Shown here: positions 1-64,000 of the stretch, one piece after another
Layout: the number at the start of each line of letters is the position of its first letter
Position numbering within the stretch: position 1 is the stretch's first letter
Notes under the pieces: model-generated
Told to the model about the DNA's origin: nothing
The model's input: only the letters and a program-made list of their open reading frames with translations
Databases searched by the model: none
From: a virus
Taxonomy: Duplodnaviria; Caudoviricetes
Virus record (IMG/VR): IMGVR_UViG_3300033066_000802
Location: 32,001 to 96,000 of that record
Length of the DNA stretch: 64,000 nucleotides
Strand: one strand, 5' to 3'
Translations under genes and position numbers: made by a program

Positions 1-51
1 TTAAATAAGGTATGTTTGCTATATTTGACATATTTTTCGTATATTTCTATT

Positions 52-3000
52 TTATATTATTCTAAATTTCTTTGTCGTTGCCGCTGTAACACTTGTAAAG
101 TATATTTTATATAAATTATAAGTTAAACCACCTATTGTTATAGGTGTTGCGGGTGTAATACCAATTTGATTCGGGTATGCTGCGTATGGTGTTATTGCTG
201 TTGGTGCCCCCGATATATCAAATAAATGTGCGTTTGTTAGTATTGGATATGATGATGGTACTAATAAACCTAATATACCATTAAACCCAACAACCCCACC
301 ACTAAAATTAATATCTATTGGTATAGACGGATTCCATGTGCCAGTTAAACCTGATGCTGATAAATTTATTGAACCGCCACCAAATAATGTTGCTGCGTTA
401 GTTTTATAGTAATTTATCACCGTACTAAAAGGTACTGACGCATATGTGTTATCTGTATATGTATATGCGGCATCACATAAATTCGAACCACCACTTGACG
501 CATAAATATTTGGTGACGCATATGTGGATGGTGTTAAATATCTAAAATAATATAACATATCAACAACAGCACCCGCAAGAACAATTGCTGTTGTCGTTAT
601 ATTACAACCAACGCCATCCGTTATTTTAACTGTGTATGTCGCTGGGTTTAAACCTGTTTGTGTGTAAGTTCCAGCGGAACCTGAAGTATATGTGTGTAAC
701 GTTGTTGTACCCGTAATAACATTTATCGTATAACCAGTACCCAATGTACCACCACCAAAACTAATAGCTATAGTACCATCATTTGCCCCACCAGTTGATT
801 CTGGTGTTGGGGTTGCAGATACTGTAACTGGGACAGGTGACCCAGAACCAACAACATTATATGTTTGAACACAGTTCGCATCATCCTTCACATAAAATAA
901 ATGTGAACCAGTATACGCACCAATTGAAAACGTTGAACCTGTTACATATGTACTACCGTCAGACGAATATGTATACGGAGCTGTACCACCACCAGCAGTT
1001 AAAGCCACAGTTGCGTTATCACCACTACATGTTGGCGCTGTATAAGTACCACTTAATGTAGGTGTTGTTGGTGCTGACAACGTATGTGTAACAGTTGATG
1101 TTGCCATACAGTTTACACTATCTTTTACATATATTGTTATACTACCAGCTGTTAATCCAGTTACAGTTATTTGATCACCTATTGGTGCTATTAAACCAGA
1201 ATATGTTACACCACCATTTACACTATATCTATAATTAGGTGTACCACCACTTACATTTATAACAATTGATCCGTCAGTACCTGAACATGTTGTTGGGTTG
1301 GTTGCTGAATCATAAGATATTGTCACAGCAGCAGGTGCTGTAAGTGTTACACCTGTACCTAAAGTCACTGGCGTACATGTTGTACCAACTCTTCTAACAA
1401 GAACATTATATAAGATACCACCTGATAAACCACTAATCGTTGTTGGTAATGCAATCCATGTAGAACCAGTTACACCACCAGTAATTAATTTATATTCATA
1501 ATAATTTGTAACATCAACACGTCCACCCGTAACAGATAATGACATATTACCCGTACCACCATAACATGTTGGGTTTGTTGACCCTGTTGTTGTAACCGTT
1601 AATGCCGTAACTTGACTATTATTAACAATTGTTGTACCACTACAACTTATAACATTTGAATCCCTATACGAAATTGTTTCAGTTGAACCAGAAATTGAAC
1701 CGCTTTGTGGTATTGCTATTATCATACCTGACGTAACACCAGTCCACGAACCAACACCAACTTTAACATCATAAGACCCACTACCACCAAATAAACCAAT
1801 ATTATATTCCCAATCATCACCAACACAACTTGGTGCTGATGATAATGTTGGAGTCATACTCACAGTTGTATATTTATGAACATCATATGATGTTGTACCT
1901 GTGGTGCAATAATCTCTTATATATATTGTACCTGAATATGTACCAACGGAACCAAATGATTGTAAATATGTATATGTTCCAGGTGTAGCGGTTGGTGTCA
2001 TATTATACCATAAACCGCTACTACCGAACTTAACTTGTGGTGTTGTAAAACTCGGTGGATTTACAGTGGCACCCGTTATCATAAGCTGAACGGTAGCGTT
2101 ACCAGCAGCACCACAATTTTTTGATGTACCCGTAACTGGTAAGATATCCATACCACTTGGATCCACAATTGTTACAACACCACTTACAATGTCCGAAGTT
2201 ATTTGGTCTTCAGCGTATAAAGTGTATGACCCAGCTGTAATACCAGCGCCACTAAATGTTTGTGTTTGTGTTGTAGCGTACCCAACACTCGGTGTCCAAG
2301 GATTTGAGTTGTACTTATACCTGTATTGACCAGAACCACCACTAATCGTTATAGTAACCGAACCAGTACCACCAGGACAATATGGTGCAGCTGAAGAAAC
2401 TGAAACCAATGATAAACTTAAATCATCATAATTAACATTAACAGATGTTATTGGTGTTTCACAGTTATTAGCATCTTTAATTATACTATCATAAGAACCA
2501 CTATTTAACCCAGTAAAAATTGAACTGACAGCCCAATCACCGCCGCCATTTATACTATATTGGTATGGTAGTGTACCGCCGACACCGTATAATGTGATAG
2601 TACCATCTGATGTGACACCTGAAACAACTTCAGCTGTTGTGCTATATGTTAAAATTAAATCATCTGGTTGTGTAACAGTAATTGCAGGTAAAAGTACAGG
2701 ACCTATTAATTGGTCTTCTACATATATACCCGTATAAGTACCAGCGGTAATACCAGTAAATGTATATTCAGATAACGGGTCAAAGCCTGGGGATGACCAT
2801 ATTGATCCACCATCAATCGAAAATCTAAAAAAACCCGATCCACCAGAAACATTAATTGTTATTGAGCCGTTGTTTTCGTCATAACATGTTGGTGAAGTAA
2901 ATGTAACACTACCTATTACAGGGGTAGGTAGAGTAGAACCCGTACCACCCAAACCTATAGGTATAAACGATGAGTGATAATCTTTTTCGTAATCAAATGT

Positions 3001-3567
3001 ACCATTATTGATTAATAATGTACTATTTGAAGGTATGAGGAATCTATCTGAATCAAATGATGAACTACCGACTACATATATTTTTAAATTGTGAACATCG
3101 TCAGGATCAGAAAATTGGAATAGAAAACTTGAACCACTTAAATTAAGATTATTTAAATATGTAAAATAATCTGACCAATCAACACCACTATTATCTATTA
3201 AAGAATAGTAATAATAATCATTTACAAGACCTACTTCACCACTGGATACACTTTCCGATTCAATATAATTCCAAGTACCCGTAAATGGATTTCTTGAATC
3301 TGGACTACCCACAATTACCTTCCAAAGGTCAACTTCCACACTATTTACAGTACCTGTAACTGAAAATCCAGAAGTATAAGCGGTTTGATCGTGATCAACC
3401 AAACATTCATATAGAATGCCTGTTTTTGTTTCATTATCGTAATAATAAACTATCTCCCCTTGCAAATAAGTGGCTGTAGACCACTCAGTTATATGAAGGA
3501 ATTTGAAATTGTCATCAACTTCTTTTGCCGTTAACGGTCTATTTAAACTTTGCCTAAATACTAACAT
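52..3567 (-). CDS. Tail-fibre/adhesin-like virion protein with SprB-like beta repeats
   Basis: N-terminal RQSLNRPLTAKEVDDNF resembles phage fibre attachment motifs; repeated PTC...GS(I/V)T(I/L)..SGG..PY.YS..GG units resemble Bacteroidetes SprB repeats; Thr/Gly/Ser-rich. Confidence 0.65.
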   Translation of the reverse strand: MLVFRQSLNRPLTAKEVDDNFKFLHITEWSTATYLQGEIVYYYDNETKTGILYECLVDHDQTAYTSGFSVTGTVNSVEVDLWKVIVGSPDSRNPFTGTWNYIESESVSSGEVGLVNDYYYYSLIDNSGVDWSDYFTYLNNLNLSGSSFLFQFSDPDDVHNLKIYVVGSSSFDSDRFLIPSNSTLLINNGTFDYEKDYHSSFIPIGLGGTGSTLPTPVIGSVTFTSPTCYDENNGSITINVSGGSGFFRFSIDGGSIWSSPGFDPLSEYTFTGITAGTYTGIYVEDQLIGPVLLPAITVTQPDDLILTYSTTAEVVSGVTSDGTITLYGVGGTLPYQYSINGGGDWAVSSIFTGLNSGSYDSIIKDANNCETPITSVNVNYDDLSLSLVSVSSAAPYCPGGTGSVTITISGGSGQYRYKYNSNPWTPSVGYATTQTQTFSGAGITAGSYTLYAEDQITSDIVSGVVTIVDPSGMDILPVTGTSKNCGAAGNATVQLMITGATVNPPSFTTPQVKFGSSGLWYNMTPTATPGTYTYLQSFGSVGTYSGTIYIRDYCTTGTTSYDVHKYTTVSMTPTLSSAPSCVGDDWEYNIGLFGGSGSYDVKVGVGSWTGVTSGMIIAIPQSGSISGSTETISYRDSNVISCSGTTIVNNSQVTALTVTTTGSTNPTCYGGTGNMSLSVTGGRVDVTNYYEYKLITGGVTGSTWIALPTTISGLSGGILYNVLVRRVGTTCTPVTLGTGVTLTAPAAVTISYDSATNPTTCSGTDGSIVINVSGGTPNYRYSVNGGVTYSGLIAPIGDQITVTGLTAGSITIYVKDSVNCMATSTVTHTLSAPTTPTLSGTYTAPTCSGDNATVALTAGGGTAPYTYSSDGSTYVTGSTFSIGAYTGSHLFYVKDDANCVQTYNVVGSGSPVPVTVSATPTPESTGGANDGTIAISFGGGTLGTGYTINVITGTTTLHTYTSGSAGTYTQTGLNPATYTVKITDGVGCNITTTAIVLAGAVVDMLYYFRYLTPSTYASPNIYASSGGSNLCDAAYTYTDNTYASVPFSTVINYYKTNAATLFGGGSINLSASGLTGTWNPSIPIDINFSGGVVGFNGILGLLVPSSYPILTNAHLFDISGAPTAITPYAAYPNQIGITPATPITIGGLTYNLYKIYFTSVTAATTKKFRII

Positions 3568-3639
3568 TTATCATCAGGTAATTTTATAGAATACCTAATG
3601 ATAAATAGTCAGTTTTTTAAGAATAAATCGTTAAAAAGT

Positions 3640-4305
3640 TTATTTTTTTCGTCTGCTCATTACCTGGTCAACCAACCCGTAATCTTTAGCCTCCTGTGCG
3701 ATCATCCAATAATCCCTCTCGCAATCACTATAAACTTTGTCATACTCCTGTCCCGAATGGTTTGAAATTATCTCATATAATTCTTTTTTTAATTTACCAA
3801 TTTCTCTGGCTGTAATCTCAATATCTGTAGCTTGACCCTCCGCACCGCCAAGTGGTTGGTGTATCATTACTCTTGAGTGTGGTAAAGCATACCTTTTACC
3901 TGTATTACCAGCGCAAAGTAAAACCGCAGCCATAGATGCCGCCAATCCGATGCACATAGTTGATACATCTGGTTTAATATATTGCATGGTATCATAAATA
4001 CCCATACCAGCATAAACACCACCACCAGGTGAATTTATGTATATTTGTATATCTGAATTAGGGTCTGTTGATTCGAGAAACAACAACTGAGCCTGTATGA
4101 TGTTTGAAACACTATCATTAATTCCAGTACCAAGGAAGATTAATCTCTCCATCATTAAACGTGAAAATACATCCATTTGGGTTACGTTTAATTGTCTTTC
4201 TTCAATAATATAAGGTGTTATTGAGCTTGTAAAATTATGCATTGACATGCTGCTGATACCATGATCTAATAATGCGTAGCGGCTAAATTCTTTTCCTAAA
4301 TTCAT
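3640..4305 (-). CDS. clpP: ATP-dependent Clp protease proteolytic subunit
   Basis: MDVFSRLMMERLIFLG, YINSPGG, GLAASMAA (catalytic Ser), RVMIHQPLGG (His), QATDI; N-terminus of Bacteroidetes type. Confidence 0.97.
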   Translation of the reverse strand: MNLGKEFSRYALLDHGISSMSMHNFTSSITPYIIEERQLNVTQMDVFSRLMMERLIFLGTGINDSVSNIIQAQLLFLESTDPNSDIQIYINSPGGGVYAGMGIYDTMQYIKPDVSTMCIGLAASMAAVLLCAGNTGKRYALPHSRVMIHQPLGGAEGQATDIEITAREIGKLKKELYEIISNHSGQEYDKVYSDCERDYWMIAQEAKDYGLVDQVMSRRKK

Positions 4306-5834
4306 ATTTTCGTTAAATATTTATTATAATTAATTTTTTTATCTTCACACAAATCTATGAAAGATTTCTCAGAAAATACATACTTAAACTCAAAATTACT
4401 TTTAATATTTTTAGCGTTTGAATCAAAGTATTGTATAAATGATTTAATTCTCCTTTCAAGCGGTGTATTCTCTTTATGTTGTATATTTTGTGAAAATTTA
4501 TCTTTTTTGGGCGTAACCAAAGACCTCAAATTACATATTTTAAGTATATAACGATCAGACTTACTTTTTCGTTTATGTTTTAATTTTATATACGTATGAC
4601 TATAGTTCGATACATACGAACCTAAAGTCGGTTTCATGAAATTAGACATATCATTACATATATGGGGAGAGAATTCAACATCAGTTACCGTTGGGTCGAA
4701 TCCTGGTTGTACCGTATACTCATCACCAAAATACTTCTTTAATGATTTAATTGTACATGAGTCGATTATGTATGCACCTGTTTTGTTGAAAGCACTATAT
4801 AAACAACCAAATAATACAAGTAATGTACCATTTATACGGTCAATTGTTCTGAAATTTTCAATATTCAGTACGTAACCAAATCGTTGTAATGTTTTCAAAC
4901 ATAACAATTTGTGATAAGCACTTTCTCTTTTTTCAGAAATTAAATCAACAAATGAAAAATTATAATAACTATTAATTGAATTCAATAATATTATGAAATT
5001 TCGTATATTTGGTATTGAGGCATCGGTTTCTTCCACAGAAACACCTAAAGATTTTAAATTTGTAATATCAACATTATATACATCACATAATTTTAAATTA
5101 TATAAATTAATTGTTAGATATTTTTGATTTGGATCGGATTTATTTTCCCATTTTTTTAAATTTTGATAGAAATATTCAACGTATTCTGGGTTTTTAATAT
5201 CAAGAATTAAATTCGTAATTTGAAAAATATTCAAACCATTGTAATGATACCTATTTGGTTCAAAATATCTACAGAAAACGGAAAGATAAAATTCATCATT
5301 AAAATAATTAATATTTCTCTTGTTAAAATAATACCCCCGAACTATTTCACCTATATTATTAGATTCAGTTATTAACCCCAGCTCATCTTTTATTATTTGA
5401 TAAAATTCTAATGAGCGCTCTTTAGGTAATGTGTTTATTAATTCATTACTTAACCTGTATAGTTGTGAATTAAAATTATTTGTGCGACACCAATTACCAC
5501 CACGCTTTACATTACCTCTCGTATATGAAAAAACATTACATCTATTTAAATCTATTGTAACACCATAAAGTTGTTTGGTTATTTTTGCTCTTAATATATT
5601 TTTATTAGGGACGAGTACATATTCTTTCAGGTGGTAAAAACGTTTAATTGCGAGTTTAGTCCTATCCAGGTTATATGATATAACTAACGTATTACGACTA
5701 ACAAAAACTGGGGTTTTTGTTTCCAAACACTTAATAAACTCATCCCTTGTTAAGGGTCTTGCCCCTCTAACATATTTTTCATTACAATCCCTGAAAAGAG
5801 TTATTTCATTATCAACCTTGTATTCTTCGTGCAT
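4302..5834 (-). CDS. Hypothetical protein
   Basis: 510-aa ORF, ATGA-coupled to clpP; no motif recognised. Confidence 0.7.
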   Translation of the reverse strand: MHEEYKVDNEITLFRDCNEKYVRGARPLTRDEFIKCLETKTPVFVSRNTLVISYNLDRTKLAIKRFYHLKEYVLVPNKNILRAKITKQLYGVTIDLNRCNVFSYTRGNVKRGGNWCRTNNFNSQLYRLSNELINTLPKERSLEFYQIIKDELGLITESNNIGEIVRGYYFNKRNINYFNDEFYLSVFCRYFEPNRYHYNGLNIFQITNLILDIKNPEYVEYFYQNLKKWENKSDPNQKYLTINLYNLKLCDVYNVDITNLKSLGVSVEETDASIPNIRNFIILLNSINSYYNFSFVDLISEKRESAYHKLLCLKTLQRFGYVLNIENFRTIDRINGTLLVLFGCLYSAFNKTGAYIIDSCTIKSLKKYFGDEYTVQPGFDPTVTDVEFSPHICNDMSNFMKPTLGSYVSNYSHTYIKLKHKRKSKSDRYILKICNLRSLVTPKKDKFSQNIQHKENTPLERRIKSFIQYFDSNAKNIKSNFEFKYVFSEKSFIDLCEDKKINYNKYLTKI

Positions 5835-5853
5835 TTATATTAATTTAACATAT

Positions 5854-5893
5854 AAAAAAAGGGTTGACATATATGTTATATAATATCAACCCT
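5854..5893 (-). terminator. Intrinsic terminator closing the TROVE-like gene plus RNA region
   Basis: Inverted repeat agggttga (5860-5867)/tcaaccct (5886-5893) followed on - by a T7 run. Confidence 0.8.
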
Positions 5894-5895
5894 GA

Positions 5896-5962
5896 TGTAA
5901 AATACTGAAAGGCTTTTTCTTATGTCCAAGGAAATAATATGCTGAACCCTTTCACATTTACA
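5896..5962 (-). ncRNA. Candidate small end-paired (Y-RNA-like) RNA, element B
   Basis: On -: TGTAAA-tg-TGAAAGG-gttcagcat...CCTTTCA-gtat-TTTACA; 5' and 3' ends pair in a 6+7 bp helix with an internal loop. Confidence 0.55.
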
Positions 5963-5964
5963 AA

Positions 5965-6196
5965 AACGTTTTTTTCGGAATAGTCGTTTTTTTAATAGTG
6001 AATGACTAAACTATAGGGTATTTTAATAGTTCGCCCAAAACTATAGATCTCTTGATTAGTATTATCTAAACTAAGGGTGTTTTTTTATTGCTGGTCACTC
6101 ACAAGGTGAGTGGATTGCAGCGCTTAAGAAAACAACCAAAAACTCTTCTATCGCATAATTGTTTTTAGGTTTTTGCGGCACCTATTCCCAAACGTT
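5965..6196 (-). ncRNA. Candidate structured RNA, element A (end-paired, encloses tandem stem/pseudoknot repeats)
   Basis: AACGTTT+GGAATAG (5965-5983) pair with CTATTCC+AAACGTT (6182-6196); five internal stem units; starts 8 nt after the TROVE-like stop; strand inferred. Confidence 0.55.
5981..6074. repeat. Three tandem ~30-33 nt degenerate repeats (stem / T-rich / (a/t)tagt / stem / aaacta)
   Basis: tagtcg..aatagt..tgacta-aactat; gggt..aatagt..gccc-aaaactat; tagat..attagt..atcta-aactaa. Confidence 0.75.
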
Positions 6197-6204
6197 AAAA
6201 TTTA

Positions 6205-7602
6205 TTAAACAGTTACTGCCTGATACCTTTCAGCATGTACAGTTTTATTCATTATTGCCACTGGTGACATATCTTCACCAGATAATACAGACTTCAAGAT
6301 CGCTGGAGAGAACCCGCTGATTAAAGCTGTTCCTTCATCAGTAACCTGTACTGGGAAGTTACCATCATGACGGCTCTCCATATTCCAGAATATGATCTTA
6401 GGCATAGTATAACCAGCCTGTGCATACCTGTGCTTGATCATGTCAAGCGCAGTTTGGTTACTACGACACGCAGAGTTAAACTCCATGTCTGACGCAATCA
6501 AAATTGCTGTTGGCATTTCCGATGGTGGTAGGTTAGCCGACTGAGCCTTATTCAGGATCAATGCAAACGTAGCTTCCAGGTTTGTTGAACCACCCCAAGG
6601 AGCAGACTGAAGCTGACGGAACCTCGATTCCAAGTTACCAGTAAGGTACTGTAACTGTGGGTTGTCATCGAATGTCAAGAATGCATTCTTGAAGATACCT
6701 TCATTCCTTTCAGAAATATAAAGACCGAGTGATATACACACGTCCATACATGTAAGGTTAGCGTTACCACCAGCCGAACACCCCATAGAACCTGATACGT
6801 CACAAACCATCAACAGACGCTCGTTGTTGTTTTCCAACCAATTTGGTAACGCATCCCACTGCTTAACAGCAAGTTGCTTATCACCCATCCTCAATGTCTT
6901 AACAACATCGTATGGATATACCGCACCAGCGTTTATTTTAGTATCACCATTCTTGTACTGATCGAACCTTGAGGTGTCGTTCTTAGCAAACGCCTTTGAA
7001 TAACGAGCCATAGCCAATGAAGGTATATGTTCGTATGTAATCGAACCCCAGTTCTTTGAACACATAAGTTGTTCTACCACCTTAGTGTTTTCAACTAACA
7101 GCTTACGGTAAGCCTTTGGTGTTAACTTCATATAACGCTCAAGAGCGATAGCTTCCTTACCCTTACGTGGCATCCACTTAGCACAAAGACCATCACCAGC
7201 CAATAACGCAGTTTGGATTAACTCCATAGCCTGAGTTTCAAGCGCTGTACCAAAAAGTACAAGCAAATCATCCCAACGACCATAGAAAGGAACCAATTCC
7301 AAGTTCTTAGACAGAACTTTTCTATTATGTTGAACAAGATAGGTTACAATATCCTTAAATATCTGACGCTCACCAGCACCCTGACGTGCATCACGTACCC
7401 AGAATAAAATTCTCATTGCTGTCAATGGATCTTCACCAAAAGCTTTAGAAAAGGTCGAAATCAACCTATTCTTATCTTGCCCTCTCATAGCACCAATAGT
7501 GAAAAATAAATCCACACATGCATTTAATGTAGATGAGTTTGTTACCATACCATTTTCGGTACGTGTGTTCCTTGTACGCAAAGCGTTAATTAATTGTGAC
7601 AT
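6205..7602 (-). CDS. Ro60/TROVE-like RNA-binding protein with C-terminal VWA domain (DUF2828 family)
   Basis: DPLTAMRILFWVRDARQGAGER, YGRWDD, AKWMPR; MIDAS DVSGSM, WGGSTN, SDMEFN, IIFWN. Confidence 0.85.
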   Translation of the reverse strand: MSQLINALRTRNTRTENGMVTNSSTLNACVDLFFTIGAMRGQDKNRLISTFSKAFGEDPLTAMRILFWVRDARQGAGERQIFKDIVTYLVQHNRKVLSKNLELVPFYGRWDDLLVLFGTALETQAMELIQTALLAGDGLCAKWMPRKGKEAIALERYMKLTPKAYRKLLVENTKVVEQLMCSKNWGSITYEHIPSLAMARYSKAFAKNDTSRFDQYKNGDTKINAGAVYPYDVVKTLRMGDKQLAVKQWDALPNWLENNNERLLMVCDVSGSMGCSAGGNANLTCMDVCISLGLYISERNEGIFKNAFLTFDDNPQLQYLTGNLESRFRQLQSAPWGGSTNLEATFALILNKAQSANLPPSEMPTAILIASDMEFNSACRSNQTALDMIKHRYAQAGYTMPKIIFWNMESRHDGNFPVQVTDEGTALISGFSPAILKSVLSGEDMSPVAIMNKTVHAERYQAVTV

Positions 7603-7623
7603 AAGTTGTTTTGATTTGTTTTA

Positions 7624-7655
7624 CAAAAGTAAGCAATGTTTTCACGAAAACCAAA
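7624..7655 (-). promoter_or_regulatory. Bacteroidetes housekeeping-type promoter for the TROVE-like gene
   Basis: On -: TTTG (7655-7652), 20 nt, TACTTTTG (7631-7624), matching -33 TTTG / -7 TAnnTTTG. Confidence 0.75.
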
Positions 7656-7673
7656 TTTTTTGGTTAAAATATA

Positions 7674-8045
7674 TTATATATTTTTTTTCTTAATGTTTTT
7701 TTCAGATATTTCAGCAACTTTCATGCCGATATCTGTAGCCTTATAGAGGCAGTTACCTTCATTGTCGATACCACAAATATCGACTAATCCCTTATCATAA
7801 AGGGAGTTTACAGTTATTAGTAAAACTTCTTTAGTTGTTTCCTGAATTATTGATATAAATTCATCTTCGTCAATTGACGGATCACCAGATGAAAGGATAT
7901 TTTCATTACATTTTTTTATTAAATATCGTTCAAAAATTTCTTTTTCAATCATTGGGTTCTCACTTGGAAGAAAAAAACCTTCTTTTTCCAAATTAACTAT
8001 CATGTTTTTTACATAAATCAGAACATCGATTTCTCCGTTACTCAT
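7674..8045 (-). CDS. Hypothetical protein (possible winged-helix C-terminus)
   Basis: 123 aa; LYDKGLVDICG...YKATDIG resembles a wHTH wing. Confidence 0.6.
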   Translation of the reverse strand: MSNGEIDVLIYVKNMIVNLEKEGFFLPSENPMIEKEIFERYLIKKCNENILSSGDPSIDEDEFISIIQETTKEVLLITVNSLYDKGLVDICGIDNEGNCLYKATDIGMKVAEISEKNIKKKNI

Positions 8046-8059
8046 GTTTTTAATTTACA

Positions 8060-8091
8060 CAAAACTAAACAATATATTTCAGATAATCAAA
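8060..8091 (-). promoter_or_regulatory. Bacteroidetes-type promoter
   Basis: On -: TTTG, 20 nt, TAGTTTTG, 14 nt upstream of the ATG at 8045. Confidence 0.7.
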
Positions 8092-8432
8092 TCAATTGTA
8101 GAAAAACTTTTTACAATAAATGGAATATCCCTATTATCCCATTTATTCTTTTTCTCATGATATTTTTGGTATTCACGCCTATTATCCTTGGTAAGATTAA
8201 AAATGCTTATCGGAGTATCCTCAAACACTTTATTGTTTATGAAGTGTAAATCACCTATTTCACACTCATAATCGTCCGAATTCAGATTACTCAATTCGAC
8301 ACTTATATACTGATGGCGCTGATCAGGCGAAATTAAATAGATCTTTAACTTATTATTAATTTTATCATATGTACCAAATTCATACATGAATAATGATTCA
8401 AATTTTTTTAATTTAGTTATGAAGTCCTTCAT
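8079..8432 (-). CDS. Hypothetical protein
   Basis: 117-aa ORF with ATG start, in phase with neighbours. Confidence 0.65.
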   Translation of the reverse strand: MKDFITKLKKFESLFMYEFGTYDKINNKLKIYLISPDQRHQYISVELSNLNSDDYECEIGDLHFINNKVFEDTPISIFNLTKDNRREYQKYHEKKNKWDNRDIPFIVKSFSTIDLII

Positions 8433-8503
8433 CTTTTTTAGTTTTAGAAACTATTTATTGATAGACAGTAAAATAAAAGACAACTATTATAAATATAAAG
8501 ATC

Positions 8504-8863
8504 ATGACTGAAAAGTTAACCATAAAGAAAAACGAGATACAAAATCTTATTGAAAACGAGATAAAACAATATAAACCCCAATTGGAAGATATGGGTGGTG
8601 GTCTTGGCGATGATACTGATCGTAAAATTGATTATACAAAGAAACCTGAAGAATCTGGTGTTAAAACCAAATTTAAACTAAAGGAACCAATTCCTGAACT
8701 TCTTGAGTATTTAAGTAAACTCGGAGAAGCCAGAGGTATACTTACTAAATGCGCTGCGGCACATAAGAACGAAGAAGTTCAAAAAAAATTATACTCACAT
8801 TACGAGAAAAACAATAAATTAGCCCTTGAAATGATCAGGGACTTCGGTATTATTGAACATTAA
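8504..8863 (+). CDS. Hypothetical protein (possible head-internal protein)
   Basis: 119 aa; TATTTAT motif at 8452-8458 upstream; LIENE motif. Confidence 0.7.
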
Positions 8864-9788
8864 AATTCTCCTGGGTAGCTAATTTTGTTAATAATTCTTT
8901 CTCAGAATCATTTATTGTTAATGGCATTTTAGGTACTATTTCAACAAATAGATCACCTTTACCATAAGTTGTTTGTAAACCTTTTTTGGGTATTCTATAC
9001 TTCTGTGTTAATTTACCATCTGATTTATATTTCATTTTAATATCACCGTCAAAATGATTAATAACGATTTCATTACCCAATAAGTAATCAACTAAAGATA
9101 CCACTTTCTGCGTTAATAAATTTGATTTATCAATCATCATGAAATTTTCATCTTTCTTTACACTTAAAGTTATAAGAAGATCTGAATAAGCACCATTGCT
9201 ATGCTGATCACCCTGACCCCTTAATATAATCTGATCGGTTGTTAATTGAAATTCAACAGTTCTCTTTTCAGTCTTAACAACATTTGATCGTACTCTACCT
9301 GTACCGAAACAATCATCACACATAACCATATGTTCATAACCATCCTCAACATGCTTACCAAGGAAACCACTACCATTACATTTAGTACAAACCGTGTTAG
9401 GTGAATGTATATGTCTATCAAATGTTACCGTAACCCTCTTACCTTCATATAAATCCTTTAATGTACATTCATAATATAATGGTTGCATAGGGGCTGTTTG
9501 TTTCCTAACACTACTAAACAAATCATCCATATTGAAACCTCTGGTATTACGAAACGAACTAAACGGGTCTTTAGTAGTTGTTGGGTGATCATATTTAGCT
9601 CGTTTTGTAACATCCGACAAAACATCATTAGCTTCATTTATATCCTTAAATTTAGCCTCAGCATCTGGGTCACTGTTCTTATCTGGATGATATTGTAATG
9701 CAAGTTTGCGATAAGCTTTTTTTATATCATCTTTACTTGCCTTTTTATCAATTCCGAGTATCTTATAGTAATCTTTAGTAATATTCAT
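8850..9788 (-). CDS. dnaJ: DnaJ-class co-chaperone
   Basis: J-domain [24 protein letters not shown] (HPD); two CxxCxGxG repeats; C-terminal GDLFV domain. Confidence 0.92.
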
Positions 9789-10415
9789 ATGTATAAAATT
9801 GTTTTATATAATTCTGGTAAACGCATCAAAACAATGGGTTCATTTAAAACCTATAGTGAAGCTTTGAATAAATATAATATTTTTTTAGCAGAAAACCAAG
9901 TTTTCTTTCCAAAAAAAAGTATGTGGGATGGTAAATCATCTGATTATGAACTAATTTTAACGGGACCTAAAAACACAAAAAAAATCGAATATATAAGAAA
10001 TGAATTCGGCGCCCTTGTTGAATTAAAGACTTCTGGTGATTTTGTTATAAAAAAAATTGCTGAGTATAGTGTGGAAGAGATTATAACCCATAAAAACACT
10101 AATAAGCGTTATGATTTTAGAGGTCTAATTAAATTTTTAATGAGTACTGACTCAACTAAAGTCATAACAACATTAAATAATAAATTAGCTGTGGAATATT
10201 ATGATAGCGATCATATTGACCTGTTCATATTGAAGAATAATGAAGATTCTATGCGTTTAAACGATCTAATTAAAGATTTCGCATATTCTAACGGTGTTGG
10301 TAATTTCCTATTTTTTAATAACCCAAGCAAAGAAAATAAGCAACTACTTTATGATAAAATTGTTGCTTACTTAAACGTTGACAGATGGTATTTGATCCGA
10401 CTATCAACCAGGTAA
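9789..10415 (+). CDS. Hypothetical protein
   Basis: 208-aa ORF filling the gap between dnaJ and the 10404 ORF; no competing long ORF. Confidence 0.75.
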
Positions 10416-10631
10416 ACGTTTGAATACAAATTTCACGTCAAAAAATGATATTTCAAACACATCTTGTGATTGGTAACCATTAATCGATTTATTTATTTTT
10501 GCGTAACATTCTTGTTGTAAAAATTCGTGTTCAACCCTATCCAAATAATAAACAACTTCCATCCCTTTCCGATAGAAATTTTCAATTTTTTTTAAATTCT
10601 TAGATATTAAGTATAAATTATCTAATTTCAT
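10404..10631 (-). CDS. Hypothetical protein
   Basis: 75 aa; ATGA-coupled. Confidence 0.6.
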   Translation of the reverse strand: MKLDNLYLISKNLKKIENFYRKGMEVVYYLDRVEHEFLQQECYAKINKSINGYQSQDVFEISFFDVKFVFKRLPG

Positions 10632-10834
10632 AATACTTTAAACAATTTCTTAAAGAATTTTTTTATTTTTGATTCCTTATTTTCAGCTTCTTTAACCGCA
10701 TAAACCTTATCCATTTCCTTCTTGTAGTCGGTTTTTATATCGGCTATTAATTTCCTTTTCTGTATTAACAACTCATAATTATCCTTTAACCTTTCACGTT
10801 CAAAGGCGAGTCTTTCATATTCATTCGATGTCAT
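10628..10834 (-). CDS. Hypothetical coiled-coil protein
   Basis: 68 aa; ATGA-coupled at both ends. Confidence 0.6.
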   Translation of the reverse strand: MTSNEYERLAFERERLKDNYELLIQKRKLIADIKTDYKKEMDKVYAVKEAENKESKIKKFFKKLFKVL

Positions 10835-11433
10835 ATTTTTAAAGGTTCTTTTGTAATGAATATAGTAAAATCATCATTTGTATATCCTTGTATTAAATAC
10901 ACATTTTGGTGTTGACTTTTAAGTTCGCTTAACATTTCATGAGGATCATAACAATTAAAACCCATCTCAATAAAAGCCTCAGATTTTAATAAGAAATTAA
11001 ATGCGAAACCTTTGCTAACTTTAGTAAGTATTTCACTTATTTTACCAAATATTTCTTCTTTAGTTAAACCGTAAGTAAACACACCAGATGCTAAAGCCCA
11101 GTCATACACACAATTCTCACCTTCAATATCACCAACCTTAAGATTACTATCTGTAAATATATCTTTAGCTATTTGTATATATTTTTCATTAATATCTATA
11201 CCTGTATAATCAACATCAATATTCTTTATTTGTAAAAAATTAATTAGATGACCAAGACCACAGCCGTAATCCAATATTTTATCACCTGGTTTAACACCTA
11301 TGGCTAATAATGCAGCGAATCTGGAATCTTGGGCGTATTTATTATTCCACCCAACTTTCTTTGGGTCGAACATATCATCATTATCCGAACACTCAATAAA
11401 AGTGTTATACATTTTAATTATTTTATCACTCAT
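10831..11433 (-). CDS. Class I SAM-dependent methyltransferase
   Basis: KILDYGCGLG (motif I), YTGIDIN, YDWALASGVF. Confidence 0.88.
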   Translation of the reverse strand: MSDKIIKMYNTFIECSDNDDMFDPKKVGWNNKYAQDSRFAALLAIGVKPGDKILDYGCGLGHLINFLQIKNIDVDYTGIDINEKYIQIAKDIFTDSNLKVGDIEGENCVYDWALASGVFTYGLTKEEIFGKISEILTKVSKGFAFNFLLKSEAFIEMGFNCYDPHEMLSELKSQHQNVYLIQGYTNDDFTIFITKEPLKI

Positions 11434-11765
11434 AATTCCCTTTTTAAATTGTCCTCAAATAAGGACTGTATGATATACAATAGCCAAACAAAACTAACAA
11501 CGGAAAAAGCATCGAAAAGTATGCTATAAATAAATCGTATATTCCCAGGATTCTCTAATTGTATTAATAGATTATTCGTTGGTGAGTAACCCAATAATAA
11601 TACGCTGAATAATCCAACCCAAAAACCAGTACACATCATACAATTAAGTAATTTATGTATAAAACCCTTTTTAAAAAAATTTCTAATAGGTCTAAAGATC
11701 ACACTTTGCACTATTAGTGTTGTTAACCCATAACAACCGAGATAAAATAGTAATAAGTTAAGCAT
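11430..11765 (-). CDS. Small membrane protein (DUF1360-like)
   Basis: Three hydrophobic segments; LLNCMMCTGFWVG CxxC-W motif. Confidence 0.65.
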   Translation of the reverse strand: MLNLLLFYLGCYGLTTLIVQSVIFRPIRNFFKKGFIHKLLNCMMCTGFWVGLFSVLLLGYSPTNNLLIQLENPGNIRFIYSILFDAFSVVSFVWLLYIIQSLFEDNLKREL

Positions 11766-12174
11766 TATGTGTCATATTGTTTTCTTCAGGTGTTGCTATT
11801 CTCTCCGCACTCATATCAAATTGTAACGTTTTTAAATCATCATAATTTGTTTCCATGAATATACGCTTAAGTTCATTCATTTTCTGTTCAAATAAGCCTC
11901 TTTTTTTCTCAACCTCAAGATTGTATTCAATTATGTTACTAACGATGTTAAATAGGTTTAAAAACGTGGTTGTTGCTGAATATAGTATGTAGTAATTCAT
12001 AGCCCCATCACCAGAAGCCTTTTGTTTCTGCACCTTAGTTTCTGTTGAAATAGTATCCTCTGGTATAACCCAATCATTTTTAATCCAAAAATCAATAACT
12101 TTTTGATTATTTGGTGTTATCCTACAACCGAAAATATTCTCAGGATATTTTTTAAATAAATCATCTACATTCAT
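11758..12174 (-). CDS. Hypothetical protein
   Basis: Start moved to the ATG at 12174 (MNVDDLF), which overlaps the upstream stop as ATGA. Confidence 0.65.
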   Translation of the reverse strand: MNVDDLFKKYPENIFGCRITPNNQKVIDFWIKNDWVIPEDTISTETKVQKQKASGDGAMNYYILYSATTTFLNLFNIVSNIIEYNLEVEKKRGLFEQKMNELKRIFMETNYDDLKTLQFDMSAERIATPEENNMTHNA

Positions 12175-12374
12175 AGTCCGATACCTTTTACAATTGATGC
12201 CAATAACACAGCTAATGATATACAAACATAGATTAATTCTCTATTTGTTAGTTTGTATTTTTTTGGTTGTTCACTTCTGAAATTCATCGTAAATAAATAC
12301 GCATGTCGTAATATAACGAGTAGTGAAACAAAAAACCCAATATATAATATTTTATTAATAAGTTCAATTAACAT
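12171..12374 (-). CDS. Small two-TM membrane protein
   Basis: Two hydrophobic segments; TACCTTTG (-7 element) at 12395-12388 upstream. Confidence 0.65.
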   Translation of the reverse strand: MLIELINKILYIGFFVSLLVILRHAYLFTMNFRSEQPKKYKLTNRELIYVCISLAVLLASIVKGIGL

Positions 12375-12414
12375 AATTTAGTTTTTACAAAGGTAAGAAA
12401 TTTTTACACAAATA

Positions 12415-12891
12415 TCAACGTTTATTCGAAAAAGATTTATTCATTGTCTTGTACATTTCAATGAATAGATCATATTCAGATCTCGTCTTAACTTTATCAA
12501 TTGATATGATCTCTGACCAGAAATTATATATGAAGTTGAATAAGTATTCTTCTTTATTATCAGCATTATAAAATTTATCATTAAAATAATTCCAATAATA
12601 ATAGTAATGTTCACCTTTTTCAGCTATATGTATGTTTTCCTCTTTAAGGTTTTTTATTGTTTTATTCCAACACCAATTAAAATGTGTTGTTACATTTTCA
12701 TCACTAACAATTATATCATCACCTAAATATGTGTCATATATATAAAATGCTAATGTCAATGTAAAATCTCTAAATAAATCAACTTTTTCAATCGTAACAC
12801 AGTTTAATGTGTTTAAATAATTTAATTGATCAAATGTTAATGGTTTAGAAAAATAATCAATAAACTTAGTCCCAGGTTTATATTTCTCCAT
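12415..12891 (-). CDS. Hypothetical protein
   Basis: Start likely the ATG at 12891 (MEKYK), since the longer start lies inside a terminator hairpin. Confidence 0.7.
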   Translation of the reverse strand: MEKYKPGTKFIDYFSKPLTFDQLNYLNTLNCVTIEKVDLFRDFTLTLAFYIYDTYLGDDIIVSDENVTTHFNWCWNKTIKNLKEENIHIAEKGEHYYYYWNYFNDKFYNADNKEEYLFNFIYNFWSEIISIDKVKTRSEYDLFIEMYKTMNKSFSNKR

Positions 12892-12897
12892 ATAAAT

Positions 12898-12931
12898 AAA
12901 TATGGACTTCTTTAATAGGAAGTCCATATTT
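12898..12931. terminator. Perfect 13-bp hairpin, probable terminator after the 12954 ORF
   Basis: aaatatggacttc-tttaatag-gaagtccatattt. Confidence 0.7.
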
Positions 12932-12953
12932 AAAAATATTATTTATGTTTTAT

Positions 12954-14195
12954 TTAGAATAATTTTTTCATTCTCGCAAGTTGCTCATTAACCCTCTTCG
13001 ATTTATCTAAAGCGTAATTATTATTCTTAGCAGCTTTATTACCTGTAACACTCGTTCTTTTGTATTGTTTATCAGGTTCCGTAACTTGTATTGGGTTTGG
13101 TTGGAAATCATTATCCGCAAACTCCTGATTTTCTTGTGATGCTTTGATCATTCTCTCACCAACTTTACTTTCAGTATCTATGTTAGCCTCTTTACCAACA
13201 ATTTTTTCATCACGTTTTCTTGAATGACCTGTTGTAACTTCCATCTCAACCCTATCCTTGTAATCATCCGAAACTTCATTTGTATAATCCAAGTTTAAAG
13301 CATTTTTATACCCCAAATGAAAATCTTTAAGATCTTTTTGATATCCATTCTCCATATTTGGGGCAAATTTCTGATTCGTTAAATTATCGGCTTTTTGTTC
13401 AATTGTCTTCTGACTATCCTCAGCATCTTTTAAGCCATCAACAACCGATTCTTTAGCGTTCTTATTATTCTCGGTGTCATAACCCTTACTCTTTACTGCT
13501 TGAAATTTAGGCAACTCATTTTCCTGTAAACCCAATTCCTCAATACCTTCTTCATCCTCTTCGTCACCACCTAAACTATGCATTAATGACATACCTGGAA
13601 TTTTGACATCCATATCATTAGTTTCAGGTGTATTTGTACCTGATGTTTCTTCTGAACCAAGATGTAAAACAACATCTTCAAGATTTTGGAAACTAACCGA
13701 TATTTTATCCTGAATCCACGATTCAAGTTCCTGATCTGGATTTACCTTATTCACAATTGTTTCAATGAATTCCATCATCCAATGTAATTTTTCAACATAT
13801 GTGGATCCGTTTGGTTCTTCATTTACTATCGGATCAACTGGGGCTTCTTGATCAGGAATCGATTGATCAACATCATCATTGATGTTTTCAACACCACCTT
13901 GTAAATTATTTTCCAAATCTTCAACACCAGCCTCTTCCATTGACCCATAATTTTCAGAAATCCACTCCCTTACATAGTCCCCACACTCATTTTGAGCGCT
14001 ATTCATACTCTCAAACATTTCATTACAAAGATCATCATCTTCCATCATAGCGTGGTAATGATTATCAATAGAATCACCCTCATCTATTGTTTCAGGTAAA
14101 AAACCTTCCATTTGTAATATTTCGTTCATGCACTTCGATGCGTTTTCGTAAGTCATCATCTCATTCATGCATTCTCTTATTTGATCTAAATTCAT
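12954..14195 (-). CDS. Acidic hypothetical protein, possible head/scaffold-associated
   Basis: Very Glu/Asp/Met-rich; LESWIQDKIS motif; C-terminal VNEQLARMKKLF. Confidence 0.7.
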   Translation of the reverse strand: MNLDQIRECMNEMMTYENASKCMNEILQMEGFLPETIDEGDSIDNHYHAMMEDDDLCNEMFESMNSAQNECGDYVREWISENYGSMEEAGVEDLENNLQGGVENINDDVDQSIPDQEAPVDPIVNEEPNGSTYVEKLHWMMEFIETIVNKVNPDQELESWIQDKISVSFQNLEDVVLHLGSEETSGTNTPETNDMDVKIPGMSLMHSLGGDEEDEEGIEELGLQENELPKFQAVKSKGYDTENNKNAKESVVDGLKDAEDSQKTIEQKADNLTNQKFAPNMENGYQKDLKDFHLGYKNALNLDYTNEVSDDYKDRVEMEVTTGHSRKRDEKIVGKEANIDTESKVGERMIKASQENQEFADNDFQPNPIQVTEPDKQYKRTSVTGNKAAKNNNYALDKSKRVNEQLARMKKLF

Positions 14196-14216
14196 ATTAA
14201 TTTTTTTTATTTGTTG

Positions 14217-14699
14217 TTATTGTTTCTTAGATAAATACCCACCTCTTATTGTTTTTACTATATAATTTGGCGTTTTATTTGTCATTTTAGCAATCTCGCA
14301 CACATATTCATAACAATTTGGGCACATTTCATCTTTAGATTCACCAATTAATTTAATTGGGTTGTCTACCGCACCTTGATTGCAATATGGGAATGTTTGA
14401 CATTTCGGCTTAACCTCAACGAACTTACCCCCGTCATATGCTGGTGTTTTCGCTACAGGTGTTTTTTGTCGACTAAACCATTCTTTAATATCTTTCTTAA
14501 GTATAGTTTCTTCTTCAAATGTACCCTGTGGTGCTGTAACCATCTTATTACCAGGAACCAGGCGTTTATTAAATTTTCTTTTAGAGATACCCATAAGCGG
14601 CACTTCAATAGCCCCACCAACAGAACTTATAGTTGTCCCACCAGCAAAACCACCAGCAGCGCCAGCATCTTCCAAAACCTGTTCCTTAGTCTTTATCAT
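14217..14699 (-). CDS. Hypothetical Cys-motif protein
   Basis: KCQTFPYCNQG and CPNC motifs. Confidence 0.7.
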   Translation of the reverse strand: MIKTKEQVLEDAGAAGGFAGGTTISSVGGAIEVPLMGISKRKFNKRLVPGNKMVTAPQGTFEEETILKKDIKEWFSRQKTPVAKTPAYDGGKFVEVKPKCQTFPYCNQGAVDNPIKLIGESKDEMCPNCYEYVCEIAKMTNKTPNYIVKTIRGGYLSKKQ

Positions 14700-15028
14700 T
14701 AATTAGACGAATTTTTTAAATCGTTACTCCAAAAACCACGTTTCATCCAAAGATTTTTATACATTTGGATAAGCACATTTCTTGATATTTCTACCATATG
14801 TTTTTCAAGATCTTTATCAGAATTTATAGCTTCCTTAACCATTTTTTGAATTTTAACCTCCAAATCACCTGTTTTGGTCATATTCAAAAATTCTTTAATC
14901 TCTCTTTTAACGATATTTTTTACATCGTCTTTACTAATAGAAGTATCACCCTCATTTAGGGTTTCTTTACCATCCAAAACCTCTTTTATCCACTCAGTTA
15001 ATTGTTTATCAGATACTTTTACTTTCAT
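14699..15028 (-). CDS. Hypothetical protein
   Basis: 109 aa; TATTTAT upstream at 15044-15050. Confidence 0.7.
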   Translation of the reverse strand: MKVKVSDKQLTEWIKEVLDGKETLNEGDTSISKDDVKNIVKREIKEFLNMTKTGDLEVKIQKMVKEAINSDKDLEKHMVEISRNVLIQMYKNLWMKRGFWSNDLKNSSN

Positions 15029-15051
15029 AATGTCATATTTACTATAAATAT

Positions 15052-15870
15052 TTATTTTTTTCGCAAAGTGATGTAATAACCAAAACTAATATTTGGCGTA
15101 TATATAATTTTGTTGTTACTATATCCAACACCTAATGGTGCTAAAAATAAACCCCAACCTGATTGTAGTTTATATTTACCCTTCCCTTGACTTGGTGTTA
15201 CATTTTCTTGCCAAGGTTTATCCAATATTTCAACATTTCTAAAGTCGAATCTTATCTGTTTTTCTGATATTTGATTACCCATTTTACCAAAACTATCCAC
15301 ATAAAATGGTGTTATTTTAGTTCTTGTAAATTTAGTTACTTTATCTTCATATTGACTAACAACAAATGTAAAATTAAACTTAAAATCCTTAATTAAGGTG
15401 GAATCTGGTAATATATTAATATTATTACCATCTTTATTAACCATAAACCAAGACGTTCCACCTATAGTTCTAACACTATCAATAGATTTGAAGTCCAGTC
15501 CGTATTTTTTGGTTATACTATCATACCTCAACTTATTGATTACAGATACGTCAACAGGTACATAAACTGGTTTAACCACTGTAATTTCTTTAGATTTTGC
15601 ACCCTGCAAACTATCCACCTTATTTAAAGTACGATATAGTTGAGAATCTAAAGATTGTAATTGTTTTTTTGTTAATTTAAGTTGAATTGAACTGTCAGTT
15701 ATAGCAGCTAAATTTTGATCAGCTATATGTGTAGCTATCTTAAACTTATCTTTATATTCTTTAGTTTTATTACACTGATGTAGTGAAAATGCTGCTAACA
15801 AAATTATTAGTCCAAACATTATTAATTTAATATTCTTTAATATTAAATTAAAGAAACCCATGATACCCAT
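15052..15870 (-). CDS. Membrane-anchored/secreted protein, possible spanin-like lysis accessory
   Basis: N-terminal TM followed by Cys, coiled coil, C-terminal beta strands ending ISFGYYITL. Confidence 0.55.
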   Translation of the reverse strand: MGIMGFFNLILKNIKLIMFGLIILLAAFSLHQCNKTKEYKDKFKIATHIADQNLAAITDSSIQLKLTKKQLQSLDSQLYRTLNKVDSLQGAKSKEITVVKPVYVPVDVSVINKLRYDSITKKYGLDFKSIDSVRTIGGTSWFMVNKDGNNINILPDSTLIKDFKFNFTFVVSQYEDKVTKFTRTKITPFYVDSFGKMGNQISEKQIRFDFRNVEILDKPWQENVTPSQGKGKYKLQSGWGLFLAPLGVGYSNNKIIYTPNISFGYYITLRKK

Positions 15871-15873
15871 ATG

Positions 15874-16371
15874 TTATATATTTACTTGTGCGATCTGAGC
15901 CAGGTGATCTCTACCTATCTTCGGATCATTATAAGTTCTCGTAAGAGTACCAATCAAGTTCATATAATCACTATTAATATTAGCATCACCAGACACTAAC
16001 TCAAACTTAGGGTTATCTTCTTTTGTATCAATTAAAATATTCTTTATGAAGTCAACCCCAGGATTATTAACTGTATTAGATCCCATTACAATTCTACCAT
16101 TATATAATTCAATATTAACAACACTCAGAATTAATCCACTTTCTTTTAAAAAAGCACCGATGGCACCAATTACTTGATTACGATAATCATCTGTAAATGG
16201 TGAACCAGTATTATTCTTCAAGAAACCAACGGTTTTAATGTCATTAAAACTAACCCTTTCACCACTATCAGTAGTTTGTGGATTCTGCTGACCCATCGTT
16301 ACCCCCTCATTTAATTTGTTCTTTCTCACAATATTGAGGAAGTGTTTCATTGAATCGTATTCGTTATTCAT
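15874..16371 (-). CDS. Hypothetical protein
   Basis: 165 aa; KLNEG motif. Confidence 0.7.
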   Translation of the reverse strand: MNNEYDSMKHFLNIVRKNKLNEGVTMGQQNPQTTDSGERVSFNDIKTVGFLKNNTGSPFTDDYRNQVIGAIGAFLKESGLILSVVNIELYNGRIVMGSNTVNNPGVDFIKNILIDTKEDNPKFELVSGDANINSDYMNLIGTLTRTYNDPKIGRDHLAQIAQVNI

Positions 16372-16372
16372 A

Positions 16373-16966
16373 TTATATTAAATTATTTGTTATGTATTCA
16401 AAATCCATCGCTGGACTTAAATCATAATAATTTTTATTATAGTTACTTCTATTTAAAATACCTTTAAAATTTCTTGGTTTCGTAATTGTTACATTATTCC
16501 CAGTGAATTGTTTTTCAATAGAACACCTATTACATAAATAGTTTAATAATTGGGATAAAACCACAATTTGCTCTTTTTCATACGCAGCCCAGAATTTCTT
16601 ATTTTTCCATGATCTATCCACAACAGAACCCAAATACGGGTCACCCTTCCAATCAAAAAATTCATTTTGTTTAATCGTATAATCTAACCAACCGACATTT
16701 TCTAATGAAACAATAATAGCCTGGTTATCCACCGATTCAAAAGAAATAAAATTAGTTACATATTCGGGTTCAACGTGTTGATATATTACACCCTCTAATG
16801 AAATCGTATAATGAGGCACCCTATCATATTTCCCATTATACTGGGTTAATAATTTATGAAAATGATGCTCTAATGATGCTGTAGTGTTACAAAGAATAAT
16901 TTGTTTTTTCTTATGTGTGGTACCGAACCTTTCCGAAAAATCATAATCCTTGTTTAAATCAATCAT
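16373..16966 (-). CDS. N-acetylmuramoyl-L-alanine amidase-like protein (Amidase_2 fold, atypical Zn ligands)
   Basis: KKQIILCNT, PHYTISLEGVIYQ, AIIVSLENVG, YEKEQIVVLSQLL, DLSPAMDF. Confidence 0.75.
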   Translation of the reverse strand: MIDLNKDYDFSERFGTTHKKKQIILCNTTASLEHHFHKLLTQYNGKYDRVPHYTISLEGVIYQHVEPEYVTNFISFESVDNQAIIVSLENVGWLDYTIKQNEFFDWKGDPYLGSVVDRSWKNKKFWAAYEKEQIVVLSQLLNYLCNRCSIEKQFTGNNVTITKPRNFKGILNRSNYNKNYYDLSPAMDFEYITNNLI

Positions 16967-17820
16967 TTAAAAACCTTGATTTTATCTAATATTTTATTTT
17001 TTTCAACAACATATGGGTCTGGTTGTTCTTCAATGACTGGCTCAACAACATCATTTACACCCTCATTTGTTTCGGTTTCAGGTAATTCACTGATATCAAC
17101 AATCTCACCATCAGATGAAAACCTTGTTGGTGGGAAGTAAATATCTTGGGGGATTTCAACTGGTTTAGCTTCCACACGTTCCCTATAACCTGAATTAGCT
17201 AAAGCGGTTGGTTCATCCTCAAAAGTTTCACCGCTTTCTACACGCTCGTTATGCTTTTCCTGTACACGCTTCATAACCTTAGCAACTTGAGCATTCTGAC
17301 CCGCTTTAATAATAGCGTCAAGATCTGGCTCTGGTTCAATAGTCGGTTCCACAGCTGGAGCTGGTTCTGGTATAGCTTCATTATCGGTGTCTGGTTTCAA
17401 ATAATCAACCAATGACTTGATAAAGCCCAGGGCAACAATTGGTAATATTGCACCACTTACCAATGATAGTATTCTCTTTTGTGTAATAACATCATCATCA
17501 ACCAGGTTGAATAGTTCAATCCAACTCTGATAATCGTTAAGGTGTGTATAGGCATAGAATGTATTACCCATCGCTTGCATTAACGTCAAAATAATGAATA
17601 GTGACCAGATCATCATTTTATTCATCTTCCTTAACGCTATGATTGACGCTAACGATGCTGCCGCACCAACTTCAAAAGCTATAGCCAATGTGACCGCTAA
17701 CCAATTCGGGTTAGATAGTTTAAAGAAATCAATAACGTGAATTGTGGATATTGTACTCACTAATAAGTACAACACCACAAACACACTAATTATAAAATTC
17801 CTGGTTACTTTATTCTCCAT
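16963..17820 (-). CDS. Four-TM membrane protein with acidic Pro-rich tail (holin-like candidate)
   Basis: Four hydrophobic helices then PEPAPAVEPT; ATGA-coupled to the amidase. Confidence 0.6.
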   Translation of the reverse strand: MENKVTRNFIISVFVVLYLLVSTISTIHVIDFFKLSNPNWLAVTLAIAFEVGAAASLASIIALRKMNKMMIWSLFIILTLMQAMGNTFYAYTHLNDYQSWIELFNLVDDDVITQKRILSLVSGAILPIVALGFIKSLVDYLKPDTDNEAIPEPAPAVEPTIEPEPDLDAIIKAGQNAQVAKVMKRVQEKHNERVESGETFEDEPTALANSGYRERVEAKPVEIPQDIYFPPTRFSSDGEIVDISELPETETNEGVNDVVEPVIEEQPDPYVVEKNKILDKIKVFK

Positions 17821-18107
17821 TATTTCGATATTTGTTTAATCTCTTTGTCTATCTCAGACATACGATTAACATCCATTATTTTTCTATCTGTTGATTGGAT
17901 CATCCTCTTTTCAGATTTTAAACCCTCAAGTTCAATAGCCTTTATTAATAGATTATTCAAGCTATCATTTTTAATCTCAAGCCTAATAACCTCTTTTTTA
18001 ACCGCCTTTATAGCTGATTTGGTACCGCAGGTATTAACCATGATAACCATTAAAACACCCAATATGATCATATTAGTGTTTTTTAAATAAGTTTGTAAAT
18101 TCTTCAT
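17820..18107 (-). CDS. Small lipoprotein/membrane-anchored coiled-coil protein
   Basis: IILGVLMVIMVNTC hydrophobic stretch plus Cys, then coiled coil. Confidence 0.6.
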   Translation of the reverse strand: MKNLQTYLKNTNMIILGVLMVIMVNTCGTKSAIKAVKKEVIRLEIKNDSLNNLLIKAIELEGLKSEKRMIQSTDRKIMDVNRMSEIDKEIKQISK

Positions 18108-18118
18108 AATTATAAATA

Positions 18119-18904
18119 TTACATTAACTCAAAAAGTTTATATGAGTTAAATCTCAATTTTTTTATTGCTTTTTCTTTTATTTGTCTTACACGCTCCTTT
18201 GTGAGATCTAAATCATTAGCAATTTCCTCAAGTGTGTTTTCTTCACCAAATAAACCAAAATAACGTTTGATAACTTGTTTTTCAACATCACTTAATGAAT
18301 CTAACAATGATATTAACGCATGATTTAGATTTTCTTTTTCAATATCCATTGTACTATCTGGTGATGTAGCGTCAACATCAGCTATAATATCATGTAATGC
18401 GTGACCCTCTTCATCGGAAGGTCTATCCAGGGTTTCAACCATCGGTACGTGTATTGTATTACCCTCATGAAATTCTCCGAATTTATCAGCCTCTCTATCC
18501 AATTTAAACATATCGTTTATTACGTTAACGGGTAAACGAATTGGACGTGCGTGTTCATTTAAGGCTTGCCTAATACTTTGTGTGATCCAATGTACGGCAT
18601 ATGAGATGAATTTAACATCTGTCTGATTTGTGTCAAATCTATCAAAGGCTTTTACTAAACCATAATTACCTTCCGATATTAAGTCCTGTAAATCCAATCC
18701 TTTGTGTAGATATTGTTTCGCAATCTTGATTACGAATCTTAGATTTGAGTTAATGATGGTGTCTTTCACCCTTTCATCACCCTCACGGTACTGTCTGATC
18801 AGTTCAAACTCTTCTTCCCTTGTAAGAAGATTATACCTTTTAATGTCTGTTAAATAATTTGCAATTTCCTTCTGGTTAATCCAATGTGCTGTGTCCAATC
18901 TCAT
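18119..18904 (-). CDS. Phage-encoded sigma-70 family RNA polymerase sigma factor (RpoD/SigA-like)
   Basis: SNLRFVIKIAKQY (2.1), DLISEGNYGL (2.2), KFISYAVHWI (2.3), TLEEIANDLDLTKERVRQIKEKA (4.2). Confidence 0.95.
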   Translation of the reverse strand: MRLDTAHWINQKEIANYLTDIKRYNLLTREEEFELIRQYREGDERVKDTIINSNLRFVIKIAKQYLHKGLDLQDLISEGNYGLVKAFDRFDTNQTDVKFISYAVHWITQSIRQALNEHARPIRLPVNVINDMFKLDREADKFGEFHEGNTIHVPMVETLDRPSDEEGHALHDIIADVDATSPDSTMDIEKENLNHALISLLDSLSDVEKQVIKRYFGLFGEENTLEEIANDLDLTKERVRQIKEKAIKKLRFNSYKLFELM

Positions 18905-19515
18905 TTTTTGAATATTTTGTTATATAAATTTTGCTCTTGCGGTGTTAGTTTTTCGTATCCAACGTCTTTTATTTTATCAATTATTTCATCGATTTGGTTC
19001 ATATCGACCTGATCATTCTCAGTAGTCGGTAATTCCTCTTCTGGTATTATCTCTGCTTCAGTATATTGACCCGTCCTGAAACCCTCACGCATCATTATGA
19101 TGGCTTCAATCAAATACTGTATTTTACTTAACTTCTCATCATTACTTAACTTAAGTTCACTCGGAATAAACAAATTTTTGTTTATTATATCAATACAATG
19201 CTTACCGTAATTATTTTTAGATATATCAAATAAGAATAAAGCATCACTGTATTCCGAATATACTTTATTAAATGTAATATTTAACTCCTTCATTTTCACC
19301 TTGGAATTAAAAACAATTATTAAAGATGCAGGGCCGAAAGTAAATCTAAGGTCATGATCGTTATCAATAATTGGTTTAATACCATGTTTTAGGTTCGTTG
19401 GGAACCTTCCAAGGAATATCAATATATACTTATTTGATTTTTTAGTAAAAATCTTTTTAAGCCCAGTATAAATATGATACCTTATGTAAAAAATACCTAA
19501 ATTAATCATTTTCAT
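18901..19515 (-). CDS. Hypothetical protein with C-terminal DUF6576-like helical motif
   Basis: IDEIIDKIKDVGYEKLTPQEQNLY. Confidence 0.65.
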   Translation of the reverse strand: MKMINLGIFYIRYHIYTGLKKIFTKKSNKYILIFLGRFPTNLKHGIKPIIDNDHDLRFTFGPASLIIVFNSKVKMKELNITFNKVYSEYSDALFLFDISKNNYGKHCIDIINKNLFIPSELKLSNDEKLSKIQYLIEAIIMMREGFRTGQYTEAEIIPEEELPTTENDQVDMNQIDEIIDKIKDVGYEKLTPQEQNLYNKIFKK

Positions 19516-21874
19516 TTAAAATTCTTGAAACATTATTTTCTTTAGCAACCTTTATTGTATTATCTGCCCAATCTTGAACTAATGGATTGTGACTTATCAG
19601 CCAAATATGTTCAAAATATAATTTAATTTTATCGAAAAATAAACCTAATTTCTCAAGATTCTCATTGGCAACTTTACCTGTTACCTCATCAAATATAATA
19701 ATATTTGGTTTTGGTAACGAACAAACCTTCCTCAATACACACCTAAGTGCTAACGAACTAACAGTTTTCTCATAACCCGACCCAGCGTATAAAGGTTTTT
19801 CAATTTCGGTTATAGTGTCAACCATCCAGAACTCCACATCACCCTTTTCATCCATTCTAAGCTCAAGTACGAACTCAGCCGTATCTATAAGTAACATTCT
19901 CAGATAGGTATTAATCAATGGTATCATTGTACTCAAAATCATTTTTGATATACCATTTTTACCATATATATCAAGATAAGTCTTATAGATTTTATCTATA
20001 ACCTCTTCCTTCTTTAGTTCCTTGATAACTGAATTAAAATCCTGGATTTTCTTGTGTGAAGATTCGATATCTTTTTCAATGCTCCTTATTTGTAACATGC
20101 ATAAATCACGTTCACTATTCGCATTTGTAATCTTGATTTTTAAACCCTCAAGATCCGTATCTATTTTTTTATTCTTCTCTATATTTTGAACACTATCCCT
20201 ATAACTCTTAAGTTTATCTTTCCCACGATTCAGACTCTCATTATATGTTGATAATTCAGCCTTTGCTTTACCGATAATAAGTTCATTTTTATTGTACTCA
20301 TCCCATTGTGTCTTTGTATTGTCAAAGATACTGATTTTTTCTTGAAAATCAAAAACTTCTTTGTTTAAAACATCAATTTCTTTTTTTAGAATATCTATCT
20401 CAGCTGTTAACGCATTTATCTTTGGTTTATTGTCCACACCATCCAATGGTCGCATACATGTCGCACATATTTCACCATCTTTTAATAACTCAATAGTACC
20501 CGTCTTACTTCTGATTTCAAAATTTTTACTTAGTATTAAGGTTTCACTTTCTTTTTTTTGTGTGCATAAAACCTGATAAGCATCAACATCAAAAACATCC
20601 GAAGGTTGCTTAACAGCCTCACCCATTGACTTGATTGCTTGTGTTTTATCAGCTATTAATTTTTCTAACTTACTTATACCCTCAAGAACAGATGATTCAT
20701 CTATTTTATACAATTCCGTATCCAGATTATTAACACGTTGTTTCAATAACGTATCCTTAAGCTGTTCTAATGTTTCAAGATTCTCATTAACACTTTTTAA
20801 AGTTAACGCATTAGATATATTTAGATTTGTATTTTCCTTAATCCTACCCTCTTCAAACGCTATTTTAGTTAATATATCAACAACACTGGTACTACCAAGG
20901 TTTGATTTTTCACGCCATTCTGAATATAATTTCTTAGCTATTTTCTCCTTCTCACGATAGAATTCAAGACCAATAAATCTGGTCAATAATCTACCCCTTT
21001 CTGTTGGTTTAGTTTTAATTAAATCATCAAGATTATCACCAGTAGTTAATATTGTAATTAAAAAATCCTCGTAGGTACCAACATAATTTTTAATGAGGTC
21101 ATCAGTGAACTTTCTTTGTTCACCGTTTAATTGCTTGATACCTCCTTTGGGTAGAACTTGATAAAAATCAACCTCCGATTTACATGTATATTTACCTTTA
21201 CTTTCTTTTCTGGATAGAACTCGTTTGATAATGTATTCATCACCTTCAATCTCAACCTTACCTTTTACAACAACAAGATCCTTATCTGTAAATTTATTAA
21301 AAATACCTTCCATTTTATCTGTTTTCGATGTTACACCGAAAAATAAAAATGATAACAAATCAACTGTAAGGGTACTTTTACCAGAGAAATTAGCTGGTTG
21401 CGATGTAATTGAGGTAATACCTGGCTTATCAATTTTAATAATATTCCCCTCACCATATGATAAGAAATTAGAAAACTCTATCTCCTTTATCTTAAAACTT
21501 TTGTAACGGTTAGTTTGATCTTTGAAATCAATCAATTCAGCCGATACTGTTTTATCCAATTTATTAAGATATTCTACGTTAATATCAATACCATTTTCAG
21601 TTAAATATTTACCAATTAATTTTTCTTGGTATTCACTATCAAGTACTAATTCAGATGCGTCAGCCTGAACATCCATACCCATATCGGATTTCTTATTAGC
21701 TATAGCCCTGAAAACTACCTTAACCTTATTTGTTTTATATTTATCCTGAAAATATTTTTCGATACGCTTCTCATTACTTTTAGTGTAGTTATCTAACGTA
21801 TCCTCCCAATAAACCCTTATGTGATTATTTTCACTATATAATGCAGCTTCTTTATCAGTCATATAATTTGTCAT
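19502..21874 (-). CDS. SbcC/Rad50/gp46-like recombination ATPase
   Basis: IEFSNFLSYG, Walker A NFSGKST, coiled coil with Zn hook CATC, signature SGYE, Walker B IIIFDE, ISH. Confidence 0.92.
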   Translation of the reverse strand: MTNYMTDKEAALYSENNHIRVYWEDTLDNYTKSNEKRIEKYFQDKYKTNKVKVVFRAIANKKSDMGMDVQADASELVLDSEYQEKLIGKYLTENGIDINVEYLNKLDKTVSAELIDFKDQTNRYKSFKIKEIEFSNFLSYGEGNIIKIDKPGITSITSQPANFSGKSTLTVDLLSFLFFGVTSKTDKMEGIFNKFTDKDLVVVKGKVEIEGDEYIIKRVLSRKESKGKYTCKSEVDFYQVLPKGGIKQLNGEQRKFTDDLIKNYVGTYEDFLITILTTGDNLDDLIKTKPTERGRLLTRFIGLEFYREKEKIAKKLYSEWREKSNLGSTSVVDILTKIAFEEGRIKENTNLNISNALTLKSVNENLETLEQLKDTLLKQRVNNLDTELYKIDESSVLEGISKLEKLIADKTQAIKSMGEAVKQPSDVFDVDAYQVLCTQKKESETLILSKNFEIRSKTGTIELLKDGEICATCMRPLDGVDNKPKINALTAEIDILKKEIDVLNKEVFDFQEKISIFDNTKTQWDEYNKNELIIGKAKAELSTYNESLNRGKDKLKSYRDSVQNIEKNKKIDTDLEGLKIKITNANSERDLCMLQIRSIEKDIESSHKKIQDFNSVIKELKKEEVIDKIYKTYLDIYGKNGISKMILSTMIPLINTYLRMLLIDTAEFVLELRMDEKGDVEFWMVDTITEIEKPLYAGSGYEKTVSSLALRCVLRKVCSLPKPNIIIFDEVTGKVANENLEKLGLFFDKIKLYFEHIWLISHNPLVQDWADNTIKVAKENNVSRILNEND

Positions 21875-22076
21875 CCGATACTTCTTTTTGTTTTGTTGGT
21901 GATATTACTTCGTTATTTACTTTATTTTGTTTTATACTTGGTTGGTACATACCGTATTTATCAATATTAAAGCCAGTTTGTAGAATCTTATTTAGATACC
22001 CATCCAAATCATCTATATTATTAAACCTACAATACTCTACTATTTCAGATAGTAATTTATTATCTATGTTAACCAT
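21855..22076 (-). CDS. Hypothetical protein
   Basis: 73 aa, overlapping both neighbours. Confidence 0.65.
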   Translation of the reverse strand: MVNIDNKLLSEIVEYCRFNNIDDLDGYLNKILQTGFNIDKYGMYQPSIKQNKVNNEVISPTKQKEVSDDKLYD

Positions 22077-22863
22077 TTATTAAAATTTCTTTATCATCTT
22101 CAATATCCTCAATATCAGATACTTTAAATGTTAAATACTTAACAGAATTCTCAATATCATGGAAATTAATGTCCATAGTTTCTAAATTTATTAGTGCATA
22201 ACCATGTTCATTAATGTTCTCACCATAATTCTGTTGTATAAGACTACCAACCATGACAATTGGTTTGTTATTTTTATTTTTAAATATTTGGCGCTTATGT
22301 ATATCGCCACATAATGTTAAATCACATTCATCAAACTTATCAATTTCAGCGCCATGCGCAAATGTAAAACCATTATCATTTACAGCACCAACAATCACGC
22401 CATGATATAAACCAATGTATTTACCTGGGTATGGTTTAAGATGCAAATTTAAAGGCGTTGCGTTATTATTATATATACTAAACACAGTCCATATAACATT
22501 CTCATCTTGATATAACCCACTCTCACGGTAATATTTGATATTTTCAAGCCCAAGATTATAAATAATGGGGGTTAAAGCATCCATTCTTTCCTTATTTTGT
22601 TCAACAATATCATGATTACCTGGAATAATAATCACTTTACCACAATTTTTAGAGCAAGCTTCGAGAAACCAAGATACTTCTTTCACCAATTCTGGTGTTA
22701 ATACGTTCCTGGAATGAACAATATCACCCGCTATGACTAATCTATCGGGTTTTAAGCTCTTCATTTTATCTATGAAGTACTCACACACAGACCTAAACTC
22801 TAAATGCCTCTGATACGTCCTAAACTGGATATCAGCTATATGTACAATAGTTTTAATACTCAT
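22069..22863 (-). CDS. SbcD/Mre11/gp47-like metallophosphoesterase nuclease
   Basis: HIADIQ, IAGDIVH, PGNHD, LYHG, GDIHK, VGSLIQQNYGE. Confidence 0.92.
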   Translation of the reverse strand: MSIKTIVHIADIQFRTYQRHLEFRSVCEYFIDKMKSLKPDRLVIAGDIVHSRNVLTPELVKEVSWFLEACSKNCGKVIIIPGNHDIVEQNKERMDALTPIIYNLGLENIKYYRESGLYQDENVIWTVFSIYNNNATPLNLHLKPYPGKYIGLYHGVIVGAVNDNGFTFAHGAEIDKFDECDLTLCGDIHKRQIFKNKNNKPIVMVGSLIQQNYGENINEHGYALINLETMDINFHDIENSVKYLTFKVSDIEDIEDDKEILING

Positions 22864-22864
22864 A

Positions 22865-23602
22865 TTATAAACCTAATTTTAATTTGTAGTGTTGTATTAT
22901 TAATTCAGCTTCTTTCTTCATATAAGGTACAGGAATCATTTTAAACATACTTATATTTCTATCCCAATAAAATAACCCACCTCGGTTAAACCTTTTACCC
23001 GTTTCTTTCTCATACATCAAACCATATATTGAAATTTGTAAACAATATGTTGTATATTGTGAATATACTAAATGATCCACAGGAAAATACAAATATTGTG
23101 AATACTCGTTATCGTAGTTAAATTTCTTGTTTGTTTTAAAATCCCACACATTAAACCTATCTTTATCAATATCTTCAATAATATCTGATGTACCAGCAAT
23201 ACCTAAAAGATCTGTAAAATCATATGACATCACTCGCTCAGGGTATAACGTCTTCGACCCAATTATCGATAACTTTTCATCACCACAACACTCTTTAAAC
23301 GCTCTAATCACCGTCTTTTCAAAATTATCCCTTGGTACATATAGATGTTGAGGTGATAATAGAAATCTTTCTAATATTTCATGTAAAGCGGTTCCATATT
23401 CATTAGCTACTCTATTTATTTCTTTCCATTCAGCAAGTACCTCTTCAGCTGTTACACCCCTTCTTTCCGCAACTCTTTGGGCGTGAAAAACCTCATCAAA
23501 CTTCTCTTTATATTCACCCAGTAATGTAGTTACCGATATAAATTTTTGGTCAGGTTTATTATCATTTACATATGTATGCGTTTCATGTATTAATTTAATC
23601 AT
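22865..23602 (-). CDS. PD-(D/E)XK exonuclease-like protein
   Basis: ISVTTLL, GTALHEILE, AGTSDI, WDFKT, QISIY. Confidence 0.85.
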   Translation of the reverse strand: MIKLIHETHTYVNDNKPDQKFISVTTLLGEYKEKFDEVFHAQRVAERRGVTAEEVLAEWKEINRVANEYGTALHEILERFLLSPQHLYVPRDNFEKTVIRAFKECCGDEKLSIIGSKTLYPERVMSYDFTDLLGIAGTSDIIEDIDKDRFNVWDFKTNKKFNYDNEYSQYLYFPVDHLVYSQYTTYCLQISIYGLMYEKETGKRFNRGGLFYWDRNISMFKMIPVPYMKKEAELIIQHYKLKLGL

Positions 23603-23604
23603 TA

Positions 23605-24582
23605 TTAATCTTTTAATCTCGTACTCTTTATTATTAATTTTTTTAATTCCTCCTTACCAAAATGTTGGTTATACAATGATAAATCATACCCATCAGGTAA
23701 TTTATTTATTAAAACTTTCTTAAATAACCTACCAGAATTTAGTTTATGATATATTTTTTTAGCATCCTCCCACGCATCAGGATCTAATATAATAATAACG
23801 TAATTATTAGCACGTTTATATATCATATCATATATTAAATTATATAACTTTTTACCCAATAATGGTATACTATTACCGACAGGTATATGATCAAAACAAC
23901 CCTCAACAAGAAATACAGGTTTATCCCAATCAATTAATTTCTCATTAAAAATTATACTTGTTTTATCAGTGGCTGAATTTAAATATTTAAATTTCTTAAC
24001 TTTTGATGATATGGCTCTGGTAACAAAATAGTTTAACTCACCATTTGCATCATATGATGGTATAACCACCCTATACTGGTATAAACCTTCCAAACAATAA
24101 CCTATGTTATATTTTTTAATATCTTCATCGGTAATTCCACGATTATAAAGATATTGGAATGCATATTTAAAAATACGCATATTTTGTCTACCACTTAATG
24201 GTATAAATTCAGGCGGTAATGTAAGTTTTTCTTTTATTGTAAATTCATTAGCCTCAGAATAATATTCTGATTCACCAAAACTTAAATCAAGATTTTTGAA
24301 TCTTTTTAAAGTATCTCTATCTGAAAAATCTCTAAAAAGCTTATATAGAAATCCGTGTGTATCATGTGTTTCGCTACATGACCAACACTTAAAAACACCC
24401 AACTCATAATTTATCTCAAGGTTACCCTTACCATCGTATTGCACACCTTTTTCAGCTGAACAAACAGGACAATCAAATGAAATTTGAGCTTTACTTGAAT
24501 AATGGTGACTTGGATCACCTAAAAAACTTTCAAGTAATTCAATTAAAGTATCGATTTTTTCTTGTAAAAGATAACTTAGCAT
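23605..24582 (-). CDS. DNA primase (Zn ribbon plus TOPRIM)
   Basis: CPVC...CWSC; YLYNRGI; RVVIP; LVEGCFD; LDPDA. Confidence 0.88.
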   Translation of the reverse strand: MLSYLLQEKIDTLIELLESFLGDPSHHYSSKAQISFDCPVCSAEKGVQYDGKGNLEINYELGVFKCWSCSETHDTHGFLYKLFRDFSDRDTLKRFKNLDLSFGESEYYSEANEFTIKEKLTLPPEFIPLSGRQNMRIFKYAFQYLYNRGITDEDIKKYNIGYCLEGLYQYRVVIPSYDANGELNYFVTRAISSKVKKFKYLNSATDKTSIIFNEKLIDWDKPVFLVEGCFDHIPVGNSIPLLGKKLYNLIYDMIYKRANNYVIIILDPDAWEDAKKIYHKLNSGRLFKKVLINKLPDGYDLSLYNQHFGKEELKKLIIKSTRLKD

Positions 24583-24592
24583 GGTTATTAAC

Positions 24593-24624
24593 CAAAACTA
24601 AGAAAAAAAAACAAGAAAACCAAA
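24593..24624 (-). promoter_or_regulatory. Bacteroidetes-type promoter for the primase-nuclease-sigma operon
   Basis: On -: TTTG, 20 nt, TAGTTTTG, 10 nt before the primase ATG. Confidence 0.72.
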
Positions 24625-24633
24625 TTAACAACC

Positions 24634-25236
24634 TTATTTAGTGTAATTATTTATTCGCATAAATGCCAAAGCAACACAATAAGCATCACTCGCATCAAAC
24701 ATTTCCTTTTTTAATTGATCTTTCTTATCTCTCAACCACTTAATATTAGGTTCCCTGGCAGCTACTTTTTCCCAAATAACCGTCTTTTTATCCACATCTT
24801 TAGGATACCCACCAAATAAGACAACCTTATCACCCTTGGCATTTGGTTGCATTAATTCAGGAAATGCATTTTTTCTGGCTTCATAAGTACTAATATACTC
24901 AGGGACAATACCTAATTTATCATAACATATTTTAGTAACCATGCCATTAAAACGTAAAAGAGTTCCAACCGTGTTTACGTTATTTGAACGTAAAAGAGGT
25001 TCCTCAATTACAATATGTTTAATATTCATGCCCACATATTTATCAATGAAGACCCCAAAAATATCAGCTTTCTTCATTAATTCTTCTGTCTTACTCTTTG
25101 GCTGTGGCATAGCTTTAGGTGATATATGCGTTAATTCTAATAGCTCACCACCAATCTCAATCAGTGATACACCAATGGTCTTCGTGGATACGTCCAATCC
25201 AAGTACTAAATCCTTCTTTGCAATATTTTTATTCAT
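24634..25236 (-). CDS. RuvC-like Holliday junction resolvase
   Basis: VLGLDVSTKTIG, IVIEEP, DASDAYCVA. Confidence 0.85.
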   Translation of the reverse strand: MNKNIAKKDLVLGLDVSTKTIGVSLIEIGGELLELTHISPKAMPQPKSKTEELMKKADIFGVFIDKYVGMNIKHIVIEEPLLRSNNVNTVGTLLRFNGMVTKICYDKLGIVPEYISTYEARKNAFPELMQPNAKGDKVVLFGGYPKDVDKKTVIWEKVAAREPNIKWLRDKKDQLKKEMFDASDAYCVALAFMRINNYTK

Positions 25237-25241
25237 ATAAA

Positions 25242-27161
25242 TTATAAACGTATTTTAACGTTAAACGACACAACATCATACCAATATTTTGAAATTGGTT
25301 GTGTTGGTTTACATATAGCCAATAAATTACCATCAGCATCATGTATACCCAATTGCGTTATTATCACTGGGTTTAAATTTTGATTATTTGTTTTAAAAGA
25401 TACATAATCAGCCGATGGATCAACATTCATAAGATCTTTAGCTGTATCATTTGTTGTTGTAAAAAACTCATCAGATGATGCTAAACACACAATATTCAAT
25501 GACTTTTCGGAGTTATAACTCAAAAACTCAATATTTGGGTAATATGGGTGTGGTACACCTGTAGTACCAGTATAAACAAATTGCGTACTATCCCACTCAA
25601 CCTGGTTAGAATCATTTCTCGTTATTAAGAAATTTGTTGTATTACCTGTATATGCTCTAACACCCGCACCTGAGCTGGTACTATGTCTATATAAATTAGT
25701 ATTTAATGCAGCAACACCATAATTATCATATACTTTAACTGGTGCTGATAATGTACCACCTGTAGTAATGTGACCATTAAACGCATTTACATAAAATGAA
25801 TCCACAATTTTAGGGTGTGTTATCACAACAAATCCCTTATCGAGAAACGCAACCCCAACACACCTATCATTTGTATTATTATATAAATTTTTAGACCTAC
25901 TTGATGGATTAAAAGCTTTAATACCATCTATTACGTCAGCATGTCCATCATTCCAACTACCAGTTGGGTTTTCGCTCGGTTTACCGAACATATCACTAAA
26001 TAATAACACCACGTTACTCTCATAATTCGATAATGCGGTACTTAAATCAGCTTTAGCTCCAAGATCCTTCATTGTTAAATCCTTCTCCGATAAAACAGCA
26101 TCAAGATCATATACATTTAAACCCGACTTGTTATATGTACCATATAACTCAATTATTTGTGGCGCTACAGTATATGTTGGATATATACCCAAATACTGTT
26201 TAATTGTTGAAGCAGGTGTTGCACCTGTCCAATAAGGCATAAGTATCTTAATTGATTTACCATCGATTATTTCACCATATGTCTTTGGTGGTATTTCCAT
26301 AATAAGGAACATATCATTAGGAACTGGTGTTTTGCTATAATCGGTAATAAATTCATATGAACCAATACTTTGCATAGCTGTATTATAATGTTCCCCAGTT
26401 GTACCTGTAACAGGATGTGTTAAGATATCATTTACTGATACACCACCAGGTAGGGTGGATGTGGTAATCTCATTCCAATAAAATGGAACACCATTTTTAT
26501 AATATGTTGGGGTTTGTGACGAAGTTGGTGTAGTCGGGTAACCCCATTTAGTTCTTGAATATTTTAACAACTCAAGATCCGATACAGGTAAATTTAAACC
26601 CTTCAACGTATTTGCAAATATTGTATTTGTTGCTTTTCTTTCAACGAAACACATTGGTGCGCAGTTTTCTGTTGATCCCGTTAAACCATTTCTTGATGCA
26701 AATAAAAAATTATAACCTTCCTGTAAATCATATGGCACCATATCATTTACCACAACAGCAGCTTCAATCGGTTTCAATGTACTCAACGTTGATACTGGAT
26801 TAACGTCATATTCTATGTAACCATAACAATCACCGCCAGCGTAAATATCTAATGAGAATTTATTATCTATATACTTTAAAGTAAAGAAATTACTATAATA
26901 ATCGGTTTGTGAAATAGTTGTGGTATCACTATTATTTGTATAAGCCTGAAATAAAGCGCCGACAGTGTTAGTTGATAGTGTTGTAAGTTTAGTTGCTAAA
27001 TTACTTCCACTTGGAACCTGAGTATGTGATACTAATACTGTCTGATTTAATGTTGGTAAGTATGTTGGCTGAGATTTTAAATAGAATGTAGCTAACCCAT
27101 CACTTGTGTTATTTGTTACCCTTCTATAAAATGGAACCCTTACTTTTAATATATTATTCAT
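25242..27161 (-). CDS. Virion structural protein (baseplate/tail-associated)
   Basis: C-terminal ITQLGIHDADGNLLAICKPTQPISK, paralogous to the C-terminus of the 29579 ORF. Confidence 0.65.
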   Translation of the reverse strand: MNNILKVRVPFYRRVTNNTSDGLATFYLKSQPTYLPTLNQTVLVSHTQVPSGSNLATKLTTLSTNTVGALFQAYTNNSDTTTISQTDYYSNFFTLKYIDNKFSLDIYAGGDCYGYIEYDVNPVSTLSTLKPIEAAVVVNDMVPYDLQEGYNFLFASRNGLTGSTENCAPMCFVERKATNTIFANTLKGLNLPVSDLELLKYSRTKWGYPTTPTSSQTPTYYKNGVPFYWNEITTSTLPGGVSVNDILTHPVTGTTGEHYNTAMQSIGSYEFITDYSKTPVPNDMFLIMEIPPKTYGEIIDGKSIKILMPYWTGATPASTIKQYLGIYPTYTVAPQIIELYGTYNKSGLNVYDLDAVLSEKDLTMKDLGAKADLSTALSNYESNVVLLFSDMFGKPSENPTGSWNDGHADVIDGIKAFNPSSRSKNLYNNTNDRCVGVAFLDKGFVVITHPKIVDSFYVNAFNGHITTGGTLSAPVKVYDNYGVAALNTNLYRHSTSSGAGVRAYTGNTTNFLITRNDSNQVEWDSTQFVYTGTTGVPHPYYPNIEFLSYNSEKSLNIVCLASSDEFFTTTNDTAKDLMNVDPSADYVSFKTNNQNLNPVIITQLGIHDADGNLLAICKPTQPISKYWYDVVSFNVKIRL

Positions 27162-27182
27162 ATTTCGTTTTTTTATATTTAA

Positions 27183-27446
27183 TTATCTTATAATTTCACT
27201 TGTAATTGTGACGTTTTTAGATAGTGAATAAACTGTATCGTTATAATCCCCAGTCAAATCATTCGTTACTTGTGTAAGTGATTGATTACCAAGATAATTA
27301 ATATCTGCGTCAGATATTGAAAATAACGCAGGTACAAAACCTTGTTGTAATAACATCGTTCTACCAAGATCGGTTAAATAAACCGTCATTTCCCCGCCTG
27401 GGGATGGTGTGACACCAGGTAAATTATCTTGATTTATAAATCCCAT
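27183..27446 (-). CDS. Small structural protein (LTDxGR paralog)
   Basis: VYLTDLGR...FSISDADINY shared with the next two paralogs. Confidence 0.65.
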   Translation of the reverse strand: MGFINQDNLPGVTPSPGGEMTVYLTDLGRTMLLQQGFVPALFSISDADINYLGNQSLTQVTNDLTGDYNDTVYSLSKNVTITSEIIR

Positions 27447-27517
27447 TTTATTTAAATTTAATTATTTTATATTTTAATTAAAGCATTTTTATATAAATAT
27501 CATCATTTTCGTTTTAG

Positions 27518-28366
27518 TTATGAAACGAAAGATAAAACAGTATATGGTGGCACAAAAGTACTACCACCCATACTCGGCGGTGTCAATAATTGGTTATATA
27601 CGCTTGGTACATACCCCGTATTCACAACATTTACACTTATAACCAGATCAGTTTTAAGTAAATTAGGTATAATATTATCATTATTTGGATTACTATCGTA
27701 TGTTTCCACTGAAAAATTGAAATCAAGTGTTCCAACATTCTTATTCGGAGCTACCAATGTCTTACCATAATATTGATTTACCAATTTACCTACGTTTGTA
27801 ACAGAATATGAGGCGGCAAAAGGAATACTCTCAAATGGAGAAATTAATTTCCCTGTATTATTATAATACTCATTTAAATACCTAATAGTTAGATAACCAA
27901 TTACTAACGATTTAGTTGCGGTGCCCCTGGTTACAGTTCTTTCAACGATTGACGAAGTTAATACAGGTGTTGTTGGTATATTATATGTCACCATATATAC
28001 ATCATACGTATATGAAGAATCTGAATTTGTTTCAATTTTGGTTACACCCAACTCTTTACTATCACTTTTTATATATGATGACCTAATAAACGCATTATTA
28101 AACTTTATGTTATTATAATAAACAATTTTACTGCTTTTATTCATTACATGGAAAACCCCTTCTTTAAAGTTAGTCCTCGATTTATCAACAGAAGCTATAC
28201 TTACAGCTGGAATATTCATATAAAATTCTCCATTTGGTATATAGAAATCCAGCTGAGGTTCGATCACCTCAGTTTGGATTGTTGTTGTCATCGTATATGT
28301 TGGTGGTAATGTTGATGATGGTGGTAAAACTCCACCGCCACCCCCAAATGATATTCTTCTTGCCAT
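27518..28366 (-). CDS. Hypothetical structural protein
   Basis: 282 aa within the structural module. Confidence 0.6.
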   Translation of the reverse strand: MARRISFGGGGGVLPPSSTLPPTYTMTTTIQTEVIEPQLDFYIPNGEFYMNIPAVSIASVDKSRTNFKEGVFHVMNKSSKIVYYNNIKFNNAFIRSSYIKSDSKELGVTKIETNSDSSYTYDVYMVTYNIPTTPVLTSSIVERTVTRGTATKSLVIGYLTIRYLNEYYNNTGKLISPFESIPFAASYSVTNVGKLVNQYYGKTLVAPNKNVGTLDFNFSVETYDSNPNNDNIIPNLLKTDLVISVNVVNTGYVPSVYNQLLTPPSMGGSTFVPPYTVLSFVS

Positions 28367-29577
28367 TAGTATGTATATGTTGTTGTTACATAATCGTTAT
28401 GGATAAATTTATTAGCTAACTTAGAATATTCAACTAATATTGTAAAATCCTTATTATTTAAACACCTATTCTGTGTAAAAAACTCACTTAAATCAAGACT
28501 CGCTTTAACCTTAAAATTATAACCATTTGGGCTGTTATTATAGGAATCAAAATCATCAACTATATTAAACACATAACGCGACCCACCATCACGAGCCGTA
28601 TATTCTTTTTTAGAATAATTAATATTTACCTGAGTATCACCACTCGTTAAATAAACTAATTGAGCCTGTGGTAATAACGAACTACCAAACACACCAAAAT
28701 CATCTAAACGTCTAAATATAATATCACTTGTAAATTGACTTGTGGCACCAGTTGTCCTGTATTGTTGTAAATCCGATAATGTCATTTTAAGTTTATTAGA
28801 ACCTAACATAACATAAATTGAAAAATTTAAATTTTCAGATGTACCTGTTGGGTTATAATCAAGATTTTTACCCCCAACAAATCTAAAATAATACTCAAAA
28901 CTAACATGATAATTTTCACCTAACACAAGTTCATCTTTTTTTATAATTTTACTATAGTTTACGTTATTAGTTGATTTTGTTTTAGCGTTTGACCCAACAA
29001 AACCCAAATCAGTTGTTAATGTCTTTTTCTGTATTTTTGAGTTTATTAACTGATACTTATTTAAATCCAAATTATCGATAGGAAATAAATCAAAATTTCT
29101 TATAAGATCATTCAAAGTTATCGTTAACGGATATTCAGTTCTCAAATAAAGACCATTTAAACCATTTAAATTAAATTGACGATACTCACCAATTTCCTTA
29201 TAATTTGTTGTATCTAAACCAGTTATCGTATTTAAATCTGGATTATATAATATATAATCCCTCTGCGCAGCATCATTAATGCTGAATAAACCATGATTAT
29301 GGTACTTATTATCCACAATACTACCACGATTACTTAATTGTGTGAAGACTTCCTTCAACCCATTAGTTGTTTTATTCGTATTAGTTATTGTTATAATGTT
29401 TTGATTGGTAAGATGCGGGTTAAACGTATCATCATTTAACACATTATAATTACTTTCAGTGTCAGATAAAGAAAAGTAATAAGCCTTGTCCTGTAAACCG
29501 CCATTAAAAAACGTTTCTCTCCCCTTATCGGTTAAATAAACGACAAACTCATTAGTATTTCCTGTAATTAGTCCCAT
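28366..29577 (-). CDS. Structural protein (LTDxGR paralog)
   Basis: VYLTDKGR...FSLSDTESNY. Confidence 0.62.
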   Translation of the reverse strand: MGLITGNTNEFVVYLTDKGRETFFNGGLQDKAYYFSLSDTESNYNVLNDDTFNPHLTNQNIITITNTNKTTNGLKEVFTQLSNRGSIVDNKYHNHGLFSINDAAQRDYILYNPDLNTITGLDTTNYKEIGEYRQFNLNGLNGLYLRTEYPLTITLNDLIRNFDLFPIDNLDLNKYQLINSKIQKKTLTTDLGFVGSNAKTKSTNNVNYSKIIKKDELVLGENYHVSFEYYFRFVGGKNLDYNPTGTSENLNFSIYVMLGSNKLKMTLSDLQQYRTTGATSQFTSDIIFRRLDDFGVFGSSLLPQAQLVYLTSGDTQVNINYSKKEYTARDGGSRYVFNIVDDFDSYNNSPNGYNFKVKASLDLSEFFTQNRCLNNKDFTILVEYSKLANKFIHNDYVTTTYTY

Positions 29578-29578
29578 T

Positions 29579-32380
29579 TTAAAAATCTATTGTTGCTTGC
29601 AACGATAATATATCCGAATTATATTTTCTCGTTATTGGTTGACTGAATTTACCTATTGCCACCATATCATCATCAGCATCGTAAATACCTACCTCAGTAA
29701 ACGCAACCTTATCCTGGTTTACATTAAAAGTTGGGTTACTTGTTGATATAAATGTATTAGGTATTACATTAAAAGTAAATAAAGTTTTATATATAGTTGC
29801 CTTAATATCCGTATTAACATTTCCAAAGAAAAACACCTCATCACCAAAACTAAACTCTTCATTCGTAGCTATTGGTAGATCGACAATATCCCCTATATCA
29901 TAATAATCCGTCAAACTACTATCAATCAAATCCTGATCAACATATACCTTTAAATTATTTATATTATTAGCAGTCATTAAATTTACGTTTGGTGTGCCAC
30001 CGTAACCACTATTATCCAAATATAATAATGTTATTAACGCACCCCCAGCTGGTGCAAATGTTAATTGCACCCTTCTGTCAGCTGTTGTACCTGTCGTAAA
30101 CACACCATAATTACTACTACTAACTAACATACCATTATAAAACACATAAACCGTATTGTTATTTGGTTGTTGTTCGAGTGTTAAACAAAAATTACCAGAA
30201 CCATCTAAATATATACCATCAAGATATGTATTTGTTGGCGGTACTGAAACAGGTACGGTTAGTATTTGCTTAACAGTACTTGATGTATTTGTTTCACCGT
30301 ACAAATAAGCAAATTGTATAATGTTTGATCCACCAACATATAATGGATTTATTTTAATTATTGGTGTCCCAAGGGTTGAACCAGTAACGTCAAGAGGGTA
30401 AACATAGTAATCACCGTCAACACCTATAGTCGCATCTGATGATGCTTCCTTAAGTAATAAACCGCTTGTAGAAGTTGTTGACCTGAAAACCAATATTTCA
30501 CCTATAGGTAACTTATTTGTTGATAATACCGCTGTTGATGGCGATATATTAGTTTCCGTTTGTAGATAAAATCTATCCATAACCTCTGGTATTGGTGAAA
30601 TACAGCCAGAACCGCCAACATATGGACTTATATTATATTTCTTCCAATCAGCTGGATCTGGGATACCACCGATTTCTGTTTTCTGCCATAATAAAAATAC
30701 ATTATCAAGACAAAACCCAAAACCATCAGTACCGTTAAAATCTCTTAAATAACCAAATTCACTATATGTTGGATCTGATGCTTTTTTAGGGAATTGAAAT
30801 AGAATATCTTTAGCTTTCGTGAAATTATTAACAATTGTTTGATAACTCTCACATTGGATACCATTAATACCTTTAGTATTCATAAATTGATAGGTTATAT
30901 GAATACATTCATTTGGTTGTAGCGAACCACCGAGATTAGCACCAGGACAATGCCCAATATCTACAAGTGAAATATCTGGTTTTGGTAACGTCCAATTCCT
31001 ATTAGATTTGTATGATAGAGCTGTAATTAATTCAGCATCCTCTATAATTATAACCTTTTGATCAACCAAAACTTTACCAACCACCGTTGCCTCTGATTCC
31101 TGGTCAATTAAATCATAGTAAGCCACAGTTTCATCAATATATTTAAGTGTGGTATCACATACAAATGTATAACCGATTGAATCAGCTAAAGCTGTACCGC
31201 CAAATTGTTTTTTATGCCACATTAAATATGGTATCGTTAGCGTCAATGTGGTATCATAAAAACCTTCACCATAGAAGTTCTCAATAGTGTTATTGGTATA
31301 ATGTATTATACCTATTTTATTTATTGTTTGTGTGTATCCAGTGGTTTCAATATTAGTTGTCAAACCCGTAACTATTGTATTAGGATTGACTGTGGTATAA
31401 ACATTTGATAAATATTTATAATTTATTGCGGTACCTAAATAGTTCTTACCAACACTCTTGTTTTTATCTTTGTATTTTGTCAGATCCAACCCTACAATAT
31501 CTCTTATATTAATAATATTCATATTCCAAACAGGAACATCAATAATATCCTTTTGACCAGGTATTGGTGTAAAATCAACTGAAGAATTTGACCAGTACGC
31601 TATTGGTGTTTCTTTATCATAATAATCAGCAATCGTGTTAGCACCTGGGTATATAAAACCTTTCACCAAACAATCTTCAGTGAAATTAGGTAATTTTCTA
31701 TCTAAACCAAACGTTATTACCTGATTATTTGTTATATCCGACACATCCAAGCTTACAATACCATCAACAGATGTTATTATATACATTAAATACTGTATTG
31801 GGTATTCACCATCAATCTTCGGTGTCATATTTGTTGTATGACCCGTATAAAATCCATTCTGGAGTATCTTTAAAAATAAATAATCACCTATTTTTACATT
31901 AGTGGTGTAACCAGTACCAATCCTCGAACTGGTATATCCAGTACCACCAACAACATCCACATATTCTGTAGATCCTGTTGTTTCTACGTATTTAAGGTCA
32001 ATAAAGGTTGTATTCGGGTCAATTTTACCCGATAAGTTATATAAGGTACAAAGTGTCGGTTCAAACACATCAGCCGTAGAACCACTGAAGAAACCCCTCG
32101 TTTTAGCACTGGCATGTACAACTTGCGGAAATGATGTTATCTGAGTAATTGGTTGCCTAAATGTAGTGCCATTACTCGGTACTGGTGATAATATATCGTG
32201 ATTATTATCAACAGGTCTTAATATATTAGTTAATGGGACATTATCAGATGTGTAATCCATCTCACCGTCACCCAAACTGAAAGTTGAAAAGTTCAGTCCA
32301 CCTGAACTTAAATTTCTCCTACCAGTATCAGTTAACTTAAGGTTAACCAACGGATTATTCTTTTTTATAATATAACTCAT
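29579..32380 (-). CDS. Virion structural protein (baseplate/tail-fibre attachment-like)
   Basis: N-terminal LKLTDTGR..FSLGDGEMDY; C-terminal FTEVGIYDADDDMVAIGKFSQPI, typical of fibre-collar/wedge domains. Confidence 0.7.
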   Translation of the reverse strand: MSYIIKKNNPLVNLKLTDTGRRNLSSGGLNFSTFSLGDGEMDYTSDNVPLTNILRPVDNNHDILSPVPSNGTTFRQPITQITSFPQVVHASAKTRGFFSGSTADVFEPTLCTLYNLSGKIDPNTTFIDLKYVETTGSTEYVDVVGGTGYTSSRIGTGYTTNVKIGDYLFLKILQNGFYTGHTTNMTPKIDGEYPIQYLMYIITSVDGIVSLDVSDITNNQVITFGLDRKLPNFTEDCLVKGFIYPGANTIADYYDKETPIAYWSNSSVDFTPIPGQKDIIDVPVWNMNIINIRDIVGLDLTKYKDKNKSVGKNYLGTAINYKYLSNVYTTVNPNTIVTGLTTNIETTGYTQTINKIGIIHYTNNTIENFYGEGFYDTTLTLTIPYLMWHKKQFGGTALADSIGYTFVCDTTLKYIDETVAYYDLIDQESEATVVGKVLVDQKVIIIEDAELITALSYKSNRNWTLPKPDISLVDIGHCPGANLGGSLQPNECIHITYQFMNTKGINGIQCESYQTIVNNFTKAKDILFQFPKKASDPTYSEFGYLRDFNGTDGFGFCLDNVFLLWQKTEIGGIPDPADWKKYNISPYVGGSGCISPIPEVMDRFYLQTETNISPSTAVLSTNKLPIGEILVFRSTTSTSGLLLKEASSDATIGVDGDYYVYPLDVTGSTLGTPIIKINPLYVGGSNIIQFAYLYGETNTSSTVKQILTVPVSVPPTNTYLDGIYLDGSGNFCLTLEQQPNNNTVYVFYNGMLVSSSNYGVFTTGTTADRRVQLTFAPAGGALITLLYLDNSGYGGTPNVNLMTANNINNLKVYVDQDLIDSSLTDYYDIGDIVDLPIATNEEFSFGDEVFFFGNVNTDIKATIYKTLFTFNVIPNTFISTSNPTFNVNQDKVAFTEVGIYDADDDMVAIGKFSQPITRKYNSDILSLQATIDF

Positions 32381-32402
32381 ATTCTCTTTTTAATAAATAT
32401 TC

Positions 32403-35400
32403 TTATTGTGTATTATTTTCAGCGCTTACGTTAATAACATTTCTAATTTGATACTGATTTGTATTAATACCTGTAGCCCCCTTAACTGAGAAATTAACTA
32501 ATCTATTCTGCGTTATGTTAGAAAGAACAACTTTTCTGGTTTCTATCGAACCAACCCTACTAACCGTTGACGTTACAAATGTATTTGATATACCGTTATT
32601 TATAGTATCATATAATAATGTTGTATCAAGATATGCTGTATCATATGTCGTATGATTATTTGTTGTATCATATGTATATGTTATGGTTAATGTGGCATTT
32701 GGTTGTATACTTAATGTTGTATCAAACACCGAATTACTATTAACCGTCTTATTCCCGTTTAATTCCCCTGTATTGGTTGACCAGTTAACATCAACGGTTG
32801 ATGCACCATATTGATTAACAACCAATCTCACATTATATGTACTCGCATTTAATACAGCTGTTTGTGTTGTATTTGCATAATATGCTGGACTAATTAAATC
32901 AATTTTCGACATATCTGTGTTGAATAGTATACCAAATATTATCGAAGCACTATGCCCACAAGGATCACTTATATTTAACTTACCTATAAATTCACCCGTT
33001 TTAGGGAATCCTACAAAATCTTTATCGTAGTAATAATCCAATATTATGTTATTACCTGATAACCTATATGCCACAGAACCGTATTGATTTACGTCACCCA
33101 ACGTATCATCTTTAACGTCATAATACTTATCCAAACCACTTTTTAATTTTCCATCGATACTACTATTCACAACACCACCAATCGTTGTACCACTAAAATC
33201 CTTACTGGTAAAACCTGGTTTTAATAATAAATTATTCTTAAAGAAATATAAATCATTTTTTACCTCATCAGTTAAAGCATAATTATCAGACTCATAAACA
33301 GCCACTTTAGTTCTATCCTTTTTAAAATTAAATTTCTCAACCAAACAAAAATCCGATTTAGTCCATCCTGTAGGATTCTGGAATGGTAACAATGTTTGCA
33401 CACTCGCAACATTACTTATATAACCATACAAAACACCACGTGAAACAGCGTATTTATATATTTGATATAACGAATTTTGGTCATATGTTCTCTCAAGTGA
33501 GAAATCTCTCGGACAATTTACATTACCACCGTAGCATAACCATTCAAATATTGGCGAGTAGTTATTATCAAAATGATCTGATAAGAACATACCATAATTA
33601 AAAGTTGTATAAAAATTAACCACAGAATATGATGATGTTGCCATGTATCTATTAATACCGTAATAATATTTATTCGCCACACCACCTGTAGTATACCCCG
33701 TAATTAAATCATTCGTTACACTACCCCAATGTGTAGTTCCAACAGTACCACCATTCATCAAATATTGTTTTGTGCCACCTGTTGGAGAATATACTGGATC
33801 TAAGAACGATAAAACGCGTGGTGTATATGTCCTATAATATCCAAGAACATTTGTCACACCGTCAACAGAATAAGCGTCTATGTATGTTGAAAACGCACTT
33901 GCGGTTGTACCAGAAAAATAAAATGGACTACCTACTGACGCACCAGGTCTAACCAATGTTGTACCAAGTATCTCCCACCCTAATCTCTCACCAACACTGT
34001 TGCTTGGTATTAAGTTAGGTAATCTCACAGCAACATTACTATTCCTAACAATAGATGTATGCGGCGATGATGTATGAATAAAATCAAATATATTAGCTGC
34101 GGTATCTACTGTATCTACTGTTGCCCCATCTACTGTTGCCCCAGTTGATAACCTCGTCCACAAAAGATTTGTTTCTAATGGTGATGAGTTTGTTAACGGA
34201 TCTTTACGATAATGATTAGGTGCTGATGAATATGTTACCCTTAAATTCTTATAAAAATAACTATTATTAGATGAATCTGTACGTAACACAATATCATTTA
34301 ACCCCCAATATCTATTATTTTGAGAACCGATTGTGGTACCAGTAAAATATGGTATTGGTTTATTATATATAAACCTGAACACATCATTTTTATATGTGAT
34401 TAAATCCCCAAAGGATAAATTCAAAGTTGTACCAGTTTCATTATATTTAACAAATGTTTTATTAGTGTATGGGAAAATATTTGTTTGATTTATTTTATAA
34501 TGAAAAATTCTCTCATAACCCCAAGGACTAAAGTTTTTAGGATCATAACGTGTAATTTCCTCAAAACATGAACGAGAACCATTTGGTAAATAAACATCAT
34601 TTATCTGATAAGGTACCTCAGTTGTACCAGAAACTCTATAACAATGCTGTGGTGTTATATCTTCAACACACACATAAACCCTGTCAATATTAACAGTTTG
34701 AATACTATATGAACCATCCGAACCAACAACAACTTTCTTGTAATTACTAATGGTAAATTTAACCATATCATTAATATTATAATTTATAATATTTGGATTG
34801 AAGTATTCAACACTATCCAATATTTGTAAATATAATTCATTAGTATATACCTCATTTTCTAACTCATATGTAACACCACTTATAACTTTCCTTCTATTAC
34901 TGTATATATTTTGAGGTTCAGCAAAATTCAATTTAGTATAATCAAGTATTCCAGAATTATATGCTTGGAATAATTGTGGGTTCATAGTATTACCAGTTGA
35001 AATTATTTGCGCATTCTTTGATGATTTAGAAGCTGCATAATACATTGTATTATTAACAGAAATATTTCTTCTACCAACTCTTTTCCCAATAATAATATTA
35101 TTAGTAACTGACCCACGCTCATAGAATTCAGGTACATTACCAAGATAATATTCACTACCTATAACATTAACAGTAACTGGTTCACCATAAATACCCACAC
35201 CAGGGGTTGTACCATATGGTGGCTTTTTAGTGATAATGTTAAAATCAAATGAAACCTTATCATATTTAATATCTTTATCATATACAGCTCTCTCAGTATC
35301 GGTTAATGTTGGTTCATTTATGAATTTCTTATAATAATCAGCATACAATTTATTGAATATAAGTGCTGGATCTGTTGATTGATTATATGTTAACCTCGAT

Positions 35401-38400
35401 AAATTCGTAAAATAATGTTGTGTTTCTGGTAAATTATTACTTAAGATGTAATTGTCAACTGACACAATAGAGTCATCCACAGATGTACCTATTACAGCAT
35501 CATATTTACCAACTAACGGTGCTATTGATAAACCATATTCTATATCCGTACCATGTTCCACTCTTCTACCTGTATTAAAGAACACTCTAAACCTACCATC
35601 TTCTGTTGGCGCATAAGCATCTCTTTCAGGTTCATTATAAACGTAATCAATAGTTTCATATCTTGATAATGTACAACCATTATCAATTGGTTCTACAACC
35701 AAATATACTTTTTGATTAGCGCTAAATGATGATTCGTATTGGTAATTAAACATACGATCCTCTGGATTATCATTACCTGAGAAAGTAAACTCCTGTTCAT
35801 TAAACACAAACCCAGCTCCGTCAACTAATCTAACTTTAATTGTTTGTGGTGCGGTTAAAGTTGATTCAAAAAATAAAATCATCTCAAACTTCAGATACGA
35901 ATTTGCTTTAACTAAATAATACCCTGGGTTACTCACTTTTAACGCAACACTTGTGGAATCCGCACTAAAATTAGTATTTAATGATTGTATTGATACATAA
36001 TTTGCTTTATTTGGTATCAATTCTAATGTTTCATCTAAAGTCTGTATTAACGCTTCACTATCTTTTGGTACATAAAAAGGACCTACATTAGCTTCATTTA
36101 CAGGGTAAAACCCATCAAAATTAAAGGTGAAGCTATCACTAATATATAAATTATTATTTAATATAGTATCATCAGCAACATATGTTGTTGATGGTGTAGA
36201 TCCAGAAAAAACATATTTTAAATTAAATACCTTACTTAAGTTTATCGAATAAAAATTCTTAGTTGGGTCAAGATTAATTGTTGTTATATATGCTGGGTCA
36301 ACATGCATCAATGGATCTGTCTTAGTTCTACCTGAGTAATTTTCAAACATATCACCTTGTAAATCAGTGCTAATTGTTGCACCTGTTGGTATCGCTGTTG
36401 TACCTGTAACAGTGGCACCAGTAATTAAATATGTTACACTTGGTGTTGATAAAAATTCGACAACATCCCCACTGTAATAAGTGACACCCGTTGTCCATAA
36501 TTTTCTCTTCTTATATGGTACAGCCCACGCACCGTTACTACCAAAGACATAATTATCTGGTTCGGTTGATGATATATTTTTGGAAAAACCGTAATATCTT
36601 GGTTGTCTAATTATTCTGGTTGTACCATCTTCATCAATATATGAAGATATTGTTGGATAAACACTACTTGTCGAAGAATCGAATGTTGATAAATCTATCG
36701 TTCTACCTGAAAAATCATAAAAACACACGTGAGGTGGTGGTGGTGGACAATCAAAACGAATACCCAGATCAATATAAGCAAAACCCATACCAATTGATTT
36801 CATAATATATTCCCTTTCTATATTATTTGGTAATGGGTTATTAACACCATCACAATCAGGGAAGGTAATTGTTTTACTATCAGCATATCTTGGTATGTAT
36901 GTATATAATGCCGTACCACTATATGTTAAATCTATCGCACCCGTTGAAACATGTTCATATATAAAACCAGCATCAACAGGATGCTGCATATATGTGGAAC
37001 CAGAAATAACAATATCTGTAAGCGGTTTAATATCAGCAACAGTACTAAAGAACGTTGGGCTAAAACCAGCTGTTACACCATCTTGCATTGTTGTTAATGC
37101 TGCTACCGTATTTAACCTATATAATTCATTTTCATATATAACAAATACACCAAAACGTCTAAGTTTTGTATGATCTGAATTATTATATAGTAAACTCGTT
37201 GGTTCTGTCGCACCAGTTGGGCTTATTATATTACCACTATACCCAGTTACTGTATAATCGGTGTCTACCACCCAAGTATTTAAGCTATAGTCTTTATAAC
37301 AAAACTCAGCATTTGAATAATGCACACCAAAATACTCATTAATTGTTGGGTCTATACCACTGGCTTTATTACCTGGTTTACCACTGATCTCAAACGTAAT
37401 TGGGTTACCTTGAACAGACTGCTTATTCACACCAACATTTGTTGCACCATTAGTTTGACCCTGGTATGTTGGTTTTTTGGCTGTTGTTTGATATTCCGAA
37501 CCTTCAGTACCTAACCAACTAACATCATTATTTAAACCATGTTTATAAACATATTTATTTTCAAGAAACGAATTATTTTTAATTTTCTTACCAGCGTTTA
37601 TAATAGCAGTTGCTGGTGTAAATTGTTTAATTAACTTAACCCAATATGTATCAAATAAACCTAAAAATTCTAAAGCTTTAGAGTCAGAAACATAATCATT
37701 ACTTAATCTAAGAAAATCATAATATATTTTTGTTAATGTTGGGTATGTAATAATAGTTTTTCTCGACTCCACACCAATGTAATTAGATATAACATCCCTC
37801 ATAAATTGATTAAATGTTATACTATTTGGTTTAATAGTTGTTGTATAATTAGAATCGAGATTTGTATCAATATCAATATTATTAGACGCAAAATATTTAT
37901 AAACCGTATGATCTATAATTTTGTCTGAAGAAATGTAAACCTCAAGATCCTTCGTATTAATAACCAACCTTGAGTCTTTTTCATAATAATACGTTGGGCG
38001 TGAATCGCTACCATTTTCTCTATAATGCGGTTCAGTATCATATACCCAAGATTTCTGATTATCCATAACCCTGTATAAATCAAAACCCCTCACCCCATTG
38101 AAATTCTTAAACGCATCAATGTATCTCTTACCAAAATCATAAGGGCCTATGTTATTATTGTTTTCAGTCAGATAACCACCATTTTCTTGATAAATAACAT
38201 TTGAAGGTATTGTTGGGTATCCTTTTTCATCAAACGGATAAACACCCAATAATGCCACAGGATCTATAACATTAGATGTTTTATATATCTTATTTAACTT
38301 ATCAATTGTATTAATAGGGTTAGAAGCGAGATAAACATATTCGTTTATTTCTATTATATAATCGGGTACACCAACTAATTTTAAAATAAAATCAATTGAT

Positions 38401-39983
38401 TTCCTGGTACCTTTATTCTTAAATAAATAAAATGCATTAATAGCTATTCTTCTCCATAGCTCAATATCGAGTTCAGCTGGTGTAATATTATCACTAACTT
38501 TTACATCTTTAAAATTAAATAATGATTGTATAATAGTTTCCTGATCCTCAATTTCATATGTTTCAAGTCCAAGAGTATGCGCAAAATTCTTAACCAGAAC
38601 ATCAGGTATATTTTCAATTTTATCATATGATAAATTTGTCATATACGATAATCCATCAACATATTTTTTAACCTCATCGAAATATCTGCCGTATAAATCA
38701 AGTATTATACCAGCTTTTTTATCTTCGGTATCAAACTCCTTTAACGAGTCTGTTGTTAAGAACCTACTAATTAAATTAGTTTTATACGAATCATAATCAT
38801 CCGTAATTGTATTTAATTGTGTTAAAAAATTATCAAATGTACTATCAAATAAATTGATGTTCACCTCATCAAGTACTGGGAAGAACAATGCTTGTTTAGT
38901 CATTGTCACATTACCATTATCATCAAATATCGGTGTTACAAATTCAGATTTGTAACCCTTAATTTCTGTATCATAATTTAGTAAAAATTTACTGAGTTCG
39001 CTTAATGAATCATTAAATTCACTATATTTTTCTTTTTTAGGTTTAATATAAAATAATACGTTAGCTTCACCCGCTAAATTCAATTTATCTAAGAATGGTT
39101 TACCAGATGTTGTTATCACCAAACCAGTTGTAACGTCCTGAATAGTTTGCGGTAATGTTACGCTCAGTATAGGATATTCTATACCATTATAATATATTAC
39201 ATAATCAGTATATGTTTTAGCAAAATTCCTTAATGGAGATAATGTTGGGTCATCCTCTAAATTCTCCGCACTACTTGTAAAATTAATATCAAATGGGTTA
39301 AATAAATTTGATATATTAACTTTGAACTTACATTTATCCTCTGGGTAGTTAACTATATTAACTATTGATGGGTTAAGTATTGAAATAGGCGATGCTTTTA
39401 TACCACCTGGGTAACCTTTAGTTATCTCAATAATACAATTCTTCATTCTCTCTTTTAAAGAAGAGAACAAAACATAATTTTCCAACTTAGTTTTATCATA
39501 TAATAACGTAGCTGTTAAACTTTTCTGAACCTTCCCGTTAATATATTCTATAAGTTGAGATGTGTTTAAATTAGCTGAAGTTTGAATTGACTCAGTTGTG
39601 TACCTGGCGGTTGGGTCTGGTTGTGTTATTAATATATTATTGGTATTTTTACCAATAACACTTTTACTTATACTAAAATTACCCAAAGTAAAAAACGGAT
39701 CACCACCCTCTACCTCAGATTTGGCGTTAGCAAATTGTAAACCGACTAATTTATCACCAAATACATCACTACCGAATGCCGCTAATTTACCTTGTTGAAT
39801 ATAATACCTTAAAACCCTCTCATATTCAATATATGTTGCACACGGCACATACTTTGTTGCACCATTAATCACATATGTACGATAACCTGAACAACCAAGC
39901 TCTTTTGATCGAGCAATTGCTTCATTCGCAGTATCAAATAAATCACCCAATATCGGTGTACTACTAAAACTTAAATCAGCCAT
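32403..39983 (-). CDS. Giant baseplate wedge-like protein (2526 aa)
   Basis: LFKNKGTRKSIDFILKLVG (P2 gpI / T4 gp7-type wedge motif); N-terminal DUF3721-like motif; CBM-like WTTGVTYYSGDVV. Confidence 0.65.
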   Translation of the reverse strand: MADLSFSSTPILGDLFDTANEAIARSKELGCSGYRTYVINGATKYVPCATYIEYERVLRYYIQQGKLAAFGSDVFGDKLVGLQFANAKSEVEGGDPFFTLGNFSISKSVIGKNTNNILITQPDPTARYTTESIQTSANLNTSQLIEYINGKVQKSLTATLLYDKTKLENYVLFSSLKERMKNCIIEITKGYPGGIKASPISILNPSIVNIVNYPEDKCKFKVNISNLFNPFDINFTSSAENLEDDPTLSPLRNFAKTYTDYVIYYNGIEYPILSVTLPQTIQDVTTGLVITTSGKPFLDKLNLAGEANVLFYIKPKKEKYSEFNDSLSELSKFLLNYDTEIKGYKSEFVTPIFDDNGNVTMTKQALFFPVLDEVNINLFDSTFDNFLTQLNTITDDYDSYKTNLISRFLTTDSLKEFDTEDKKAGIILDLYGRYFDEVKKYVDGLSYMTNLSYDKIENIPDVLVKNFAHTLGLETYEIEDQETIIQSLFNFKDVKVSDNITPAELDIELWRRIAINAFYLFKNKGTRKSIDFILKLVGVPDYIIEINEYVYLASNPINTIDKLNKIYKTSNVIDPVALLGVYPFDEKGYPTIPSNVIYQENGGYLTENNNNIGPYDFGKRYIDAFKNFNGVRGFDLYRVMDNQKSWVYDTEPHYRENGSDSRPTYYYEKDSRLVINTKDLEVYISSDKIIDHTVYKYFASNNIDIDTNLDSNYTTTIKPNSITFNQFMRDVISNYIGVESRKTIITYPTLTKIYYDFLRLSNDYVSDSKALEFLGLFDTYWVKLIKQFTPATAIINAGKKIKNNSFLENKYVYKHGLNNDVSWLGTEGSEYQTTAKKPTYQGQTNGATNVGVNKQSVQGNPITFEISGKPGNKASGIDPTINEYFGVHYSNAEFCYKDYSLNTWVVDTDYTVTGYSGNIISPTGATEPTSLLYNNSDHTKLRRFGVFVIYENELYRLNTVAALTTMQDGVTAGFSPTFFSTVADIKPLTDIVISGSTYMQHPVDAGFIYEHVSTGAIDLTYSGTALYTYIPRYADSKTITFPDCDGVNNPLPNNIEREYIMKSIGMGFAYIDLGIRFDCPPPPPHVCFYDFSGRTIDLSTFDSSTSSVYPTISSYIDEDGTTRIIRQPRYYGFSKNISSTEPDNYVFGSNGAWAVPYKKRKLWTTGVTYYSGDVVEFLSTPSVTYLITGATVTGTTAIPTGATISTDLQGDMFENYSGRTKTDPLMHVDPAYITTINLDPTKNFYSINLSKVFNLKYVFSGSTPSTTYVADDTILNNNLYISDSFTFNFDGFYPVNEANVGPFYVPKDSEALIQTLDETLELIPNKANYVSIQSLNTNFSADSTSVALKVSNPGYYLVKANSYLKFEMILFFESTLTAPQTIKVRLVDGAGFVFNEQEFTFSGNDNPEDRMFNYQYESSFSANQKVYLVVEPIDNGCTLSRYETIDYVYNEPERDAYAPTEDGRFRVFFNTGRRVEHGTDIEYGLSIAPLVGKYDAVIGTSVDDSIVSVDNYILSNNLPETQHYFTNLSRLTYNQSTDPALIFNKLYADYYKKFINEPTLTDTERAVYDKDIKYDKVSFDFNIITKKPPYGTTPGVGIYGEPVTVNVIGSEYYLGNVPEFYERGSVTNNIIIGKRVGRRNISVNNTMYYAASKSSKNAQIISTGNTMNPQLFQAYNSGILDYTKLNFAEPQNIYSNRRKVISGVTYELENEVYTNELYLQILDSVEYFNPNIINYNINDMVKFTISNYKKVVVGSDGSYSIQTVNIDRVYVCVEDITPQHCYRVSGTTEVPYQINDVYLPNGSRSCFEEITRYDPKNFSPWGYERIFHYKINQTNIFPYTNKTFVKYNETGTTLNLSFGDLITYKNDVFRFIYNKPIPYFTGTTIGSQNNRYWGLNDIVLRTDSSNNSYFYKNLRVTYSSAPNHYRKDPLTNSSPLETNLLWTRLSTGATVDGATVDTVDTAANIFDFIHTSSPHTSIVRNSNVAVRLPNLIPSNSVGERLGWEILGTTLVRPGASVGSPFYFSGTTASAFSTYIDAYSVDGVTNVLGYYRTYTPRVLSFLDPVYSPTGGTKQYLMNGGTVGTTHWGSVTNDLITGYTTGGVANKYYYGINRYMATSSYSVVNFYTTFNYGMFLSDHFDNNYSPIFEWLCYGGNVNCPRDFSLERTYDQNSLYQIYKYAVSRGVLYGYISNVASVQTLLPFQNPTGWTKSDFCLVEKFNFKKDRTKVAVYESDNYALTDEVKNDLYFFKNNLLLKPGFTSKDFSGTTIGGVVNSSIDGKLKSGLDKYYDVKDDTLGDVNQYGSVAYRLSGNNIILDYYYDKDFVGFPKTGEFIGKLNISDPCGHSASIIFGILFNTDMSKIDLISPAYYANTTQTAVLNASTYNVRLVVNQYGASTVDVNWSTNTGELNGNKTVNSNSVFDTTLSIQPNATLTITYTYDTTNNHTTYDTAYLDTTLLYDTINNGISNTFVTSTVSRVGSIETRKVVLSNITQNRLVNFSVKGATGINTNQYQIRNVINVSAENNTQ

Positions 39984-40882
39984 TATTGTACTATATTTGT
40001 AAAGGCTTTAGACGTATCAATATTTGTTCTTTTACGCCTCACCTCATATAATTTATTATTCAAACCATCCCTTATTTCAAATAAATCGTATTGAGCATAA
40101 ATATTATTATTTTCATCATACAAGGTATAGATGCCGTCATCTATAGATTTTATTTGATTACCATATAGCGCTACAGCTAATGATTGCACATCATAATTCA
40201 CCATTTCAACTTCCAAAATCTCTGGTGTGAAATTTGTATTAGTTATAATTACATTCTGATCCTTTCTACCGATAAAAGGTGTTGCTGTTGGTTTAAAACT
40301 TGGTGCTGAATTAGGTGTTACTGTACAAAATAACATATTACCCACGTTATTATAAACATATTTAATACTCTTTTGTGAACTATTAGGCGTGTTAACCTGA
40401 ACAGGTTCAGCAATAAAAGATGATGTAATAATCCTATACAAATTTCTCTGTTTAGTACCATCATTATTTAAATATTCAATACGATAACCATCTAACCCAT
40501 TATTAGTAAACTTACTAATAAATCCAGGTGGTACCGTATCACGATTAAACACCAACCCATAAATGTCTGGGAAAGTAGCCAATTGTGCGCAATCCTCGAT
40601 TTTAACCCTAATTTGCGCTGGTCTAATATAAATAGTATAAAAACCTTTAGCTTTGAATGTTGAAACTGGAAGTGTTAAATTATATAACCCACCCAAAACT
40701 TCAACAGCCGTACCACCCAAATTAGCATTACTCATAACTGGTTTTATAACCTCAGTACCTGCAAATTTCGTAATTACCTGATTTTCGGTAGCATTTCTGG
40801 TTGCCGTATAAATTACGATAACCTCAATATCTATCGGATCAACATCCGCAGGTCTTTTTACACCATATACTCCTATTGACAT
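39983..40882 (-). CDS. Hypothetical structural protein
   Basis: 299 aa, coupled to the giant wedge gene. Confidence 0.65.
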   Translation of the reverse strand: MSIGVYGVKRPADVDPIDIEVIVIYTATRNATENQVITKFAGTEVIKPVMSNANLGGTAVEVLGGLYNLTLPVSTFKAKGFYTIYIRPAQIRVKIEDCAQLATFPDIYGLVFNRDTVPPGFISKFTNNGLDGYRIEYLNNDGTKQRNLYRIITSSFIAEPVQVNTPNSSQKSIKYVYNNVGNMLFCTVTPNSAPSFKPTATPFIGRKDQNVIITNTNFTPEILEVEMVNYDVQSLAVALYGNQIKSIDDGIYTLYDENNNIYAQYDLFEIRDGLNNKLYEVRRKRTNIDTSKAFTNIVQ

Positions 40883-40901
40883 AATTTTAAATTTTAAATT
40901 T

Positions 40902-42059
40902 TTATTGCGTGTTCTTAAAATTAAAGCCTTTGGTATTCATTTTATAATAACCAAGACCAATTTTAACTAATTCATTCAAGGTGCTAACATTTTTTAATCT
41001 TTTTACAGGTTCAAACGCATTATTTACACCCCTATCAATAAATACTTCATTAAGAATTTTAGGTTCCTCAACTAACCCTGGATACAAAATAATATTTGCT
41101 TTGTTAGTTTCCACATCAGATGATCGCCTATACATAAATTTAGTTCTTCCATCAGGAAAATCAATATACTTTATGGGATAATCAGTACCAACATATAACA
41201 CATATTCCTTATAGGTTCCAATATTTAAAATCATTCCGTAAATATCTGTTCCATGAAGTAATATTTTTTTATGTGTTTTATAGGTATCATCAATTTCATG
41301 TTTTATAATATTTTCATATTTTCCAGCACTAATAACACTCTCATTTGCAACAGATGCTGATACAGAACCAAATCTATTTACTGATATTGAAGAACCACCA
41401 GAAATTGACCCCACATTGTTAGGTACAATCAATCTATCAATACTGTTCGCTGAAATGGGCGCATTAGCCATACTACTTCTCTCAACCTGATTTGCTAAAG
41501 TATTGTCATAATTACCTACTTTACTAACCACTTTACTATCAGAATACCCAAAATCAACAAATGAGGTAATTAAATCATTATATTTGCTGGTTGTATAACC
41601 TGTAACATAATAAAATAATTTCGCATCAAAATAATTTTTAATATATTCATATGTATCTTTTGGGGGTATAACCACAATGTTATCAACAATTGAAAGTGCG
41701 TTTACAGGTATTGATTGAATCTCCGTTGATGCTACCGCAGCACCATTGAAGATATTTTTACTATAATTTATAATTCTACGATTAGTAACCGATGGTACCG
41801 ATACCACATTACTTGGTTCTGAAGACACCAATGCTGTTAAATTTGTTGTGGTTGATGCACTTTGAAGTGCGGTTTGGTTAAACCTATTTAAAATCTGCGA
41901 TGATGTTGAACCGATAGCATTATTTAATTGTGTACTTAATAATTTTTCTAACCTATCAATAGCGCCTTGCTTTGCATCAACATACGATCCCGTTATCGAA
42001 ACATTCGATTGTAAATTTACTAAAATACTGTAATCGTTATCGTTTATTAGAATTCGCAT
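40902..42059 (-). CDS. Hypothetical structural protein
   Basis: 385 aa; C-terminal EVFIDRG motif; baseplate module context. Confidence 0.6.
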   Translation of the reverse strand: MRILINDNDYSILVNLQSNVSITGSYVDAKQGAIDRLEKLLSTQLNNAIGSTSSQILNRFNQTALQSASTTTNLTALVSSEPSNVVSVPSVTNRRIINYSKNIFNGAAVASTEIQSIPVNALSIVDNIVVIPPKDTYEYIKNYFDAKLFYYVTGYTTSKYNDLITSFVDFGYSDSKVVSKVGNYDNTLANQVERSSMANAPISANSIDRLIVPNNVGSISGGSSISVNRFGSVSASVANESVISAGKYENIIKHEIDDTYKTHKKILLHGTDIYGMILNIGTYKEYVLYVGTDYPIKYIDFPDGRTKFMYRRSSDVETNKANIILYPGLVEEPKILNEVFIDRGVNNAFEPVKRLKNVSTLNELVKIGLGYYKMNTKGFNFKNTQ

Positions 42060-42065
42060 TTATAT

Positions 42066-44483
42066 TTAATTTAATGTATATGTTATTGGTATTGTTATAT
42101 TTTTGACATTTTTATGTTGATCCTCTAACTTAGCTTTTAAATTAGCTTTAATAATCATAGGTTCATGTATATCATAAATAATGTAATTATACATTTCACC
42201 CATTCTCAAAGATAAATTTATATCAACACCCTGACCAGGTGATAATATAGAACTTTTATTAATATTACATGTTGCGGTTAATGCGAGTAGATAATCCCTC
42301 ATATTACCATAATTTTCCTGATATATTGTGTTATTAATATTCTCATTAAATGTCGTTGAATTTGCAAAAACACCAACGAATTTTTTATATTCATCCTGAA
42401 ACCTTAAATGTGCATTCAATTTTTCAGGTCTTGGGTTACGATAGAATTCAACCTCTTTTGAGAGGTATTTAATAATATACTCAGGGTCGGCTAAATTTTT
42501 AGTAATCTGACCCTTTAAATAATTATCAACTTCAGTATTATTATTGTAATATAATACAACCAAAACAGGATCAGAATTTGAGTAAGCTTTTAATACATTA
42601 GCATAATCTTTTTTGGGGTCTATGTTTCTTATATATCGAGAATCTCGTTTCGGGTCACCTGTATTATAAATCCACGAATGACCATACATAACATTTAAAT
42701 CATTCTTTGAAATTATTCTTTCATTTAAATCGTTATGGCGATTATAATCAACGTAATAAAAGTAATTATCTTGTATATAAGACCCAAAATTCTTAGAATC
42801 GGCAATATCAAATCCAGCACCAGCAATATGTTTATCAACTTGGAAATACATACTCGCAACTAAATTATGTGTAACAAAATTAAACATATCTGAATAACCA
42901 CTAAAATTTTCACACAATATAGTTTTCTGTGACCCACCTAACTTATTACTCACATTATATGATGCACCATAAACCAAATTTTTAGGGTCACTGTCATGAA
43001 TACCGCTGGCATATTTATAGTGATCGAGAGCGTTATTATCAACCGAAAAATCAGTAATTGACAATGATTTTATAACAACACTATCATTAATAGAATTGTT
43101 TCTAATATGTATAGTATCTATTAAGCGCTCATGAACATTAGCCGAAATTTCCTGGTTTGCATTATTAATAAATAATGTCTTTTTTGTTGCAGGTAATGTC
43201 TTTTTTATCGAAATCATAGTAGGTGTATAATATTTCGATAATATTAGTTCATTTAGTTGTGTATAATTATTATCTGTTGGGAATGTCCTTAGATATTTCA
43301 CTATCTGATCCTTATCAACGTATTTCTTATCAAGATTATCGATAACGTTTATAGAATTTTTATTTACACTCACATTAAACTTATAGTTAGAATCAACTAT
43401 AATTTCCTCTGATTCAACTAAAGGTATAGGTCTTTTATTTGGTACTATCTTACCAGCCCAGTAATCATCATAATATAACTGATATAAATCAAAATCATAA
43501 CCCTCAATATTATGTACTTTATTTACCACATTATACTCATATATTTTATATGTTTTAGTATTATAATTTAAATTAAATAACAAATACTCATTATTATGAT
43601 CAAAATTTGACGCTGATTGAATACATTTTTTACCGATATTGTTAATTGTTGATGGGATCAGTGGTATTTTAACACCCGATAATCCATCCCAAAAACTATA
43701 CTTTATATATAATTTATTGATGTTGTACTGTTTAAGGAAGTATAACCCAAAACCATCAACACCCTCAGTTAAACTAAATGTTGGTCTTAGTTGTTTAACT
43801 TTATTCGCTGACTTCTCATAATACATATATCTATCATTCACCATGACAGGTATTCCACCCAATCTCTTTTGTGTTGCTGAATTGGGAGAATCATATATCT
43901 CCATTATTAAAAATGAATTATATAAAAATGGTTTATCACTAAATTTTCTCTGCTCATTTTTCCAATTATCAATTTTTTGTGAGAAAGGAAATGTAAAAGT
44001 ATCGTAAAATAAAGGTAACCCAGATCTTAATGGTTGTATTTTATTAAGCTCTGAAACTGGATTAGTTACCGTAAATGGTTTATCCTGTAATAAACGCAAA
44101 CTACTTTTATCTATCTGATATTCATTTTTTTGTAATATATTATTATTACTCTGTTTAAAATCGTACATTGAGATTTCACCTGGTCTACCATTTAAAATAT
44201 GTGTGGCGGTACTCAAATAAGTTTTAAACTCAGGTTCAATGTTATTAATAATATCATTATTAAATTTCATATCCTTAAAGTTAAGGAAATATATAAAATA
44301 ATTAACAGTTTTGGATACTGGTTTAAATTCAAATAATTCCGCATCAAAAATTTTATTAATCGCAACACCACCCGCTTTGGTTAATAAATTTTTATAATAG
44401 AAATCCGTATCTGATGATCTATCTTCACCAAATATATCTAAATTAATATTTAAATCTGTATTCCCTACAACCGTTGTTAACAT
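42066..44483 (-). CDS. Hypothetical structural protein
   Basis: 805 aa; baseplate module context. Confidence 0.6.
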   Translation of the reverse strand: MLTTVVGNTDLNINLDIFGEDRSSDTDFYYKNLLTKAGGVAINKIFDAELFEFKPVSKTVNYFIYFLNFKDMKFNNDIINNIEPEFKTYLSTATHILNGRPGEISMYDFKQSNNNILQKNEYQIDKSSLRLLQDKPFTVTNPVSELNKIQPLRSGLPLFYDTFTFPFSQKIDNWKNEQRKFSDKPFLYNSFLIMEIYDSPNSATQKRLGGIPVMVNDRYMYYEKSANKVKQLRPTFSLTEGVDGFGLYFLKQYNINKLYIKYSFWDGLSGVKIPLIPSTINNIGKKCIQSASNFDHNNEYLLFNLNYNTKTYKIYEYNVVNKVHNIEGYDFDLYQLYYDDYWAGKIVPNKRPIPLVESEEIIVDSNYKFNVSVNKNSINVIDNLDKKYVDKDQIVKYLRTFPTDNNYTQLNELILSKYYTPTMISIKKTLPATKKTLFINNANQEISANVHERLIDTIHIRNNSINDSVVIKSLSITDFSVDNNALDHYKYASGIHDSDPKNLVYGASYNVSNKLGGSQKTILCENFSGYSDMFNFVTHNLVASMYFQVDKHIAGAGFDIADSKNFGSYIQDNYFYYVDYNRHNDLNERIISKNDLNVMYGHSWIYNTGDPKRDSRYIRNIDPKKDYANVLKAYSNSDPVLVVLYYNNNTEVDNYLKGQITKNLADPEYIIKYLSKEVEFYRNPRPEKLNAHLRFQDEYKKFVGVFANSTTFNENINNTIYQENYGNMRDYLLALTATCNINKSSILSPGQGVDINLSLRMGEMYNYIIYDIHEPMIIKANLKAKLEDQHKNVKNITIPITYTLN

Positions 44484-46234
44484 CTGCTATCTTTGTATTT
44501 TGCGTATAAATTATTATTACCATTATCACCATTTTCATTTGTAGGGTCACCCACAATATCAGTTATAGAATTCAATTCAGTTATAATATTATATAGAATA
44601 CCCTGGTTTAATAAATCAATATTATTAATGTCATTAAAATTCAACTTATATTTTAATGTCCTATTTTTCTCAATATTAACAAAAAAATTAATATTATTAT
44701 AAACATAAAAAGCGTTATTCTGAAATGGGAAATCAACAACATCACCATTTTCATCTGATATACCAACATCAAAAATATCACGCCAAATATATGTTTCCTT
44801 TATCTTACTATAAGTAGCGTAATTTGGCATATCTTTCACATTATTACCATTCTCAATATATGATGATAAATGACGTAGTTTTAATTTAGTAAATGGGTTG
44901 TAATGGAATAAAACATCTTTATGTATAAATCTATGACTAATACCCGCTATCTCAGTTTCACGAAGATTTTCAGTACTATATTCGCATAAAGATATTATAA
45001 ATTTATCACCCAACTTTGGCTTTTTTGTTGTTCCACTATTTGTAGATTGACTAATAACATTGAATCCATCACCATCATTAGTAAATTCAATTAACTTACT
45101 AAAACTATCTTCCACATTAGTAAATGAACCATTAGCTACCGAAGAATTCTTTATAATCGCCAAATAAACCTCATTTATTGGATACCCTAAATGATCTCTT
45201 AAATATGTACCGTCCAGATATTGATTAAAAACAAAATTTTTATTCCGTAAACCATACGGTGTTTGTGAAAAAGCACAATCATCTAATTCATCAAGAACAG
45301 CAATAACTTCACCTTCCTTCACATAGTATTCAAGAATTTCATTTTCAACTATTTTCCTTATATAATATTGCGGGGAAAATACCTTATGGGCACTTGGTCT
45401 TGACTGTACAAGGTTATCAACCTGTACCTTATCAAATGATCCAAAATCCACATTTCTTATACTTACAGGTACCTGCTTTAATGAATCAACTTTCGGCGTG
45501 TTTAAATTTAGACTAAACGATTTTGTTTTAACATATGTTGGTGAGGTCACTTTCGTATTACTAAACCCAGTCCCTTCACTAAGATTAGCTGCCGTATTCA
45601 TCGTTGTATAAACAGTATCACCCCTTACAACATCTGAGTACGAATAATTCTCATTAATTGTTACCATATTACCCCTTACACTGGTTATGGTATATACGCC
45701 ACTTCTTATATATGTATCATTTTCAGTTGCGGAATGTATATAAACTTTATCATTTATTGAAAATGTGTGACCAAGATATAAAATGAAACCCTTTCGATTA
45801 TCGTTTAATGATGGTACTCTTCTCATCGCTGGTAAACCAGAACCAATATTATATGTAATATTATTCTTACCATTATGTAATTCCTTTACACCTTTCTTAT
45901 TATCACGCTTAGTTGTATTTAAAAGAACTACAGACCAATTATTATTATTAAAATCAAGTATTGTACGATCAATATTAATCGGTATTAATTTATTTGTAAT
46001 TAAATTCTTATCATATGCTGAATAATTTATAACTGGCGTTATTTTACCATATATCCTAAAATTATTAGAGCTTTGTTTTTCAACAACAAATTGTTTATCT
46101 TGACTAATATCAAGAAATAAACTACTTTCAGTTTCAACCATAGCTGGTTGTTCTAAAATTATTCTTGTTGATAGATTAACATTAGAATTTGCCGTACTTT
46201 TGTATTCCCCTAATACCTCTGTTAAATTACTCAT
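44477..46234 (-). CDS. Hypothetical structural protein
   Basis: 585 aa; FRIYGKI and YIWRDIFDVG motifs; baseplate module context. Confidence 0.6.
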   Translation of the reverse strand: MSNLTEVLGEYKSTANSNVNLSTRIILEQPAMVETESSLFLDISQDKQFVVEKQSSNNFRIYGKITPVINYSAYDKNLITNKLIPINIDRTILDFNNNNWSVVLLNTTKRDNKKGVKELHNGKNNITYNIGSGLPAMRRVPSLNDNRKGFILYLGHTFSINDKVYIHSATENDTYIRSGVYTITSVRGNMVTINENYSYSDVVRGDTVYTTMNTAANLSEGTGFSNTKVTSPTYVKTKSFSLNLNTPKVDSLKQVPVSIRNVDFGSFDKVQVDNLVQSRPSAHKVFSPQYYIRKIVENEILEYYVKEGEVIAVLDELDDCAFSQTPYGLRNKNFVFNQYLDGTYLRDHLGYPINEVYLAIIKNSSVANGSFTNVEDSFSKLIEFTNDGDGFNVISQSTNSGTTKKPKLGDKFIISLCEYSTENLRETEIAGISHRFIHKDVLFHYNPFTKLKLRHLSSYIENGNNVKDMPNYATYSKIKETYIWRDIFDVGISDENGDVVDFPFQNNAFYVYNNINFFVNIEKNRTLKYKLNFNDINNIDLLNQGILYNIITELNSITDIVGDPTNENGDNGNNNLYAKYKDSRC

Positions 46235-46235
46235 C

Positions 46236-48455
46236 TTATTGTTTATATTTATAATAATTTTGGATATCGATTAATGAATTATTAGGTTCGAACCTACCAA
46301 AATAATAAAAATTATCCTTAAACATATTACCTTTATAATGATTCGGACTCCCCACAGGTGTACCAAAATAGTTAGAGTCACCTTTCATAAAAGAACTATA
46401 AACCTTATTAGCTATCAAATCATCTAATTCATCTGTAATATCATACACCGACACATCAATTAAATCCGTTAAGCTACCGTATGTAGTTGAACTCATAAAA
46501 GCACCAAATGTATATTGTGGATCAACTGCTTGTGTGTATGGATTCTGCACACCAAAAGAATTAGCTGTAGAACCTGGAGCATTCTTTAAATCTAAAGCTA
46601 ATGGTGTTAAAGAAACTTGAGCTAAAGCTGTATTGTCGCCGTAATCCCATGTGGTTTTAGTGCCATATACATTTGAGCCATCTGAATTAATATAATCACC
46701 GCCAGCATACAAATCATCAAAAACACTACCAGCATTAATACCATGAACGCCCAAACCAATACCTAATATTTTTTCATATGTTTTAAGTGTGGTTGTATAT
46801 GTTTTTGGTAATGTAATATCTTGTAAAGCGAGTAAATTTATAGGTCCGTATATATCAAAGTCTTTATCATATGTATCATAAACACTATTAGGTTGAAAAG
46901 CTAACCTTGGCATTAAAATTGAACCTATTATGCTAACACTATCAAGGTATTGAACATCTCTATAATCTATAGGATAATTCCAATAAATGTCAGGTGATAC
47001 TTTATTTGGGTTTAGTTGTGGGAACCAAGATATATTACCACTACCACTAAGTACATTAACTTTACTATGTGTATTATATGTTGTTTTTATTGTATAAAAT
47101 TTTCTTTTTTTATTAATTATATCATACTCAAAAACAGAATTACTAATATCTTCCCAACCACCCGTAGCTGGATCACCGAAAGGAGATGCTGGAACCCTAA
47201 AGCCAGGTAAAATATTATTACCATACCACCCCTGTGGGTTTCGTCTATTATACCATATTTCACTACTTTCATAAAATTCAAAAGTATAACAACCTTTCGT
47301 TGGTATACCCATGCTGGTATCAGTTGTTGGTACAAGATCACCAAATTCATTAGTAAAATAATAATCTGAATACATCGGTAATGATAATCTAAAAATACCA
47401 TTATCACTTTCGGTTGAATAGACACCAACCCTTTTTCTACTTTTACCGTCAGTATCTAATTTATAAACCACAATTTTTGGTTGTTGGTATGGGTAAATAT
47501 CACCAGTATTATACCCAACGGAGGCATCCTTAGCTAAAATCTCAGGTTGTTTATTAATCTGATAATCATAATTCCTATTAATTGTAAAACCACCACTTAC
47601 AGAATCCAAATAACCAAAGAATACAGCTGTTGGTGCGTACTTATAATTAATTTTAAAATCACATCTGGTAATACCAACATCACAATTATTGCTGTCACCC
47701 CAAAAAGGCGAAACATTTATATTCTTAACCTGACTAAAGATATTAGGCATTGATGATATATCCAATTTAACTTTAACTTGGAAATCATTATTACCATAAT
47801 ATGTATAATCTGGTATTTTATTAGGGTCGACAGACTCTATCGTACCAGTTAAATTTAAAATAGAATCTAAAGAACTATTTACTGTTGATTGCTGAACCAA
47901 ATCATTCGCTGTTAAATCAAATGACGTTGTATCAAATAAATCAAAATCCATTACAACATCATGCACCCCAAGCGGAACACCAAAAATCATATAATCACCA
48001 GCGTAATTTGTTGTTGTTGTATATTTATAATATTTTTCATATATTTCAACAGTTTGAGGATACTGTGAAAAATCACTCGTGTCGAAAAAATTACCAACAG
48101 CTCTATGGCTTGGGTTATTATTTCTTACTCTGGGTAATAAATTATACCTAACACCATTAGGAAATGTATCTGTAACCGATGTAAATGGATATAATTGCGT
48201 TATTTCTGGTCTATTAAGATCCTCTTCAGTTATCGGTACAAATACCGTAACCTTAGCATTCTCCACACCATACCCACTATTAAGTGCCACTCTACCAACA
48301 ATAACACCAAAATCCGAACACATCCTTCTGTATGCTTCGGAATTAGTTATCTTTAAACTTAAAACATCAAGACTTTCGAACTCTTGATCTAATTTAACCC
48401 TTACAACCTTTTCAGCTGTATCGTTTAAATTTATTGGTACCCTTACATTACTCAT
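46236..48455 (-). CDS. Structural protein with carboxypeptidase-regulatory/prealbumin-like N-terminal domain
   Basis: GVIVGRV..GVENAKVTVF...TTNYAGDYMIFGVPLG. Confidence 0.6.
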   Translation of the reverse strand: MSNVRVPINLNDTAEKVVRVKLDQEFESLDVLSLKITNSEAYRRMCSDFGVIVGRVALNSGYGVENAKVTVFVPITEEDLNRPEITQLYPFTSVTDTFPNGVRYNLLPRVRNNNPSHRAVGNFFDTSDFSQYPQTVEIYEKYYKYTTTTNYAGDYMIFGVPLGVHDVVMDFDLFDTTSFDLTANDLVQQSTVNSSLDSILNLTGTIESVDPNKIPDYTYYGNNDFQVKVKLDISSMPNIFSQVKNINVSPFWGDSNNCDVGITRCDFKINYKYAPTAVFFGYLDSVSGGFTINRNYDYQINKQPEILAKDASVGYNTGDIYPYQQPKIVVYKLDTDGKSRKRVGVYSTESDNGIFRLSLPMYSDYYFTNEFGDLVPTTDTSMGIPTKGCYTFEFYESSEIWYNRRNPQGWYGNNILPGFRVPASPFGDPATGGWEDISNSVFEYDIINKKRKFYTIKTTYNTHSKVNVLSGSGNISWFPQLNPNKVSPDIYWNYPIDYRDVQYLDSVSIIGSILMPRLAFQPNSVYDTYDKDFDIYGPINLLALQDITLPKTYTTTLKTYEKILGIGLGVHGINAGSVFDDLYAGGDYINSDGSNVYGTKTTWDYGDNTALAQVSLTPLALDLKNAPGSTANSFGVQNPYTQAVDPQYTFGAFMSSTTYGSLTDLIDVSVYDITDELDDLIANKVYSSFMKGDSNYFGTPVGSPNHYKGNMFKDNFYYFGRFEPNNSLIDIQNYYKYKQ

Positions 48456-48456
48456 A

Positions 48457-50292
48457 TTATATTAATGTTCTAATTGGTGTTGAAGCGACTGGTATAACCA
48501 CGATGTCAGTATTAGGATTTCTTAATTGTAGAATCTGATTTTCATCACAATTAATTACCCCAGATGATAAATCAATTTCACCCGTAACGGTATCAAACAA
48601 ACTTTGATTTATTGTATTTTGTGAATAACCAACTGAAGTCTTATTAAATACCTTAATATATGTTATATTAAGAACACCCTGGATTGCACTTATTATTTTT
48701 ATTAGATTGAATATGTAATAACTTTGACCCATTTGCCTTTTGGATGCTAAAAATTCGTTAGTAACCGATTGTATAATTTGGGTTATTGTTGATAACTGGC
48801 TATTCTGATCAATTAAAACAGAAATTTCAAACCCAAGATCAATCACTTCCCCTGGCGCTACAACAACATAGTCATTTATCATTCTGTATTCAGAGAGATA
48901 TGTTGCAATATTCTCCATTATTACACTGGTCACCTGACTATCAAAAGCTCCGCTGGCACCCATTGTAATTGGATTTATCTCAATTTTATTCATATTTTGC
49001 CTTACACCAACTCTGGCAGGTGTACCAAATTTACTCGGCATACCTAACAATATCGCCTTATAATCATTCAAGGTTACCGCACGATCCTGAGCGGCAAAGT
49101 TATACGCTATGTAATTCCTTAATTCTTCAATAGATGGGGCTTCACCGCCACCAATTGCTGGTGTAATATTCGTTACTGTTAATGAGCCTTGCACAATAGC
49201 ATTCAATGTTGTGTCAGGTCCGTTTAAAGCTATATTCATATAACCAAACGTATCTATTACGTTTGCACCAATATTTGTTGCCGTACCACCACCAACTCTG
49301 TATTTAATATACATTGTGGTATTCGTCAGCGGAGCTAAACCCAAACTGTTATTGTTTAGAAAACTATTAAGATTTATGCTATTACCAGACAAGAAACTGT
49401 CAAGTATATCGAATGATTGGTTTGTTTTTGAACCAAATGTTAGGGTACAGAAACCAGTTGGTGTAAACTCTCTTACAAATTTAAAATCAGTTTCTAACCA
49501 TTGACCCTTATAATAACCATTTTCATCTGGTGGTACCGCAGTATCATAAACAAATACACTATTCTGAGCTAAAGAATTAACCTCATACCACCTATTGGTT
49601 TGAGAATTAAATTCACTATCAGTTGGGTTTTTCGTATAATTAGTACCATTTTTATAAATCACAGATTCAATAGCCAACACGTTATTTTCTGGTAAAGTAA
49701 TCTTGTAAAAAGGAACTGGGGTAGAATTACCAAAAACTTGTGTATATATCCTGGTAGTACCAGCTGTTACAATACCCGTTTTAGTTATTGTATATGCTGT
49801 TAAAACCCCGTTATTGAATATTGGTGTTTTCGTCCTATCAAGTGACCCAGATGAATTATAATTACTACCAAAATCAACATCATAAAGTAATTCAAAATTT
49901 TGACCATTACCAATAACCTGAGTACCTGCACGTAAGACTGGTAAATATCTCTTATCCTCAGCATCGGCAAATACAGGTATTTGTGCGCTGAATTGACAAA
50001 CCGCTATACTCGCAGATAACGTTGGTAATTTCAAACCATAGGTTTTAGCAATATTGTATAGTGATCTTCTTTCCTGAGCAAAATCTAATACAGTTTCCTG
50101 TAATGATCTATCAATATTAAAATGTAAGTTATCTGCCAAGGCTGCGCCAAGATCCAAAAATACCGACATTATTGATCCATCATTGAAGTTCTGAATAACC
50201 TCAGGATAATACTTATTTATGTAATCTATCTGTTCTTGTCTTAAAGTAGCGAAATCTCTACTTGAGTACGATATTGTATTTGTTGTTGCCAT
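48457..50292 (-). CDS. Baseplate wedge subunit (T4 gp6 / P2 gpJ-like)
   Basis: YSSRDFATLR, AQERRSLYNIAKTYG, YRVGGG, GGGEAPSIEELR, QDRAVTLNDY. Confidence 0.88.
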   Translation of the reverse strand: MATTNTISYSSRDFATLRQEQIDYINKYYPEVIQNFNDGSIMSVFLDLGAALADNLHFNIDRSLQETVLDFAQERRSLYNIAKTYGLKLPTLSASIAVCQFSAQIPVFADAEDKRYLPVLRAGTQVIGNGQNFELLYDVDFGSNYNSSGSLDRTKTPIFNNGVLTAYTITKTGIVTAGTTRIYTQVFGNSTPVPFYKITLPENNVLAIESVIYKNGTNYTKNPTDSEFNSQTNRWYEVNSLAQNSVFVYDTAVPPDENGYYKGQWLETDFKFVREFTPTGFCTLTFGSKTNQSFDILDSFLSGNSINLNSFLNNNSLGLAPLTNTTMYIKYRVGGGTATNIGANVIDTFGYMNIALNGPDTTLNAIVQGSLTVTNITPAIGGGEAPSIEELRNYIAYNFAAQDRAVTLNDYKAILLGMPSKFGTPARVGVRQNMNKIEINPITMGASGAFDSQVTSVIMENIATYLSEYRMINDYVVVAPGEVIDLGFEISVLIDQNSQLSTITQIIQSVTNEFLASKRQMGQSYYIFNLIKIISAIQGVLNITYIKVFNKTSVGYSQNTINQSLFDTVTGEIDLSSGVINCDENQILQLRNPNTDIVVIPVASTPIRTLI

Positions 50293-50296
50293 TATG

Positions 50297-50713
50297 TTAG
50301 AAAGTTAATGTTATATCATCCGATACCTGAAAGGTTCTCGAAGTTATTGTGTAATCTATTTTTACCGTAACCGTATGCTGTTTCTCATAATCATTAACAT
50401 ATTGTAAATTATTCATATATTGTGTTACATTTATATTATTGATTTTTAGGTTTGGTAAATAAGCTTCGCATGAGGTTTTTATCTCATTTTTTATTGCCGT
50501 AATTACTGTATCCGTTAGCGGTTCGAATATATATTGATATAAATTTGTTCCGAAATCAGGTAAAAAATACCTCGATCCTTTCCTCGTTAACAGTAAATGT
50601 ATCAGATTTGACTTAATCTCCTTTTCTGGATATGTGGTCAAATCCAAGAAGTCACCATTGATGGAGTCCTTGAATGGGAAATTTATACCTAATGTTTTTT
50701 GTCTGAAATCCAT
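50297..50713 (-). CDS. Baseplate wedge / sheath initiator (T4 gp25 / gpW-like)
   Basis: GINFPF, IKSNLIHLLLTRKGSRYFLPDFGTNLYQYIFEP. Confidence 0.92.
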   Translation of the reverse strand: MDFRQKTLGINFPFKDSINGDFLDLTTYPEKEIKSNLIHLLLTRKGSRYFLPDFGTNLYQYIFEPLTDTVITAIKNEIKTSCEAYLPNLKINNINVTQYMNNLQYVNDYEKQHTVTVKIDYTITSRTFQVSDDITLTF

Positions 50714-50760
50714 GCCAAATATTTATTATAAATAGTAATCAAAATAAAAATATTGTAAAT

Positions 50761-50789
50761 AAAAAACCACCCAGGATCACTGAGTGGTT
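50761..50789 (-). terminator. Intrinsic terminator after the HNH gene (probable ancestral nrdJ terminator)
   Basis: On -: AACCACTCAG-tgatc-CTGGGTGGTT followed by a T run. Confidence 0.75.
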
Positions 50790-50812
50790 CATATCTTGTT
50801 TATTTTAATAAC

Positions 50813-51388
50813 TTATTTGACTTCACAACCAGCGGCACCGCCACTATGTTCAGTAACTAATTTACACATCTTGATGAAATGTTCCTGTGTGTAAATTCTC
50901 TTCATCATATTAATGTCTTTATGTACCCATTGAACATTACCTTCAATATAACCCTTATCATTATTAATTCTATCTAAAGACATAGTTAAATTATTATGTG
51001 AATTGTCTAATAATAAACCACTTAATAAACATTTTTTATTTTGTTTAATAAATAAATCATTAAGATAAACCATTGTTAAGTCGAACTCAATATTTCTAAA
51101 TTTTGCATCTCTTTTTATTTTACTAAATACTTTACCAGGTAAACTATTGTAACCTCGCCAAGCTGGGTTATTTTCTTTTTTTAATGAATTACCACAAATT
51201 AAACATTTTGTTGATGTCCCTTTAATTAATGAATAACAAGATACTTTACTTATTTTTCCACATGAACATTTACATGTTACTTTAGCCTCTCGTTCAATTA
51301 TAATGTTACCATCAATGATAACATATTCACCATATTTTTGACCAATATTAAATTTATTAACATATTTAGACGTATTTTTATATCCCAT
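50813..51388 (-). CDS. HNH-type homing endonuclease
   Basis: CKCSCGK..CLICG, ENNPAWRG, CLLSG, SLDRINNDKGYIEGNVQWVHKDINMMK; start at the ATG at 51388 just after TATTTAT. Confidence 0.85.
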   Translation of the reverse strand: MGYKNTSKYVNKFNIGQKYGEYVIIDGNIIIEREAKVTCKCSCGKISKVSCYSLIKGTSTKCLICGNSLKKENNPAWRGYNSLPGKVFSKIKRDAKFRNIEFDLTMVYLNDLFIKQNKKCLLSGLLLDNSHNNLTMSLDRINNDKGYIEGNVQWVHKDINMMKRIYTQEHFIKMCKLVTEHSGGAAGCEVK

Positions 51389-51477
51389 ACTAATAAATAT
51401 GTTGATATTTACTAAAAGTGCTGGTTTAAAAACCAGCACCATTTGTAAACTTACTTTATCTCACATCCACCACTCGA
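50843..51477 (-). mobile_element. Putative free-standing HNH mobile element inserted in the nrdJ 3' end
   Basis: Removing it in silico joins nrdJ ...ELAC to GGAAGCEVK-stop in frame; the element carries a replacement tail SSGGCEIK-stop, a terminator, a promoter-like motif and the HNH ORF. Confidence 0.65.
51414..51439 (-). terminator. Hairpin terminator between nrdJ and the HNH gene
   Basis: gtgctggttt-aa-aaaccagcac followed on - by TTTT. Confidence 0.7.
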
Positions 51478-53310
51478 ACAAGCTAACTCACCACTCAAAT
51501 CTGTATTATCATCGTGTTCAATTATTTGACTTAAATCAATAGATGTTAAATGCTTTAATAAATTTTCATATTCTTCTTTTGTACAATCAGTAAAGGGAGC
51601 CTGTATATAAGAACCACCGTCATATGGTAATACGGATAAACCATTATAAAACTCTTTATTATTCCACATCCATTCACCAACATTTTCCCAATCACCATCC
51701 TTAATTGATATTGTAGCCGACACATTATGTGTGTTTTCACCCTTTCTATGACCACCTTTAATCCAATCTTTAGATATTTTCTTAACACGCTCCAATAAAT
51801 CGATGGATGACTCAGTTCTGAGTATGGAATTAGTTGGCGCTTTTTGTGGTACGCTGATTACAGCTGTATCATGTGGTCTAAAATATTCATCTTCAATCAA
51901 TTCTGGATGATATATTGATAAATATGTATATATAGCCTCATTTTTACCTACACGAAGTCTACGAACATAATAATCATTAAACCACGCATGGACACCTGAA
52001 GAAGTACCCAAAACTAAAGAACTTGTACCTGATGGTTTAACAGTTGTAGTTCTTGCAGCAACGTTAATACCTATTATACCAGCTACACGCTCATTTTCTT
52101 TTTTGACAATATTAGCCGCTTCCTTCATGTTGTAATTCAACACAACACCAGAACCTATACCTGTCATTCCAACCCCAATTAGAGCCTCCTTTTCGGTTGT
52201 TCTCTTCCATACTTCACGTATGTAGTGGAAGTTGGTATATCCAGCCTGTAAGGTACCTATAAATGCCGCAACCTTAACCCTCTCATTATAATCTTCTTGC
52301 GATTCAATATTTGAAACATTAACCTCACAAAGATTACAAAATTGATACGGTCTTAAAGCAATTTCGCAACATGGGTTTGTACCCCAATCTTTATCATTTG
52401 TAAAATAAATACCTGGTTCACCAGAACCTGAAAGTTCAATTCTCTTCCATAGATCATCAAAGAATTCTTTGGTAATTTTATGCCTCAATAATACAGCTGA
52501 ATTATTCGACCTACCCCTTTGAGGGTTTGTTTCCCACCAGCTACCTGACTTACATGAAATCATTTCATCATCATCAGCCGAAAATAAAGATATTAATGCC
52601 GCTCTACGAATACCACCAGCAAGTACCGCATCAGCTATATAACAAACAATATCGTGAACTTCGATTGTGGATAATTTATCACCATCCTCTTTATTGTTCA
52701 ATATTTTCTGAACATTATGTATACAATCCTTTAATGGTTGAGGGCCTGGAGCTTTACCACCAGATGTTATTAATCTTGCACCTTTAGGTCTGATATCAGA
52801 ATAATCAAAATCAGGTGTAGATGATATTTCGCCAGTATATGACTTAATTAATATTTTAATTGCGTCAGCCCACCCCTCAATTGTGTCAGATATTAAAAAT
52901 CTTCTCTTCCTATCTGGTTTTGGTTTCCTTATTTCAGGTAATTTCTCAACGTGGTGTTTTTGAACAGAATATCCAACGCCCGTACCACCTAATAAGAGGA
53001 ACATAACCTCTGGAAAACATTCAATATGATCAATAGGTAAATAACAACAGTTATATATTCTATTTGGTGATATTTCAATCGGTTTCCCTCCGAATTGAAG
53101 TGACCTCATTGAAGGTAAAACCTTCCTATCATATACATATTGATAATTTTTTATTATTTCTTCCCGTAATTGTGGATATTGCTTGATATGCATATCCATA
53201 TTCCTTGTTACCAAATCATGCCAACTCTCTCGTTTTTCCTTTTCTGGTAAAAATTTAGCGTACTTCATGTACACTGTAATGTCACTTAAAATTTTTTGTG
53301 ATAAATCCAT
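51451..53310 (-). CDS. nrdJ: Class II (adenosylcobalamin-dependent) ribonucleotide reductase, monomeric RTPR type
   Basis: LPSMRSLQF, YNCCY, GGTGVGYS, RRAALISLF, TNPCCEI, TTVKPSGTSS, C-terminal ACSSGGCEIK. Confidence 0.93.
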   Translation of the reverse strand: MDLSQKILSDITVYMKYAKFLPEKEKRESWHDLVTRNMDMHIKQYPQLREEIIKNYQYVYDRKVLPSMRSLQFGGKPIEISPNRIYNCCYLPIDHIECFPEVMFLLLGGTGVGYSVQKHHVEKLPEIRKPKPDRKRRFLISDTIEGWADAIKILIKSYTGEISSTPDFDYSDIRPKGARLITSGGKAPGPQPLKDCIHNVQKILNNKEDGDKLSTIEVHDIVCYIADAVLAGGIRRAALISLFSADDDEMISCKSGSWWETNPQRGRSNNSAVLLRHKITKEFFDDLWKRIELSGSGEPGIYFTNDKDWGTNPCCEIALRPYQFCNLCEVNVSNIESQEDYNERVKVAAFIGTLQAGYTNFHYIREVWKRTTEKEALIGVGMTGIGSGVVLNYNMKEAANIVKKENERVAGIIGINVAARTTTVKPSGTSSLVLGTSSGVHAWFNDYYVRRLRVGKNEAIYTYLSIYHPELIEDEYFRPHDTAVISVPQKAPTNSILRTESSIDLLERVKKISKDWIKGGHRKGENTHNVSATISIKDGDWENVGEWMWNNKEFYNGLSVLPYDGGSYIQAPFTDCTKEEYENLLKHLTSIDLSQIIEHDDNTDLSGELACSSGGCEIK

Positions 53311-53370
53311 AAAATAGTTTCGTTTTAAAGATAAATATACCTAACTTAAACAAGTTTTATATTTATTTTT

Positions 53371-54774
53371 TTATGCTACGTTTGTTCCTTCTCTTTGATT
53401 CCTAATGTCCTTTAATTTTTCAGCCAATAATCGATCTCTATTATTCTTATCCTGTTCCTCAAAACCTTGTATGGATATGATATCCTCAGTATCAATTAAC
53501 ATTTTACCATTATCAAATAAGCAATTTTGGAAAATCATACCGTCATCACCCATACGATTTTTTAATATGGTTATAGTTGCCCTTTTACTCTCTTTTTGTT
53601 CGAGAGTCTTTCCCACACTCACAATAAGGTGTGCTATTTGTGCTTTTTTAAGATTTCCACCCATATTTTCAGTTTTAACAACCTCAACAGCGGTTGATGA
53701 TCTATTACCTTGGGTAGCCACCCATCCAGCAACATTCATATCTGAAATCATAGTTTCGCACTGACGCATGATTTTACCTTCATTTGACCATTCTTCACTA
53801 CCAGAAAATTCTTTTTCAGCTGATAAACAATCAAGATAATCAATAATAACAAGATCAATTTTATCACCTTTTGAGTTAATCCTCTTAATTAAATTTTTAA
53901 TAACATTTACAGTGCAACCATCCGCAGATAATTTCATTATAAATAACTTACCAATACTCTCACTTGATGTTGCTATTTTAACTTTCTTTTTTACTTCATC
54001 TTTCCTTAATGATAATTCATTTAGTGGTATCTCAGTTAGTGAACAATAATGTTTACGTTGTACATCTCTCTTATTATCTTCAAAGAATATTTGTAATACG
54101 TTACGACCAGATTGGTATGCTGTACTTGCAATTTTTGTTAACATTGTTGTTTTACCAACCCCAAGAGGCGCTATTATTAACGCAAGTTCACCCTTAGCTA
54201 ACCCACCATTGGTTATCTTATCAATACCCTTAATACCTGTCGGTATTGGCTCTCTATAATCATCCGATAACGCATCATCAATCTCATATTCAAGATCAAT
54301 TGGTTCATCGATTTGTCTGAAATTCAAAGCCTTTTTTAAGGTTTCCTCAATCATATCAACGTCTTGAAGAATACCCTTATCCAATTTAGTTTTAATTTGA
54401 TTAACAGCTGTTTTTAATGATTGCATTTTACAAAACCTCATCGCAGTTTCCTGTACATTTAGGTTATTGATTTTACATTTTTCGATATTATCGATTGTAT
54501 CCAATAACTGTTGTTTAAATGTTTCAGTACCAGGTGAGGTTATATTCATATTAACCTCAGTCCTTAATGCTGGGAAATTTAATAAGCATTGATGCTGTGT
54601 ATGGTATTCCTTTATTAGGTGTGCTATCTTTGCAAAAGCCTCGTTAGCAAAATATTGTTTATCAATAATATCTATAATTGTCAAACCAAATTTATGATCG
54701 GTAACGATTTCATTAAAAAGTTGTAATTGATAGTCAACCCCTAAATCACTTATTTTCGTTATCTTTTCAATCAT
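53371..54774 (-). CDS. Replicative DNA helicase (DnaB/gp41-like)
   Basis: IPTGIKGID, Walker A APLGVGKT, IIDYLD, ATQGNR, KNRMG. Confidence 0.92.
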   Translation of the reverse strand: MIEKITKISDLGVDYQLQLFNEIVTDHKFGLTIIDIIDKQYFANEAFAKIAHLIKEYHTQHQCLLNFPALRTEVNMNITSPGTETFKQQLLDTIDNIEKCKINNLNVQETAMRFCKMQSLKTAVNQIKTKLDKGILQDVDMIEETLKKALNFRQIDEPIDLEYEIDDALSDDYREPIPTGIKGIDKITNGGLAKGELALIIAPLGVGKTTMLTKIASTAYQSGRNVLQIFFEDNKRDVQRKHYCSLTEIPLNELSLRKDEVKKKVKIATSSESIGKLFIMKLSADGCTVNVIKNLIKRINSKGDKIDLVIIDYLDCLSAEKEFSGSEEWSNEGKIMRQCETMISDMNVAGWVATQGNRSSTAVEVVKTENMGGNLKKAQIAHLIVSVGKTLEQKESKRATITILKNRMGDDGMIFQNCLFDNGKMLIDTEDIISIQGFEEQDKNNRDRLLAEKLKDIRNQREGTNVA

Positions 54775-55226
54775 ACTGTTTGGTCTAATCTGTAATTTAA
54801 ATATTCGAAATCAAGCGAATCAGTCTTAGAACATAAGACTTTTTGAGTGCTTGTAATAATTTTGTAAATAAACTCCCTTATATCCACACTATACCTAACG
54901 GATGTTGGGTAAATATTACCAGGGAATTCCCTATGAGCTATTTCACGACCATTCATTTTTATTGTGAACACAAACACATCATTATTGTTATTCTGATCGA
55001 ATGATGGATTATCTTCAAATTTATCGGCATTAGCCGCCATAAAATCAAGAGTCTTATTCTTAAGTGCCTCAGTAATTAAATGTAAATTCTCATCAACAGT
55101 ATATTTGAAATTAATACTGTTAACAGCTTTCGGGTTGAAACCAAAAACATTGAATAATCTCTGAACAATTATATGTTCATTTAATCTTAATGTGAACTCG
55201 AAGTTCTTATCTCTTTTGTCTTCCAT
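54771..55226 (-). CDS. Hypothetical protein in the replication cluster
   Basis: 151 aa; ATGA-coupled to the helicase. Confidence 0.72.
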   Translation of the reverse strand: MEDKRDKNFEFTLRLNEHIIVQRLFNVFGFNPKAVNSINFKYTVDENLHLITEALKNKTLDFMAANADKFEDNPSFDQNNNNDVFVFTIKMNGREIAHREFPGNIYPTSVRYSVDIREFIYKIITSTQKVLCSKTDSLDFEYLNYRLDQTV

Positions 55227-55236
55227 AATATATGTA

Positions 55237-56271
55237 TTATTTTTTAGTTTTAAAATAGTTTTGTTCTTTTTTTATAATAGTAATAAAAGTTGACCAAAAA
55301 ACAAAATATTGATCATCGTAACTTGGTATATAATTTATTAAACTATCTTCTTTGATCATTTTCATAACTTTATCTATACCGCCCCTACCAGTTGGGTCAA
55401 GAGCCTCATTAACCATAAGATTAATAGTTTCCTTTAGGTCGTCTGTTACATTTGGGTTTTCAAGGCTAATTATTTTCTCCATAACAGCAAAATAATCGGT
55501 ACCATATACACCCCACTTTGTCTTACCTTCAAGTATAGTTTCAAGTGCTTTAGTTTTCGGTTTTTCAGCTAATAATTCAGATGCTCTTTGTAAGACCCAA
55601 TTACTATCTTTAACATCATCCCTTAATTCTGGGAATATTTTTAACACCGTTTCCTCACCAATACTTTGTAATCCAGATATATTATCAGCACTATCCCCAG
55701 CAATCATCTTTATTAATCCAACATTACCCCTATGATAATTGAAGAAACTTTTAAAGTTTTTATCCGTAATTATTACCTTCTTATCTAAGAGATATTGTTT
55801 AGTATCCTCACCTATTAACTGTAATAAGTCACGATCTGCGCTGAGTATTATTTTACTCTCATTAGGTGAATTCCTTACATAGTAAGCTATACCATCATCG
55901 GCTTCACAACCTGGTACCTCGACTTGTCGTATATACAATTCTTCCAGATATTGTTTTATTCTCATTCTCTGACGACCCAGATCGTATAGTTCATCTTCTG
56001 TATATTTTCCGTTTCTATTTTTCTTATAATAAGGGTAATAACCCTCACGATATTTCGTAGAATCTTCACCTTCCCAAAACACAACAACTTTAGTTATCCC
56101 GTATTCTGAATAAAAACGTTTTATTGTGTTAATAAAATGGTAAATGGTACCAACCCTACCGTTTTCAGTTTGTGTATTTTTGGTACCATGAAAACCAATT
56201 TTAAGTAGGTTTTCCCCATCTATTAATAAGCTATTGAGCTTAACTATTTTTGCTGGTGGTTTAATTATCAT
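55237..56271 (-). CDS. 5'-3' exonuclease / flap endonuclease (T4 RNase H-like)
   Basis: LLIDGENL, YKKNR, EADDGI, SADRDLLQL, GDSADNISG. Confidence 0.92.
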   Translation of the reverse strand: MIIKPPAKIVKLNSLLIDGENLLKIGFHGTKNTQTENGRVGTIYHFINTIKRFYSEYGITKVVVFWEGEDSTKYREGYYPYYKKNRNGKYTEDELYDLGRQRMRIKQYLEELYIRQVEVPGCEADDGIAYYVRNSPNESKIILSADRDLLQLIGEDTKQYLLDKKVIITDKNFKSFFNYHRGNVGLIKMIAGDSADNISGLQSIGEETVLKIFPELRDDVKDSNWVLQRASELLAEKPKTKALETILEGKTKWGVYGTDYFAVMEKIISLENPNVTDDLKETINLMVNEALDPTGRGGIDKVMKMIKEDSLINYIPSYDDQYFVFWSTFITIIKKEQNYFKTKK

Positions 56272-57409
56272 CGTAATCTATGGCTTCGATAACACCATCA
56301 TTTCCCTGTTCAACAATATCAAGTTCCTCACCATCATCAGTCATTTGCATCCTACCAAGAATATAATCCATATGTTCTTTCTTATATTTTTCGATAGCCT
56401 CATTCCCTTCTTTATTTGCTGAACCACTTCTTCTATCCGTTGGTAAAAAACCGTGTGATGTAATAATTATATTAGAATCCTTATAACCCAACCCATTAAT
56501 GTGGTTTTTATCAACTGTGATTTTAGATCTAACAGCTATATCAATAACTCTACCATTCTTTGAGGCTTGTACCTTTGAGATACCTGATTCAGCTTCATTA
56601 CCAAAACGGAACACTAAAGTTGAGCATTGATAAAAAGCTTCACCGCCTTTAGGTTTAATCTTTGGTTGACCCATAGGGGTAGTTGGTCTTTGAACCCAAG
56701 GTAAATTACACACTACCAATCCAGCCCAATATTTAATTTCATTTCTCCTTGTTTTATTAATTCTCTGGTTAATACCCATGTTAATTTTCTCAGCAAGAAC
56801 ACCAGCTGTATGCTGTTTACCACCCTTACCTTCAAATGTCATCTTACATGGTACGGAACCCACAGAATCCCAGAAGAAACAAATATCTCTTGGTAGCAAG
56901 CCCTTTTCTTGATCGTCCAGTATCTTATTTATGAAGTCTGTTATTTGTTCAACATAATCAAATTTAGCTTCAAACATAAAATCACCATCCCAATTACCAT
57001 CCTCATCTTGCTCACATTCAAAACCCATAAGTTTAGCGTGTTCAAATGACCATTTTTGTTCAGTTACAATGAATATTGGTAATATACCCTTTTTCTGTGC
57101 GTCAACAGCCGCAGCAATAAGTGCGGTTGTCTTACCAGCATTAGAGTGTCCAAGTAACATATTGATGTGACCCATCGCAGGACCTGGTAACCCAGACGCT
57201 TCTAAAAACGCCTCACCACAATCAAGAAATACGTCTTTTTTGAAGTTTACAGGTGTACTGTTTTTTTTCTTATAATCGCTTAAAGAAAATTCCTTTTTCT
57301 TAATACCTTTCTTTTCTACGGTACTTTCATCTGGTTTATTTTCCTCTTCCTTTTTTTTCTTAGAACCCTTTTTATTAAGTTCTTCGTTTTCAGACATGAT
57401 ATTACTCAT
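56261..57409 (-). CDS. RecA/UvsX-like recombinase
   Basis: GHSNAGKTT, TEQK, WDSVGS, KPKGGEAF, VDKNH. Confidence 0.88.
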   Translation of the reverse strand: MSNIMSENEELNKKGSKKKKEEENKPDESTVEKKGIKKKEFSLSDYKKKNSTPVNFKKDVFLDCGEAFLEASGLPGPAMGHINMLLGHSNAGKTTALIAAAVDAQKKGILPIFIVTEQKWSFEHAKLMGFECEQDEDGNWDGDFMFEAKFDYVEQITDFINKILDDQEKGLLPRDICFFWDSVGSVPCKMTFEGKGGKQHTAGVLAEKINMGINQRINKTRRNEIKYWAGLVVCNLPWVQRPTTPMGQPKIKPKGGEAFYQCSTLVFRFGNEAESGISKVQASKNGRVIDIAVRSKITVDKNHINGLGYKDSNIIITSHGFLPTDRRSGSANKEGNEAIEKYKKEHMDYILGRMQMTDDGEELDIVEQGNDGVIEAIDYDDN

Positions 57410-57437
57410 AATAAATATTTTATATTTAAGTTAGTTT

Positions 57438-57462
57438 AAAAAGCCCCCTGGGTAGGGGGCTT
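57438..57462 (-). terminator. Intrinsic terminator after the SSB gene
   Basis: aagccccct-gggt-agggggctt with an A/T run. Confidence 0.8.
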
Positions 57463-57478
57463 TATATTATTTTTTTAA

Positions 57479-58399
57479 TTAAAATGGAAGATCATCCATA
57501 TTCATAACTTCAGCCTCTTCGAGATCAGCGTCAGCAACATGTTGTGTTGGAATATCAGATGGTGTTGAGTGTTGAGCAGGTGTACCAGAATTTACACTTT
57601 CATCATCAGATTGATGAACAAACTTCTTAAGTTCTGAACTCCATACAGGAGTACCATTTTCAGCAACAATTCTTAAGTATTCTACGGACTTCTTAGAATA
57701 AACGTCTTTCCAAGTCTTTGGGTCATTTAACCAAGTATCCATTTGTGCTTCATCATTAGATAATGGTGATGGATCTTCAACCTGAATGGAAGCAACTTTT
57801 GTGTATTCTTTATTCTTACCTTTAGACTTATCTTTCACAAGTGAAATAACAATATCCCTACCAGCGATTGGGTTCCATATAGCGCCAGCGCCACGTCCCT
57901 TAGTTTCGAGTCTTTTTATGATTGGTAATAATTTATCCATTATACCAGTTCCGTTTGTAACGTGATTAAACCTCCAGAATTTCACCCCTTCAGCTTCCTT
58001 ACCTCTTTGTACACCTCTTACAATGTAATAATCGCCAGATCTATATTTTTTTGCATTATCCTGGTCAACTTTATCACCATTTCTTAAAATCTGATAAGCA
58101 TCATTAAGTGGTGATTCCTCACCATCCTGTGCTGGATCATATAATTTTACGAAATTTTTACCTACTTTTAAGTTGTGGAACTTCTTAACAATGGCGAACT
58201 TCATAGGGTCTTCCTGACTTGGTAATATACGGAATATTACCTCTCCTTCGTTCACACCGTCAGGTAAATTAAGTGATAAATACTGCGTTAAATCGACAGT
58301 TTTCTTTGGTGTGTAATTTTTACTTTCCTTTGCTTTTGCGTAATCTGTTGAAACGTCTTCTGCGGCTTTGCCCCAATCTAAATTTTTGTAGTCTAACAT
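57479..58399 (-). CDS. Single-stranded DNA-binding protein (T4 gp32-like)
   Basis: FRILP, GVKFWRF, GRDIVI, acidic tail ending DDLPF; next to recA. Confidence 0.82.
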   Translation of the reverse strand: MLDYKNLDWGKAAEDVSTDYAKAKESKNYTPKKTVDLTQYLSLNLPDGVNEGEVIFRILPSQEDPMKFAIVKKFHNLKVGKNFVKLYDPAQDGEESPLNDAYQILRNGDKVDQDNAKKYRSGDYYIVRGVQRGKEAEGVKFWRFNHVTNGTGIMDKLLPIIKRLETKGRGAGAIWNPIAGRDIVISLVKDKSKGKNKEYTKVASIQVEDPSPLSNDEAQMDTWLNDPKTWKDVYSKKSVEYLRIVAENGTPVWSSELKKFVHQSDDESVNSGTPAQHSTPSDIPTQHVADADLEEAEVMNMDDLPF

Positions 58400-58419
58400 A
58401 TTGTTATAATTTTATACTA

Positions 58420-58451
58420 CAATAGTAAACAACAATTACCTTAAAGTCAAG
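58420..58451 (-). promoter_or_regulatory. Near-consensus Bacteroidetes-type promoter for the SSB gene
   Basis: On -: CTTG, 20 nt, TACTATTG (one mismatch in each box). Confidence 0.5.
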
Positions 58452-58470
58452 TTTTTTAAGAAAAATATTT

Positions 58471-58839
58471 TTAAAACATTGTTTTATTTATAGCATGTCC
58501 GAAAACAATTATACCAGGATTTTTTGTTAAAGTGGAAGCTCCAGCAGCACTTAGATATGTTGAACCTGTTGTTAATAATTTATATGAATTAACTGTTATT
58601 GATTGTATTGGCATTGAAACTATATTACCAGGTGGTATATCAAAAGTTATACCATTTACCGTAATGTTTATTGAATCTTCGCTATTACCCGAACCCATAA
58701 AACTATGTAATACTATAGTATAATTAGGGTTTTGAGTCGAACCACTTGCATGAGTATCAAAAAAACTATTATTTGTATCTGTATCACCATTGGTTAATGT
58801 TTGACCAGCGGTAAGTAATTGCATGAAATTCTCTCTCAT
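58471..58839 (-). CDS. Hypothetical protein
   Basis: 122 aa, beta-rich. Confidence 0.65.
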   Translation of the reverse strand: MRENFMQLLTAGQTLTNGDTDTNNSFFDTHASGSTQNPNYTIVLHSFMGSGNSEDSINITVNGITFDIPPGNIVSMPIQSITVNSYKLLTTGSTYLSAAGASTLTKNPGIIVFGHAINKTMF

Positions 58840-58845
58840 TATATA

Positions 58846-59649
58846 TTAAAAGTTTATACCTTCTCTTTTATCTTTATCGTCATCAATATTGAAACTTTTT
58901 TTAATTTCATTTGGGTCATAATTCGACATTAGATTATCCATCATTGATAACTTATTAGGTTTCTTTTCCATTGCTGTTTGATTCTTATAACCAACACCTT
59001 CTAAATAATCACTATCAGTTACACTGTAAGGGTATGATTTATCGGCTAAAGCCCTTCTTCTTTCAGCTTCGGTTGGTGGACGCATTAACTCAATTTGTTT
59101 TTCAATTTGACCCATCTGGTTTATAATTGAATCCATTTTCATTAATTTAGTATCAACATCACCCAATCTATCATAAACCATTTGAAGCCTATTTAAAGCC
59201 CTTTCTGTCTGTTTTAATACGTTTTGTGTATCTTGTACCAAAGAAGTTACATCGATCTCCACATCACCACCAGGATTACCACCCATTGCATTAGGATCAC
59301 CTATCTGGTCTACAGGTGCCGCATCAGTACCCATTGCTGGGTCAACTGGAGCAGCCGCTGCATTAGGATCAGCTGGTTGAGCCTGGTCTTGCGCACCAAT
59401 AACTTCACCTGGCTGTGCTGTTGCTATTTGATTAGCAACATCGTCAGTACCACCCATTGCTGGATCTGTTGTTACATCACCTGGTTGATTTTGTGGCGGC
59501 ATACCAGAATCATCAACTGGAGCCTCATCCTCAGCCTCATTATAAAAGCTATAAACCGTTTCATTAATAGTATTATCATTATATGACATAATACTTCTAT
59601 ATCGGTTTATTTCATTCTCCAATAAAGTATTCGACCTTTTATTGCTCAT
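58846..59649 (-). CDS. Acidic low-complexity hypothetical protein, possible head-internal/scaffold
   Basis: LLENEINRYRSIMSY N-terminus, D/P/A/Q-rich linker, EIDVTSLV, coiled coil, SYPYS. Confidence 0.7.
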   Translation of the reverse strand: MSNKRSNTLLENEINRYRSIMSYNDNTINETVYSFYNEAEDEAPVDDSGMPPQNQPGDVTTDPAMGGTDDVANQIATAQPGEVIGAQDQAQPADPNAAAAPVDPAMGTDAAPVDQIGDPNAMGGNPGGDVEIDVTSLVQDTQNVLKQTERALNRLQMVYDRLGDVDTKLMKMDSIINQMGQIEKQIELMRPPTEAERRRALADKSYPYSVTDSDYLEGVGYKNQTAMEKKPNKLSMMDNLMSNYDPNEIKKSFNIDDDKDKREGINF

Positions 59650-59690
59650 ATGTTATAAAATTTAAATATATGTTAAACATATATATTTAA

Positions 59691-59897
59691 TTATCTTAAG
59701 TAGTTTCTCGTGCTATTACTTACAGGTAATTCTTCCCTTAAAAGTTCACGACCATCTTCAACCACTAATTTCTTCTCAATCATCGTCTTTTCAATCAAAC
59801 CATCCTTTGTTTTGATGAAACATTTACCAGTGTTTGGGTCACAAACTTCCTGACCTATACCGATAAAGTTATTTAAATTTGCGTTTAAATCGTTCAT
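59691..59897 (-). CDS. Hypothetical protein
   Basis: 68 aa; CDPNTGKC, DGLIE, EDGRELL; TATTTAT upstream. Confidence 0.7.
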   Translation of the reverse strand: MNDLNANLNNFIGIGQEVCDPNTGKCFIKTKDGLIEKTMIEKKLVVEDGRELLREELPVSNSTRNYLR

Positions 59898-59939
59898 AAT
59901 ATGTATTATTTAATATAAATAGTTTTATTTTTTGTAAAG

Positions 59940-62900
59940 TTAAGCTAAAGTATTCACATAATTCTTAAAAGCTGTAACATCTATAACCTTCCTCCCATTA
60001 ATTAATCTTTTACTATTTTTAGCGATAACCTCATTATTTTCAGCTATCTTGAATGCACTCTTACTATCATTTATCGGTGCTGTCAACGAACCTAAAATAT
60101 AATCATCTGGTTTACCAATTAATACTGGATAAAACACAGCGGAATATATATCATATATGGTTTTTCGTTCATTATTTTTTAAAGTCGATTTCAAATATTT
60201 CTCTACATATTCTAATTGTTTGATTGGTGTCATCTCATATAAATCCTTTGTTGTTGTACCTAATTTTATTGCAGTACTTTCTAAAAACTGTATATAACCT
60301 GTGGCGGTACTTGCTCGATTTGTTGTATATGGTATATCTTTACCACCATCACCATATTGCGCTTTAGACCTAATACCACTTTCTGCATATATAACACGAA
60401 CAAGATCTAATTCATCAACGCCAAGATTAGTAGATATTTGTTTCATTTTATCACCAAAACCAATATTCGTTTCTTTAACAATATTATATCTATCCAAAAC
60501 CCTTTGTTTAATTGGTGTTTTAGTTGTTATTAATTCTGTTGGCGTATAACCACCTAATAAAGACTCATTTGATTGTATATCAATACCATAATCATCTGGA
60601 GTTACGCTGGAATCATTAACATAACCAAAGAAAGATATACCCAAAATTTTGTCAAAACAACCCAAGTATATATTATTAATATTCTTACTATTAACATTCA
60701 ACCCTGGCACAGCAAATGTATTTAAATATTGATACTCTTTAATATTATTATAATTATTAACATTTACGTTGTATATATTATCCTCAGCTTTAGGGTCTGT
60801 TGCTATATATTTCATATATATGATATCATAAGCCCTCCAGAAATTTGAAAAATCACTTGTTTGTGTGTCAGTAAAATTAATTTTTGGTGCCGTATTTGTC
60901 TTTGTATTAAATACACCGTCACCACCTGTATTATATTTACCATTTATATCCGTAATAATTAATTTTTGAGTAACCAACGAAGTTGGTTTTAAAACATTAA
61001 TAACATCATCAATCGATTTCGCCTCTGTTAAAGCTGTTAATGTTTTCCATATTGGTTTTTCTGGGTTAACTGGATATTCATTATATAATTCACTTAAAGA
61101 GTGTTCTTTATTCGTGTCAAAATATAGTTCATTTTCAAATGATAATGAATTAGCTCTCAAATTCAATGCCATATCAACCATATACGTTATAATAATATTT
61201 GGCTTAACAGGTTTATTTCCGTATTCCAAATAAGCGAAGCGCTTTGCACGATTATATAAAACCATTAACACCATTTTATAAATCTCAGTATTAGCTGGAA
61301 AATACTTACTTAAGAATGAATATAGTATTTGATTACCCTGAAATTCACCCATAGTATATGATTTTTGACTCATTTGATAAAATGTACCATAAGGGTTACT
61401 TACAGTGTTTCTTCTATTTTGTTTAATAGTTCCAACAGTATAATCATTATCAGTATCCGATGCCTTGGTTGTTGTTATTTTTGCTATAGTATCAGCTATC
61501 TGCCTAATAATATCAGATTTATTAGTTGTTTTATTAGCTATTGGTTGTCTGGTACCTTTAAATGTGGTTACCATATTATTTGGTGTAACATTATGTTCAA
61601 CATTAGTTATCCAATAACTACCATCAAATAATGGAACATCTTTCAAATAGAAATATGTTAATGGTTGTATCATAGCGTTACCCATTGATTGTACTTGGCA
61701 AGTATATGATCTGGTTTCCATTAATGAATATAAATTACCCGAAGCCACAGTCTGTATACCCTTCGCATCTTTATTAACGAGATTAATAAAAGCATTAATT
61801 GATTCCTCTGTATTAGCGAATTGACTCGTATCCAATTTAACATTACTAAACATGCTTTGATTTTTGTTACCAAAATCCACAACAAATGAAGTTACATTAC
61901 CATTTTTAACATCACTTGGAATTGTGTGTACTTCAGTCAAACCAAAAGGTTGTCTGGTTGTATCAATATCTAACGGGAATGAGTTCATTAAACTAAGATT
62001 TGATGAACCATTCAGCTTTTTTTCAAAAGATGATGTGTGATTTATCCACTGTAAAATAAATGATGGGTTTGAGTCAACTCTTTCAGTATTAGAATGCACA
62101 CCAAATAAATTATCAGCGTATTTATCTATATTATTATTAACGTCAGAAAAAGGTGATAAATAGTCAACATAACTGTTCATCGGATGTAATAAAAAGTCAT
62201 TCTTAGTAGCTATATCACTAAATAAACTATATACCGACTTATTAGTAATTTCACTATTAACAACATTGTTATTATGATTATCAATACTATTAAATTTAAG
62301 TTCCAAACTATCACCTAAACTAAGCACATCAATTAATATATCACCACCGATATCTCTATTACCTCTATCAACAATGTTAACATATTCTATCAAATGTTTA
62401 GGCATTTTACTATCAAAAATACTCGTAACGGAATCACCAACGTTTTGAGGGTCATTTATATCACCATCTTTAAATAAAAAGTTATAAAATAACGACCCAT
62501 TATTGACGTCCAATTCTGAATTAACATTTACATCAATATAATCCTGTGGATATGTATGAATTGTTTTAGGTTGATATGATATATATTTATCATATAAGTT
62601 TTTTATATTATAATATGTTTTACCTTTTAATTCATCAACAGAATCCTTTATATGTAATTTACTTATAAGTGAATTAGGATCTTTAGGATCAAGTTTTGTT
62701 AAACCCTCTAATCTAACTTTTATAGCGTCAAGGTGGTTATTAACACCCATTATATTTTGATCGTAAAAATCCCCAACAAATTTCACTAAATATTCAGATA
62801 TTTGTTTATCCAACTCTTTATTTGATAACACATTAAGATTAAATAAATATTTAATAACAGCACCTAATTGATCGTTGTTTTGTATCTCAAAATCAATAGC

Positions 62901-64000
62901 TTTTACTATTGACTGTAATTCTGTTGGCGCTTTTGATTTGTTATTATTTAACAAATATCTCATTAAATCAGTTATAAGGTTATATAATAATATAACATTA
63001 TTTTCGGTAACTTCAATATTTAAGAAAAAGAATAAATTAACGATCAATCTTGAATATGAATATGTTATATCGGGATCATCTCCATCATAAAAATACTTAA
63101 TAATTAATGGTTTATCAGCATTAACTGATTGTGTTTTATAGGATGATATTAACTTGTCACCGAAAATTAATTTTCGTGTATAATATTTTAAATATTTAGC
63201 CTCAACCAACTTACCTTTAATATCTGGTACAAACATAACATCTGGTCTAAATATGAAATTATCATAATATAATTGTTTGGTATTATCACCAGGAACAGCT
63301 ATTGACCCAACAGTACTATAATTGTTTATTGGTAATTTCTGAGAAGCAAAATCTTTAAATACTTTACCATGTCTATTATATTGCGCTTGAGTTAGAATAG
63401 CATTAATTTTGGCACTAATACCGTATTGATCACAGAAATAATAATTATAACTTGAATAACCGAGTAATAAATACATGGAATCCTCAACCGTTATAGGTGA
63501 ATCAAGAGTTATTGGTGTTATGTCTGGATCACTTATAGTACCAATACCTTTCATTAAGGTTTCAAATGTGTGATTATCATTATGTGTAATACCATAACAT
63601 TGTGCTGAAGTTGCAAATTCCAGAAAAACATTCTCAAATGCGTTAAATTTTTCAATATCAATGATACTATACAAATCATATAACCTTAATCTATTTTGGT
63701 CTTCCCATATTGTTAAATCGGTATAACCAGAACTCTTTCTGTAAGGTTCTGTGAAATAATTATTCTTATCAAAATTTGTTGATAGTGTTGAAATTAAAGA
63801 ATCGTTTGTTTTTTCGTTATGATTATTTTTATTAATATTATCTAATGTTGCAAACTGTAATCCACCATGCGCCGTATCATACCAAAATAACCTTGTAGCA
63901 TTCTCAATAACAGATCTGTTATCAAATGAAAGTTTATACTTATCATCACTATATAAATAAACCCTATCAGTTATATGTGTTGTTAAACCTTCAGGTTTGT
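59940..64000 (-). CDS. Large virion protein (baseplate hub/tail-associated) with C-terminal lytic-transglycosylase-like domain; 5' truncated by the window edge
   Basis: Frame is open from 63674 to 64000; YTCQVQSMGNAMIQP..YWITNVEHNV hub-like motif; VIYAESG...ATGYIQF...QLEYVEKY lysozyme-like motif. Confidence 0.75.
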   Translation of the reverse strand, partial: KPEGLTTHITDRVYLYSDDKYKLSFDNRSVIENATRLFWYDTAHGGLQFATLDNINKNNHNEKTNDSLISTLSTNFDKNNYFTEPYRKSSGYTDLTIWEDQNRLRLYDLYSIIDIEKFNAFENVFLEFATSAQCYGITHNDNHTFETLMKGIGTISDPDITPITLDSPITVEDSMYLLLGYSSYNYYFCDQYGISAKINAILTQAQYNRHGKVFKDFASQKLPINNYSTVGSIAVPGDNTKQLYYDNFIFRPDVMFVPDIKGKLVEAKYLKYYTRKLIFGDKLISSYKTQSVNADKPLIIKYFYDGDDPDITYSYSRLIVNLFFFLNIEVTENNVILLYNLITDLMRYLLNNNKSKAPTELQSIVKAIDFEIQNNDQLGAVIKYLFNLNVLSNKELDKQISEYLVKFVGDFYDQNIMGVNNHLDAIKVRLEGLTKLDPKDPNSLISKLHIKDSVDELKGKTYYNIKNLYDKYISYQPKTIHTYPQDYIDVNVNSELDVNNGSLFYNFLFKDGDINDPQNVGDSVTSIFDSKMPKHLIEYVNIVDRGNRDIGGDILIDVLSLGDSLELKFNSIDNHNNNVVNSEITNKSVYSLFSDIATKNDFLLHPMNSYVDYLSPFSDVNNNIDKYADNLFGVHSNTERVDSNPSFILQWINHTSSFEKKLNGSSNLSLMNSFPLDIDTTRQPFGLTEVHTIPSDVKNGNVTSFVVDFGNKNQSMFSNVKLDTSQFANTEESINAFINLVNKDAKGIQTVASGNLYSLMETRSYTCQVQSMGNAMIQPLTYFYLKDVPLFDGSYWITNVEHNVTPNNMVTTFKGTRQPIANKTTNKSDIIRQIADTIAKITTTKASDTDNDYTVGTIKQNRRNTVSNPYGTFYQMSQKSYTMGEFQGNQILYSFLSKYFPANTEIYKMVLMVLYNRAKRFAYLEYGNKPVKPNIIITYMVDMALNLRANSLSFENELYFDTNKEHSLSELYNEYPVNPEKPIWKTLTALTEAKSIDDVINVLKPTSLVTQKLIITDINGKYNTGGDGVFNTKTNTAPKINFTDTQTSDFSNFWRAYDIIYMKYIATDPKAEDNIYNVNVNNYNNIKEYQYLNTFAVPGLNVNSKNINNIYLGCFDKILGISFFGYVNDSSVTPDDYGIDIQSNESLLGGYTPTELITTKTPIKQRVLDRYNIVKETNIGFGDKMKQISTNLGVDELDLVRVIYAESGIRSKAQYGDGGKDIPYTTNRASTATGYIQFLESTAIKLGTTTKDLYEMTPIKQLEYVEKYLKSTLKNNERKTIYDIYSAVFYPVLIGKPDDYILGSLTAPINDSKSAFKIAENNEVIAKNSKRLINGRKVIDVTAFKNYVNTLA

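Follow-up and report, generated by a model that had tools for sequence, protein, structure and literature searches.

Introduction

In fungal mitochondria, endonuclease ORFs form mORF 'gene hybrids' with their host genes, as described for atp6, atp9, cox2, and nad3 of Glomus (PMC3630166), where atp6 of Allomyces macrogynus is cited as the first case. C-terminal duplications of atp6 and cob also occur beside endonuclease ORFs (PMC6279837). In such hybrids, the endonuclease ORF lies in the 3′ coding end of the host gene, an in-frame substitute C-terminus is present, the native end is displaced downstream, and no splicing is involved. The phage locus analyzed here shows this order of parts, and the mORF gene hybrid is its closest known system. 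The fungal elements, however, encode LAGLIDADG or GIY-YIG enzymes, reside in organelle genomes, and duplicate tens to hundreds of codons, whereas the present element encodes an HNH-type nuclease, is found in tailed phages, duplicates 7–15 codons, and has the redox tail of NrdJ as its target. Here the nuclease also has a start of its own, and a terminator parts it from the host gene.

In T4-like phages, free-standing homing endonucleases include mobE, between nrdA and nrdB, and SegF, SegG, and SegB, known for 'intronless homing' (PMC2988022, PMC2790892, PMC2330249). They resemble the element described here as stand-alone genes beside conserved genes, with patchy occurrence, co-conversion of flanks, and a preference for ribonucleotide reductase (RNR) neighbors. 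In contrast to it, they are intergenic, replace or duplicate no coding part, and have ORFs without host-gene codons at the end. In Aeromonas phage Aeh1, mobE splits nrdA, an example of 'genes in pieces' (PMC3045599, PMC3653736). There, as here, a phage HNH gene lies inside an RNR coding sequence without an intron or intein, the host enzyme is functional, and the inserted DNA adds residues to the host protein. The Aeh1 gene is split and its two polypeptides reassemble, whereas nrdJ stays whole because its last codons alone are replaced. RNR genes also host inteins and group I introns, likewise selfish elements at conserved, critical sites that keep the enzyme working; here, in contrast, nothing is spliced, and the substitute tail ends in a stop codon with a terminator behind it.

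Results

Organization of the nrdJ locus

The window, by which we mean the whole 64,000-nucleotide stretch analyzed, carries nrdJ and a nuclease gene upstream of a gp25-like gene (Table 1). In a Pfam scan, NrdJ contains the RNR barrel (PF02867) and the RNR-II insertion domain (PF21995), and its best NCBIfam match is RTPR (TIGR02505) at 256.7 bits, below the cut-off of 340 for that model. The barrel, the class II insertion domain, and the C-terminal cysteine pair expected of a class II monomeric RNR (NrdJm/RTPR) are present. The role of this cysteine pair, carried on a flexible tail, has been described (PMC5704485). NrdJ shares 77–89% identity with 80 IMG/VR homologues, all equal to it in length. 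The 3′ end of its gene encodes E-L-A-C-S-S-G-G-C-E-I-K-stop on the minus strand; the C-x4-C spacing is found in 80/80 close relatives, and the clade-wide pattern is C-x4-C-E-[IV]-K.

Table 1. Features of the nrdJ–nuclease locus (window coordinates)
Feature	Position	Strand	Basis or remark
nrdJ, monomeric-type B12-dependent ribonucleotide reductase	51451..53310	-	619 aa, intact, length as in relatives
nrdJ 3′ tract of different ancestry	51451..51658	-	maximum chi-square breakpoint
First redox cysteine codon	51478..51480	-	left edge of insertion immediately 3′ of codon
Functional substitute tail S-S-G-G-C-E-I-K + stop	51451..51477	-	conforms to C-x4-C-E-[IV]-K
Cassette-borne spacer, terminator-like hairpin at 51407-51450	51389..51450	-	folding, spacers of relatives
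Putative HNH-type nuclease body, residues 1-183	50840..51388	-	PHROG matches, AlphaFold, Foldseek, GC
Junction codons, last two of nuclease body, origin uncertain	50840-50845	-	
Displaced nrdJ tail G-A-A-G-C-E-V-K + old nrdJ stop	50813..50839	-	ending found solely at NrdJ C-termini
Original nrdJ terminator, now serving nuclease gene	50764..50790	-	-16.9 kcal/mol, z -3.7
gp25-like baseplate wedge gene, conserved right-hand neighbor	50297..50713	-	Pfam PF04965

The longest nuclease ORF begins at 51442, within the strong hairpin 3′ of nrdJ, and lies in a different frame from nrdJ. The start conserved among relatives is the ATG at 51388, which gives a protein of 191 aa with its stop at 50813 on the minus strand. 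This protein matches PHROG 3322 ('endonuclease', 1.6e-26) and 1035 ('endonuclease VII', 1.6e-18), as well as 3118, 374, and 3377 ('HNH endonuclease'); searches of Pfam and NCBIfam, and a sequence search of the PDB, returned no match. Its AlphaFold model (pLDDT 87) shows strands at residues 136–140 and 152–156 followed by a helix at 157–163. HNH-type nucleases predominate among the best Foldseek matches, which are weak, with a best E-value of 9e-3 and TM-scores of approximately 0.3–0.6; PacI, Cas9 HNH domains, Gme HNH, and T4 EndoVII were the top matches. Five residues (R140, N151, H156, D158, and N160) are fully conserved across 32 homologues, and D139 is conserved in nearly all. Judged from its PHROG matches, the protein is a putative nuclease of the HNH (beta-beta-alpha-metal) superfamily. 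The GC content is 25% in the nuclease body, 48% in the tail-like remnant at its end, and 34.7% in nrdJ.

No second copy of the nuclease was found in the 154.6 kb genome. Its nearest relative is that of L088 (loci of relatives are denoted by L and a number), with approximately 80% identity. The best matches in cultured phages reach 38% (Streptomyces and crAss-like phages), with no adjacent nrdJ in the records checked by coordinates. No such nuclease follows the nrdJ of Microcystis phage Mel-JY01, whose product is the closest NrdJ among isolates (66%), and the cultured-phage collection contains no close example of the nrdJ–nuclease layout.

NrdJ shows no sign of an intein, being colinear with its relatives and equal in length, and no Rfam intron RNA family matched positions 50200–53400 at E-values up to 1. 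A group I or II intron or an intein was rejected on account of the lack of an Rfam match and of the stop codon and terminator that part nrdJ from the nuclease ORF. The hairpin after nrdJ, missed by a simple terminator scan, is clear on folding (−20 kcal/mol, z −5.6). The spacer that contains it matches its counterparts in L091 and L088 better than any shuffled sequence (0/300 shuffles) but shows no relation to the nrdJ–gp25 spacer of nuclease-free L005 (214/300 shuffles score as well). The terminator that the sequence-only reading had placed at 50761–50789 after the nuclease gene is present, at 50764–50790; its homologues follow nrdJ in L005 and the nuclease gene in L088 and L157. Where the sequence of nuclease-free relatives extends far enough, gp25 mostly starts approximately 100–450 nt past nrdJ. 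A conserved-looking T-A-T-T-T-A-T box precedes the nuclease and gp25 starts; with 27 occurrences against 25.8 expected, it shows no enrichment in the window, and no promoter role is proposed for it.

A second nrdJ tail at the end of the nuclease gene

The nuclease ORF ends in T-E-H-S-G-G-A-A-G-C-E-V-K-stop, of which the last 8 codons and the stop form a second nrdJ-type tail. The two endings on which the sequence-only reading was built, C-S-S-G-G-C-E-I-K-stop for NrdJ and G-C-E-V-K-stop for the nuclease ORF, are confirmed by the sequence. A degenerate DNA pattern for the eight residues and the stop has four matches in all of IMG/VR, each at a NrdJ C-terminus (4/4), and one in metagenomes, likewise a NrdJ C-terminus. 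On this pattern evidence, the resemblance is far beyond chance. A cysteine tail that is intrinsic and functional in the nuclease family, with its likeness to NrdJ arising by convergence or chance, is scarcely credible: although four K-type remnants differ by at least six synonymous codon changes against one non-synonymous change, a hint of constraint, the tail is absent in 109/120 top nuclease homologues, varies with the tail type of the neighboring nrdJ, and occurs only beside RNR genes, and elsewhere its pattern matches NrdJ ends only. It is also predicted to be disordered and lies beyond the fold, whose last helix ends at residue 182 in the AlphaFold model. The sequence-only reading had named nuclease homologues unlinked to nrdJ with the same tail as evidence against it, and none was found without an upstream RNR gene.

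The empty allele proposed by the sequence-only reading, obtained by deleting 50843–51477, was not borne out, since it gives a C-x5-C spacing found in 0/80 close relatives. Deletion of 50840–51477 yields A-C-G-A-A-G-C-E-V-K-stop, a natural allele. Nuclease-free alleles with a G-C-E-V-K-type tail do exist, as predicted, but with the C-x4-C spacing, which moves the junction by one codon; L154 is a nuclease-free allele of the same NrdJ clade with the remnant-type tail. The remnant also starts straight after the first redox cysteine codon in L105, L116, and L101. The E-H-S codons ahead of the remnant are common to the window, L150, and L157, and a reading based on this sharing would imply a two-codon insertion and a non-natural spacing in the window remnant; the exact junction is uncertain by two codons.

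Occupied and empty loci among relatives

The nuclease stop sits at the position of the nrdJ stop of nuclease-free L005, at an equal distance to the terminator. When the 99 nt after the nuclease stop are compared with the 102 nt after the L005 nrdJ stop, 77/102 positions match, and 0/300 shuffles were as good. The nuclease is patchily distributed: it is absent in L004 and L005 (NrdJ 89% identical; the L004 protein has the same length, and only 15 nt downstream of its gene are visible) and present in L091 and L150 (85%). It also occupies the nrdJ site in L088 and L157, and 68/71 loci of the main cluster (NrdJ 78%) have no nuclease at that site.

In 18 other loci, a related nuclease ends in a tail remnant, 17 of them directly after a monomeric-type nrdJ, and 17/18 remnants are of the type found in the adjacent nrdJ tail, be it K-type, V-D-L-type, or short. 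The order nrdJ core, substitute tail, nuclease, displaced tail is seen in L099–L101, L105, L106, L113, L116, L119, L120, L125, and L126, as well as in L150–L152 and L155–L157. A remnant was found in 0/30 homologous loci without a visible upstream nrdJ, and a clear remnant was not seen in 19 nrdJ-linked nuclease homologues. Three claims came through every comparative test run: the cassette lies between the two shuttle cysteine codons, it brings a replacement for the nrdJ tail, and its 3′ end is the tail that it displaced. They are based on the L005 flank match, the natural alleles with the remnant tail, the 17/18 remnants of local type, and the lack of such a tail in homologues without an upstream RNR gene.

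A tandem duplication of the nrdJ 3′ end, with the nuclease gene inserted later between the copies, would suit L155, whose two tail copies are near identical over 15 codons (4/45 nt differ), as if recently duplicated. This order of events is nevertheless very improbable: a second tail-like motif within 1 kb is found in 0/68 nuclease-free loci, the spacer after nrdJ is common to nuclease-bearing genomes only, and the two tails of the window encode different peptides, with most of their shared codons also differing. The near-identical copies of L155 also indicate that recoding is not obligatory. The idea that a recoded tail destroys the cut site of the element would thereby be weakened as a general rule, and no protein-level tail difference between occupied and empty alleles was seen that would explain immunity.

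Mosaic 3′ end of nrdJ

A maximum chi-square analysis located a breakpoint between nrdJ nucleotides 1652 and 1680 (window 51658–51630), approximately 190 nt before the stop (3/5000 permutations). Upstream, the window sides with nuclease-free L004 (180 vs 97 informative sites); beyond the breakpoint, its affinity shifts to nuclease-bearing L091 (31 vs 14). The identity between the window and L157 falls at the same breakpoint, and L091 is the closest match for the substitute tail and for the spacer behind it. The tail, nuclease body, remnant, and flank have different nearest relatives. This pattern of site affinities suggests that the last ~190 nt of nrdJ were probably co-converted together with the cassette. 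On whether the displaced tail is the native one and the inserted tail foreign, the observations point both ways: the 3′ tract sides with L091 and the sequence beyond the remnant looks native, but other nuclease-bearing genomes share the remnant.

The remnants of the window, L150, and L151 are nearly identical though their functional tails differ, and in L153 the remnant adjoins an RNR of another type. These observations indicate that remnants can travel with the nuclease gene instead of arising anew in each recipient. They lend something to an alternative in which the cassette landed in the spacer past an untouched native nrdJ stop, the remnant being an old scar from a former host and no tail having been replaced here. 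The remnant and the nuclease 3′ end shared with L150, L151, and L157 fit such a course, as do nuclease-free L072, L075, L079, and L080, which end in exactly the present tail of the window. The sequence-only reading had regarded relatives of this kind as counter-evidence; they exist, but they do not discriminate, because a cassette-borne tail must itself be a natural nrdJ tail. Against the alternative, the 3′-terminal ~190 nt of nrdJ, tail included, are of other ancestry and side with nuclease-bearing L091, and the nuclease stop coincides exactly with the L005 nrdJ stop at the same terminator distance. Moreover, a tail swap would still stand at the origin, at another date and in another host. 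We consider this alternative unlikely.

Discussion

The nrdJ locus is most probably occupied by a free-standing homing cassette of the HNH superfamily, inserted inside nrdJ and spreading by cleavage and repair. The insertion site lies within the coding sequence, right after the codon of the first C-terminal redox cysteine. Three parts make up the cassette: a replacement nrdJ tail closed by a stop codon, a spacer that folds into a terminator hairpin, and the nuclease ORF. Since the cassette supplies a tail and a stop, NrdJ would keep a working C-x4-C tail without an intron or intein. The nuclease ORF, which has no stop of its own at the junction, runs into the displaced native tail and uses the old nrdJ stop and terminator. 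The alleles compared show how the locus is organized, that the remnant derives from nrdJ and sits at the old stop codon, that the cassette is patchily distributed, and that the 3′ end of nrdJ is mosaic.

During a mixed infection, the nuclease, if active in present-day phages, may break nuclease-free nrdJ alleles in the tail-coding stretch, occupied alleles presumably being immune. The break would then be repaired from the nuclease-bearing genome, with the nrdJ body as left-hand homology and the remnant tail and downstream flank as right-hand homology. Such repair would drag in a variable length of donor nrdJ 3′ sequence and may have spread the cassette by homing.

More tentatively, and with low probability, the displaced tail may serve the element actively and not be a passive scar: it would be a right homology arm and possibly half of the recognition site, renewed from the tail of each recipient at every homing event, with divergence of the two copies selected against self-cleavage and against deletion by repeat recombination. 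The remnant would then be kept intact because it serves as the right-hand homology arm. If this is true, the nuclease family would have evolved a dedicated, splicing-free life inside the ends of coding sequences, of a generality comparable to that of introns and inteins.

To our knowledge, selfish endonuclease genes have been thought to enter essential coding sequences only with an intron or intein, and otherwise to be intergenic. A third route in phages emerges from this locus and its many relatives: the last codons of a target gene are replaced, and the old ones are kept as the element's own end. Fungal mitochondria already provide examples of the tail-swap trick, which is used here by a whole phage nuclease family; the literature searched, which included few subscription journals, yielded no account of such an arrangement in phages. 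For an uncharacterized nuclease family, the probable cut site is narrowed to a few codons, which makes its specificity directly testable. The layout also explains mosaic 3′ ends of nrdJ, a widely used viral marker gene, and warns annotators that such nuclease ORFs contain host-gene codons. These findings connect phages with the mORF gene hybrids known from mitochondria of fungi.

Organization of the nrdJ locus

Every gene in the region is encoded on the minus strand of a single 154.6 kb contig (31.7% GC), which carries only one copy of the nuclease. The coordinates of the window and of the comparison loci (L numbers; contigs from public viral and metagenome collections) are compiled below. The best NCBIfam match of NrdJ, a B12-dependent ribonucleotide reductase (RNR), is the monomeric RTPR family, at a score under the cut-off. 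NrdJ ends in E-L-A-C-S-S-G-G-C-E-I-K-stop, and the downstream nuclease ORF in T-E-H-S-G-G-A-A-G-C-E-V-K-stop. The longest nuclease ORF starts at 51442, a non-conserved position within the terminator hairpin; automatic calls, represented by a 209-aa protein in a public collection, probably over-extend it by 18 residues. A T-A-T-T-T-A-T box is present a few bases ahead of the nuclease and gp25 starts, in the window as well as in relatives, and shows no enrichment across the whole window (27 found versus 25.8 expected).

Features of the window and of the comparison loci
Feature	Coordinates	Strand	Description
nrdJ	51451-53310	minus	619 aa; RNR barrel and class II insertion domain
Hairpin 3' of nrdJ	51407-51450	minus	strong; -20 kcal/mol, z -5.6
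Box ahead of nuclease start	51391-51399		T-A-T-T-T-A-T
Nuclease ORF	start ATG 51388, stop at 50813	minus	191 aa; start as in relatives
Remnant	50813-50839	minus	last 8 codons and stop of nuclease ORF
Terminator 3' of nuclease ORF	50764-50790	minus	
Box ahead of gp25 start	50720-50734		T-A-T-T-T-A-T
gp25-like baseplate gene	50297-50713	minus	3' of terminator
L155, duplicated codons	175-219, 879-923		flank the nuclease gene
L153, exceptional locus	864-3660		remnant beside RNR of other type
L010; L070, nuclease in small ORF	2813-3645; 2886-3718		
L008, small cysteine-rich ORF	4597-4801		for comparison with L010, L070
L088; L151; L152, interrupted nrdJ	748-2437; 3-1512; 1-2970		
L014; L066, 215-aa ORF	4860-5757; 4407-5302		no assigned function

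The nuclease had no match in Pfam, NCBIfam or by PDB sequence search. A PHROGs profile search matched 'endonuclease' 3322 (1.6e-26) and also the endonuclease VII and HNH families. In an AlphaFold model derived from 32 homologues (pLDDT 87), the final helix stops at residue 182, and the nrdJ-like tail (residues 183-191) is unstructured (pLDDT 42-60). Foldseek ranked mostly HNH-type nucleases highest (PacI, Cas9 HNH domains, Gme HNH and T4 EndoVII), although the matches are weak (best E-value 9e-3).

Origin and position of the nuclease tail

The sequence-only reading had claimed that a second nrdJ-type tail closes the HNH ORF, and this was borne out. A degenerate DNA pattern covering the 8 C-terminal residues and stop matched IMG/VR at four places, all of them NrdJ C-termini, each after A-C. 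The pattern extended by A-C matched one metagenome contig, L154, whose NrdJ (77.6% identity to that of the window) ends in exactly the remnant tail, with no nuclease gene downstream. A C-x4-C-E-[IV]-K ending occurs in all 80 close NrdJ relatives (77-89% identity), and the remnant has a GC content of 48% versus 25% for the nuclease gene around it. The end of the nuclease ORF is an nrdJ tail. The empty (nuclease-free) allele reconstructed in the same reading did restore an nrdJ tail, but its C-x5-C spacing was one codon too long; deletion of 50840-51477 yields the natural form. With this correction, the interpretation of a cassette in the nrdJ tail is supported, and the observation itself is confirmed.

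Alignments place the remnant at the former nrdJ end. The closest relative with visible flanks is L005 (NrdJ 88-89% and gp25 82% identical), which lacks the nuclease and has a 102-nt spacer separating nrdJ from gp25. In the window, the nuclease stop and gp25 are 99 nt apart, and this stretch matches the L005 spacer at 77 of 102 positions, including the hairpin, a score equaled in none of 300 shuffles. The 62-nt stretch that now follows the nrdJ stop showed no alignment to the L005 spacer (214 of 300 shuffles as good) but aligns with its counterparts in the nuclease-bearing L091 and L088. No second tail-like motif was found within 1 kb in any of 68 nuclease-free loci.

Remnants across the nuclease family

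A cysteine-acid-aliphatic motif at most two residues from the end was found in 11 of the 120 best homologues, and four of these end in G-C-E-[IV]-K. The flanks of 18 further loci with a tail-bearing nuclease were examined, and a monomeric-type nrdJ lies directly upstream in 17. The remnant type tracks the local nrdJ tail type: K-type remnants accompany K-type tails (L099, L150, L151 and L157), the longer V-D-L-type remnants V-D-L-type tails (L105, L106, L113, L116, L119, L120, L125 and L126), and short-type remnants short-type tails (L100, L101 and L152). Such a tail is absent from all 30 homologous loci in which no nrdJ is visible upstream; 19 nrdJ-linked homologues lack it, having lost it or never had it. 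The exception is L153, where the nuclease ends in a short monomeric-type remnant and shares 41 nt with the end of an RNR of another type (725 aa, its end zinc-finger-like and cysteine-rich). This remnant is unlike the tail of the adjoining RNR; remnants can therefore travel with the nuclease gene. The locus suggests that the nuclease moved to a non-cognate RNR while retaining its old scar.

In L105, L116 and L101, as is usual, the remnant starts directly behind the first cysteine codon; it starts at this codon in L152 and seven codons ahead of it in L155. In L155, the extreme case, 15 codons are duplicated with 4 of 45 nt differing, and the remnant copy has a tyrosine codon in place of the first cysteine codon; the event may be very recent, or the two copies may have been homogenised. 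The E-H-S codons before the remnant are common to the window, L150 and L157. Because these, if a common junction, imply a two-codon insertion in the window's remnant, the junction is uncertain by two codons. The codon differences among the four K-type remnants comprise at least six synonymous changes and one that is not. Homing may renew the remnant from the functional tails of recipients; alternatively, constraint may act on the peptide or on its DNA.

In four nuclease-bearing loci (L092, L102, L111 and L156), the functional NrdJ tail extends 7-10 residues past C-E-I (C-L-V in L102). This extension is absent from all 80 close relatives, including 68 nuclease-free loci with readable flanks, and may represent a hybrid tail, part K-type and part V-D-L-type, generated by the cassette.

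Evidence for mobility, and other insertions around nrdJ

The distribution of the nuclease gene argues for its mobility: it is absent from L005 and the main cluster (78%), and present in L091 and L150 (NrdJ 85%), L088 and L157. For L004 (NrdJ 89% identical), only 15 nt of downstream sequence are visible. A maximum chi-square scan placed a breakpoint 180-208 nt ahead of the nrdJ stop (signal reached in 3 of 5000 permutations). Upstream of it, the window sides with the nuclease-free L004 (180 versus 97 informative sites), and downstream with the nuclease-bearing L091 (31 versus 14). The nearest relative is L091 for the tail and spacer, L088 for the nuclease body, L150, L151 and L157 for the nuclease 3' end and remnant, and L088, L157 and L005 for the downstream flank. 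Such a mosaic would be expected from repeated homing in which the co-conversion tracts vary.

In L010 and L070, a nuclease from this family (39% identity) lies in the 3' end of a small cysteine-rich ORF. The end of this ORF past C-C-G is swapped for one with a different spelling, apparently the same end replacement on another gene. The small ORF (DUF5522-like; PF17653 in L155) is located between nrdJ and gp25 in most relatives and is missing from the window and L005. In several nuclease-bearing relatives (L088, L151 and L152), an intein-like insert and a 341-aa ORF interrupt nrdJ after residue 428; the downstream piece opens with an intein C-terminal motif. The RNR of L152 has intein matches, with a GIY-YIG gene close by. 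In this phage group, nrdJ is a multiple target. In L014 and L066, a 215-aa ORF lies downstream of the nrdJ terminator and ahead of the small cysteine-rich ORF, as a further variable insert in the nrdJ-gp25 interval.

Proposed mechanism and known systems

These comparisons show a cassette of substitute tail, stop, hairpin spacer and nuclease ORF, placed between the codon of the first cysteine and the remainder of the apparently native nrdJ tail; the nuclease ORF borrows this tail together with its stop and terminator. In monomeric NrdJ, the C-terminal cysteine pair is on a flexible tail and relays electrons to the active site, with thioredoxin or glutaredoxin as the donor (PMC5704485). NrdJ therefore needs a substitute tail to function. 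We propose that the nuclease targets the tail-coding stretch of empty alleles, the junction marking its cut to within a few codons, and that the cassette is then copied by repair from an occupied genome. Occupied alleles would be protected by the split site and, in most loci, by the differently spelled substitute tail. The divergence of the tail copies would also hamper cassette loss through recombination between repeats.

Free-standing phage endonucleases are known at sites between genes (PMC2988022, PMC2790892), and one splits nrdA of phage Aeh1 (PMC3045599). The literature searched contained no account of 3'-end replacement in a phage. The same layout is found in the mORF gene hybrids of fungal mitochondria, as in Glomus atp6, atp9, cox2 and nad3 (PMC3630166), and in fungal mitochondrial C-terminal duplications of atp6 and cob (PMC6279837). 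Among these hybrids, Allomyces atp6 preceded the Glomus cases (PMC3630166).
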